A stretch of 64,000 bases of DNA from NCBI GenBank assembly GCA_001179505.1, contig CDMY01000646.1, positions 245,117 to 309,116 on the forward strand, written 5' to 3'. Shown one piece after another: positions 1 to 64,000 of the stretch. Under the pieces are notes generated by a model, which was not told the DNA's origin, ran no database searches, and saw nothing but the letters and a program-made list of their open reading frames with translations. Made by a program: the position numbers and the translations under genes. Source of the DNA: Vitrella brassicaformis CCMP3155 (lineage: Eukaryota; Protista; Chromerida). Numbering within the stretch: the first letter of the stretch is position 1; every line of letters starts with the position of its first letter.

Positions 1-328
1 TTTACGCACGGCGCGTGTGCCGGACGTACGCACGCAGAGTCCGTCGTTGGTAGCTGGCGTGAGTGGATTGAGTGGATTGAGTGGGTGGCGTGATTGATTG
101 GGCGAATGGCCCCCCTTTGTATCTGCAAGGACAATGGATGGATGGATGGATGGACTGATCCATTTGACTGATTGATTCACCGCTGTCCGTATGTACACAA
201 ATGCAATTAAGAGACTCACAGCCACACAGAAGTAAGAAGGCCTTAAAAACGCTTACGCACATGTACAGTACACACCTAGTGTACACATTCATACGTCTAC
301 ATGTACGTACATGTATACGTTTACGTGT

Positions 329-3300
329 ATAACCTACTCACTGACGTACGTACGCAGACTGCGGCGTATACACCGATTGATGGATCACTCACTCACTCAC
401 TCACTCGGCTGCAAACAAACCTTTTCGGCGTCTCTCTTGTCGCGTCGCATCCGTCGCATTTTGCCATAAATGTCACTCATCGATAAATACATATGGACTC
501 ATCAAGACAGCACTCACTCACTCACTCACTCACCAAAAATGTATCTGACCTCGGAATAGGGCTGCCGACACCTGACACACATCGCACACACACACGGGGG
601 CTGCCCAGTGTGTGCCGGTTGCCAGCCATTGGATTGCATTGCGTACGTGTGTTCGGGGCAGAGTTTGTCTTCGGTCGGCATGGGGGCCATCCACTTCTCG
701 AAACACTCCTGACACACAACCTGACAGACACACACAGACGACACACAGACCTGCACGTACAAACTCGCTGCCATCTCTTCTTCGACTGACTTTATGTCCG
801 CAGGGCAGCAGGATGATGTCTGGCGGATTCTCGAGACACAGCTGGCACTTGCTCACACTCGACCCAACACCACCACCACCACTGCTGCTGGACGATGGCG
901 CAGCACAGGGGCCATTTGCCTGTGCCGAGCTGCTGCTGCCACTGACTGGTGGTGGTGGCGGTGGTGAGCCGTTGATACCATCCATGGAGAGAGAGGGGGG
1001 CATAGAGGGGGCGGCGGTGTGGGTGGGGACAGCTGCTGCTGTTGACGATGATGATGATGGCGATGTGCGGTTGGGCTGCTGCTGGTGGCGTAGTTGTATT
1101 TCTCTCTCGATAGCCGCCTGGTGGAGCTGAGTGAGTCGGTGCTGCTCAGAGGCGAGGTCATCCAGCAGCTGACGCACCGACGGCAGATCGAGAGACGACA
1201 CGTCACCCGCACTGACACGACTGCAACACACATCATGAGGGCGAGACGACGGGTGCACGGCTGCTGTCGGTGTGTGTGGTTGGTGACCTGTGTGGTGGTT
1301 GCGCCGATGACAGCTGTTGTTTGAGCGTGAGTATCTCCCGCCTCAGCGGCGCCTCCGCCTCGCGCAGCCGACGCAACTCGACGTCTTTCTCCTGCTCTAC
1401 ACGCGCTGACCTGCACACACACATCAACACACACATGTCATCAGCAGCGTCTGACTCGTTGGTATTCTCTCCCTCCCTCTCTCTCTGGTTGGCCGGCTGA
1501 CCTGAGTCGTTCTTCCCTCAGCCGCTGCCTCAGTTGGTCCCTCTCGCGCGTCATGTTGGCCAGGGCCCTCTCGGCCTCCCCGCGCACCTCAGTCTCTCGC
1601 TGCTCGATGGCCATCCGGTGCTGCGCCGACAGCTCCAAAATGGCCGACCGGTGCTCGCCACGCAAAGCGTCCAGCTCCTCTCTGTGCTGCTTGGTGACGG
1701 TGTCGGTCTGTGTCTTGGCGGCCTTGTCGGCCTCCTGGCGCACCTGCTGGCTCACCCGACGCACACGGTCGTCAGCACTGCACACAGACAGACAGACAGA
1801 CAGACAGGGAGGGAGGGAGGGAGTGTCTGTGTGTGGTCCTTTAGGTGTGCGTCGGTGCTTACGTCTTTTGTGTCTGTTTGATTTGTTTGTCTTTGTCTTT
1901 GAGGATATCCTCGAGAGTGCTGCGCTGCGCGTCGGCCGCCTTTCTCTCCTTCTCAGCCATTTTCTTCGACGCAGCCGACTCACTGGTCAACCTACACACA
2001 CATGTTCCCACACACGAGGGCGTACGGATGGCAGTCAATCAACTGCTTCTCTCCCCCTCTCTCTGGTCACCTTTTGACATCGTCTTGGAGCCGTTTGATG
2101 GTCCCGTTGAGTCCATCCTTCTCCTTCGTGTGTCCGTCCTCGGCCGTCTTGAGTTTCTCGTGTGCGGCCGCCAGCTCCCTCTCTAGTCGGGCACACTTGT
2201 CTGTCAGTTTGTCGATCTCGGCCTGCGACTCATCGGGGTCGGGCTCGCCAGCAGTGGGAGTGGTCGACTCATCCCTGACAGACACACACACATAGGGTCA
2301 AGTGTGTGGCGTGGTTCGGATCGTTGTCGCTCAGCTCACTGTGTGTGTGCGATCGCCTTGGCTCTTGTGGGCGTGTCCGTGCGTGTGGCGGCATCGGGAG
2401 GCGATACTGATACCGCCGAGCTGCAGGTGATGTCCACAGTGTTTAGAGAATGCAACTTGTGTGCGATCGCCTCTCGTATGACCTTACCTACGACAGCAGC
2501 ACGCGACATCATCATGACACTTGATCGATGCCTTTTCCTTCCCCTCCGGCTCACCTGTCGGTGTCGTGAGGGCCCCTAGTAGTGGCGGCCCCGAGTTCCT
2601 TCTGCATGAGCTGCTGGCCTTTGCTGAGCTCACTGACGAATGCCGTGTGCCACTGGGGCAGCCACTCGCCACGCACATGCCGCAGCGGACCCAACGCAAA
2701 CACCGCCGACGGATCGCTGCACACACACAGAGAGCATGACACTCGTATCACCCACTGGTTGAGATGCCCAGTGCCCATTCCCTCTGTTGGTCACCTTTGC
2801 AGTGCTGTGCGGTGGTCCATGAAGAACTTCTTGACGGCCCGCAGGAAAGTCTCCCGCGCCTGGGCCCCATCGCACTCACTCGACTCGACACAGCCGAGAC
2901 CACCGCTTTCCCCCTGCCCTCTGTTGTGCTGCAGGAATGCCCTCACGATCGCCAGGGTCTCACTCGAGGGCTGTTTGTCGCCCTCTGTGCCCGATGTGAC
3001 GGTGGCGATGTCGGGGAAGGCCTCATGGATGGACTCGACCGTGACGGTTCGTGTGGTGCTCGGCGGGGTGGATGGCTGGGTGGCCTTCGGCTTGGGCTTG
3101 GGAGTGGTGGGTGCCGGCTTGGGCTTGGGTTTGGTCTTGTCCTTGTCGGTGAAGATGCCGCGGAAGATGCTGCTGGTGGCCGGCGAGTTGCGGGAGGGAG
3201 TGCTGCTGCTCGATACACTCTTCGGTTGGGGCGAGGGGACAGTCTGCGTGTCGGAAGGGAGCGACAGGAGGCTTGAGAATGTGGCCAGCACATCCACAGG

Positions 3301-6300
3301 GGTACGATCAGGCCTGTTCACACACACATATGGACAAAAACACTTGACCCTGGTTGCGCGTCACTCACCTGGTCGGATACGCCGACTCGACGCGATCCAG
3401 CGCGCATGGTCCGCACATGAGCGACCCTGTGGCACTCTGCACACACAGGCCCGCCGGCGCCTCCCGAATGTACCGCCTCTGCTTTTCGATCATGTCATCG
3501 CCCATCAGGTCGTCATGGGTGAGCGTGTGCACCAGAGGAATGGTATCCACGAGCCCCTCTGAGCTGCCCGCACACGGCTTGCCGCACCGACAACAGGTCT
3601 GTGCCCGCGACTCCGCCCGCAAGACATACACCAGCCCCCCTGTGCTGCGCGATTCGGCCGATCCCGTCGCCAGCAGGGCCAACACGGCGGCAGGTGGCCA
3701 CTCTGTGAACGCCTTGGTGACGTACTCGTCCGCCAGGCGGATCTTCCTCATCTCGATAGCCGATGTCTCGGCATGACTCACGCATGCGACCCTCACCGCC
3801 GACTGGGCCCGGCTGGTCGTCAGCCGCTCCTTGTGCCGTACCGAGGGCGGCAGGCGCTGCATGACCTGGGCATCGAGGTAGAAGGCCATGGGGAAGACGG
3901 CCCCCTTGCTGACCTCCCGCTCGGCCAGATAATGGGTGTAGTAGTCATCCAGCGACTCGCACGCCAGCGGCTCAGCTGTGTCGGCCCACCAATGCACACC
4001 GACAGCATAAATGCGCTCGACCTTCGATTTGCATCTCAGGACAGATCGGGGGATATCGAAACTCAGCGGCAGAGTGGTGGTTATCTTGACGCCCTCCAGT
4101 CTGCTGATGCGCCCCTCCTGGTCGACGGCGAACCACTCGTTCGTCTCGAGGGCGGGGTTGGCCGCAGCGGGGTGACTCAGCAAGGGGTTGCGGTTGCTGA
4201 CTGAGTCGTCCTTGAAGGGTCCGAAGGCGAAGGCACGCAGCGGCGAGATTGTGCGGTCAGTTTCTGGAGCGCAGGCAATCCAGAGTCCTCCCACGTTGCC
4301 GTCGGCTTGCGGGTAGACCAGCCGCTCGAATGCCATCTTCTCGCCCACGTACACGATATCCTCCGGATAAGTACCGAGCACCGTCCTCTGCTCTTCCTCT
4401 GTCGGGCGGAGCAGGTAGGTGCCGTTGAGGCCGGTGTAGTCGCCGCTCACAGTGAAGCTGCCGTGCCGCCGACCGCCCGTGGGGGCCACGGTGCGGCACT
4501 GGTCGAAGTAACCGCGAAACGTCGCGTGCCACGCAGACTCCCCCTCTGTGCCGTCCTGCGTCGGCGACTTCGGGGGACCTTGGTCGAGACGGAAGAAAAA
4601 CAGCAGATCTAGAAGCGGGTCAGCGGCGACAGCGTCGAGAAGTGTCTGCAGATGAGTCTCCAGGTAAGTGTTGTCGGGTGGCCCTTGCTGCGTCAGGGCG
4701 GCCACCACCAGACGGGCAAAGTCATAGAAGTTGTCCCCTGCGGCGGGGAGGGGCGGGAGGGTGACGTCAGCTGTGTTCGAGGCGTCTTGCTCTTGCACGC
4801 GGCGGCGGATGTCTTGCATCGCCTTGACGAAAGCCACACCGTCGCCCTGACAGCACAGAGGCAGCCAGACAGCCAGAGAAGGAAAGACAGTCAGCCTAGC
4901 TCGCTGCACACACTCGTATGCGTCGTGTCAGTGCATGAAACGGACCTCCATCTCCACGGCAATGGCTTTAAGGACCAACACGATGGTGTTCCACAAGTAG
5001 CGCGAGCAGAGTGTCTGATGCTTCCCGTCGCCTGCGATCAGCCCGGCCTCCTTGTGCAGACTGGCAGCCGCCTCCTCCATGGGCCTGTTGCTGCCGGCCT
5101 TGGACAGGGCCTCAGACAGCTGATCGAGCTGCACACACTCCAACACCTAAACACACGCACACACGTACGTCCATGTGATCTGAGTGGAAGCCATCGCAGA
5201 TTTCACACACACGCCGACCTGGCGAACGACAATGCGTCTGAGTCTGAAGAGAGGCCCGAAGGCAGTGTCCGTGAGTTTCTGGGCGAGCCCCTCGAAGACC
5301 GCTCGCAGGTCCACACCGCACTCCCATGGACCCTCCCGTGCCAGCCGGTCCCCGACGTAGTGAGTGCTACCAAAGGCCGACCCGATGCTCACAGAGCCAC
5401 TGGCTCCCACAACTGCTGACGCGGCCTGGGGCGTCCCTGTGGAATCCTCGTTCATACCGACTGGGTCACCCCCTGCCGCTGGTGTCGATGCCTGACAACG
5501 AGTGGTCTCATCTTGGCCAGTATGTTGCGGGGGCATGCTTGGGGGCATGGCTGTCGATATGTCTTTGGCAGGGACCGGGCCGGCCTCTGATGCAGACGAC
5601 GCTGCGGGGCCGGTGTCTGCTTGGCCCGTGTCCGGCTGCTGCCGCTGTGTGGCGATGGGGTTGAGGGCGTGGCTGCAGATGCGCTGGCGGCTGAGATGCC
5701 CTGCTGGATGCCAGAGGCGGACATCGGGGACGCTGCGAACAGCATCGTCGCGGAAGACGTAGCAATGCCACTGAGGGTAGAGAACAGTGGAGATCTCCGC
5801 TGAGCGGGTTACGTGTGTTGGGGTGTTTTCTTGCCTCGTGTTTGGACGAGTAGTCAGACCCGTGGCATCACCTGCGCCACTAGCCTCGGCGCTCGACGCG
5901 TCATCGTCCCTACACGCATCAAGCAACACATTTATGAGTGAAAGACAGATCAGCAGACCAGTGAATGGCTGGCTGGCTGGCTCATCTCTTCGTACCCTTC
6001 AGCACGTCCGGCGGCTTGAGCCCCGGCACCGGGCAAGGGCTTTGCCATGCTCCGAATCTTCCCAGTACAGCACTTGCTACAGATTAGCCCGCTCGGTCCA
6101 AGATGCGTCCACACTCCCTCCGTACTCAGGTAGGCCAAGTCTTGCTCAGCGGTCTCGGCTGACAGCACATGCACCAGGGGCATATCGCCGGCTGGTCTGC
6201 CCACATCCGGCTGGGCACTACACCCACCCGTGCAGGTGGTACTGCTCGTGAGCTCTGACCGCACCACAGCAACCGGCCCGCCTTTGAACGGCTCACCGAC

Positions 6301-9110
6301 TAGCCCGCCATTACCCAGCAGCAGCGCCAATGCATTGAAGGGCCACTGAGTGAAGCGCCTCGACGCCCAATCGTCCGACAGACGCATCAAGCCCCAGCGA
6401 CGGACGTTTGCCTCCCCATCGCGCACCAGCAGGGGTCGCTTGCTGACGGGGACAGGCTGAGATGTCGGCAAGTCAGCGAAGAGGGGCTCAGGGTTGTGTG
6501 CGGTAGGCGGAAGGTTTTCCATGACCGTAGGGGACACGTAGTAAGCTACGGGCAGTGCGTCTGACCCTTCGGCGAGGGAGCCGACATAATCGCTGATGGC
6601 CGTGAAGCCCATGGGCGCAGAGGAACACGGAAACATAGCCCAAACGAGCTCGAGTGTTGTCGGGTCGAATCTTGAGCGGCAGTTGCAAAAGTCGAGTGGG
6701 AGGGCGGCGGTAATTTGGAAGGGACCGATTTTCACGAGCTGAGCTCTGTCGTCAACAGTGTACCACTGGTCCGTCTCGAAAGCGGGAGATGAAACAGCCG
6801 GGTGCGCTGCGACCGACGCCAATGGTATGTCGCTGCGTCCGGGACCGATAGCAAGCAGCCGAGGGGTCAACCTCGCCTCTGTTGCTGGCTCATAGGCCAC
6901 CCACACGCCTCTCGTGTGGTCCGCGGTCGTCGTCTCATCGGTCGGGCACAGCAGCCGCTCGAAGACCACCCTCTCGCCCACATAGGCGAGAGCACCATCC
7001 GGCGGCGCCACAAGCCTCGCCTGCTCCTCGGCTGTGGGGCGGATGACATAGCTGCCGTTGAGGACCGCGAGTGAGCCAGAGGCACCGCTCACGGTGAAGG
7101 ACCCAGCACGCTTGTGGCCCTCACCCTCTCCCAGTGCACAGTCAGCCGCCACATACTCGTCGACGGACATGTCCCACGTGTAGGAGCCTCTTGTGTCGAT
7201 CCGCCCCTTGTCGAGTCGGAAGAGCTCCAGCAGCCGCATAAGGCCGTCAGGAGGGAGCAAGCGGGCCTCGGATAATCGGTGGTGGGGCGACGGGGAGTGC
7301 TGTAGCACCAGCTGGACGGGGTCGATGGCCGGGGGGAAGATGGGCAGCCAGGTGGCGGTGGTGGATGATGGTCTCGTCGGCTGAGTCGATAGTTCGGTGG
7401 CCCACATCGACCTGATGGCCTGGGCGAAGGAGGAACAGCCACCCTGATCGACACGACAACATGGCAATGCACATGTGAAGTTTCGCTCTTTGCCGCCTCG
7501 CCCATCGCTCACCTCCAGCTGGTCGGCGATGTCCTCGATGAGGGTCACGAGAAACGTCCACATCTTGACCGACAGCACCCTCTGCAGATGCGCCTCAGAC
7601 GCCAGCTGCTCAGCCGCCGCACGCACGGCCCTCACACACACGTCGAGCTTCCCGTTCCTCCCCGCCTCCCGCAGTGTGGCAGGATCGATGGCTTCGTAGA
7701 CGCGATCACAGAGAGTCCACCTCAGCTGGTAAGATGGGATGAAGCCACAGGTGTCTGCCAGCACTGCGCGCACGCCGCTGAAGATGGCTTCGATGCTGAG
7801 GGGGCAAGTGGCATCAGATGACTTGAGGAGGCTGCTGGTGCGAGGCGCATCTGCAAGGAGGCCACCGAGAAGCGGGACATCCTTGTCAGGCTGCAACGAC
7901 TTGATCGCGGCGTCCGCGCGGGTCTCCACAGGTGGTTTGTCTGCCGCAATCGGTGGAGCTGCCTCATCAGCCTCACGACCATCCTGACTCGCATCAAGGG
8001 CAGCACCACGCTTCTTGGCCTGACGCACACACACACACACACGCAAGCAGACAAGCATACTGGCTCATGGCGGATGAGTGTTTGTGCCTTCTCGTGTGTG
8101 GGCGTACCTTTTTGGCCCTTTTTCTCTGTGCTTTCGATGTGGACTGCACTGCGGCCGTGTCCATCACACCGCTCTGCGCAGATGCCGATGAAGCGGCAGG
8201 GACGTCTTCGGCGCCTTCCATTCACACAGGCGGGACAAGCAGCAGAGCCGCCTCGCTCTCGGCTGCAACAGAGACCACAAGCAGCGCCTCGGAGGGTCAT
8301 GGTGTGATCTGTGACAGTAGCGGTGTGTGGCCTCACCTGCTGATGTTATTGTCGCAGGCAGTGCGACTTTTGAGTGAAGGGCCGCACGTGTGAAGCCACA
8401 CGTAAGGCGCAGATCCAAGTGAGTGGCCGAGTGATCTCCCCGCAGCTCGCAGTGCGAAATAGTGACCGCCGGCTTCTACAGCGGGGAAACCGTCCGATTC
8501 ATTGCAATGGATGGCTTCACTGATTGCAAATTGAATGATAGATTGCTTCACCCAAAAACTTCATATAATCTTCAATTCGTCTGCTTGTCTCCGAACCACC
8601 GCCTGCTGGCTGGTGTGCCATCCATCCATCCGTCGGCACCCACCACGCACGTCTGTGTGCTGCCTGCCCGCCTGGCTGCCTCTCTGCCTGGGTGTCACCA
8701 AGTGAGTGAGTGATTCAGAAAGAGTGAGTCGTGCTGCCTTAGCCATTCGGAGGCATCACCCACACACACACACACACGCACAGAGGACAAGAAAAGGGAA
8801 GACCAGCGAGGACAGGACGAGACAGACAAGGCAACACGAGAGGAAACAAGGTAGACATGCAGCAGGCAGCCGACCGACAGGTAGGCTGGAGGTCGTGCGC
8901 CGTGTGTGCTGAGTGCTGAGCTGAGCTGTGACGTACGTCATTCCTTCATTCATCCATCAGCCATGCATCACATCGATCCACCCATTCCATTGACTAGTGA
9001 ATCACTCCACATGCACCACGCAATGCAGCACACACACACACAAGACAGTCAGCAAGACAGTCAGTCGGACCAGGCAGCGCACAAACTTCATAGTTGGCAC
9101 AGCTGGCTGC
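329..9110 (-). repeat. Left arm of ~9 kb inverted segmental duplication
   Basis: Reverse complement matches 20915-30322 at both ends (ataacctac...cgcagactgcggcgtata near 329/30322; gcagccagctgtgcc near 9110/20915) and throughout exons, introns, upstream region and 3' region. Confidence 0.95.
526..8164 (-). CDS. Giant multi-exon protein (left copy): two tandem uncharacterised ~550-aa domains, Pro/Lys linker, coiled coil, C-terminal C3HC4 RING; probable E3 ubiquitin ligase
   Basis: Hand-spliced from ATG 8164 (MDTAAVQSTSKAQRKRAKK|AKKRGAA) through ORFs 5950-8058, 5147-5929, 4928-5146, 3365-4909, 2791-3327, 2551-2778, 2067-2291 and the coiled-coil exons. Ends in RING CQLCLENPPDIILLPCGHK|VVCQECFEKW...LCPE|CRQPYSEVRYIFGE*. 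GT-AG boundaries are shared with the right copy. Single-gene model is inferred; it could be two genes. Confidence 0.7.
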
Positions 9111-12100
9111 AGGCAGATGAATGAATGAGTCGATGAGCACACAGGCATCCAGGCAGGCAGGCAGGAGTTGCGCTGGAGTGGGTGGGCGATCCAAGTACAT
9201 CCATCCATCGCGGAGACAGACCATCCATCCATCCATCTATCCATCCCTATCGCCATCGTCAATTCTGCCTGGCAAGTATTAGAGTCAGTGGCAAGCAAAC
9301 AAGTCACAGCCCCGCCCCCGTTCGGATCCCGACCAGCATGGCACAAATACTAGTACGTACGTCCACGTGTGTAATCGATGATGCATTCATGCATTCAATG
9401 CATTGGATGGACCAGACCACTCTGCTCCACCCGTCCACTTAGTCCATGCCTCTGGCCTGTCCTGCCTGTCGTGCCTGCCTTTCTCCCGTGAAGGATCCCT
9501 CCCCTCCCTCCCTAGCTGGCCAGGCCTTTGGTGTGTATGTGTGTGAATGTGTCAGTCGATGTGGTGTCAGTCAGTATGTATGTGTGTCGTGTGCATGTGA
9601 TGTGTCCTGTGTGTGTGTACATGCAGAAAGGACCCACCCACGGAGCAGCGGTGGGGGAGGCAGGGACACAAGAGGGAGGGAGGGAAATTAAGGGCTCAGT
9701 CATGTCATGCGAGGAAAATTACACAGAGGCATGCAGGCGGGCAGGCAGGCGGGCACTTCATTCAATCCATCCATCCATCCGTCCAGATCCATTGCGTCGA
9801 TCTCGCAAAATGATCCATCATCCATCCATCACGGTGACTAAAAATACCCAGCTAGCTGCGTGACTGACTGTATGTAAGGGATGGAGTGAGAGAGAGGCAT
9901 CCAATCAACCGCTCACTCGCGCATTCCTCTGCTCCTTCTCTCTCCTACCGACCTTTCTTCTTCCTTGTTCCTTCTTCCTCCATCAAATGCATTCGTTCAT
10001 AAGCCGCTGGAGATAGATGGCCCCTCTCTCTTTCAAATGCGTCCACAGACAGACAGACAGACAGGCAGACAGACAGGCAGACAGACAGGCAGACCACACA
10101 CCATTTGTTGGTTGTTAAATAGCACCCACATTCACATTCACATTCACCTTCACAGTCACACGGGCACAACAGGCATCCAGGAAGTCATTCAGGCAGGCAG
10201 GCAGGGACGTGAAAGCAGCTGAGCCATCTACCCAGCACCAATCATACGTACAGGCTTGCACGGAGGTACGTGTACATGTCGATCGACCATTGAATGAAGA
10301 ATGAATGAATCGTGAATGTCTCCCATCGATGGCTAAGCGTCAGTAGACAGAGAGAGCATCGAGTGAGAAAGGTAAGCGCTATCTCTACCTAGGTATAGCA
10401 GCTTTGCTAATTGGCTGGAGGGAGGCGGCAGGGCATCCATCGTGTGAACCATGGCCGGTGAATCGACGCACTCACGCACACAACCACGCATCAACCACTG
10501 AATGAATGAATGCTGCAGGCACTGAGGGTGCGCCGTTTCAAAAACAAAAGAGGGAGAGAAAAACGCTGAACCCTTGCTTCCTTCATGCATTCCCATCGCC
10601 GTCCATCGCCAGTCGATCGACCCCTTCATCGTGTGCCATTGCCATCCAGCACACATGGACAGGACACCCTCCCACCCACCCGAGACCACCCGACACACCT
10701 CACTGACTGACACAGTACACACACTGATCTCGATGAAAGGAAAATGAATCAACAGCGTCTATGTCTTTGGTCTTTCTCCCTTTCTCTCTGTCTTTCTGTT
10801 TTTCTGTTTTCTCGAATTCGCTCGCTCGTTCGTCCACATGAATGCGATGCGACACAGAGACAGACAGACAGACAGATGATAAGACAGCCCCAGCACCCAC
10901 CCCTTACATAGAAGAGAGTATCCATCCAGGCATCCATCCATCCAGGCATCCAGGCATCCAGGCAGACAGACAGACATGCAGCACACGAACAACAGAAAGG
11001 CGACGACCGAGCGAGCGTTAGGTTATGGTAAAAAACACTTGTTCTACAGCTGACGGACTTCTGACTTCTGTGAGGGAGCGGCGCAAACAGAAAGAGAACC
11101 AAGGCAACGCTGCGCGCTGACCTCGGCCGACTCCCCCACTCCCTCCCTCCCTCCCTCCCTCCCATCCCCCCTTCCCCCCTGTGTGAGTGTGTGTTCCCTC
11201 ATGTGCGTCTCACCACAGTTTGAGTGGGATTCAACGCACACTGAGAGAGAGACAATTACAGACAGACAGAGACGGGCAGACAGGTGAATCAACGAGCGAG
11301 CGAATTATGGCCTGACTGACTGACATGTGGTGGAAAGAAAAAGATCGGATCAACACGGCAAGCCGGCAACGGGATGAGTAGACAAGGGGAGGGGGGTAAA
11401 ATTACGCATCGACCGTGTGTGGCGCATGGCATGCAGCAGCAGCATTTGTCGACCGAAGAAACGAGTGTTGCGGACATTTGCTAGGTGGTGTGTGTGTGCT
11501 TCCCGAATTAGGCAGCCAGCTGTGTGTGTGTGGGTATAGGAACAGGTGAACAATGGCAGCCATCCAGCCATCCAAACAGCGGGCAGCAAAGGCACTCAAT
11601 CTCTTCCCCCCTCCCCTCCGCCCCTCCCTCCCCCCCCTGTGTCCATGTGAGTGAGTGAACGAACGGATGCTTGTCTATACTACTACTACTACCAAACCCC
11701 CCGTCAGCCTACTGAAATACAGTTGACCCGCTGGTCGGTCTACGCATACGCATACAACGACGGACGGATAAAACCCACCCGGCCAGCCGTCACCCCACCC
11801 CCGCCCTCTCTATCTCTCCCCTCTCTTTCTCCCTCCCTCTCTCTCTCTCTCTCTCTCTCATTGCTCACTCTCGCGCATACGTCGGAGTGCAGTGCAGTGA
11901 ACAAACGACTGCTTTTGCCATTGATGGACCACGGAAAAACGCCCTGGCGGTATACCATACCTATCTATCTGCCCGTCTTCCTCTCTGTCGGTCTGTCTGT
12001 CTGGCCGCATGTGTGTTGGCTGGTAACACAAACACAGACACCCACACACACAGGTACGCATACAGATCGTATCGTGGGTGGCCCTCCCTCCCTCCCTCCC

Positions 12101-13830
12101 TCTCTGTGTCTGTGTCGATGTGGGTGTCCAGGTGGGTGTTCCCACAAGTGTGTCTGGGTAGGATGGGGTGGTGGGTGGTGTGAGGGGTGAGGGACGTGAC
12201 GAGGGCCAAAAAGTTGTCAAGCGAGTCACACGCGCACACGGATGCGGTGCAGGCATCCAGGCCACCTGATAACTCCCGCAAACAACGAGAGGCACGGCAC
12301 GCAGACAGAGAGGAAAGAGAGAAACCAACTTCGGCCGGGAGCTGAGCTGCATGCCATGCGCTGCGTGTCTGTGTATGTAAGGGTGCTGTGTGTGTGGGGG
12401 GGGGCGAAACAACGAAAAGCGAGTGACACTTCTCCCTCCATGCCGGTCGTCATTGTGGACATCATCAATTCGTGTATACGTGTCAGTCAGTCAGCCGGGC
12501 GGATACAGATCATCCCTTTCTCTCCCCTCCCCCCTCCCCCTCCACTCACCTCTCCCTCCCCCCCATGTGTAAAGTGGCTCTCATGGCAGGCAGGCGGGAT
12601 GGCGCGTGTGCAGGTCTGCACTGGCCAGCCGCCGACGCAGAGACAGGAGACCCCTGAGTGATGGCGTGTCGAGGAGTGTGCCCCATGGTAGATAGAAAGG
12701 CAGACGTACGTAGACGTACAGAGAACAAACAAGGCGGAGACCAAAACAGAGCCGGCCTCCCGCCCACCCATCCCTACTGCCCGACTCATCATGACACAGC
12801 TGACTGACTCCCTGACCGACTGACTGACTGATCGGGCGAGTGGGTTGGCGAGCAGACAGGCTTAAATACAGACAGAATCCAGCCATCGCATCCAGCCACA
12901 CACACAGAGATAGACACACACGGAGAGGAGACCGATAGATATCCAGAAAGACACCGAACCGAACGAACACACCTAGCTAGGCAGGCATACACAACACAAA
13001 GCCAGACAGCCACACGCACACAGAGACACACAGACGTCACGATTGCTTGAATGGGATAAATCCATCCATCCATCCATCGATGCAGTGTCATGCAGTCAGT
13101 GCTTGGTGTCTCCTTGGGTGTCTCCCATATTATTGAGACACCACCACCCAGCACACACCACCACCACCAACACCAGCAGCCAGGAAAAGGAGAGAAATAC
13201 ATCTCAGCTCACTCATTCATCCATTCATCCATCCAATTGCCTGAAGAGAGTTAGTTTGTTCCCGACTACCATTCATGATGTTTTGGAAAGCACTTAACAG
13301 AAGACTTAGACTTAGTGAGCTAGCCGGGAGGTGACAAAGCGAGCTGAGCGTTAGGGTAGAGAAATACATATGGATGTGTGTGGGTTTGTGTGTGGTTGTG
13401 GGTGGGTGTGTGTGTCTATGGAGAAAAACAAGACAAAGACAGACAGACAGACGCACATCGCATCACATACAGCCGTCCCTCCCTCCCTCATCTGTGTGTG
13501 TGTGTGTGTGTGTGTGTCTCGCTGGACATAGTACATATGCCTCCCCACCCCACCACACACACACACACCAGAGGCGCGCATTGCATTGTTCCGACTTCCA
13601 TCCATCCATCCATCCATGTTTCCTTCTAAGGGAGTCCAGTGTTGGTGAGTCAGTCAGTGAGTGAGTTGATTGTGCAGGCAGGCACATACGGACCATCATC
13701 TTCCTGCTTAATTGACATGCACACACAACCCCAGCCCGCCCCAGCCCAAATGCACCCACCCATCCATCCATCCATCCAACCAATTCTCCTTCCCCCCTCC
13801 CCCTCCCTCTCTCACTTTCTCACTAGGTGC
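9110..13830. repeat. Microsatellite-rich intergenic tract ((CA)n, (GACA)n, (CATC)n, (GGGA)n, (CT)n)
   Basis: Dense simple repeats; ORFs here translate only to repeat-derived peptides. Confidence 0.8.
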
Positions 13831-14075
13831 GCTGCCCAATCATTGTGACAGCCATGGTCCCAGCCCACCCCGTCCAGTCCACCAACATAACACCCAAGGG
13901 AAACATGCCCTTCTCTTCTCGTATCTTCTTCTCAGCCGATCACACATTCCATCCCCCTCCAATCTCTCGCCCTTCCTCCTCCTCCTCTCCCTCCCTCCCC
14001 ATCTGTGCCGTCCCCTCTTTCCAGGGACGCATCAACGCACCCACCCCAGCCGTCCAGCAAGCACCCGCTCATCCC

Positions 14076-15940
14076 TCACATGCAGCACGTGTCCCCTCCC
14101 CCACCCCCGCAGCCATCTATCTGGTCATTGTCAATGACATCGCCATCGGCAGCATGGTCGGCGAAGCTCACGAGAGGCGTGGGAGCTCCCATAGACACCT
14201 CACTTTTGAGCCGCGACGGCAGCCGGTAGATGGTGGGCGGGGTGGGCGTGTGCGGCAGCACGCCCTCTCTCTGCTGGGGCGGGGAGGGGGATGCCGCCCG
14301 GGAGGCGGCGGGAGTGGGGGTGAGAGGAGGCGGGATGATGCCCTGCAGACGCAGCTCCAGCAGCAGACCCTCCATCGACAGACGGGCCGACGAATCCTAT
14401 ACACACACACGCGCAGACAATGCCTTGTCTGTCTGTCTGTCTGTCCGTATGTCAGTGTGTGCACACTGAGTCAACCGCACCTTCTGCAGTAGCCTCTTGA
14501 CGATGCTCTTGAGCACCAGCGAGTAGTCGCTTGGGAAGGCCTTCTTGGAGAAGGGGTCCCACTCCTCCTCACCCAGCCCGCCCATTGCGCGCATGGCGTT
14601 GGGCCCGCACACGTCCCGTCGCCTCAGCTGCGGGTGCTGGTGGGGGTGCAGGTGGGTCAGGCAGCACAGCTCGAACAGCACGCACCCGAGCGCCCAGCAG
14701 TCGGACTTGTCAGTGAGAGGGTCGCGGTGGGCCATCTCGGGCGACATGTAGTGGGGCGTGCCCTGCGGACAACGCACCGGACTCAGAGAGGCTGACCCCT
14801 GACAAAACACACATAGCACAGAGAGGGGCAGTGTGTGTGCGGGAGGGAGGGAGGGAGGGAGGGAGGTTGTGTGTGGCACCCACCTGTCTGATCTCCCGTG
14901 CAATGCCGAAGTCGCCGAGTTTGAGGCTGCCCTGTGCGGTGAGAAAAATATTGTCGCTCTTGACGTCGCAGTGCAGGATGTTCTGCCGGTGGATGTAGTC
15001 GAGCGCCGACGCCAGCTGGGAACACCACTCCAGGATCTGCCTCTCGCTGTACCGGCCGCTGCCGCTGCTGCCACTGCCGCTGCGGGAGGTCTTCTCGATG
15101 TCCGAGAAGAGGTCCCCGCCCTCGCAGTACTCCATGACGATTACCAGGGTGCAGTCGTCCTCGTTGATGTAGCTGTCACGGTACTTGACGATATGCGGGT
15201 GGTCGAGCCGCTGCAGAATCGCCGCCTCAGAGAGCGCCTCCTCAACGCCGTCGCGGTCCATCTCTGACAGGTCGATGACCTTGGCCACCCAGAGGGTTCC
15301 GTCCCCACAGGAGCGCACCAGGTGGGAGCACCCGAACTGCCCCTGGCCGAGCACCGACACGTGCTCGTAGCCATACTTCTGGAAATCTGCGTTCAGATTC
15401 CGCGGCGGGAGCGACAGGGAGAGCGTCAGAGGGATGCTGATGCTCGTGGCCGACGTCGACGGCGCCGTGCTCTGGTGGCACATCGATGCCGGCCCCAGTG
15501 AGGAGCACGACCCCTCCTTGCCGCCACTCACCAGCCGACACAGCGGGCTGGACGGCGATGGCGACGACGGGAGGGTCGAGATGCAAGAGCGACCGCTCGC
15601 GAGGCTGCCGAAGCCGGCGATGGGCGGGGACGAGACGGTGTGGGTGACGGAGGAGACGCCCTCGGACGAGAGGCAGTCGTCGCGCTCGGTCCAGTTGTGG
15701 TGCGTGTGCAGGGGGATAGAGAGGGGGAGGGGGATGGGGAGGGGCGATGGTGCGGCGGTGGGGATGGGGATGGGCCGGGGGGTGCCGCTCCCCGGCGGGG
15801 ACGGCGGGGCGTCGCACTCGTGGTCGGCCTCAGTGCTGCTAGCGATGCGGTGGCATTTCCTGGACCGGCCGAAGCCGAAGCCGAAGCAGGACAGAAGGGA
15901 GGGGGGACCGCACCTCGCCGAGCGCTTCAGGGTTGCAGCC
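14076..15940 (-). CDS. NIMA-related (NEK) Ser/Thr protein kinase
   Basis: [82 protein letters not shown]. Introns at about 14883-14767 and 14474-14397; stop at 14076. The reading frame stays open upstream to about 15980 and the true start is uncertain. Confidence 0.85.
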
Positions 15941-16499
15941 TGGGTCGCTCGCCTCGCGAGCGCTCACCAACACCCTGGCGAACGCTCGGAGGCTACGGTG
16001 GCGACGCCGGCCTCATACAGATCGACGATAGACCGGACCGGCGTGAGCTCCAGAGAGCAGAGAGAGATCCCGCCGACCGCCGCGACGGTGAATAAATGAT
16101 CCAGGTGGCTGCAGAGCAAACAGTTGCCTCGTCGGTGTGGTGGGGTGCTGATGGGGCAGATGGAGTGAGATGGGGAGGGGTAGCGGTGCTGTTACGGCGT
16201 TGCCGGAAGAGACGATGTGTGCGTCCCGTTGGTGTCGCCGATGTGCTCCTCCTCCAGCGTCACATTTGTCGCCGTCCCATCACCTCTCCATATGGGATCC
16301 CACGCACCGCACTCTCTCTGTACGAGGTCACGATCCTTAACGGCTTTGCACTGGGGCGGATTTCGCAGGTAGCAGCTTCTCAGGAGGGTTCTCTGGGGCC
16401 TTGTCGTCTCTGTTCGCACAGAGGGTGCGGGATAAGCTTGCAGACGTGGAAGCTCTCCCCTCCCTTCCCCTCGTCCATCAGTCCTTTGTTTGAGCCAAG

Positions 16500-18997
16500 A
16501 TGTACGGGTACGGCTATCATCAGGGCATGATGCCTGCCTACCAGACCTTCACCCCACCCCCCGCACTCCCCCCGGCGCCTCGCCCTCCCTCTCACAAACG
16601 AGCCCTCTGCATCGGGTCAGAACAATTGATTGCATGGGGCAAAGGCGGGAGGGGAGGGACTTGACTGTGAGTGTATGTGTGGCCTTGGCCCTCTTCCCTT
16701 GCTGTGCTGCAGGTGCAACTACCCTGGTACGGATGCTGAGTTGCGTGGCTGCATCACCGACTGCATGAAGTGGGCCTCCATACTGCGGTCGCAATTCGGG
16801 ATATCCGACATCAAAATCATGACCGACGGACAGGTACTGACGCCCAAGGCAGCCACGAGGCCCTTCCCCTGCTGTGTGTATGCTCTCTCAGACGAATCCG
16901 TACACCGGCAAATACGTGATGAAGAACTGGGGTGGGCGAGGAGCAGAGAGAGGGAGAGGGAGCCAATGGAGTGAAGTGACTTGACCGTCTTTGTCTGTGT
17001 GGGCTGCCTGACTGTTCATGTCAGCTGATCCCACTGTTCCGATCAAGAAGAACCTGCTGGCGGCTCTCGATTGGCTCGTGGAGGGGGCGCGCTCGGGAGA
17101 CGTACTCGTACTCACTTTCAGTGGTATGCCAGCCAAATGAGGATGCACGTGAAATGCATATTCTCGTTGTCATATGAGTGCTGCCTCACTTAGGTCACGG
17201 CACGCAGGTGCCCGACTACTCTGGCGATGAGGATGACGGATTCGACGAGGCAATCTGCCCAACGGACTGTGAGAAGTCGGAGGGACTCTTGTAAGAAGGC
17301 ACAGACACACGGAAGGACAGAATACACAGCCGGCTCGGCTGGCTTTCTCTGTGTGTATGTGTGGGGGTGGGTCAGTGTTCCGTATCGACTGATATCGGAT
17401 GACGAGATCCACAAGAAGCTTGACACGCTCCCCGGGTGAGCAAGTAGTTTGCCCATGCAGCCACATGTGAATGAGCTATGCGGCCTCTCTCTCGTTTCGT
17501 GTCTCTCTTTCTCTCTGTGTCAGTGGCGTGATGGTCACGATCGGTAAGCCATCCGATTCCCTCTCTGTCTGTCTGTCTGTCTGTCTGTCTGCATGGTGTG
17601 TATGGTCTGTCTTCGTGTCGATCAGTCATGGATTGCTGCCACAGCGGCACCATGGTCGACACCAAATTCTCGTTCGACTCGGGTCACAAGTTCCTCTCCG
17701 TCCAGCGCATGAAGGGCGAGCCCAGGGGGGTGGAGGTCCGCAGACCCCGAGGCAAGAGGGTCCCCAAGCTCATCGAAGGAGACTGCCCCGACATGCGCGC
17801 GTGGCTCGACCCAACTGCACGCGCACTCCATGGTCAGCCGGCCGTGGAGACACACAGCACTAGAGAATACACCCATTGATACCGAGCATATGCGTCTCTG
17901 CCTGCCTGGGTCTGTCTTGCAGCGCTTCCCCGTCGTTCGCCAACGACGCCCGGATCTGGTTTTCTCGCCACCGTCTGCCGCGCATTCAACCTCTTCAAGA
18001 AGAAATCGGTCTGAGAAAGAGGAAAGACGGCAGTGTGGGTGGAGGGATGGATTGTGGCCATGTCGTTGTGTGTGCAGACGCCATTCGCCCCAGGGACCGT
18101 GGTTTACTGTATCTCGGGGTGCCGCGACGAGCAGACGTCGCTCGACGCCATGCTCGAGGGCCAACAGCAAGGTTCGCACGGTCACAAGCCGTGAATGAAA
18201 TGACCTATACGTGTGATGATGTCCTGTGTCCTGCATTTCGGCAGGTGCGTTGTCGTATTGCATGCAGAGTGCGCTGCGCTCGATGGGCTATGCCGGCAAT
18301 TACGATGAGGCGTTCAAGCGGGCTTGCGACATCGGCAATCGGATCCGGTATCTACACAGGCATCCACAGATTCATGTCGTTCCCCTTTTCTGTGCGTCAT
18401 CCATCCACTTGTAATGCAGATCGACCATGATGCCGTGCATGGATCAGTATTTCCAGTTCAGCTACAACGAGTCCGCCAACCCAAAACAGCACATGCTGAT
18501 GCAACGTGGGCATCACACAGACAGCACGAAGGACACTCACTCACACCACCCCTGACTGCCTCCCTCTCTCCCCGTCTCTCTGCAGCGGTAGCGGCTCCCG
18601 TGTTGGCTCCCATCACTGAAGAGGCTCCTGCAGTGCCGCCGCAGGTGGCCCCAGTCAAGCATGAGAAGCCGGAGGTGGCAGGGCCTCCCAAGCCCATGGT
18701 GACCACCCTGCCGCCGGGCGTCACACCAGACATGTACCAGAACATCCACTTCCAGGCCAGGGTAAGCAGAGCGCACCGCACACACACAACAGGGCACGCA
18801 ACGCACTGCTCGGCACTCATTGTGTGCATGCGTATGTGTCTCCTTGTGGATATCACTTGCCCATGCAGCCCACAATCTATCTGCCGACGTACGGTGGCTA
18901 CGGAGGTCTGCAGAGTTCGATGAGTCCCTACTACGGCTTTCCCCCGATCAACAGCACCATGCAGGTGACACGGCCGCAGCCCATCACAGCGCAATAA
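16500..18997 (+). CDS. MCA: Metacaspase (clan CD, C14B) with Pro/Tyr-rich N- and C-terminal extensions
   Basis: ATG 16500 MYGYGYHQG...KRALCIG|CNYPGTDAELRGCITDC; LDWLVEGARSGDVLVLTFSG|HG (catalytic His); DEDDGFDEAICPTD; MDCCHSGTMVD (catalytic Cys); TAA 18995-18997. Confidence 0.93.
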
Positions 18998-19281
18998 GCT
19001 GGTCGATAAACGCAGCTGTACATGCTACATGGCATATGATATGGGGAACAGGCAGCGTGGGGTGCGGACTGACAGACATAAACACAATAATTGCATTAAG
19101 AGGACGTATTGGTACCAAAACGACACCTCGAGCTGTGCATTTTTCGTTTCGCGAGTATCCTGCCTTTAATTGGTCGGTTTGTGAGTCAGTCAGTCACCTG
19201 CGGTGTCATCTCTCTTCCGTGTCTGTCTGTCTGTCGTTCCATCCATCCACCCACCACTCATTCATTGGCTGATTCATTCAT

Positions 19282-19915
19282 TCACGGCAGTCCAGTGAGC
19301 TGTCTTCTGTATGCGTCACTGACGATGGCCTCCGGTGTGGCGATGAAATTTCCCTCAGCCTCCCCTTCGTCAGCGCCATACACCTGGTAACGACACAGGC
19401 ACACCACAAGTGGACAAGACAGGTATGGCTCTCTGCGTGTGTGTGTGTGCAGGTGATACCTTACCTTTGCGGCTTGTCTGATGCGGGCCATGGCGTGGTT
19501 GATCTCGCGAAGTGAGTGCAGCAGCCGATAGCGGCGGTCGTTGTCCTCGCGGCGACGCTCGCGCATCCGCTCCGCCAGCAAGACTGGACACAAACACTCA
19601 TCCAGCCAACACACGTGGCCGCATGCCACCTCATGGATGTGTCTCTGTCTGTCGTTGACCTGATGTGTCTGACGCCTGTTTGAGTGCCTTGTCGAGGTCT
19701 TTGGCGCCATACTTGGGCACGGTGTATGCGATTCGCACGGGGACGGGCTCACTGGCCTGGCGGACGTCCTGGTAGTCGAGTCGGTAGAGGGGGTGGTTGG
19801 AGGTCAAGGGCGACAGCAGACGCTGTGCCAGGGGCAGGGCGCCGTCACACGCCACCAGCGACACAGCCAGACACGTGGCAGCGGCAGCGAGACACGCGCG
19901 AGACGACACCATCAT
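19282..19915 (-). CDS. Small secreted hypothetical protein (signal peptide, charged helical segment), three exons
   Basis: MMVSSRACLAAAATCLAVSLVAC signal-like N-terminus; spliced model ...DKALKQASDTS|VLLAERMRERRREDNDRRYR...QAAK|VYGADEGE...LTGLP* uses GT-AG sites in consistent phase. Confidence 0.6.
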
Positions 19916-20914
19916 GCTCGGCCTGATCCTTGTCTGATTGGCTGGCTGGTCGATTGATTGTCTTTCCCTTCCTCTCAAACAGACGTGTACACAGATGTGT
20001 GTAACGTGTGTGTACACATCGGCTGTTTGTGTGCGACTGTTTCATTCACTGGTAAGAAAGAACCATGTCAGTGCTGTTCAGATTGATGGTGTCTATCGGC
20101 CTCGTCTGCGGTGTAAATGTGAGTGACCTGATACAGACAGAAGATCGTCTCATTCGCTCACTGCCTGCCTGCGTGTCTTGTTGCTGTCTCATCAGAGTAT
20201 CTGGCAGCTGGCGGCTGACTTGTTGGTGAGTTTCGATGTGGTGTGCAGAAGCACCGCCCCCATCGACTGCTGGGCGGAGGTCTCCCCCTGCCAGCTGTGC
20301 GTCCGATGGGCAAACGGCCACGAGTGCTCGCCCGACGTGAGTGAGGGCGCCAACACCGTCCTGCTGCCGTCGACCCACACAGACGCAGACCTCCAGCTGT
20401 CATGCAAACACGCAGGTGGGTGGGTTATCAATCGAGTTTCCTCATTCGTGTGTGTGATGCCTGCTTCTGCAGATGTGTTCGTCTAAGCGGATGCCAGTGA
20501 GGAGCCACAACACACTCTGCCCATCACCAAGGTCAGTCATCGAAATGAGACACACGAATAGTAAATCCACACTCTCACTCTTGTGTGTGTCGGATGGCTC
20601 AGGCACTGCAGAGCTCGTTGTCGCCATCGATCTATGTCTACCCCGTCTGCCCCGCAGTGGCCTCAAATGAACAGACATATGAGCAGACAACTGACAAACG
20701 CGGTTCACGGAGGCACACGCTTGGTGCGCTGTGGTGCTTTGTGTGGAGTGTGGCCTTCTTGCGAGCGCCACGCACTTACACACTTCGGCACAGACAAAAC
20801 AAAAGCTGACGAGACACTGTGCATGTCTGTCCATCAATCAACCACAGTTGCTTGCGTGACGTGACTGTGAATGTTGATTGCGTCTTCGGGAATGGAATGG
20901 GAGCGTTTCCACAG

Positions 20915-23900
20915 GCAGCCAGCTGTGCCAACTACGAAGTTTGTGCGCTGCCTGTCCGTCCGTCCGACTGTCTTGTCTTGCTAACTGTCTTGTGTGTGTG
21001 TGTGTGTGTGTGCTGCATTGCGTGGTGCATGTGGAGTGATCACTAGTCAATGGAATGGGCGGATTGATTATGCGATGGATGGCTGATGGATGAATGAAGG
21101 AATCACGTCACAGCTCAGCACACACAGCTCAGCACACACAGCACGACCTCCAACCTACCTTGTTTCTCCTGTTACCTTGGTCTCGTCCTGTCCTCGCTGG
21201 TCTTCCCTTTTCTTCTCTTGTCTGTGCGTGTGTGCGTGTGTGTGTGTGGTGATGCCTCCGAATGGCTAAGGCAGCACGACTCACTCTTTCTGAATCACTC
21301 ACTCACGTGGTGACACCCAGGCAGAGAGGCAGCCAGGCGGCCAGGCAGCACACAGACGGTACGTGCGAAAGTGCTGATGGATGGATGGAGGGAGCACAGC
21401 CAGCAGGCGGTGGTTCGGAGACAAACGGACCGACGAATTGACGATTGTATGAACTTTTTGGGTGAATCAATTGTCAATCAGTGAAGCAATCCATTGCAAT
21501 GGTTGGTTGAGTGTTGTGCAATAACGCCCCTCTGAAGCAGGCGGTCACTATTTCGAACTGCAAGCTAAGCCGGTTTTCCCTTTATGTGTGCCGTGGCTTC
21601 ACACGTGCGGCCCTTCACTCAAAAGTCGCGTCGCCTGCGACAATAACATCAGCAGGTGAGGCAACACACCGCTGTCACAGATCACACCATGACCCTCCGA
21701 GGCGCTGCTTGTGGCTTCTGTTGCAGCCGACGGCGAGGCGGATCTGCTGCTTCTTCCGCCTGTGTGACTAGAAGGCGCCGAAGACGTCCCTGCCGCTTCA
21801 TCGGCATCTGCGCAGAGCGGTGTGATGGACACGGCCGCAGTGCAGTCCACATCGAAAGCACAGAGGAAAAGGGCCAAAAAGGTACACACGAGACGAGAAG
21901 GCACAGACACTCATCGGGCATGGGCAAGTGTGCTTGTGTGTGTGCGCATCAGGCCAAGAAGCGTGGTGCTGCTCCTGATGCGAGTCAGGATGGTCGTGAG
22001 GCTGATGAGGCAGCTCCATCGACTGCATCAGACAAACCACCTGTGGAGACCCGCAATTCAGCCATGGTCAAGTCGCTGCGGCCCGACAAGTCTGCACCTT
22101 TGGCCGAGCTCCTGGCGGATGCAGCTCGCACCAGCAGCCTCATCTTTTCACCAGATGCCACTTGCCCAATCAGCATCGAGGCCATCTTCAGCGACGTGCG
22201 ACAGCTGGCAAACCACCAGAGTTGCATAAGCACATCTTACCAGCTGAGGTGGCTTCTTTGTAATCGCGTCTACGAGGCAATTCGCCTTGACATGGTGTGG
22301 GAGGCCAGCAGGGATGGGAGGCTCGACGTGTGCGTGAGGGCCGTGCGTGAGGCGGCTGAGCAGCTGGCGTCTGAGGCGTATCTGCAGAGGGTGCTGTCGG
22401 TCAAGATGTGGCGGTTTCTCGTGACCCTCATCGAGGACGTTGCCAACCAGCTGGAGGTGAGCAAGGGAGGAAGCGGCAAGGAGCGTGGCTTCACTCATGC
22501 ATTGCCATTTCGTTGTTGTATCGATCAGGCTGATTTCGATTCGTTCGCCCAAGCCATCAAGGCAATGCGACCGTCTTCCAGGAGTTCATCCAACCAGCCG
22601 ACGAGACAACCATCCGCCACCCCAGCCACCCGTCTCCCCATATTCCCCCCGGCCACCGACCCCGTCCAGCTGGTGCTACAGCACTCCCCGTCGCCCCACC
22701 ACCGATTCGCCGAGGCCCGTTTGCTCCCTCCTGACGGCCTCATGAGGCTGCTGGAGCTGTTCCGACTCGACAAAGGGCCGATCCCCGCAGCGGGCTCCTA
22801 CACGTGGGACATGTTCGTCGACGAGTATGTGGCGGCTGACTGTGCACTGGGAGAGGGAGATGGCCACAAGCGTGCTGGCTCATTCACCGTGAGCGGCGCC
22901 ACTGGCTCACTCGCGGCCCTCAACGGCAGCTATGTCATCCGCCCCACAGCCGAGGAGCAGGCGAGGCTCGTGGCGCCGCCAGATGGTGCTGCTTTCGCCT
23001 ACGTGGGCGAGGGGGTGGTCTTCGAGCGGCTGGTGGTCCCGATCAAAGACACGCTGGATGGGCCAAGAGGCGTGTGGGTGGCCTATGAGCCAGCAACAGA
23101 GGCGCGATCGACCCCTCGGCTGCTCGCCGTCGGTCTCCACAAAAGCGACATACGACATGGGTCGTTCGCAACGCACCCGGCCCTTCCATCGCCCGCTTTC
23201 GAGACGGACCAGTGGTACACTGTTGATGATGGGGCTCGGCTCGTGAAGGTCGATTTCAGCATTTCGGCTGCCCTCCCACTCGACTTCTACGTCTGCCGCT
23301 CGGCCTTCAGTCCGACGGACCTTTTGTTGGTTGCGGCCCTTCTTCACTTTCGAGGCGCATCGTTGATGTGCACGGCCATCAGCGATTCTGCCGACTCTCT
23401 CGCCGAAGTGCCAGACACACAGCTGCTAGCGTACTACGTATCCCCTGAGGTCATGGAAAACCTTCCGCCATCCGCACACAACCCTGAGCCCGTCACCGAT
23501 GTCGCCTCAGTGCGGCCCATTACCGGTCCGATGGGAGAGCGGTCTTTGTGTTTACGTGACGGTGAGGCAACCATCCGTCGACTTGGCCTGATGCGTTTGT
23601 CGGACGAGTGGACCACACGGCCCTTCACGCAGTGGCCCTTCAAAGCATTGGCACTGCTGCCGGGTGGTGGCGGGATGGTTGGGGGACGCTTCGAGGGCGG
23701 CCGTGTTGCTGTGGTGCGGCTGGAGGTCTCGGTCAGCACCAAATGCGCCTTGTGTGACGCCCAGCCGGACGGTAGCACACTCGGCGATATGCCCCTCCTG
23801 CACGCGCTATTTTCACCTGAGACCTCTGACCAAGACTTCGCATATTTGGACAAGACAGTGGGAGTGTGGACGCAGAGGGCGTCCTCAGAGGAGCCGATCT

Positions 23901-26900
23901 GCGGCAAATGCTGGTGTACGGAGTACGTCATGACGTTGCTCTCAGGACGTGCCCAAGGGTACATGCACACGCACTGACTGCCTTGATGTTGTGGGATTGT
24001 TGATGTATCCATGGCTTCCTGTATGCAGGAACGGTGCCTCATCTGCCGCCTCGGACGACGATGATGCAACGGATGCCACTCATCCAGCAGCGGCCGCCGC
24101 TCAGCCCTCTGGGCATGAAACAAGGCAAGAAGAGACCCACTGCACACACATACGCGCTCGCATTGACCTGGTGTCTGTCCTTCCTCCCCCTGTCAGTGTC
24201 ATGGCGGTTCGCGACTCCTTTCGTGACATGCCCAACGTCCCTGCCAAGGACAAATCGACACCCGCCCCCGCAACACCTTCTGCCACACCCGGCCACGACG
24301 ATTCCGACCAAGACGGGACCACTCGTTGTCAGGCACCGACACCTGCTGGGGCGGATGAGGAGTCCAAAGGGACACCTCAGGCCGCGACAGCTGTTGTGGG
24401 AGCCAGTGGCCCTGTGAGCATCGAGTCGGCCTTTGGCAGCACTCAGTACGTCAGGGGTCTGCTGGCGCGGGAGGGTCCATGGGAGTGCGGTGTGGACCTG
24501 CGAGCGGTCTTTGAGGAACTCGCCCAGAAGCTCACGGACACTGCCTTCGAGCCTGTCTTCAGACTGAGACGCGTTATCGTTGGCCAGGTCGGCGTGTCAG
24601 TGGATTGTGCATCTGCTGCACCGATGGCTTCCACTCAGATCACATGGACGTACGTGTGTGCGTGTGTGCAGGTGTTGGAGTGTGTGCAGCTCGATCAGCT
24701 GTCTGAGGGGCTGACTAAGGCCGGCAACAGCAGGCCCATGGAGGCGACAGCTGCCAGCCTCCAGAAAGAGGCTGAGCTGGTCTCGTGCGACGGGAAGCAT
24801 CAGACACTCTGCTGTCGGCACTTGTGGTACATCATCGTTGCGGCCCTTGAGTGTATTGCCGAGCAGATGGAGGTCCGTTTCATGCACAAACAGATACGTG
24901 TGTGTCTGTAGCGAGCTTGGCTGACTGTATGTTCTTCTCTGCCTGTCTGGCTGCCTCTGTGCTGTCAGCGTGACAGTGTGGCTTTCGTCAAGGCGATGCA
25001 AGACATCCGCCGCCGCCGCATTCAAGAACAAGACGCCTCGAGCACAGCTGACGCCACCCTGCCGCCGCTCCCCGCCGCAGGCGACAACTTCTATGACTTT
25101 GCCCGTCAGGCGGTGGCTACCCTGGTGCAGCAAGGGCCACCCGACTACACATACCTGGAGACTCATCTGCGGACATTTGTCGACGACACTGTCGGCACAG
25201 CTGACCCGATTCGAGATCTGCTGTTTTTCTTCCGTCTCGACCAAGGTCCCCCGAAGTCGCCGACGCAGGGCGGCACAGAGAGGGAGTCTGCGTGGCACGC
25301 GACGTATCGTGGCTACTTCGACCAGTGCCGCACCGTGGATCCCACGGGCGGTCGGCGGCACGGCAGTCTCACTGTGAGCGGCGCGCCGGTCATCAACGGC
25401 ACCTACCTGCTCCGCCCGACAGAGGAAGAGCAGAAGACGCTGCTTTGGACTCATCCGGAGACTATCGCCTACGTGGGCAAGAAAAACGTATTCAAGCGGC
25501 TGGTTTACCCGCGACCCGACGGCAACATGGGGGGACTCTGGATGGCACACTCCCCGTCCACGGCCGATGGAACCAGGGTGCGCATCATCGCCTTCGGACC
25601 CTTCAAGGACGACTCAGTCAGCAACCGCAACCCCTTGCTCAGCCACCCCGCTGCGGCCAACCCCGCCCTCGAGACGCGCGAGTGGTTCGCTGTCGACCAG
25701 GAGGGGCACATCAGCAGACTCGGTGGCGTCAAGATGACCACCACTCTGCCGCTGACTTTCCATGTGCCCCGATCTGCCCTGGAATGCGTATCGAAGGTGG
25801 AGCGCATTATGCTGTCGGTGTGCATTGGTGGGCCGACACAGCTGAGCCGCTGGCGTGCGAGTCGCTGTACGACTACTACACCCACTACCTGGCCGAGCGG
25901 GGGGTCAGCAAGGGGGCCGCCTTCCCCATGGCCTTCTATCTCGATGCCCAAGTCATGGAGCACCTGCCCACATCGGCACGGCACAAGGAGCGGCTCACCG
26001 ATGCAAGTCAGCGGCAGTCGCATGTGGCATGCGTGAGCGACGCCGAGACCCTGCGGATCAAGAGAGGAATGGTCCGCCTGGCGGACGAGTACGTCACCAA
26101 GGCGTTCACAGAGTGGCCATTTGCCGCCGTGCTGGCCCTGTTGGCGACGGGATCGGCCGACTCGGTGTGCGTCCTGCGGGCCGAGTCGCGGACACAGACC
26201 TGTGGTCGGTGCGGCGAGCCGTGTGCGGGCAGCTCAGAGGGCCCAGTGGATACCATTCCTCTGGTGCACACGCTCGCCTTCGATGACCTCAACGACGAGT
26301 TGGTTTTCAATGCACACGCCCAGTACATTCGGGCGGCGCCGGCGGGCCTGTGTGTGGAGAGTGCCACAGGGTCGCTCATGTGCGGACCATGCGCGCTGGA
26401 TCGCGTCGAGTCGGCGAAGAAGGATCCAATCAGGTGCGCGACGCGCAACCAGGGTCAAGTGTTTCTGTCCATATGTGTGTGTGTACAGGCCTGATCTTAC
26501 CCCTGTGGATGTGCTGGCCACATTCTCAAGCCTCCTGTCGCCCCCTTCCGACACGCAGACTGTCCCCTCGCCCCAACCGAAGAGTGCATCGAGCAGCAGC
26601 ACACCCTCCCGCAACTCGCCGGCCACCAGCAGCATCTTCCGAGGCATCTTCACGGCCAAGGACAAGACCAAACCCACACCACCCAAATCGGCACCGACCG
26701 CTCCCAAGCCCAAGCCGACATCCACCCAGCCGCCCACCCCGCCGAGCAAAGCCACACCCACTGTCACGGTTGAGTCCATCCATGAGGCCTTCCCCGACAT
26801 CGCCACCGTCACATCAGGCACAGAGGGAGGCCAACAGCCCTCCAGTGAGACGCTGGCCGTCGTAAAGGCCTTCCTGCAGCACAAGGGAGGGGCGGTGGAG

Positions 26901-29900
26901 GGTGGTGGTGTCAGCTGTGTCGAGTCGAGTGAGTGCGATGCGGCCCAGGTGCGGGAGACCTACCGCCGGGCCGTCAAGAAGTTCTTCATGGACCACCGCA
27001 CAGCACTGCAAAGGTCACCCAAGAGAATAGGCATCTCAACCAGTGGCTGACACGAGTGTCATGCGCTCTGTGTGTGTGCAGCGATCCGTCGGCCGTGTTT
27101 GCGCTGGGTCCGCTGCGGCATGTGCGTGGCGAGTGGCTGCCCCAGTGGCACACGACGTTCGTCAGTGAGCTCAGCAAAGGCCAGCAGCTCATGCAGAAGG
27201 AACTCGGGGCCGCCACCACTAGGGTCCCGAAAGGCACCAACGGGTGAGCCGGGCGGAGGGGAAGAGGCATCGATAGAGTGTCATGATAATGTCGCCTGCT
27301 GTCCATGTGTGCAGTACCTCGACGTCGCTGGCGGCAATGGCTATAGACGAGGATCAGCTGAAGGAGGACATACAGGCCGCCACGGCAGCGCTGCGACGTC
27401 ACCCGTCGTCACGCCTGTTCCGGTTGCCGTATCCTCATCCCGACTACGCCCGCATGTATCAGGAGGGCCGGCCTCATTCCATCAGTGACCTGGAGAAGTG
27501 GGTGCCTGGGGTCGACAAGGAGGTGAGGGCCGCACACATATGGATGTGGCGGGCTGTGCTGTGAGGTGGTTCAATGTGCCGTCCTGTATGTTTCAGAAGT
27601 ACGGCTGGAGATATTGGTTGGACTACATCTTTGATATAGCCTGCAGTGCGATCGCATTCGTCAAGTCGGGCTCGGTGCGCAGCCACTACCAGCAAGCAGC
27701 CAGCTCAATCAGTTCGTCATGGCCCCTCTGTCTTTCTTTCCTCTATGTGCAGGAGGTTTCCGTGTCAGCTGCGGCGTTGGTTGCTGTCGCTACCCGCCTC
27801 GCGCGCCGCTATAATGGAGGTGTCTTTTCCTTCGGGCTGGACGAGCTGCTCTCGAAGGAGCTCGAATCGGCAGTCGGCAACCTGACCAATGTGGACCACG
27901 ATGCAGTCGATCAGCTCAGCGACCTCGACCCGACCGAGCTCGCCCGTCTATGGGATTCATGCAGGGAACACCAATTCATGCCTTGTGGAGAGGCGCTTGA
28001 GGCGCAGCCAGCGGCCAAGTGAGGGCCTCGCAGACAGGCAGACAGATAGACACTTGCAGAGGCGTCGGTACGTGCTATCTCTGCAGCCGGGGCCAGCCGT
28101 CCACTTCCACAGCAGTTGGGGCCTGCTCACAAGGGCCTTGAACACACTTGGGTAAGTAAGGTCATACGAGAGGCGATCGCACACAAGTTGCATCCTCTAA
28201 ACACTGTGGACATCACCTGCAGCTCGGCGGCATCAGTATCGCCTCCCGATGCCGCCACACGCACGGACACGCACACAGGAGACGCGACGACCGCACGCAC
28301 ACAGTGAACTGAGCGACAACGATCCGCACCACGCCACACACTTAACCCTATATGTGTGTGTCTGTCAGGGATGAGTCGACCACTCCCACTGCTGGCCGGC
28401 GCGCCCCCGATGAGCCGCAGGCCGAGATCGACAAACTGACAGACAAGTGTGCCCGACTGGAGAGGGAGCTCGCGGCCGCGCACGAGAAACTCAAGACGGC
28501 CGAGGACACACACACGAAGGAGAAGGATGGACTCAACGGGACCATCAAACGACTCCAAGACGATGTCAAGAGGTGACCAGAGAGACGGGGGGGAAGCAGT
28601 TGATTGACTGCCATCCGTACGCCCACACCGTGTGTGGGAACATGTGTGTGTAGGTTGACCAGTGAGTCGGCTGCGTCGAAGAAAATGGCTGAGAAGGAGA
28701 GAAAGGCGGCCGACGCGCAGCGCAGCACTCTCGAGGATATCCTCAAAGACAAAGACAAACAAATCAAACAGACACAAGAGACGTTAGCACCGACGCACTA
28801 CACAGACGCGCCATCCCTCCCTCCCTGTCTGTCTGTCTGTCTGTGTGCAGTGCTGACGACCGTGTGCGTCGGGTGAGCCAGCAGGTGCGCCAGGAGGCCG
28901 ACAAGGCCGCCAAGACACAGACCGACACCGTCACCAAGCAGCACAGAGAGGAGCTGGATGCTTTGCGTGGCGAGCACCGGTCGGCCATTTTGGAGCTGAG
29001 GGCGCAGCACCGGATGGCCATCGAGCAGCGAGAGACTGAGGTGCGCGGGGAGGCCGACAGGGCCCTGGCCGACGTGACGCGCAAGAGGGACCAACTGAGG
29101 CAGCGGCTGAGGGAAAAACGACTCAGGTCAGCCGGCCAACCAGAGAGAGAGGGAGGGAGAGAATACCAACGAGTCAGACGCTGCTGATGTCATGTGCGTG
29201 GTGTGTGCGCAGGTCAGCGCGTGTAGATCAGGAGAAAGACGTCGAGTTGAGTCGGCTGCGCGAGGCGGAGGCGCCGCTGAGGCGGGAGATACTCACGCTC
29301 AAACAACAGCTGTCGTCGGCACAACCACCACACAGGTCAGCAACCACACACACACACCGACAGCAGCCGTGCACCTGTCGTCTCGCCCTCATTGTCTGTG
29401 TTGCAGTCGTGTCAGTACTGAAGGTATGTCGTCTCTCGATCTGCCGTCGGTGCGTCAGCTGCTGGATGGCTTGACGTCTGAGCAGCACCGACTCACTCAG
29501 CTCCACCAGGCCGCCATCGAGCGACAAATACAACTACGCCACCAGCAGCAGCCCAACCACACATCGCCCTCCTGTTCATCATCGTCAACAGCAGCAGCAG
29601 CTGTCCCCACCCACACCGCCGCGCCCTCTATGCCCTTCTGTATCAACAATGGCTCACCACCACCACCACCAGTCAGTGGCAGCAGCAGCTCGCCACACGC
29701 AAACGGCCCCTGTGCTGCGCCATCGTCCAGCAGCAGCAGCAGCAGTGGTGGTGTTGGGTCGAGTGTGAGCAAGTGCCAGCTGTGTCTCGAGAACCCGCCA
29801 GACATCATCCTGCTGCCCTGCGGACATAAAGTGAGTCGAAGAGGAGATGGCAGCGAGTTTGTAGTGAAGGTCTGTGTGTCGTCTGTGTGTGTCTGTCAGG

Positions 29901-30322
29901 TTGTGTGTCAGGAGTGTTTTGAGAAGTGGATGGCTCCCATGCCGACCGAAGACAAACTCTGCCCTGAACACACGTACGCAATGCGATCCAATGGCTGGCA
30001 ACCGGCACACACTGGGCAGCCCCCGTGTGTGTGTGCAATGTGTGTCAGGTGTCGGCAGCCCTACTCCGAGGTTAGATACATTTTTGAGTGACCGAGTGAG
30101 TGATGGAGTGAGTGAGTGAGTGCTGTCTTGATGAGTCCGTATTTATTTATCGATGAGTGACATTTATGGCAAAATGCGACGGATGCGACGCGACAAGAGA
30201 GACGCCGAAAAGGTTTGTTTGCAGCCGAGTGAGTGAGTGAGTTAGTGAGTGATCCACATCCATCCATCCATCGGCCGGTCGGTCCGTCTATACGCCGCAG
30301 TCTGCGTACGTCAGTAGGTTAT
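20915..30322 (+). repeat. Right arm of ~9 kb inverted segmental duplication
   Basis: Inverted homology to 329-9110 including ~0.9 kb upstream of the ATG; about 0.85 kb longer because of 27300-28155. Confidence 0.95.
21825..30091 (+). CDS. Paralogous giant tandem-domain/coiled-coil/RING gene (right copy), with an apparent 1-nt frameshift and an extra three-exon cassette
   Basis: ATG 21825 (MDTAAVQSTSK). ORFs 21656-23977, 23949-24911, 24978-26036 then shifting to 25292-26494, 26121-27050, exons 27315-27522, 27597-27674, 27753-28018, coiled-coil exons and RING exons to TGA 30089-30091. The RING core sequence is the same as in the left copy. Confidence 0.7.
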
Positions 30323-30572
30323 GTTCGTGTGTATGTGCAGCGTTTTTGTGGCCTCGCTCTTTATGTGCTGTCTTGCTTGATGCGAGACGAATATTTATGC
30401 ATGTTCGTCACGTAGACATACAAGACATCCGACGAATTAATTCAAATATAGACGTCCATCGTACGGCCGCGACCAGCTTCAGATTAGTGCTTTGCCATGC
30501 TAATTGTGCAATCCAGAATCCAACACAAACCATGCACTCTGCCCACGCACCGTTTCCTTTCGATCTTTCATG

Positions 30573-32840
30573 TCAATCAGACATCGAGTCATCATCCTCT
30601 GAGTCACTACCATTATCCTCCTCGATGGCAGGCACCTCAAAACGAGCAGCCAGCGATTCAAACTCACCCACCTCGTCCACAAAACCCAGCCCGTCCCACT
30701 CGAACTGACAATCGGCATCGCCGAGGTGCTCGTTGAAGCCCTTGATGACGCCCGTGAGGCCGTACTCCTCCGCCTCGTCCAGCCGCGCCTTGTGGACCAC
30801 CTCTCGCAGACCGAAAGGCCTCCTTCCCTGCTGGCCGACCTCAGCGGAAAAGCACCGCAGTGGTGGGGCATGCACCACCTGGCCGTCCGCTTCTCGACTG
30901 CCCCCCACCACCTCCGTGTTGCCACTCGCGTGAAATACAGCAGACGCGACGAAGTGGTCCATGGCTTCATGAACGCGATGGCCGAGTCTGCCGTGGGAGC
31001 GTAGTTGAATGCCGCTGACGGTCTGGTGTGCAGTGTCTCTGTCGAAGCAAAGTGCGGCGATCCGCCATGCGATGCCCGCTGCCTCTTGTGGGCCGAAATG
31101 GAGGAGGGAGGGGACGGGGTCGTTGGGTGGGCCGTCATTGTGAGGCGTGAGGGGCAGCAGATGGGTCAGCAGAGCGGCAATCTCACGTTGGGGCCTGAGT
31201 GCAGCGTTGACGGCGTTCATGACCTCATCAGGAATGGCGTTGAGGATGCGCACATACTCATGCTTGACAATCTCGCACTCGCGCTGACGCTCGATGGTCT
31301 TGTTTGCTGCGTCGCCTTCCTCAGTCGAGGGCGGATCGGATTCTTCAGCTGGCAGAGGCGCGTCGGCGCGCCAATGCAGTCGAATCTTCTCTTTGCGCCG
31401 ACGCTCGATGGCCTTGGTTGTTGCGTCTCCTTCCTCAGTCGAGGGCGGATCGGATTCTTCAGCTGGCAGAGGCGCGCCAGCGCGCAGCAGCAGTCGAGTC
31501 TTCTCTTTGGCCATCTCGATAGTTTTCTCTCGTTTCTCTCTCGCCCTTCCCTCGGTCGCCAGCGGCTCTTCCAGCGCACACCTGATATCGCGACTGAAGC
31601 AACGCATCAGCTGAGGACCCTCCTCCATCAGGACACTCGCCGGCAGATGCTTGCAGAGAAACTCCAGCAGCCGGGGCTCGTCGACAAGGTATGCCTGATC
31701 GATCGGCCTCACGCGGTCCTCTCGGTCATCCCAGTCGTCGCCGCCCCGACTGTTGAGGGGAGCGCCGAACTCATAGAGGAGCTCATAGAATCCACGAGCG
31801 AAGTTCATAGTGAAGCATGCATGGTCCACGATCCCGTGGATGGGCTGATATGTCCCGTCATAGTAAAAGTCAGTCGCCAGGCTGCGTTTGTGCTTCAACA
31901 AGCGGCGGATGCACGGGAGAAGCGCGTCGAAGTACTGCTCATACACATCCTCGGGCGGACAAGGCGTGTGCTCCTCATCAATAAAAAACAATATGTGCTC
32001 GTCAACAATGGGATTGTCGCTGAGAATACCATCCAAAGCCGCGAGGTTGGCTTTGTGGAAGGCCATGGTCACCAACTCCTTGTCACCACGTGCTCCTCCC
32101 GCAATCAAGGCTTTGACGATGTGCTTCTGTCGCTTGCGAGATGGCCACATCGGAAGCACAACGGGAACTCCGGTCGCCTTCGTCTGCCTCGTGTGTTGCC
32201 AGTTCAGACCAGGGCATCCACCTGATGGCATCGAGAATTGCCACACGAATGATATGAATGTAATGTTACCCTTGTCCCACGGCTTGCCTGTTGGATCGTC
32301 AATCGCCAAATCAATCAAACCCAACTCCAACTCGTCCAATCTAGAACGTCTCCTCCAACTCGACATTTTTGGGATCCGCATGCGGGTGATTCTCACTCGC
32401 AGACTTGCATCCGCCCCCTGCTGGATCAGCCTCGACACGTCACGCCCTGTGATGTTCCGCCGCAGAAGCCGACACACTAACCTCTCGCTGGCCTCATTCG
32501 TGTCGGCGGGAAAGATGATGGCCACCGAGCGGTCGTTGAGCACTACTTGACGCTCATCACTGCCAGCGTTGGACGAGTTGCTGCTTGGCGCTCCGGCATC
32601 ACCAGCCAGAAAGTCCTCGAGGGCAAGACGATATCGACGCCTCTTGTGTTTGCCTTCTTGGTCAGGCGGGAAGTCAGCCAGACGCTTGGGATGGTCTGGA
32701 GGTCGCTCGCGAGGGGGAGGCACTGGCACGTCCCGGCCGCTCCTCGTATGGACCATCACGGATGGACGCACTGATGGGGTGAATGAGAGACGGTCAGCAA
32801 GTTGCTTGGGGTGGCGTGGTGGACCGTTTCTCAGGCTCAT
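30573..32840 (-). CDS. Intronless 755-aa protein with degenerate ankyrin-like repeats and a C-terminal region typical of an expanded Vitrella-type family
   Basis: Uninterrupted ORF; ankyrin-like segments (LIQQGADASL, LYEFGAPLN...RPIDQAYLVDEPRLLEFL, LLLRAGA); likely ATG at 32756 (MVHTRSG) or 32840. Family assignment is from memory, not a search. Confidence 0.75.
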   Translation of the reverse strand: MSLRNGPPRHPKQLADRLSFTPSVRPSVMVHTRSGRDVPVPPPRERPPDHPKRLADFPPDQEGKHKRRRYRLALEDFLAGDAGAPSSNSSNAGSDERQVVLNDRSVAIIFPADTNEASERLVCRLLRRNITGRDVSRLIQQGADASLRVRITRMRIPKMSSWRRRSRLDELELGLIDLAIDDPTGKPWDKGNITFISFVWQFSMPSGGCPGLNWQHTRQTKATGVPVVLPMWPSRKRQKHIVKALIAGGARGDKELVTMAFHKANLAALDGILSDNPIVDEHILFFIDEEHTPCPPEDVYEQYFDALLPCIRRLLKHKRSLATDFYYDGTYQPIHGIVDHACFTMNFARGFYELLYEFGAPLNSRGGDDWDDREDRVRPIDQAYLVDEPRLLEFLCKHLPASVLMEEGPQLMRCFSRDIRCALEEPLATEGRAREKREKTIEMAKEKTRLLLRAGAPLPAEESDPPSTEEGDATTKAIERRRKEKIRLHWRADAPLPAEESDPPSTEEGDAANKTIERQRECEIVKHEYVRILNAIPDEVMNAVNAALRPQREIAALLTHLLPLTPHNDGPPNDPVPSLLHFGPQEAAGIAWRIAALCFDRDTAHQTVSGIQLRSHGRLGHRVHEAMDHFVASAVFHASGNTEVVGGSREADGQVVHAPPLRCFSAEVGQQGRRPFGLREVVHKARLDEAEEYGLTGVIKGFNEHLGDADCQFEWDGLGFVDEVGEFESLAARFEVPAIEEDNGSDSEDDDSMSD
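31288..31510. repeat. In-frame 114-bp (38-aa) tandem duplication inside the ankyrin-like ORF
   Basis: ttcctcagtcgagggcggatcggattcttcagctggcagaggcgcg at 31317 and 31431; peptide APLPAEESDPPSTEEGDA occurs twice. Confidence 0.95.
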
Positions 32841-33431
32841 GCTGTTGGTTGCCGGCTCATCGGGTGGTTAGGGGTAGGTGTGGGTCGCTGGAAGGACGGT
32901 GGAGGGCTGGAGAGAGTGCCGCTGGGGAAGAGGGGACTGCTGCTGCAGGTGTCTGACCAAGATGCCTGCGTCACCTGAGGGGCACACAATGCAAGACAGG
33001 AGGCAGAGATTGACATTTGTGAATGTCCCTCCCTGCGTCCCCTTTGCCTCTCCACGACCTCCCTCGTGTCTTTGCCTGCAGAGTCGTGGAGTGTCGGTAC
33101 AACTCAACTGTCTGCACGACCAAGGGGAAACGAACGCAGGCAGCTTGACAAGAGCTGCCAACGCTCACCGAAGCACGAAATAGAGAGACGCCGGGAGCGG
33201 TCTGCGAGCTAAACGTGGACAAACCCTGCTATCAAAACCCAACACCTATCCTCGCCGAACGCGATCTTCGCCGCCAATGACGCGTCCGTTGTGTGAGATG
33301 CATCTGCCCACCTGAACCGCAGTTCCGCCAGGTATGTGTGCCATCACACCCATAACACCACAGCCCTCCTCTCTGTTGTCTTCCTCAGCTAGTGCGGCAT
33401 CTCTCCATCCATCCATCCCATCAACACCAAT

Positions 33432-35851
33432 ATGATATCAACGCTCCCAATGCGGCGGGCCTTTCTATTCACAGTCGCTATTGCCTCGTGGCTGAGGCCA
33501 TTCAGTGGCGCTCTCCGCGTGCAGTGGGACGGCACGGAGCGGATCAGCATGAATACCAACGGCAAATCCCGGGAGCCGCTGCAGCAGCAGCTGAGAAACA
33601 TCGAGAATGCTGTAATGGTTGGTCCTTTGGCCGTGGGAGACCCCCCGCAGGCCCTCAACTGCGTGTTTGACACGGGGAGTTTTGACCTTATGGTCAGTTC
33701 AAGACAGTGTGAAGCCTGTCTGCAGAGCGGCTCGGATGTGTTCGACGCCACCAAGTCGAAAACGTTCAAGCCGGCCGACAAGGCGGACGACAAGAACGAG
33801 GCTATGGTCAAGTTCGGGAGTGGGATTGTGCATGCGACCAAGGGATTCGACCAGGTGGTGATCCCTGACAGCTGCCCAAAGCCGAAGGGAACGATGAAGC
33901 TCGAGGCCGCCAAGTGCTCTCTCGTCACCAAAGAGGCCTTCCCCGTGTGGCAGATTGCTGACCACACAAGTGAGCACCCACACACATGAGAGGGAGGAAG
34001 GGAGGCAAGAATGTCCATTGGATGGATGGATGGATGTCTGCATCTGTTTCCTTCTGTCTCCTTCTCTCTGGTCAGTCAGCGCCTTGGAGGCGGCCAACAT
34101 CACGGCCATCGCTGGCATGCCCTGGAGCCGTCCCGACGACGAGAACATGCTCGCCCAAATGGGCGTCCACACCGTCAGCTTCTGTATCGACAAATCAGCC
34201 GCCCCACAAGCCAACACCAAGGACAAGAAGATGCACCAAACCCACGAGCAACACGAGACCATCGTCCTCGATCAGCGGAGCCTGCAGGGAAACCCAGGAG
34301 GGCCCATCGAGGTCCCGTCAGGCAATCTGCCGGCATCTGCCACGCCCCCGGGGTATCTCACGTGGAACGACAACGCGCAGCAGAAGTGCCCTGGGCTGTT
34401 CAAGACCCTCGACGTGCAGGGGAAGGTGCACTGGGCGGTGAATATGACGGGCATCGGCTTGCGCCTGAGTGACGGGACTGAGAAAGCCATATCCTGCCAC
34501 AGTGCCGACAGCAACGGCAACTTCTGTGGGTGAGAGAGAGAGAGAGAGAGAGATGGATGAACGGTTGGGTGCAAGGATGGATGGATGGATGTGTGGTGTG
34601 GTGTGGTGTGTTCTGTCCGCATCAGTGCTGTGATAGACACGGGGACGTCTCTGTTGACAGGCCCAGAGGAGGCCGTCAGCTCCCTGCTGCACCACCTCTC
34701 AACCTTCTCGCCGGAGTCTGACGGCATCGACGAGGCAAGAAAACACAGCACAACACAACTCAATACAACATCAGCATCAGTACTCGTGGAGGGGAGGGCC
34801 TTTCGTTGCGTCTATTTCTTTCTTGTCATTCGTGTCAGGGGTGCCGTTCTCTCGACAAGTTCCCGAATATCTTCATAGAGGTCGGCGGACACAAGCTGGA
34901 GCTGCCGCCAGAGCACTACATGGGTCAGTGGGGCGGGGGGGCGAGTGAGTGCACCACCAGAAGGCCAAATGCAGTGGGGGTGTGGATGGATGGAAGGCCC
35001 ATGTGCGTCTCTCTCTCTGTATCCCTTTGTGTCAGGCAAGTTCCCGGCCGAGGTAGTCGAGTACCATGGATTTTTCGACTTGGTCAAGAATGGAGCTAGA
35101 AGGTAAGGAAGGTGACACACACATAGGGTGGGTGCCATCATGTCTGTCTGTCTGTCTGTCTGTGGTCTTTTGCTCCTGCAGGAAGGAAGTGACGGTATGT
35201 GTGCCGGCCTTCATCTCTCTCGACATGGATAGCGCAAACATGGGTGAGACATACAGACAGACAGACAGACAGGCAGAGGGAGAGACCTAATGGCCTCACA
35301 CACACCTGCCCTTGTCTTCTCTCTCTCTCTCTCTCTCTCTTTCAGGAAAGGTGTTCATATTGGGTTTGCCCATCTTCTGTCAGTTCTACGCGGTCTTCAA
35401 TCGTCTGGACAAGACCATAGGCCTCCACCAGCAGGACGGATGCGACCCTTGTGCCGGCCACTCGGCCGCTCTCCACGCGGCATCAACAGACACCCAGCAG
35501 CAGCAGCAGAAGCACCACCGCAAGGCGTCCAAGAGCCCCAGAGCGTTCAGTAGAGCCCCCAAGGCCGCCGGCACCGGCAAGAGCCTGCACGAGGTGCCTG
35601 TGCGCATCAGCGAGATCGCGCCCATTTCGCCCAAGAGACGCCATCAGGAGAGGGTGTGCGGGCTCAAGCTAGACAAGAAGGAGGATTTCTCGCTGGCTCA
35701 GTCGGCCACCAACACCACTAGCAGCGGCAGGGGGCCGAGCACTTTGTATGCGCATGTGCGTGGCGGACGTGTGTACGATTTCGGCGAGTCGCGTGTGCAC
35801 ATCCGGCTGCCCCTGTGGGCCCAGGATGGCCTCACGGGGGTGCTCCTGTGA
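33432..35851 (+). CDS. Pepsin-family (A1) aspartic protease with signal peptide
   Basis: Two catalytic motifs VFDTGSFDL and AVIDTGTSLLTGP; flap VKFGSG; HWAV; FILGLPIFCQFYAVFNR. Seven exons join in frame, including one GC-AG intron. Confidence 0.93.
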
Positions 35852-35963
35852 CCATATCACAGACAGGCATGTACACAGAAATGGATGGATGGATCAGTGA
35901 GATGCATCACTATCGCTCACTTCATGTGAATTGTGCATCGCTAGTGCATGGGTGTGTCTATGT

Positions 35964-35994
<31 letters not shown>

Positions 35995-36317
35995 ACGGTG
36001 TCTGCGTGGATGGACGCTAGATGTTTCAATGTCCATTCACACATTCTGCCGGTCCACAGAAACAACTCTACTGTGGCCCTCGTCTTTCGACTGTCGTTGT
36101 GTGCCTCCTGTGAGTCTGTGCCTGCTGTGTGACTTCCCTCGTATCCCCTACAATGGGTACGAGGCAAATCAGACAGCCGGTGACGACCCCCAGAAAGAAC
36201 ACTCAGACATGACAAGGGTATCTCCACACAGCACCCACACAGGTCCTCAGCAGGCATGCCAAAAAGACAAGAAAGCTATACACCCACCACACAGACGCCC
36301 ATCCCATCCCATCCCGC

Positions 36318-37037
36318 CTATTTCTTCTTGCGTCTCTTCTGCGCCGCCTTCTTGACCTCCCTGCCGCCCACCTTGTTGCCCCTCTTGAGGTTGTCCCGCC
36401 GCACAGGAATCACAGGCGCCTGCTGCTTGACCTTCTTCCCCCCCTCCCGCAGAGACCTCGGCATCATCATGCCCTGCACATCCACCGGCGGCGCATCCAG
36501 GTCCATCGCGTCAGCCGCATCGGCCGTGTCCGTCTTGCCCTGCAGCTTCATGGCGGCCTTCTCGAGAGAGGTCATCTTCCGCCGGCCGCCGATGAAGGCC
36601 TCGTGCGACTCTGGGTTGGCCTCCGAGCGGTAGTCAATGGTGCGGACGGGGAGGTTCTGGGGGAACTGAGCGTCCGACGCATCTGCAGGGGGGAGAGGGG
36701 GAGAGAAAGACATGCATCCATCACGGCCAGGCCATTGTGTGGTCTGGGTTGTCAGCCAGCTGAATGGTCTGACTGACTTGGGAAGAGGAATGCGTTTGCA
36801 GGTTTGGGGTCTTCGACAGGCACCCCAGCTGTCAGGCGCCGGACCTTCTCGGCCTCACGAGCTGCACGCGCCTCGCCGGTCACACCTGGACACAACCACA
36901 CGCACAGAGACCGGTGGATCTCTCTGTATGGTTTGCTTGTGTGTCATCCCCGCCTCGCTCCGCTCCTTACGCTCTGATTTGGCGCGTTTGGCGGCTCTGA
37001 ACCGCCGCTTGACCTTGGAACGGATGGACTTCGCCAT
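36318..37037 (-). CDS. LLPH: LLP/Laps-like small basic nucleolar-type protein
   Basis: MAKSIRSKVKRRFRAAKR resembles the LLP N-terminus (MAKSLRSKWKRKMRA); three exons join in frame (...SE|RVTGEARAA...NAFLFP|NASDAQFPQ...IDYRSE); Lys/Arg-rich tail. Confidence 0.7.
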
Positions 37038-37259
37038 GACGCAATTACACGATGAGATTCCTCTCTCAAACCCAACACAATCCCACACACACAAAGACCG
37101 CTTCAGCAAGGACTTCGAAGCTACACAGACTTCGGCGAGCTGAGAAAAACTGCGAGCTTGTGGGAGATCTGCAACTCAAGAAGACCTCTTTTGCAAGGCA
37201 AGATCTGCACGCGGCGGCCTGACCGTGAGGGCCGACTTCCCATCCAGTCTGCAGCCGCC
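37038..37259. promoter_or_regulatory. Putative compact bidirectional promoter between LLP-like and Cx9C genes
   Basis: Divergent ATGs only 222 bp apart; no motif identified. Confidence 0.45.
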
Positions 37260-38721
37260 ATGTTGTCTGCCATGTTTGGGGTGCGGCGTGCGGCGCACTG
37301 TGAGGGCAAGAACGGCAACGGCAACCACGGCAGCGACGAGGCGCAGAAGACGGCCACCATCCTCCACCCTGCTGCCTTTCCCGAACTCATGAAGGTGAGG
37401 GACATGAGAGCCTTCTGCACAAGACGCTGCTGGTGTGCTGATTGCGTCGCGCCTCTCTCTTTGTGTGTGTGTGCGTGTGTGTGTCAGGGCGTGCCCATGA
37501 CGCCCAAGCAGGATGAGGAGTACGGCTACCATAAATACAAATGGGGATACGAGCCCGTGCCCACAGTGAGTGAATGAGTTCACACACCACACGGACTGCA
37601 GAGATCTCCTGCACCGGACGACGTGTGTGTGCGTGTGCGTGTGCGTGTGCGTGTGCGTGTGTGTGTGTCCGTCAGGCTCGGACGATGGGCGGCCGCACGA
37701 TCCGCGAGAAGTTCGACAACAACCAGGGCAAGGCCAAGGCGGTCCCATGGCCACACGACATGCGGCCCCACGCGGAAAACGTCAAGCCGGAGAGCGACCG
37801 ATTCAACCTACAGTGAGTGGCCAGCCCAGCAGCCATCCACACAACACACACATCACTCACACACAGACACAGACAGATACGCCGACCCCGAAAAATGGCT
37901 GTGTGTTGTGTTGTGTAGGTATTACGACGTGTTGAGTGACTTTGTGCCGCTGGGCGGGTTTTCTGACAAGCCCAAGTTCAGCAGCCAGTGGGAGAAGGAC
38001 CTCGCTTACAACACCAAGTGAGCCGCCAGCACCACACACACACAAGCAGAGAGAGAGAGAGGCTGGCAGATCACTGCGAGTGTGTGTGTGTGTTGTGTTG
38101 GGATGTGTGGTGTGTGTGCCATGTAGTTTGTATGCCCCCGAGATGTATCAAGAGACCAAGGGTGAGGACGACATCCGCACCAGCATCACCAACTACGCCG
38201 ACAAAATACACGCTGACGGACCAAACGTACTGTACACAACACAGTCACACACACACACACACAAACGGACGGAACACACCAGTGTGTATGTGTGTGTGTG
38301 GTGTGTTGTGTTGGGGTGCTTTGCTTGTCAGGATGCGTGTAAGTATCTGCTGATGGAGGAGTTTCGTTGCAGGGAGGCGCACCAGGCACACATGGTCAGC
38401 CAGCCACACACACACATGCGCCACATACACATACACACATACAAGCGTGTGTTTGTTTGTGTGTGGTTCAGCAACCCGACGTGGCCGTGACGCGCTGCAT
38501 GAAGTGGAAGGAGGAGTGGAAGCAGTGCATGTGGTCGGCAGAAGGCAACACACACACACATATACAGTGAATAGGCCCTCCTGTCGATAAGTGTGTGTGT
38601 GTGTGGACATGGATCGATCAGGGATCAGGAGAAGTTGACCCGGGGTTACATGTACATTCAGCGGCGGCAGGACCCCTTCAGGCGCAAATACTTCTTCGGC
38701 GTCGAACACCAATACTCATAA
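37260..38721 (+). CDS. Mitochondrial-type protein with twin Cx9C (CHCH) motif; candidate myzozoan-specific respiratory-chain or ATP synthase subunit
   Basis: Eight exons; CKYLLMEEFRC and CMKWKEEWKQC are exact Cx9C pairs; last exon DQEKLTRGYMYIQRRQDPFRRKYFFGVEHQYS*, TAA 38719-38721. Confidence 0.75.
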
Positions 38722-39234
38722 ACCCACACACACACACGCCGTTCCCTCTGTAGGCCTTATTGGCTGCCGCCCTTGCATCCGCATGTCGAGATCGGGTCAT
38801 CGATTCTCGAGATGCAGGTGCGACAGCGGCGCCCGATGAGGACAGAACAGAGAGAAATGCGACCCTTCTTGTGTACTTGTTTCGATGTCGCCAGTGAGAC
38901 AGAGAGTTGTGTTTTGTGATTGCATGTTGAGTTGGCTGATGTGCCAACGGACGGCAAGACAGCGTGGGGAGACAGCGACACACGCGTGAATGACATCCCT
39001 GACCATGTCGGCCCAGTATTTGACGCCGGTGATACGCTGCTGGTATGCATGCGTGTCGCCAGCGTCACTTGCTGGGTAGCCGTGGACGGGATGTCATGGC
39101 GCGGGTGTGTTGTGCGTCCGGCAGTTATCGTGCAATGTTGTACGACTTGATGGACCCCTCTATGTGTCTCATGAATTTCATTCCAGCGATTCGAGTCATC
39201 CGACCACCACACACACACACACACACACAGCTGG

Positions 39235-42153
39235 CTACCTCTTCATCTGGCCTCTCTTGGCACACCACTCCTGCAAGTCCCTCTGCAGCCCCTCCAGCTC
39301 ACACCGCAGCCGAGCCTTCCTCCCACTCCCACCGCCATGCTCACCCCCAAACCAGCCCTCTATCGCACCGCGCAGCCGACACATCACACTCACAGAGGCA
39401 CCACACAACACGCCCACCGCATCAGGCCCCCTCCCCCTGCCGCCCGCCCCCTGCTGTGCATTCGGTTGTCGGGCCACAGAGATGGGGCAGAAGTTGATGA
39501 GAGAGTGGAAGAGGTCCTGCCAGATCTCGTCGCCGCCTCGAGGGAACCTCGCATTCGGTGCGAGGCCCCATTGCGGCATCGACATTGCTGCTGTGAGGGA
39601 CGGCCCGGCGTCTCTTGTGGGCTTGGGGTGGATGGGGAGGGGCTGGATGTGGGGGTACTTGCCGAAGAGGAGTATATGTGCGATGGCGGCGACACCGGCT
39701 AGGTCCGCATGGTGCATCCAGGGGAGGCCGCTGAGCATGGCCGGTGGCAAAAGGTCGTCCGCATGACAGTCACCTACACACACAAACACATAAAAGTCCG
39801 TTCCCCCTCTCTGTGTGTCGTGTCGTGTCGTGTGTGGGTGTACCTTTGAAGATGCAGTCTGGGTAGACGGCGTGTGTGTCGAGTGCTCTGCCGAGGTCGA
39901 TGCCGAACACGCCGATGGGCGAGGGGGCGTCCAGGAGCGGATGGTGGCGTGTAGGCTTGATGTCGTGATGCGGTCCTGGTATGGCGAGGTGTCTACTGCG
40001 GTCGGCGGCCATGTCGGCCACAATCAGGTTGTCCGTCTGCAGGGGTGATTGGAGAGCCGCACGTGTGTTGTGTTTGTGTCTTGTGTCTGGTTGTTGCATC
40101 TGTGGTGTTTGTTACCTTGAGATCGCCAGACAGCAGGCCAACCTGCAAAGGGTAAGATGGGCACACACATTGGTGTCGTCTCTCTCTCTCTGTGTCTCTC
40201 TCTCTGTCTGCACCTGACCTGGTGCAGCTGCATGAGCAGCCCCATGACCTCGTAGACTAGGAAGAACGACACCACCTCACTGCAGTAACGACCCCTGTAC
40301 CAACCCAGAACACACACAATACGACACACATCCACTAATCCCATCAATTGTGTCTCCCAGCCTACCTCATGAGAAAGAACTCGTTGATGGCCGTGTGCAT
40401 GTCGCATGCCACAGGCATCGTCGGCAGCACCATCACACTCACACCACCCTGACCATCCCTCCACCCACCACCATCCCCAGCCAGCCGTCTCGCCACACGG
40501 TCCTCGGGGCCGCTCAAGTCGATGCCGTGCAGTGACAGCGACACGCCCGTCAGCCAATGGGATGGCTGGGGGGACTGTGGGGGGCGTGTGTCGGAGATGA
40601 GAGGGGCTCGTCGGTGCAGGGCGGAAGAGGCGTATAGCTCACGCAAAGCGCTGCCGAAGTAAAATGTCTACACCAACACGACACACACGAGGGAGAAGGA
40701 GAACACATCTCTCTCTCTCTCTCTCTCTCGAGACACTGTTGCTGTCTCACCTACCTGGATTTTGACAGCACATTCCACCGCTTCCGTGCCCCCCTGCTCC
40801 CGCCACCTGCCGGCGTGGACCCTCGCAAAGCTCCCACGGCCCAGCACCCGACCCACACGCAACGAACCATCCCTCCCTCCGACCTTCACGGGCAGAGTGG
40901 CGCCTTCCCTGCAGTGGTTGGCCCGGATGGCGAGGGGGTCTGTGTGCAGCTGGAACAGGCGTGTGGGGGATGTGTCTGGGGGTCCACGGCTGTGGAGCGG
41001 TCCGGGTGATGCTGAGCCTTTGTTGATGAGCTGCTGCAGGATAAGATGCTCGCGGTAGGTGCGACTGGCGTGGCAGTACGGATCCACCAGCCTGTGTGTG
41101 TGTGTGTGCGGAGAAAGGAGAGACAACAACACACGATGGATGGATCGCCGCCCACCCTCCATGCAGTCCATTCCTCTCTCTCTCTCTCTCTCTCCCTCCC
41201 TCTCTCCCTCTCTCCCTGACCTGACAGTGAAAATGCGATTGCTGGTGAAAGGTCCCCTATTGTCCGGCAGTGCGATGCTCACAGCAGCCCGCCAGCGGTC
41301 CACCCGGTGTGGCCAATGGCGGCAGACCTCTCCGGGATGACTCACACGCACCGAAGTCCTCCCCCTGGTTGGCAGGCTTGTCATGCACCAGGGGCAGCGG
41401 AGGCAGTGAATCGCGAGGCGGTCGCTGCCCTTCGGGGGCGTGTGGCTGTGAGGGGCTGGCGTGTCGCTGCGATGGGCGGGGTGATCGTGGTCCCACCTCA
41501 GGGTCACGACACACCTTGGCACCATCAGCAATACCTCCTATGGCGACGGCGGTCGCTGCCGTAGCTCTCTCAGGCTGCAACCGTCCTTGGTCATGATGCT
41601 GTGCCGCCCCACCACCGGGCGGCTGTTTGCGCTTCTGCCGTCGTCTCAAGGCGTCCATCTCCGCCTGCAGCCCCTCCACTGGCCGTGCATGGTGCCGCAC
41701 ACCCATCGCATAGACCTGCCCAGCCTCGTCGAATCGCTCTTCTTTCTCCAGAGAGAGAGCCCACGCATGAAAGAACAGCGCGGGAAGCGACGAGTGGGCG
41801 GACTGCTGCTGGTGCTGTTCGTAGAGCTTCTCGAAGGCGGCGGCTGGGTGGGCAGAATTGCACGCTGCAGAGATGGCCGCCTTCTCCTCTCGCGAAGCGA
41901 AGGACGCCAGCAGGCCGTCGGACCCTGGTGCAGCTGCTGGTCTTTGTTGGCCTCCGTCATGCTGGTGGTGGGCAGGGTAGCTGCATCTGTCATCCTGATG
42001 GTTGGCTAACGGCTTCCGGGCCGCATTGTTGGCCACCGCCGGGGCATTGAGAGGCGGTGGGTAGGGTGGTTGGTTGTTGTTGCGGTTGAAGCGGCTCGGG
42101 AACAGGGCCTTGAGCAGCTCCTGCGAGGGGAGATTCTTGCTGCCGCTCTCCAT
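39235..42153 (-). CDS. BUB1: Bub1/MadBub-like spindle checkpoint kinase
   Basis: N-terminal Mad3/Bub1 TPR-like block (FEKLYE...ALFFHAWALSLEKEERFDEAGQVYAMGVRHHARPVEGL). Kinase LGRGSFARV, CAVK, LLSGDLK|TDN, GIDLGRALD...IFEG|DCHAD...PWMHHADLAGVAAIAHILLFGKY matches Bub1-specific kinase features. Confidence 0.85.
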
Positions 42154-42398
42154 CCTCACCGTTGTGCGGTGGCGTCAGGAGTTTACAATAGGTGGCACAG
42201 ACAGGAGTTTACCACCGCTCCTAGGGCTGGTTTCGCGCAGTGATTCGCAAAGTGGCGGGATGGATGTTCACTCAGACATGAACAAAGAGCGTATGCGTGA
42301 GCGCGCAAAGTCACACGACAGTCAACAGCAGCTACGGTGCACGATAGACAGACAGCTCATGTGACGAAAAGGACAGCAGCATGCGATCCCTAGCTACA

Positions 42399-44967
42399 TC
42401 AATCGCAAGGCTCCTTGATGAGCACGCTGGTCTCCCGCCGCTCGGGGGGCATATAGTGGAACTCTATATATTGGACACACACGACACACACACACACACA
42501 CACACCTGGATGGATGGATGGATGGAAGACGGGTCTGACGTGTACTTGTTTGTGACCCATCTCACTCACTTAGCTGCGCAAATACGTCTTCCTCCGTCAC
42601 CTCTTCTCGCGGGTCAGACAACCACCTCACACACACACACACACACCACATGTGAGATGTGTAGCTGTCTAGGCCACCGGGGACACACGGACACAGACGG
42701 ATAAGTACGCACCGGGCCTTTGGCTGTGGGAGTCCCTCGAAGAGCCGCTCCCCGTTGCACCTCGCGCAGGGGTAGATGCCCTTGTCGTCGAGCGCCATGC
42801 CCATCTTCTTGGCCGCAAAGCGCATCGAACGGTTGAAGTGAGCCGACCTGACACACACGACAGACACGCAGCACACAACAGGCAACACCCATACCCACAC
42901 AGACAATCTGACACACCGTGCTCTCTGTCTGTCTGTCTGTCTGTCTCTGTGTCTGTGTGTGTGTGTCGTGTGTCTGGTTGTTGTGTCAGTGGGTTCCCCC
43001 GCCCACCCAGTGAAGTACAGCAGAGCGAACGCCTTGAGGTGCCGGGGATATATCTTGATGTCGATCCTGCGGTGCACACTTCTCCCCGGCAGCCGCCCCA
43101 CACCGAAGTACCCCTCTGCATCCTCGTTGATGCCCTCGCTGTCGTCCTCGACCACCGCGTCTGACAGCACCGGCAAGCCCTCGAGGTCGACGTCCATCGT
43201 CTCCCTATCGCAATCGCTATCGGCGTCATCGTTGGCTGCGGCCGCCCGCCAGTTGGCACGGGCGTGGTGGAGGTCGTCTGTGAGCAGATCGGCCGCGTGC
43301 AGCGACCCAACGAGCCTGACGATTCATTCATCGCACGGCAAGTGGGGAATGGGGGGGCCACAGCTGTGGGTGGATGGCTGGGCTGCGTGGATGTGATGTG
43401 GGTGTCTTACTTACTGCGCGAGCAGGCCTTTGGTTGGTGCGTTTGGTGGTCTGAGGATGAGCACGTCGACGTCACCACACGTACTCTTGCCGCGACGGTA
43501 CGACCCGCAACCCACCACCTGCACAGCACACAGAGAGAAACCGGCAACACAATAGAGAGAAGAAAAGATAGGTTCCTCACAAGACGGCAAGCCGACCTCC
43601 AGGTTGTGTTTGGCGAAGGGCGGCTTGGCGCACATGTCGGCCACGAACTGGATGATCTGCTCGGCCTCGCGCCGATCCATCCGCTGCTCAAACTCGTCCA
43701 CTGCGCCATACACACACACACACATATACACACACACATACACACACACATACATCAAATGCTGCCTCTGAGAAACACCAGCCCCACCGTATTGGAGGCC
43801 TATGCGCTGGGCCGACGTCAGCAGCTCGTGCTGCCGCTTTCGCAAGTCGCCGAGAGTGCGGACCCCCTTCACAAACAGTTTCTCGGCCGTCTTGTAGCCG
43901 ATACCCCACACACGCTGATTGATGGACGCAGGCACACGAAGGGATAGCTTGCAAGAGGGATGTGTGTGACGGGTCGGGTGGGTGGAATGCCTTTGGCTGC
44001 ATATTTACCTGGAAGCTAATGAGCGACTTGTAGACAGGGTTGTTGGTGAGCTCGGCCACCCGGGCGGACTTGCCGTCACGCAGAATCCCTTTCACTACCG
44101 CTATGGTGTGGTCCCCTGCACCACCACACCATGGACAGCCAGACGGCGCACGGGATGGATAATGGGCGTATATCGCTGTCTGTCTGTGGGTGGATTGGGA
44201 GACCTATCACTCTTTTCTTCCGCAGCTTCTCCACGTTAGACTCCGTGATCTTCTCATCGAAGTACAACACACGGCTCGCGGCCTTGCGAAAGCTATGTAA
44301 CACACACAAGCACACACACAGACACGTGCCCTCCCTCCCTCCGGCCCCTGTTGCTCTCTCGCACTCACCCCTCCGAGCGGTATTTCTCGTTGAGCAGCCC
44401 GTAGATGGACGACAGCTTGTCCAGCTCCTGCCACACCACCTTGTTCTCCGCCACCCTCAGCGTCGGCCGGCCCTCCCGCTGACACGCGAACCGCTGGCGC
44501 CGCTGCGGCTGTGCGATGAAGTCACGCAGCCGCTCGATCTGCCGCAGCTTGTCTGGGTCGTAGTCGATGATGCCGTCAAACAAGGGGCGCTTGGAGGGGA
44601 TGAGGGGGGCATGGGCGGCGTCAGTCATCTCATCGGATACGGCTACAGCTGGCTTCTCGTTGTCCTTTTCCTGCCGGTCCCTCTGTACTTGGTCAGCGAG
44701 CTCGTCGTGTGTGCGCCCGTTGTGAGGGGCAGCAGGTTGCTGGGCTGCGACGGGGAGGCCATCCTGCAGGTCGACGCCATCGGCAGCAGCAGCCGCTGCT
44801 GCTGCTGGTGCGGCCGCACTGGGCTGCTGCTCTGGAGGACCTGGGGGGTCGGTCTTGTCTTTGGTTTCAGGCTGGGTGAGGTCCAGGTGGTTGTCGTAGG
44901 TGCCCACGCATATCAGCACCCTCTTGCGCGCCCTGGCAGGCTGAGCCGCGCCACCACCCGAAGCCAT
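42399..44967 (-). CDS. POLL: X-family DNA polymerase, Pol lambda-like
   Basis: 8-kDa-domain-like NKVVWQELDKLSSIY; HhH VWGIGYKTA; GSYRRGKSTCGDVDVLI; RRIDIKIY; YFTG|SAHFNRSMR (as in Pol lambda); last exon KFHYMPPERRET...CD*. Start codon is tentative. Confidence 0.9.
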
Positions 44968-45544
44968 CGCGTAGCTGTGGAGTCAGCTATCAGCTCGACC
45001 TCTGAAAATGAGCGAGACGACAAGATGAGCAAGGCAAACAAAACTCGACCCTGACTCATCTGCGGGCATCTGCTCACCATTTCAACCGCATCAAGCCTCT
45101 CGGCCGCCCCCAGCGTCAGCGTCATTCATCAATCCCAGTCAATGCCAACGAAGGAAACCCGGAAGATCTCATCGGTGCGACATGACTACGCAGCCCGGAG
45201 TGCGCCACGGGCCTCTTTGCGCTTGCGGAGTGCGCCAAAGGCTGGCAGCAGCGGTTTCATGGAGCGCCATAACGGCTCCATCTGCAAGCTTTCGGGTTGA
45301 AGAGAGTAGAGAGAAGAAGGTGGTCTCTGGGTGTCGATAAGACCGCAGCAGCACCCTCGTGTCTTGCGGCAGGCACGGTAGCAGCCGCCTGCCGCGCCGG
45401 CATCTACTGTCGGCATCACACAAGCGCAGCGAGGAGGACCTCATCGATTCGCTGTTTCCCCGCTCCCCCTTCACGAGACGTCCCTCCCTCAGCAGCTCAC
45501 TGACGCCTTCGAGGCCCTGAAGGGCTCAGCACGGCACCACCCAC

Positions 45545-47626
45545 ATGGTCGACACAGCCGGTGACGTCAGCCTCTCGCCCTTCGGCAACGAGTCGTGCCT
45601 GAGCACGGCTTACGGTGCGCCGGGTTCGCCTGAGGGTCTGCAGGTGCTGACGCACTACCAAGATCGGCTGGTGTTCCTGCACCCCTATGTGCAGCAGTAC
45701 GCCTGGGGCAAGAGGGGCAGCGAGAGCCTCGTCGCCAACCTGGCTGCGGCCACGGGGCACCCAGTGGACAGGAGCAAGCCGTACGCGGAGCTGTGGATGG
45801 GCTACCACCCGTCGGGGCTGTGTTCGGTGGTGGGGCCCAACACGCCCATCGACCGGTTTCTGGAGCACAACAGGGAGTTCCTCGGCGACATCGGGCGGGG
45901 CGGCCGGGTGCACCTGCCCTTCCTCATGAAGGTCCTCTCGGTGGCCATGCCGCTGTCCATCCAGGCGCACCCCGACAAGGGCCTGGCGGAGCGGCTGCAC
46001 CGGGAGCACCCACACATGTACAAGGACGGCAACCACAAGCCAGAGATGGCCATCGCACTCACACCCTTCGAGGCCCTCGGCGGCTTCAGGCCCGCCGCAC
46101 AGATACTCACACACGTCCAACAGGTACGCACACACACGCGCAGTGGGCAAGCCACGTCCATCCACCACCTCTCTCTGTCTCTCTCTCTCTGTGGTTGACA
46201 GGTGCCAGAGTTGCGGGCGGTGTTGGGTGAGGCGTGTGCGGCGTCAGTAGAGCACCGGCTGACCCATGGGGGCCCCGAGCAGGGCGGTTCGGCGTTGCGG
46301 GAGTTCTTCGAGGGTTTGATGCGGTGCGACGTGTCGGTCATGGCGGCTCAGCTGGACCGGCTGGTAGATAGGCTGCGGCGGCTGCGGGACAGCGGCAGCA
46401 TGGAGAGCGAACCACTCAAACAGGTGTACAGGTACGTCTTTATTATGCATTGATTGAGGGGGGCGTCAGAGGGAGAGATGTGTGTTCTGTGCTCCTTGTG
46501 TGTGTGCGTGTGTGTGTGGATCAGTTTGGCGTTGGTGTTGAGTGAGCATTTCCCGGGAGATGTGGGCGTGTTCGCGGCGTTCTTCCTCAACCACATCAAG
46601 CTCAATCCAGGTGAGAGAGGGATGCGTCACTCACTGTGTGTGTGGTGTATGCGGCATGATTGACGTGTGCTGTGCTGTGCTGCACAGGTGAGGCGATGTT
46701 CATCGGGCCGAACACGCTTCACGCTTACCTCAAGGGCGAGTGCATCGAGTGCATGGCCAACTCAGACAATGTCGTCAGGTAGGTGTGTGGACTGTCAACA
46801 CTGTCAACACCAACACGCGCCAGGGTGTTACCCACTCGTGTGTGTGTGTGTCACAGAGGCGGTTTGACGCCAAAGCACAAGGATGTGGATCTCCTGTGCA
46901 GGGTACCCTCCCCCTCTCCCCCTCTCCCCCAACACAACACAGCACGCCACACACTCTCTCTCCTTTTACCTCTCCCTGCCCGTCTTCTGTGTGTGTGTGC
47001 AGATGTTGTGGTACGACAAGTGTGGCGTGGAGGTCATCACGCCCTCCTACGTCGACGAGCCGTCAGGCCTCATGCTCTACCGCCCGCCGGTGAGCGACTT
47101 CGAGGTCTACCGACTCGTCCTCCCCAAGGGCCGCGAGATCCACAGGATATTCAGCGCCACCGGACCTACCATAGGCATCGTCCTGCAGGGCAACGCACGG
47201 GTCAGTCAGACAACACACAAGCACATAAGTCGCGAGACGTCCCCTCTCGTGTGTGTCACGTGGTTATGCAATCAGGCGGCCACGACGCCCGCGCCGTCCC
47301 GGCATCCCTCCCGCCGGTCCTCCCCCCCAGCCACCCCACCAAAGCACTCCTCCCTCCCAGGCGCCACCCACACACCCACCCCCTCCCCCTCGGTGCAGCT
47401 GCAGCCGGCCGTCAGCCCCAATGGCAGCAATGCCCTCCCCGGCCAATGCATCAATGCGGGCGGCGTGCTCATGGTGCGGGCGGGCACCGCACTGCGGCTC
47501 ATCAACACCGGCGATGGGTGTGGAGGAGGGGGCGGGGGCGACCTGGTGGTGTTCTTCGTGTGCTGCCAGGAGGGGTTCACCGACGAGGGCAGCCTGCCCG
47601 TCGCGGCCGAGATGGCGGGGGCGTAG
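45545..47626 (+). CDS. MPI: Mannose-6-phosphate isomerase, type I
   Basis: [83 protein letters not shown]; Zn-ligand Gln/His/Glu/His present. Confidence 0.97.
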
Positions 47627-49682
47627 TGTACACTCTATAGCATAGCATAGCATAGCGTAGACAGCCTACAGGGTGGGTGGGGGTGGGGGGCGGGGAGCTT
47701 TTGGTCGATTTATTTTTTTCTGTATCGTTGAGAACCAATGAGTGAATTCCTTGAGGAACTAACTTGTTGCACACACGCACACAAGACGGACGGATGGATG
47801 GGGGCTGGCTGGCTGTTGTTTTCGCCTCCCACCATTCATTCATTCGCTCGCCTGTCTGTTTGTTTGCCCGTTTGTTTGTACGCCTAACTTACTGCGTGTA
47901 CCATGCCTGCGATGCGCGTAATTCACGTGTAGAGGTGATACATGCTGCCATGCCATTGCCTTTTCTTGCTGCTGCCGATGGATGGGTGGGTGGATGGACG
48001 ATGCCCGCCGTCAAAAGGGAGGGAAGCGGTCGTTTTTCTCGTAGACGGGCTGGTGGGCGGAGCTGCAGTCGTTTTTCGGACCATGGCTCGAGAGACAGAC
48101 AGTGGGAGACAAAGAGGGAGGACCCTGTGATGGTGACATGTCCTGTGCCTTGTGGGTCGCTTCTGGGTCCCCTCCGTGGCATCCTTGCTGTGCAGCATCG
48201 ACCGGTGTCTCCATAGCAGCGGTGGCATGGGGTTAGCTCAGAGGCGACACACGGACACAGCACAGCACGAAGAGGTCCTCTCTTCGTGTGCCTGTGTTTC
48301 GGATACAGGGTGGGTGTGTGGCGGTGGTGTGCCTGTCTGCCTGGCTGCCATCACCTGTTTGTTTGGCCGGTCCATTGCGTGCCCCTGTGTGTTCTGTTCG
48401 TGTGTGGTCCTTGAGTGCATGTTTGCTTTGTAGAGGCGTAAACAAGCTGCCCACCCCATCTCATCTCACCTCACCCACCATCCACACCGCCCATCTATCT
48501 TTCTTGTCAAGTTGCTTTAAGCTTGTGTAAGCACCTAACCTACCTGAGTGTGTGCCTGGAGTGCGTGAGTGCACGCCCCCCTTTGTTGTGTACAGCTAGA
48601 CGGCCTTGTTGGTTGGTTGGTGCTCATACTCACACACACACACACACACACGGACGGAGAGAGGGGGAGGGGGAAGGGGGAGAGAGATGGAGGGGTGCTG
48701 TCAAGTGTTGTCGCTTTAGGAGCTGCTGTCCATCCATCCATCCATCCCTCCGCCCCACCCACTCGTGTATGCAGTTGATCTTGCACAGACCGGAGGGTGG
48801 CCATTGTATGTGTGTATTGGGTGTGTTGGCCGGGCGAGCACACCAACACGGGAGGCACATGGTGGCTGGGGTATTGCGGCGAGCATCTGCTGTGAGCGTG
48901 CTTGGCGCGATGCCGCAGCCTACGTGACCCCTCGTGTTAGCGTGCTCAGCTTGCCGCTCACTCGATGATGGTACTTTGCTCAAAGGGGCTGAGACGACAG
49001 ACAGACAGACAGACAGACAAGGGCGGGACCCATGCACGTGTGTACGGTAATCAGACCGGCCGGCAAGCCGCTTGTTGCTTACACAGGTGTGTGAGTGGTG
49101 GCTGTACAGGCAGAGGACAGAGAGAGAGAGAGAGAGAGGGCAGGCGCACCACGACGCACACGGGGGAAGACGGGATTCCGAGAGTCAGAGAGGTATCCAT
49201 CCATCCATCCCACCAGGGAGGGGGTAGGCAGAGGGCGATTTGATGCTCCATGCACTCACTCACTCCACCCACACACAGCACAACACACTCAGACAGACAC
49301 CTAGTGACACACAGGCACAGGCACGGACACGGTAGTGGGTGGAACTGCTGGCAGCGGACGGACACAGACATACCGGTGGATGGATGGACGGTGACAGTGT
49401 GTGTGACATTCTGGCATTTAACAGCAACTATTGGTTGGTCGACTGAATCAGTGAGTGAACGTCAATCCTTCCCCTCACACGCACACGCACTCTGCAGGAT
49501 CAACAAGTTTGACCGACAGAATCCGCGCACATCCACCCCCAAACTCCCACCCAACCACCCACACGCACGCCACACAAGGCTCACGTCGACACACACTGAC
49601 TGACACACATCGTCCGTCATCCGTGTCTCTTCTTACACAGAACAAAACAGCCGAAATCGTCGACGCCATCACCATCGGCCAC

Positions 49683-50511
49683 TCATGCGTACTTAAACGA
49701 GTGCCCCCCCAGGCTGCGAAGCGCCTCGTAGCCAACCGGCAGAATCTCCTCCAGAACGATCCACATGATCAGGGCCGCGTTGGGCGGCACGAGCGCGGGG
49801 AAGCCCCTGGTGCCGAAGGCCATGTGCGGTGGAATGTAGCAGAGACTCTTCTCGCCCTCGCACATGAGCCTCACGCACTCCTCCAGACCGCTGAAGACCG
49901 CGTGGCACCCGACGCGGAACTTGAGCGGCCGGCCCCTGTTATAGGTGCAGTCAAACCTGCAACACAGGCAGACAGAGAGAGACACGAGCCGCGCTGCTTC
50001 TGTGGATGGATGGGCCTGTGTGTCAGACATACATTTTGCCGTGTGTGTGGTCGGTTGAGTAGAAGGCGATGTAGTGCAGCACGACGGTGGACCCCTTGCG
50101 CGGCTTCTTGACGAAGTCCCCGTTGATGACCGTCTTGACCTCCACCCCACTCAACCCACGCACCCTCTCGCGAGAGAACACCTCCACACCTGCCCACAGC
50201 ACACACACAACGACACGCATCAATATGCCTGGGTTCGCCAGAGAGACACCAACACACCCACCGAGGGACTGCAGGTTGAGGTTCTCCAGTGTGTAGCGGC
50301 CCGGTGATTTCGGGAACAGTCCATCGAGGCTCGGCTCTTTCGTCCGATACTCAGGTGTCCTGGGCCTCACGACCCTCGACGGCCGATGCTGGTGCTGATG
50401 ATCAGCAGTAGCAGCAGTAGCAGCAGTAGCAGCGGCGACAACCGCCGAGTCGCCCTTGGCGAGAGACGGCCGGCCATGCTGAGGGACGGGCGCCTCAGTA
50501 GAGGCCGCCAT
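49683..50511 (-). CDS. FKBP-type peptidyl-prolyl isomerase domain protein (divergent active site)
   Basis: KKPRKGSTVVLHY, RFDCTYNRGRPLKFRVG, VFSGLEECVRLMCEGEK, YIPPHMAFGTRGFPALVPPNAALI; three exons. Confidence 0.88.
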
Positions 50512-52027
50512 TGCAGATGAGAGAAGCAAGAAAAGATGAAGAGAGGCTTGTTAAAGGGATGCGGGATCTAAGAGAGGCCGTGGATTCGTCAGAAGACGCC
50601 CCTTCTCCAGATCGCCGCCGCCACGCAAACACTCGCCTCGGCTGCTCTCTTTCTCCTCGCGAACGCTTTCAGTGGCCAAAAGCTGACAAAGACTGGCAAT
50701 GAATCCTAGCGGAAGTCCAGCTTGTTGTCATGCTATCACCATGGGCCCTCGGGTGATTCACCAATACGAGAAAGCTGTCGATGCCGTCGCCCTTGGGGCT
50801 CGGCGCATGCGGGTGAATCGAACGAGACGCGGTCAGCTGAGGGCACACACACGGACAAACATAGGCTTTTGCACACTGTGGAGGTGCTGGAACTGAGAAA
50901 GCCTTGAAAACCGTTACGGCCTCTTGGTCCTACAAGCGCGCAGCTTCGTTTTTCCTTGTTTCTCGTCAACGAGTGTTTTAAGGCTCACAGTCAGCTTCAA
51001 TGAGCGCTTCTGGACTGCTCTCTTCCCTGCAAGAAGGACTGGTAGCCTTGCAAAGTGGACATGTAGCCCCGAGCCCCACCAGGCGAGTGCTCCTCCTGTC
51101 TGCCAATTAGCGTCCTGCGGCTGTACGTCCGCCCTCCCTGCCAGTGTAGAAGGTCATCCGCGGCCACTTTGCTGCTTCTTGAGCCCGTTTTTGGCCCTAA
51201 TTTGGCGAAATTCGCCCCCTGGAGTCTCTTCATCGCCCGTGGGGCCCTGCTCCCATTCCTTGATCCCAATCTTCAAATCCCCAAGTGAAGGTGAGGCACC
51301 ACACGGGAAAGGCAGGCCCTCACGTGTAAAGGCAAGGCCCACCGATCGACCTGAAAATTTGCAATGGTAGAGCTGCGGCTCGTAGTGCTTTGAGTTGGCT
51401 GGGGGCTTGACTTCTTTCAGCATAGGCAATGACATGAGACCCCTCTGCCTTAGAGGGAGGCCACGCTGGCCCCCATGTGCTAACAACCGTCAGTTTGAAA
51501 CCAATCAGTCATTTTGAGTCGTTTTCGACAGGGAATGTCTCCAGCCTGCCCCCCCGCCCTCCAGCCGCTCCCCGGCCTTTGACTGAGTCTTCTTCGGCCG
51601 TTTCTTTTTGATCGATTGATCCTTTTCCGAGCCTGCAGCCTGCCAGCTACACCTTCTTGCGGCCCCCAGCCTGAAAAGTGCGCCAATTGTGAAGCCATCC
51701 GATCGACTCTCTCGTATCACCCGGATGGCCTCTGATGGTCATCGGGGGGTGCCAGAGGGTCCTCGGTGGCCTCATAGCAGCGTACTTTCCCACAAACTGT
51801 GCATAAGAGCGAGGAAAACGCCGATAAAGGCAGCCAGACGGGCGAAATTTCGCACAGACCTAAAACTCGCGAGCCAGGCCTTTGCCCTGTTTTTTGTGCG
51901 TGCGAGCCTCTCCAGACCCGTAATTGTGCTCATCGAATCTGCCGCTTTCTCGTGTGGGTCAGGTGGTGTGCGGCGGCGGACGGCTTGCCCTCGTCGGTAG
52001 GGAGACTCGGCTTATCCCTACATCAAG

Positions 52028-55000
52028 ATGTCGCTCCCTCCCTACCTGAATGAGGACCAGCTGTCGAAGTTCAGGACCAAATACTGTAAGCGAGGGCACA
52101 GGGGGACGCCACACACACGCACAGAGGGCGGGGAGGGGGAGAGAGTCAGGTATGGGTCGGTTTTGGTCGTCTATGTGTGGGTGTGACGCGGATATCGCCG
52201 TGTCGAGGCAGAGAAGGCAGCCGCAGCCAGGCGTGCGTGTCACCATGTGATAGAGGAGAGCATTGCGCATCGCCTGATACCACTCACACCCCGTTCCATG
52301 CCTGGATGCTTTCGTGTGGCCTCATGTTTGCTCGCGTCTCACTGTGTGTGTGCACCCGTGTGTGTGGCATCAGAGCATCTGTCCTGACGCCTGGTTTCTC
52401 CGTTGTGTGTGGTGTGCTGCAGGTGAGCGTCTGATCAAACATGGGAGGTGCTGCTTCGGCCATCAGTAAGAGCCACCTGCACACAGGCAGGGAGAGGGGA
52501 GAGTGGCGGGTGGAGGGGGAAGGAGTCCGTGAGACACGCATGTTGGTGCGTGCATGCGGCCTGTCTGTGCGCCATGGCTATGCTGAGCTGCCCTGCTGGC
52601 CTCACACCTGCTGCTCGACGCGCACATGTGCACACAGTCCCTGCCACACCACACACACCTGCATGTCCGTGTGCGTGTGTGTGTGTGTCTCTGTCTGTGT
52701 GTGTGCAGGTGTCAGTACTCCCATCTGGATTGGACGCGTCGTTCGCCCGAGAAGTTCGACTACGAGCCGCGTCTGTGTCCGCACGTGACCCTGACGCCCA
52801 CCATCAAGAACGGCAGGAGGGCCACCGTCGCGACATCCACTTGCCCATACGACAAGAAATGCCCACTCGCACACACGGTCAGTAGGGCAGCTGGTTGGTC
52901 AGCGCGACGCACACACATGGATGGATGGATGGATGAATGGATTTGCTTGCATGCTGCTGCTGGCGTCACGTCGTGGATGGGGTTCCTGTGCCCATGCGCT
53001 TCAGAGAGAGGAGCAGATGTGAGCAGCACACCCACATGTGACTTGACTGATGGCTGATATTTCTGTGTGCTTGGTGTTGGGTGTGTTGGGTGTCAGGTAC
53101 CACCCACGGGTAAGGAACGGTCAATGGGACGGACTGTACTGTTGCCGACGGGCAAGTATGTGTGTGTGTGTGTGTGTGTGTGTCGTCCACTCATCCGTCC
53201 ACACCACACCCATATCAGATATACAAGACCATCGAGTGTGTGCGGCACAAGCACACCCCCTGCGAGCGGTACTACTGCCCTTTCGCACACTCCAAGTGAG
53301 CACTTGGTACTGACTGGGTGGGGGGAAAAGTTAGATGGGGTTCGTGTGTGTCATGTGTGTCATCTGTGTGTGTGTGTGGTGCAGGGACGAGTTGCATGAT
53401 TTGACTAGAAATCCGGGAGAGACACTGCAGGACATTCTCGGTCGGTCACACCCGCACCCACACACACACATATTCGTTCATCTTTGTCGTCTGCGTGTCT
53501 GGCCATGCGCTGCGTGTGTTGGCAGGTCCGTTTGATAGCTTGGAGGATCTTTACCCCGATGAGTACTCCACAGAAGACCAGGTCACCCCGCAGGTGCGCA
53601 CGCAGACACACACACACACACACACGACACGGGTACTGGTGTTGGTGTCGGTCTGTCTATCTGTCTGTCTGTCTGTCCCTCCCTCCCTCCCTCCCTCTGT
53701 GTGTGTGTGTGTGTGTGTGTCAGTTGAAGCAGCGCTGGATAGCTCAGGAGAAGGAGTTCTGGAACGAGAAGGGCCACGACTTCGACATCCCCCCTGACGT
53801 CGGACAAGACGACCTCGGCACTCTCAACATCGGCGCAACACGACGCACGTACGCCCACAACCAACCACCCTTGCCCACCCCCTCCCTCTCTGCGCGCATG
53901 TGTGCGCGTACGCAGGCACCATGGCCGTGGCAGGGACGGCCGTGTCTATGAGGATGACGACAGCAGCAGATACGGCCGCAGACACAGAGGCGGTGGTGCA
54001 GCTGGGGGCGGCCGTGGGGGCGGTGCTGGTGGTCCTGGCGGAGGAGGGAGGAACACATGGCGTGGAGGAGGTGCCATGGGTGGGGGTGGAGGAGGTGGGA
54101 GGGGTCTTGGCGGCGGCGGCGGCGGCGGCTTCCCCGACTACCCATATGACGACTTCGCACTCGAAGGTCAGTCATGTCGACCCTCACGGACACCTCTGCA
54201 CGTCTCCCTCCCTCTCTCTCGATGTGTCAATCTGTGTGTCTCTCTAGTAGACCGTCGTCCCTCCCACCGGCGCACCCACAACGGCCCTGGCAGCGCCGTG
54301 CCCCGCACTCGCCACCCCTACCCACCCACAGCAGCAGCAACAGCGGACAACCGTGGGGGCGGCAGCACCAGCACCGGCGGCGGCCCCAATCGCAACAATG
54401 GCTGGCCCTACGGCGATGGAGGCCTAGCTGATGAGGCCGAGGGCATGGACGGGGCCATAGGTGGAGTGGGCGGCGGTATGCGTGTGGGTGGAGGTTTGCT
54501 GAGTCCGTATCAGGGCAAGAGCGGCCCCGCTTCTGGCGGAGGGGAGTACCTGTATGCGCGCGACGAGCGGGAGAGGCCGCGAAGGGAAGCCAGCAGCAGG
54601 GGCCAGGGTAAGACGGAGAGAGAAGAGAGAGAGATACAGGGGAGAGAAGCGCTTTCTTTTGACGCGCGTGTGCGTGTGTGTTGTGTGTTGTGTGCAGGCC
54701 GTGGTCGCCGTGACGGCCACCCTGTGTTGCGTGAGGTGGTGTGGCGAGAGGTGCAGGGCGTGTTCCTCTACGACCCACAGGCGCTCATCGGCACTGCACG
54801 AGATGACCCTCAGACCAAGGCACACTGCACACACACACTTACACACAGCCCTCCTCGTGTCTGAGGGTGTGTGTGTGTGGTCAGGTGTATGGCGGCGTGA
54901 TGCGCCGCGGCGCCATGGACAAGTACAAAGTAGCCGTCAAGGTGATATTACACACACACACACACACACACACTTTCCTCTCTCTCTCTCTCTCTCTGGA

Positions 55001-55878
55001 TGGATGGATGGATGCATGTCAGGCGGTCCCGTTGGCCCTGCCGTCTCCGTCGGAGGACCTGCTGCGCGAGTTCCAGGTGCTGCTGCAGCAGCGGCACCCC
55101 AAGTTCGTCAACCTCCACGCCATATGCATCACGGCCACCTGCCCCCCAGCCACACAGACCAACCTCTTTTGCCCAGCCATGCTCCCGTCCATCGAGGGCG
55201 GCCCACAGGTGCGGTGGGCATGGACGCCGTCGCCATCCATGTGTGTGTCTGTCTGTGTAAGTTGTGTGTTGTGGGGTCTGTTGGTGTGTGTGTGTGTGTG
55301 TGCAGAAGGAGGGCAAGTACCTGTGGGCGGCGCTGGATCTGTGTGTGGGCCGTTTGGACGAGATGGTGCCGCTGGAGCGGCTCAAGAACACGGCCCTCGA
55401 CGGCCCCACACCGCCATTCGCATGTACGATGGATGTGTGTGAGCGAGAAGCAGAGACAGACAGAGACAGACCACACACGCGTCGATATGGTTTCCCTGGC
55501 GTCTTCACTTTGTCGTGTCCACTCACTGTGCAGTCATTTCGTTGCTGCACGACTTCCTGGACGCCATACACAGCCTCCACAGCGTCGGAATCGCCCACAT
55601 GTACCCTCTTCTCCTTCACCCTCCCCCACCCTCCCCCACCCTCGCAACACACACACACACACACGCACACCCCATGTGTGTGTCTTTGTCTGTGGATGGA
55701 TGGATGGATTGCTGCAGGCGCATCCACCCAGGCAACGTGTTGGTGCAGTCCAACTACAACCTGAAGCTCGGCGACTTTCTGGGCAAGGTGCGCTACGTCA
55801 TGGTGGACGCGCTCGTCGACAACGGCAAGGGCGGCATCGCCAAAGCGCGGGACATTCTCACAAAGGTATGGCTTCACA

Positions 55879-55915
<37 letters not shown>

Positions 55916-56410
55916 GGATGTGTGTGTGTGTGCGTGCGCCTGTAGATGGTGGACAACAAGTCCGAGTGCATGTGGTACGCCCCCGAGCTGCTGCAGCACC
56001 TGGTCGACCAGCGCAGCCGCACACACAGCCTGCTCGAGATGCAGACGACCGACCACGAGCAGGCCGCAATCGCCACGGCCATCCCCACTGACACAGCCAG
56101 CCCCAACACGGCCGCAGACACACTGCAGGCAGCACAGGCGGTGAGTTGGGCGAAGGAGTTAGGGAGGGAGGGAGGGAGGGGGGCACATACACAATGGGGG
56201 GATGGATGGATGGATGGATATTTCTCGGTTCCTCTCTCTGTGTGTGGTCTGGTGTGTTGCCGCAGCTGGCACTGGTAGAGTTCAAGCGGCAGTCTCAGAT
56301 GATCGACCTGCTCAAAGCCGACGTCTGGTCGGCAGGTACTCACACCTACACACACTGGCAGACAGACAGACAGACAGACGGCAGCAACACCTGCACACAC
56401 TCTCTCCACC

Positions 56411-56458
<48 letters not shown>

Positions 56459-57367
56459 GTGCAGCTTTGGTCATGTTTTATATGGCGTCTGGTGGGCAGC
56501 ATCCGTGTGGCGACATCGACAAGCCTTCACCGACCGTCCGGCGCGTCCGGGAGGACGACGAGCCATACAAACTCAGAGACGTCAGCGAATACGGGGAACC
56601 AGCGTGCGAGACGACCCACACATCCATCCATCCGGGCTGATTTGGATTGTGTGTGTGCAGCTGTCCAAGTCGGCGGTGCTGCACGATCTGCTGTGTCTGA
56701 TGCTGCACAAGGACCCCGCCAAGCGCATCAGTGTGCAGCAGGCCCTCGACCACCCCCTATTCTGGCGAACCGACGAGACATCCAACTTCCTCTCCATCTG
56801 CAGAGACGCACTCGACGTAGCCAGGCCATCCCCCAACTCACCCTCACCCTCCCCCCCACACACCCATTGCCCATCGCCCATCACCCATCCCTCTCTCTCT
56901 CTGTCTCTGTGTGTGTGTCAGTACTGGGGCTATTCGTTGGAGTCTTCCCTCCCTCCCCCGCCGTCTCCCCTGCTCTCCCTCGGGCAGGCGCTGTTCGACA
57001 TCCTCCACCCCGACAAGATCGCCTGTCGGTGGAAGGACATCCTGCGGCAGGCCCACGCACGGCGAGCGCGCCAGACGCTGGGGCTGGGGATGGGTTTGAA
57101 GGTGGCGGAGCAGGTCGGGGGCCACACGCTCGAGGAGATTGAGGAGAGATACCGGTTCAAGCAGCCTGCACTGTCCACGGTGAGATCAACGGCAGTGGGG
57201 TCGAGAGTGGGGTTTGGGGCGTGTTGGCATCAATGTGGTGTGGTGTGGTGTGTGTCAGACGTTCCGCAAGAGTTTGGAGTACGAGACCGGAGCGTCGATG
57301 CTGCTCTTCCTCTCCGAGTATCTCAAAGACGGTAGGTAGGCCACCCAACCAACTGCCGCACACAAAC

Positions 57368-57398
<31 letters not shown>

Positions 57399-59019
57399 AA
57401 CAGACAAGCCAACCCCGCCCTGTCCACTGTGTCTGTCCCTCTCTCTCTCTCTCTCTCCTCAGAGACTGTTCCCCTGCCCGACCGTCGCCGCGACGTCTGC
57501 GACCTGTTCATCCACTTCAGCAACATCACGTGCGCCTCATGGGAGTGCCTCTGGCAGTTCGGCTTCTCGGCAGGCCTCAAGGCGCCCCCGCCCCCGCCCC
57601 ATGCTGCAGCTGCACAGCCACAGCAGCAGCCACCCCAGCAGCAGCAGCAGCAGCAGCCACCGCCTCTCCTTCCCTCCATCCAGCAGCTCCCGGCCCTCTC
57701 CCTGCCGTCACGCAGTGGGCATGGCCACCACTCCCAGCACCAACACCATCAGGCGCCATCCTACGGGGCCGGCACGACCACCACGGAGTCGCCGTCGTCT
57801 CTCCCAGGGGAGGAGTTCTCGGCCACAGCAACGACAACGGCCGGCCGCCACGTGGGGTACGATCCCGCCATGGCGCTGGCAGAGCGGGCCAACATGAGCC
57901 TGGGTGGGCCGTCGAGGGAGGTGTCGTCCTCCCCCGAGACTCTGAATGAGGGCGGTGGTGGTCTGGGGGCCGGTGTGGGGGTGGGTGTGGGTGTGGCGGG
58001 GGGCCTGTTTGAGCCCAACGGGAGCATTGGTAGCATCGGCAGCTTGGTGCAGTTCCTCACCCCGGACCAGCAGCAGCAGCACCAGCCATTCGCCACCACC
58101 ACGGCCACACCCTTTGCCATGGCCCCCCACACAGCCACGGCCCCCCACCTACACCGTCACACCCGCACCCACACCCACGACCTGCTCACGCCAGCCGTGC
58201 CCGCCGGTCCCAGCTCTGGCATCTTCGGCTCCATCGCGCCCATGCGCACATTCACAAGCGAGTCGAGTGGGCCCGACATCGGCGCGGAGAACGGCATGGG
58301 CATGGGCGTCGGCGGAGTCGCTGGCTCCTTCGCACCGGGTGTGTGGGGCACTGGGGCGGGGGGGCAGCAGCAGAGCCTCTTTGCCTTCCCCTTGTCGAGT
58401 GGCGGTGCTGGAGGCAGTGGTGAGCAGCCAGCTGCCCCATTCCACCACTCACAGCAGCAGCAGGCGGGCAGTGGGCCCTATCAGCCGCCCCCGATGGTGG
58501 TGGGCAGTAGCAGCAGCAGTAGTGGCGGCGGTGGCGGTGGCGGTGTGTTCGGCGGTGTTGGTGTTGGGATTGGTGGTGAGGTGCCTTCGTCGTCTTCTTT
58601 GCGCGGGATGATTGACGGCGACATGATGATGGGCATCCAGCAACTGCAGCAGCAGCTGGGTTGTGGGGGTGGGGGTGGGGTCGGCGTAGGCACATCCAGC
58701 AGTGTTCAGGTACACCCACCACGCCACACACCCACCACACCCACGATGCACACACGCATACGTGTGTGTGTCCTTCTGTGGTCTGTCTCAGAGTTCCATC
58801 TCTGCCGCTCACAGCGAGGCGTTCCAGCCCCACCACCAGCAGCAGCAGCAGCAGCAGCCCGGACCTCCACCACCCCACGTCAGCACACCCAACATCATTA
58901 CTGAGCCTCAGGGCCCCCCTGCAGCTGCGGCGGTGGCCATGGCTGTCGGCCCGTCGCTGCCGGCCCCGATCGCCCGCAGGCCGCCCAAGCTGGGCGGCAG
59001 CTTCCAGAGTCAGAACTGA
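52028..59019 (+). CDS. Unkempt-type tandem CCCH zinc fingers + RGG/Gly-rich region + IRE1/RNase L-like pseudokinase + KEN-like domain + Gln/Gly/Pro-rich tail
   Basis: MSLPPYLNEDQLSKFRTKY|CERLIKHGRCCFGHQ|CQYSHLDWTRRSPEKFDYEPRLCP...CPYDKKCPLAHT|REEQM|YHPR|IYKTIEC...CERYYCPFAHS. Kinase VAVK, LLREF, AHMRIHPGNVLV, LKLGDFLG, WYAPELL, ADVWSA, YMASGGQHPCGD, KDPAKRISVQQALDHPLFW. Over 20 exons join in consistent phase; TGA at 59017-59019. Confidence 0.85.
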
Positions 59020-59620
59020 TAGACGGGAAGGGGGAGATGGAGGGAGGGAGGGAGGGAGGGAGGGAGGGGTGCATAAGATGCTTACGTGTAGCTGACTGAT
59101 GGATGCGGGGTGTGCGTGAGGTGAGCGGATGCATGTGTAGGGTCGTTGGCTCGTAGGAGCGCTCCTTCCCTCCCTCCCTCCCTCCCTCCCTCCTTGGCTG
59201 GCTGGCTGGCTGGCTGGCTGGGGGTGCGTAAGCAAGTGGGTGGGGAGATGGGATGGGTGTAGGAGAGAGAGGGTTGTGATGTGATGCCTGCCTGCCTGCA
59301 TACCCTCCATTGATGAGTGAGTGTTTAACGGCCTGCTGACACACTGGGATTTGTGTCTCTTCCTGCCTGCCTGCCTGCCTGCCTGGCTGGCTGGCTGCCC
59401 AAAGCGTTTTTGCCTAAGTGGTGGAGAAATGGGGTTTTCGCGCCCCCACAGAGACAGACAGGAAGGTCCCTCCCTCTCATTATATCGGAGAGAGACCGAC
59501 CCACAGGTAGTATGGTAGTTGACTGACTCATCCATCGCCTCATCAATCAGATCAGGAGAGAGAGGGGGATCCCTTCCTCCCCCCTCTCTCTCCCTCTCTG
59601 TCTCCCCCACCCCCCACCCC

Positions 59621-59920
59621 NNNNNNNNNNNNNNNNNNNNNNNNNNNNNNNNNNNNNNNNNNNNNNNNNNNNNNNNNNNNNNNNNNNNNNNNNNNNNNNN
59701 NNNNNNNNNNNNNNNNNNNNNNNNNNNNNNNNNNNNNNNNNNNNNNNNNNNNNNNNNNNNNNNNNNNNNNNNNNNNNNNNNNNNNNNNNNNNNNNNNNNN
59801 NNNNNNNNNNNNNNNNNNNNNNNNNNNNNNNNNNNNNNNNNNNNNNNNNNNNNNNNNNNNNNNNNNNNNNNNNNNNNNNNNNNNNNNNNNNNNNNNNNNN
59901 NNNNNNNNNNNNNNNNNNNN
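59621..59920. other. Assembly gap (300 N)
   Basis: Run of n; the long 'ORFs' containing X across it are artefacts. Confidence 1.
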
Positions 59921-61953
59921 GTGTGTGGAAATATACCTACCTGCATACCTTTCTGGTTAGTCGGTGGCTGCCGCGGCGATGCCCGGCCCTGTTGCTTACG
60001 TAGATGGCTGCTTGCCGGGCTGCCTGCCTGCCTGCAAAGTACGTGTGCACGTTCGTGAGATTGGCTAAGAGGAGGGCCCGGGGGCTTTAACCATCGACAC
60101 GAGAGAGAGAGGGACACAGACAGGACAGCAGAATGGCCTTGCCGCCATTGGGGCCGTCTGTGTGCTGTGCGAGTCGCCGAGCCATGGTAGCTCGTTAGGC
60201 CACACCCACCCACACATCCACCGACAAGGCAACACACACACACGCACACAGACACACAGCCAGACAGACAGACAGACAGACAGAATTCGGGCGCGGCGCT
60301 CTTTCCTGCGCTCCGTGTGGACCGGACCGCTCTCTCCCTCTCTGTGTCTCTGTGTGTGTCTGTGCGTGTACCTTGATGGATGGATGGATGGTCGCCTGGT
60401 CGGCTGCCGTGCGTAAGTGCATAATTCATTACACTCACAACGAGCAGTTTTTTGATGTGTACGTTTGTTTTGTGCTGTGTGCTGTGTCCCGCCTTTGCTA
60501 TTCCCTTCGTCTCTCTCTGCGTTGGTGTGGTGTGTGGGTAAGAAGGCTACGTTAGGTTCTGCAAGGCCTGCAGCAGGTTGGTTTTGACGCGTTGCGTTTG
60601 TTTGCCCGCCTCCCTGCCTGCCTGCCTGCCTGCCTGCCCACGTGCCTGATGGATGGATGGATGGAGCGTGCGTGTTTCGCACGGCCAGAGGTGAGTGGGT
60701 GGGTTCGTTTAGAGGCTGCATGCCCGGTACAGGGACAGGGGAGGTTGATTAACCATACGGTGCATAAGTGTGGGTGGGTGGGTGGGTGGGTGGGTGGGAG
60801 TCGACACATGAGTGCTTAACAGGGATAGCGGCCTGCCTCTGCCTGCCTGCCTGCCTGCCTTTGTCTAGTTGCGACACGGCTCGTAGCTAGCTTCCTTCCG
60901 GAACGGTCTGTCTGTCCGTCTGTCCGTCCCCTCGATGGCATCATGTAGGGGCATACAGGCAGGACAGGTGCATAACACAAAATCCATACGTAGTCGGTGT
61001 CCGATATCTATCCAACGTAATGGATGGATGGATGGGTGGGTGGGTGGTCGACTGATCGACTCACCGTGTAGTGAGTGGGTGTAGACGGTGGCTGGCTGGC
61101 TGGATGGATGGCTAAACGAACAGGCAAACGAGCGAGTTTTGCGAGGGTGCAATGGTGGCGGTCAAAGCACATTCATAGAGCGGCCCACACACACAAATCG
61201 GCCAGTCAGGCGGATCGCATCAACGGCCCCACGAGAGCATCGCACACACTCCCGGGGCCGCTCGCAACTTCGCAAGACACAGAGAGTGAACCAGCCACAC
61301 AGAAATCAATGACAGACACCCCGTCCCCTCTCTGTCAGTCAGACCTCCGCGGAAACAGACACACTGACCCACCCCGCCGCCGCACCCACACCTGGGCCCT
61401 CTGGCGTGTCGGGCACATTTTTGTGCCTGCGTGTCTGCACATAATAAAAACACCAGCATGCAGCCCTCATTTGATGGCCTCACTGACCTGCACACGCCAC
61501 GCCGATATCGGCCCCCTCCCTCTCTGTGTCTGTGTGTGCATTTGCCCCCTGTCGCACACACAATCGCTTAGACGACATCACGGCAGACGGCTACAAGAGA
61601 GAGACCAAGAGAAAGACACGACACACACAACACGCACGCAGCCGTCAGTCAGTCACACGGCCAAAACACCCAGCCATAAGAGAGAGAGAGAGACATCCGA
61701 GAGGCACACATTCAGGCAAACACAGCAGTCGTCATCACCCCACCCCTTCCCTCTCCCTGTCAGCGGCCCGCACAGACACACTGCCCCGCCCGCCCACGGC
61801 CATTCTGTGTATGTCACGTCTGCAGGCACACTGACAGACAGCGAGACGACACGAAACATAACGTCGTCCCTGCACATAAAAACAGCAGCGTCCATCTCAC
61901 TCTGTCTGTGGGGCGGGGGGGTACGTCCCTTCTCCCTCTCTCCCATCTGACGC

Positions 61954-63911
61954 TCAATCGTCAGGGAGGAAGCAGTCGAAGTCGTCGTTACATATGAGCT
62001 CCTCAGGGCAGTCGCCAGCTGTCAAGCATTGAACACACTCGGTGGTTTCTGTGTTGCATTTTCGCCTGCCCGGGAAGGGACAGTCGGCATCGGTCAAGCA
62101 TTGAACACACTCGGTGGTTTCTGTGTTGCATCGTTGAAGGTTTTCGTCGAAGCTACAGTCGGCATCGGTCAGGCATTGAACACACTCGGTGGTTTCTGTG
62201 TTGCATCTGAAGTCGCCGGGACAGTCGGTATCCTCAGTACATTCGAGACCAACCCGCACAGCGCATTCCTCTGAGATCTGTTGGTCGACGTGCTTCTGAC
62301 CCGCTCACACGTCCTTAATGTATCATAATCAGTGTCCGAACGAAGATCGATTCGCACCTTCTGGCACATCCAATCGCATGTAAAGTACTCAGACACCTAG
62401 CCGCAGCGGGATTAGTCTCGCGGAATACGGCAACGATACAAGTAAGGGGAATACGGCAACGATACAAGTAAGGGGAATACGGCAACGAAACAAACAAGCA
62501 GACGACAGAAACGATATAAGCAACAAAAGGAAAACAGGACAAAAGCCATTCAAGCAGGGAACGTAGAGAAACCACTGTGAGCAGATGCAGCGGACAAAAG
62601 AAAAAGAGCGTAGGCGCTACAGCTCAGGACAACCCCTCAATCCCTGGCGCTGCGGTCTTCTCGTGCGGAAGCTCTGCCCACGCTTGGCCTCGGCGGTTCG
62701 CTGGCTCCTTGAGGACGCAGAAGGGGAGGCCAGGCTAACATCAGATCTCCCTTGCCACGTCCAGCGCGACGGCCCAGGATGGATGTGGTTGTAGTCGAGT
62801 AGCTCACTCCAGGGCAGAAGGCCATCAAATGACGAAGTGACGAGGGCGCCAGTTAGATGACGATACGCATAGATCCACAAGATCTCGCACACCACCAGCC
62901 CGCTGGCGCCGACGGATGACGCTGGGAACGCTCACACAGTTGCGAAGATAGCGATGACGTAGAGGATAACGATGAGGGTGCTTCAGAGGGAACACCAATG
63001 ACTGGATCTCCCCCTTACAGACTGAGATCTGTTGGTCGACTCTGCTCTGGCGAATCGCACGGTGCCGCCCTCGTTGAATCCGACCAGGATGTTGACAGAA
63101 TACGTGCCGAGAGAACCCGCGGTGAAAGAAAGGACTTGGATAGTCGTAATCCCAGCGACGGATCCCTGACCCAATATTCCCTCAGGCAACTCCTCCTGCA
63201 TTGAGTCGGGTCATCCACACGGGCGTACACACACCAGGTGCGCTTTGCTTACCACTGTGACGCTATCCACAAGGGGACTCGTCTCGGGAACGGGATTGGG
63301 ATCACCGCCGAAGAAGGCTCTTGCGACTACACCGGCAGCATTTGGAGGAACGTCGGGCAGCTCCTCAATGACCCCGATTCGAATCTGACACGACACACGA
63401 GTGCACACCACACGCCCCCCGTGTGTGTCGAATGATGCATCGCCTCGATGGGCTCAGTGTCGTTGAGTGCGCACGTCCTCTATGTCGATGAGGAGGGTCG
63501 GTAGAGAGTTGGTCTCAATACATTCCGTCACCTTGTCAAAATCACACACACATCTGCAGGCAAACAGACAGGACAGTGTCATGCAGCCACGTGTGTCAAG
63601 AGACCACGGCCAGCCGGCCGTGTGTGGGATCGTACTCGACGTTTCCCGGGTGCAGTCGCCTCTTCTCGGCCCCGGCCGCGGTGTCATTGGCGCTGATCAA
63701 GGTGGGCGCTGTGTTGGGGCGGAGGAGGCCGGCACCGCTCGCGGCACACAGCGGCACCAGCCACGAGGGAAAGGCTAACGCCACACAGACGGCCAGGGAG
63801 CACATCAGACAGACAGACAGACAGAGAGGTGTCAGAGTGGCGTGTTAGGTGCCCACCTGCCAGTGAGACCACGAGCCACAGGACGGCAGGGGACAGCACA
63901 GACGACCGCAT
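61954..63911 (-). CDS. Secreted protein with C-terminal Cys-rich tandem repeats, interrupted by an insertion
   Basis: Signal peptide MRSSVLSPAVLWLVVSLA; exons ...GNVE|ECVCDFDK...IED|IRIGVIEE...SVTV|EELPEG... join in frame; terminal exon has (CNTETTECVQCLTxxDC)x3. The junction across the insertion is unresolved. Confidence 0.7.
62026..62206. repeat. Three near-identical coding repeats (72-75 bp period)
   Basis: gcattgaacacactcggtggtttctgtgttgcat at 62026, 62098 and 62173. Confidence 0.95.
62271..63040. mobile_element. 732-bp non-autonomous insertion (62290-63021) flanked by a perfect 19-bp direct repeat (probable target-site duplication)
   Basis: CTGAGATCTGTTGGTCGAC at 62271-62289 and 63022-63040. 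The sequence between lacks the host's microsatellites and separates two parts of one gene. Confidence 0.8.
62423..62488. repeat. 26-bp tandem repeat, about 2.5 copies, inside the insertion
   Basis: gaatacggcaacgatacaagtaaggg at 62423 and 62449, partial copy at 62475. Confidence 0.95.
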
Positions 63912-64000
63912 CACTGAGGCCTCCTCGGTCAGTGAGTGGGGGGAGGGAGACTGCAGCCGACAAGAGAGAACACAGCACTGTCAGGCAAAGCTTTGCCAGT

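Follow-up and report, generated by a model that had tools for sequence, protein, structure and literature searches.

Gene structure and transcript evidence

The window is the whole 64,000-nucleotide stretch of Vitrella brassicaformis CCMP3155 DNA that was analysed, and all positions are counted from its first letter. We found in it a gene that would encode CCCH zinc fingers, an RGG tract, a diverged protein kinase, a helical post-kinase block and a long low-complexity tail (Table 1). The gene is expressed, as spliced RNA contigs from two studies indicate. Exons 3-10 are chained by one spliced contig of RNA run X6 (record 21) and exons 11-24 by another (record 22), which runs on past 58000 into the low-complexity tail, and a run of another study (X1) independently gives both micro-exons and the joins of exons 15-18. 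Between 52877 and 53218 the letters of the X6 and X1 contigs are exactly the two micro-exons. From the RNA contigs, exon 15 ends at 55423, and the best positions are 53526-53593 for exon 8 and 53748-53848 for exon 9. None of the listed contigs shows exons 1-2 or the junction of exons 10 and 11. After exon joining, all the motifs quoted in an earlier, sequence-only reading of this DNA are present.

Table 1. Features of the gene, with positions in the window
Feature	Position	Strand	Residues	Remarks
Whole coding region	52028..59019	+	1416 aa	25 exons; ATG 52028, TGA 59017-59019; model built by hand and compared with spliced contigs
Array of three CCCH zinc fingers	52067..53290	+	14-123	Exons 1-6; regex on spliced product
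Two micro-exons	53005-53018 (14 nt), 53097-53109 (13 nt)	+		Code for the 'REEQMYHPR' segment joining fingers 2 and 3
RGG / Gly-Arg-rich disordered tract	53847..54717	+	200-410	Exons 10-12; composition
Diverged protein-kinase domain	54739..56765	+	~418-798	Exons 12-21; motif positions and Pfam matches
Intron 12, probable GC-AG	54820..54884	+		Transcript length from exon 11 to exon 14 fits 122+57 nt
IRE1-type junction, HPLFW and first post-kinase helix	56751..56816	+	794-815	Yeast IRE1 alignment, profile, Atlas features
Post-kinase helical block	56754..57581	+	795-965 (~170 aa)	Exons 21-24; possible degenerate KEN remnant with insert of ~50 aa
Weak SANT/Myb-like stretch	57024..57155	+	850-893	Exon 22; Pfam Myb_DNA-binding E 0.13, non-significant
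Low-complexity G/P/S/Q/A-rich tail	57582..59016	+	966-1416 (~450 aa)	Composition; includes intron 24 (58710-58791)

Splice sites are GT-AG in all introns but intron 12, for which the sole same-length alternative, a GT-AG pair at 54858/54924, would delete the beta-2 strand. Record 21 extends about 2.2 kb beyond exon 3. Coding exons upstream were considered and rejected because no finger-like or coding-looking ORF was found on the + strand within 50550-52028; the extra length is probably 5' UTR merged with a divergent FKBP transcript.

Zinc fingers, RGG tract and tail

The N-terminal 410 aa consist of the CCCH fingers, an acidic linker and the RGG tract. A regex search of the spliced product places the fingers at aa 20-39, 57-89 and 106-123, with spacings C-x8-C-x5-C-x3-H, C-x21-C-x5-C-x3-H and C-x7-C-x4-C-x3-H, and the array was scored as a tandem C3H1 zinc finger (C-x7-8-C-x4-5-C-x3-H) on matches at aa 20, 57 and 106. 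As single-exon queries, exons 3 and 6 gave weak CCCH matches, to a Nab2-like zf-CCCH family in Pfam (E 0.016) and a tandem C3H1 finger in PDB (E 0.01). Residues 200-285 of the RGG tract are 43% Gly and 13% Arg, with five RG and three RGG, and Pfam scans assigned no family either to this tract or to the low-complexity tail.

The fingers had been labelled Unkempt-like. The 'FRT..C' and 'YH..YKT..C' finger lead-ins presumably resemble those of Unkempt, and here too a cluster of CCCH fingers is followed by long disordered regions. However, Unkempt has two clusters and a RING, whereas this protein has one cluster of three fingers, no RING and a kinase module that is not in Unkempt. Exon-level PDB searches of the fingers retrieved the generic C3H1 protein and not Unkempt. 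We regard the label as motif resemblance only.

The highest 19-residue hydropathy mean of the spliced product is 1.41, within Gly/Ala/Val repeats, so that no transmembrane segment is evident; the N-terminus is occupied by the zinc-finger array. The absence of a membrane anchor, as claimed in the sequence-only reading, is thereby supported.

A diverged kinase with an IRE1-type end

The landmarks of a protein kinase follow in the correct order: VAVK460, E479, HMRIHPGN586, DFL606, APE, DVWS, HPxG and DPAKR..HPLFW. The domain retains VAVK, the alpha-C Glu, the catalytic-loop Asn, the Asp of DFG and APE, so that the nucleotide-binding Lys, Glu, Asn and Asp are all kept. HRD has changed to HMR (HMRIHPGN at aa 586) and DFG to DFL (aa 606), the Gly-loop has degenerated and the domain carries long inserts. 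Pfam gave Pkinase for exon 21 (E 4.6e-4) and PK_Tyr_Ser-Thr for exons 13-14 (E 0.014), and the catalytic-loop exons alone were not recognised as kinase in Pfam or PDB. The N-lobe looks generic. We read the kinase as a strongly diverged fold of the IRE1/RNase L lineage in which the catalytic aspartate has been lost.

The kinase closes with HPLFW and passes straight into what reads as the first KEN helix. In a PDB search yeast IRE1 aligned to query positions 7-50, reaching 15 aa beyond the kinase end. Also, a profile of three sequences placed 16 IRE1 chain sets at the top of its PDB matches (E 2e-12 to 3e-9), with CLK1 next (1.3e-8); the IRE1 alignment reaches profile position 54, and RNase L is absent among the 60 profile matches listed. 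Among Atlas features of the junction piece, PF06479 clusters come first, with a score of 0.96. At the level of sequence comparison, the demonstrably IRE1-like part is only the kinase end with the first following helix.

The post-kinase block

A block resembling the KEN domain had been described downstream of the kinase. Its start, FW..NFL...D, is significantly IRE1-like. When single exons were tested with Pfam, PDB and Atlas features, no KEN signal came from the pieces that hold the other three motifs (RWKDI, Y..G.S.LL and F..F.NI...W). The active site of HEPN/KEN domains is an Rx4-6H motif (PMC3710099), whose Arg and His are both essential for KEN activity, and HEPN domains that lack it are predicted to bind RNA without catalytic activity (PMC3710099). 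No R-x4-6-H was found by regex in aa 795-970. The stretch 'MLLFLSEYLKD' lines up with IRE1 'DLLRAMRNK', and where IRE1 has 'RN...H' this protein reads 'SEYLKD'. The 'nuclease' part is thus predicted to be at best an inactive remnant. AlphaFold gave all-helical models of low confidence, both for exons 21-22 with the intervening intron translated in frame (pLDDT 41) and for exon 22 alone (pLDDT 60).

A possible, although clearly less probable, alternative to a KEN remnant is that only the kinase end is IRE1-like and that the block after the first helix is lineage-specific, perhaps with a SANT/Myb-like three-helix unit in it, and is no KEN homologue; in that case a CCCH-RGG RNA binder would be fused to a dead IRE1-derived kinase with an unrelated tail. 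The single-exon tests agree with it: no Pfam match to PF06479 was obtained for the exon pieces of the block; exon 22 retrieved Ada2 SANT from PDB, with QTLGLG in common, at a non-significant E of 0.38; its Atlas features pointed to unrelated bacterial clusters (0.88); and exons 23 and 24 gave nothing in any piecewise test, with no KEN match in PDB or KEN signal in Atlas for any of exons 22-24. Furthermore, the distance from FW to 'Y..G.S.LL' is 111 residues here against about 60 in human IRE1. On the other hand, after the insert of about 50 aa the motifs follow in the order and spacing of IRE1, with 'YETGASMLL' resembling 'YKGGSVRDLL', and a diverged domain is poorly tested by short exon pieces. 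The 'VCDLFIHF' stretch presumably corresponds to F..YF..RFP of IRE1.

Relatives and known architectures

An exhaustive phmmer search of 1.84 billion representatives, with exon 21, intron and exon 22 as query, returned just four weak matches, with no orthologue and no product of the gene itself. Word-indexed protein searches, including exons 21-22 and the last-exon ORF, returned nothing useful, and a metagenome scan with exon 22 found no relative.

The protein shares with IRE1 the DP.KR..HP[LF]FW kinase end and the first helix after it. It differs from IRE1 in lacking a signal peptide, a luminal sensor domain and a membrane span, with the zinc-finger array at the N-terminus instead, in having HMR for HRD and DFL for DFG, and in an extension with an insert and no Rx4-6H. 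Its likeness to RNase L is one of plan: both are soluble and begin with a head that binds a ligand, followed by a kinase that is inactive but retains nucleotide-binding residues, and then by an extension. However, the head of RNase L is made of 2-5A-binding ankyrin repeats whereas here it is CCCH fingers and RGG, no ankyrin family was found in Pfam scans of pieces, and the nuclease motif is absent.

The sequence-only reading had taken the architecture to be undescribed. This is contradicted by the HEPN survey of Anantharaman et al. (2013), which lists CCCH-kinase-KEN fusions. The survey gives KEN motifs as 95% conserved, whereas here the nuclease motif is lost.

Discussion

Our analysis supports a pseudokinase joined to CCCH fingers and RGG, with an IRE1-type kinase-to-extension junction, as one soluble protein. 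The explanation that we hold to be, on balance, probable is that one expressed gene encodes a soluble RNA-binding protein of about 1416 aa, with a dead kinase of IRE1 lineage and an extension that starts like KEN but has no nuclease motif, and that this protein is a post-transcriptional regulator without enzyme activity. Target mRNAs would be chosen by the fingers and the RGG tract. The dead kinase-extension module may be a scaffold that dimerises or binds nucleotide, in the manner of the RNase L pseudokinase, which is a nucleotide-binding dimerisation scaffold (PMC4718504). The low-complexity tail, in turn, may recruit effectors or drive granule formation. A precedent would be Unkempt, a sequence-specific CCCH RNA-binding protein that works via a disordered effector interface (PMC4358403, PMC11009413). 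The disordered region of Unkempt recruits CCR4-NOT and PABPC. The regulatory function itself is one that we purely infer. Because the catalytic aspartate is lost and the extension is at best an inactive remnant, we see the protein as an unusual RNA-binding scaffold and not as a new RNA-cutting sensor.

A more specific version, which we regard as unlikely, is that the dead kinase-extension is a ligand-gated (nucleotide-gated) dimerisation switch derived from an IRE1/RNase L ancestor. Through it, the sequence-specific binding of RNA to the CCCH fingers would be coupled to the assembly of RNA granules or to translational silencing; the chromerid gene would then be left over, from before the parasites arose, from a cytosolic pathway of IRE1 type that apicomplexans later lost. 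In a bolder version of it, the extension would still cut RNA through non-canonical residues.

The earlier proposal was that direct RNA recognition by the fingers replaces the sensors of IRE1 and RNase L in a cytosolic module. Taken as an enzyme for mRNA decay or antiviral defence, in which RNA recognition switches on an active KEN endonuclease, we consider it very unlikely. The RNase L-like order of sensor, pseudokinase and KEN is in its favour, as is the retained Tyr of the 'Y..G.S' motif, but the loss of the motif whose Arg and His are needed for cleavage leaves it unsupported. The architecture holds as predicted; an active RNase L-like mechanism does not.

Equally improbable is that our model alone joins two genes, one for a small protein with the CCCH fingers and RGG tract and one for the kinase. 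The RNA contigs confirmed the proposed spliced ORF over exons 3-10 and 11-24, but none of those listed bridges 54077-54248, between the zinc-finger and kinase halves: record 21 ends inside a GGN repeat and record 22 begins right at the start of exon 11. Against a division, both parts lie on the same strand, 81 nt apart, X6 coverage is continuous, and the break falls within a simple repeat, a usual breakpoint for assemblers. Also, the 81-nt intron 10 between the zinc-finger and kinase halves has no in-frame stop, so that the ORF is continuous whether or not this intron is removed.

Least probable of all is a PAN3-like adaptor of the PAN2-PAN3 deadenylase, with a single CCCH finger, PAM2 motif, pseudokinase, coiled coil and C-terminal knob: an N-terminal CCCH with a pseudokinase is found in Pan3 (PMC4158885), and both proteins have a helical C-terminal part and would act without catalysis, but we rejected the identity since three fingers are present here instead of one, no PAM2-like motif was found in a motif scan, Pfam scans of pieces gave no Pan3 family and the kinase end is of IRE1 type.

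The present evidence does not point to a new system that cleaves RNA for defence or decay. The gene would represent a reuse of the IRE1/RNase L kinase-extension module, behind an RNA-binding head, after the loss of both enzyme activities, and it touches on the more general subject of pseudoenzymes that serve as scaffolds. Canonical IRE1 is reported to be missing from apicomplexan parasites (PMC13076163), and the host of this gene is an algal relative of theirs. In this sense, the finding is relevant to how the unfolded-protein-response machinery evolved in alveolates.

Gene structure and transcript support

The gene model was built from the three + strand frames and the DNA of 51900-59200, open pieces being spliced at GT-AG sites. 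Its final version has 25 exons that encode a product of 1416 residues, and it reproduces the gene start and end (52028-59019) of the sequence-only reading. No coding-looking + strand ORF was seen in 50550-52028, so ATG 52028 is plausible as the start codon. A 300-N scaffold gap (59621-59920) begins 600 nt past the stop codon and leaves the 3' UTR and the following gene incomplete here.

Exons, neighboring genes and kinase landmarks (nucleotide positions in the window; aa, residues of the spliced product)
Feature	Position	Strand	Remark
Mad3/BUB1-homology protein with kinase part	40668-42159	-	further upstream
Type I phosphomannose isomerase	46199-47626	+	further upstream
FKBP-type prolyl isomerase	49686-50550	-	upstream; Pfam FKBP_C, E 1e-14
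Exon 1	52028-52085	+	
Exon 2	52423-52465	+	
Exon 3	52709-52877	+	
Exon 4	53005-53018	+	micro-exon, 14 nt
Exon 5	53097-53109	+	micro-exon, 13 nt
Exon 6	53219-53295	+	
Exon 7	53385-53440	+	
Exon 8	53526-53593	+	
Exon 9	53748-53848	+	
Exon 10	53916-54166	+	
Exon 11	54248-54607	+	
Exon 12	54698-54819	+	
Exon 13	54885-54941	+	
Exon 14	55023-55208	+	
Exon 15	55306-55423	+	
Exon 16	55534-55600	+	
Exon 17	55718-55865	+	
Exon 18	55946-56140	+	
Exon 19	56266-56335	+	
Exon 20	56465-56580	+	
Exon 21	56661-56816	+	
Exon 22	56922-57179	+	
Exon 23	57259-57331	+	
Exon 24	57463-58709	+	
Exon 25	58792-59019	+	
VAVK	aa 460		
alpha-C Glu	in LLREFQVL, start aa 476		kept
HMRIHPGN	aa 586		
DFL	aa 606		
YAPE	aa 647		
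DVWS			present
GGQHPCG			present
DPAKRIS..HPLFW	aa 794		

The stretch is present in six RNA runs, four of which were aligned to 52001-58000. In run X6, a spliced contig of 3236 nt (record 22) contains exon 11 and then exons 14, 18, 21, 22 and 24, its positions matching the model exon lengths exactly with the exon 15 end at 55423; the 55423/55534 and 55600/55718 joins also occur in X1, a run from a separate study. A second X6 contig (record 21, 2941 nt) contains exon 3, two micro-exons and exon 10, and the 26 letters that it holds between 52877 and 53218 correspond to exons 4 and 5. These consecutive micro-exons have canonical AG/GT flanks, are found in spliced contigs of two independent studies and encode the linker completing the third CCCH finger. 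In record 21 the 53295/53385 and 53440/53526 joints are GT..AG, and 53593/53748 is the best join of exons 8 and 9 for transcript length. The transcript length from exon 11 to exon 14 agrees with a probable GC-AG intron at 54820-54884 (donor GCACAC). The sole equal-length option, a GT-AG intron at 54858/54924, would delete the kinase beta-2 strand.

The proposed exon chain is thus backed by contigs for exons 3-10 and 11-24, but the contigs listed cover neither exons 1-2 nor the junction of exons 10 and 11. This junction adjoins a GGN repeat, where both records end. Intron 10 (81 nt) has no in-frame stop, so a single ORF covers both the finger and the kinase halves, spliced or not. Record 21 also runs about 2.2 kb past exon 3 (about 49900-52713), exons 1-2 accounting for 101 nt, and the excess either reflects a long 5' UTR overlapping the divergent FKBP gene or arose when the assembly merged the two transcripts. 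Introns in 52086-58791 are short (65-243 nt) and rich in (CA)n, (CT)n, (GGAT)n and (CAGA)n microsatellites, which produce many false joints in RNA contig mapping around 56357-56381.

Predicted RNA-binding head

The spliced product carries three CCCH fingers (aa 20-39, 57-89 and 106-123), followed by an acidic linker and the RGG tract (Gly 43%, Arg 13%). All three fingers are split by introns and become visible only after splicing, which makes a chance origin unlikely. Single exons gave weak CCCH matches (Pfam, E 0.016; a tandem C3H1 protein in PDB, E 0.01). Exon-level PDB searches of the fingers did not retrieve Unkempt, so this label rests on the lead-in motifs, which we take to resemble those of Unkempt.

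Kinase domain and post-kinase extension

The kinase landmarks follow the canonical order in a domain that is very diverged. The HRD catalytic Asp is replaced by Arg and the Lys two residues on by His; the Gly is missing from DFG, and the Gly-loop has degenerated. Residues for nucleotide binding (Lys, Glu, Asn and Asp) are retained. Pfam detects only the kinase end (E 4.6e-4) and the alpha-C region (E 0.014), the catalytic-loop exons have no kinase match in Pfam or PDB, and the N-lobe finds its best solved matches among generic tyrosine kinases, none stronger than E 0.14.

Judged by similarity, the start of the post-kinase extension is KEN-like. The alignment of exon 21 with yeast IRE1 continues 15 residues past the end of the CDK, MAPK and CLK alignments. 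The A1 profile, which combines exon 21 with the two top database fragments, ranks 16 different IRE1 chain sets first (E 2e-12 to 3e-9), and the next family, CLK1 (1.3e-8), is aligned only to the kinase end. In the Atlas, three PF06479 clusters head the matches to the features of exons 21-22 (score 0.96; 194 features in common). Beyond this first part the KEN signal ends: exon 22 alone retrieves unrelated Atlas clusters at 0.88 and, in Pfam and PDB, only a SANT/Myb resemblance below significance (E 0.13, Pfam Myb; E 0.38, PDB), and exon 23 and the first part of exon 24 retrieve nothing in Pfam, PDB and Atlas tests of single pieces. Within exon 22, 57024-57155 resembles helices 2-3 of the SANT/Myb domain, with QTLGLG common to yeast Ada2, also not significantly. 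AlphaFold gave unreliable, all-helical models of two pieces (pLDDT 41 and 60). By eye, YETGASMLLFL pairs with YKGGSVRDLLRAM of human IRE1; its spacing from FW is 111 residues, compared with about 60 in IRE1, pointing to an insert of about 50 residues. Taken as a whole, the sequence tips slightly towards a true but eroded KEN remnant. The exon chain, the motifs and an IRE1-type kinase-extension junction are established, and the observation of the sequence-only reading is largely confirmed, except for a KEN signal past the first helix.

The R-x4-6-H nuclease motif is absent throughout aa 795-970, as determined by a regex on the spliced product, and MLL is followed by FLSEYLKD, without Arg or His. 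This absence stands independent of any alignment. According to the HEPN survey, the Arg and His of the motif are required for KEN activity, and HEPN domains without it are probably non-catalytic RNA binders (PMC3710099). Since the HRD Asp and DFG are altered and the motif is missing, both enzyme halves, the kinase and the KEN-like extension, look dead, and the active RNase L-like mechanism that had been proposed is not borne out.

Relatives and prior descriptions

An exhaustive phmmer search with exons 21-22 against 1.84 billion representatives returned four weak matches, with neither an orthologue nor the gene's own product, and word-indexed protein searches and a metagenome scan found no relative. 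The searches of two large protein collections retrieved no product of 52028-59019, annotated or ORF-called; public annotation may lack the gene or model it incorrectly. One match, P0004 (666 aa), contains a tandem pair of degenerate kinase-like modules, both of which terminate in FFW or YFW, and is possibly another eroded IRE1-type module. Its source is a 10.8-kb Logan contig; the tail that accompanies the modules is short and helical, and Pfam detects no KEN in the protein.

The HEPN survey of Anantharaman et al. already lists, in its Table 1, a CCCH-kinase-KEN-type architecture (PMC3710099). Our literature search found no paper characterising such a protein. The gene represents a new form of this catalogued architecture, one in which both enzyme halves look dead.

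Proposed function

What is established here is anatomy, from which we infer, as the best-supported reading, a non-enzymatic RNA regulator. The CCCH fingers and RGG tract would bind RNA. The RNase L pseudokinase is a nucleotide-binding dimerising scaffold (PMC4718504), and the putatively dead kinase-extension module may likewise be a dimerising, possibly nucleotide-binding one; in contrast to RNase L, the Vitrella brassicaformis protein lacks R-x4-6-H and has a CCCH and RGG head. By analogy with the disordered effector interface of Unkempt (PMC11009413), the G/P/S/Q-rich tail, which matches no Pfam family, may be where effectors bind or condensates form.
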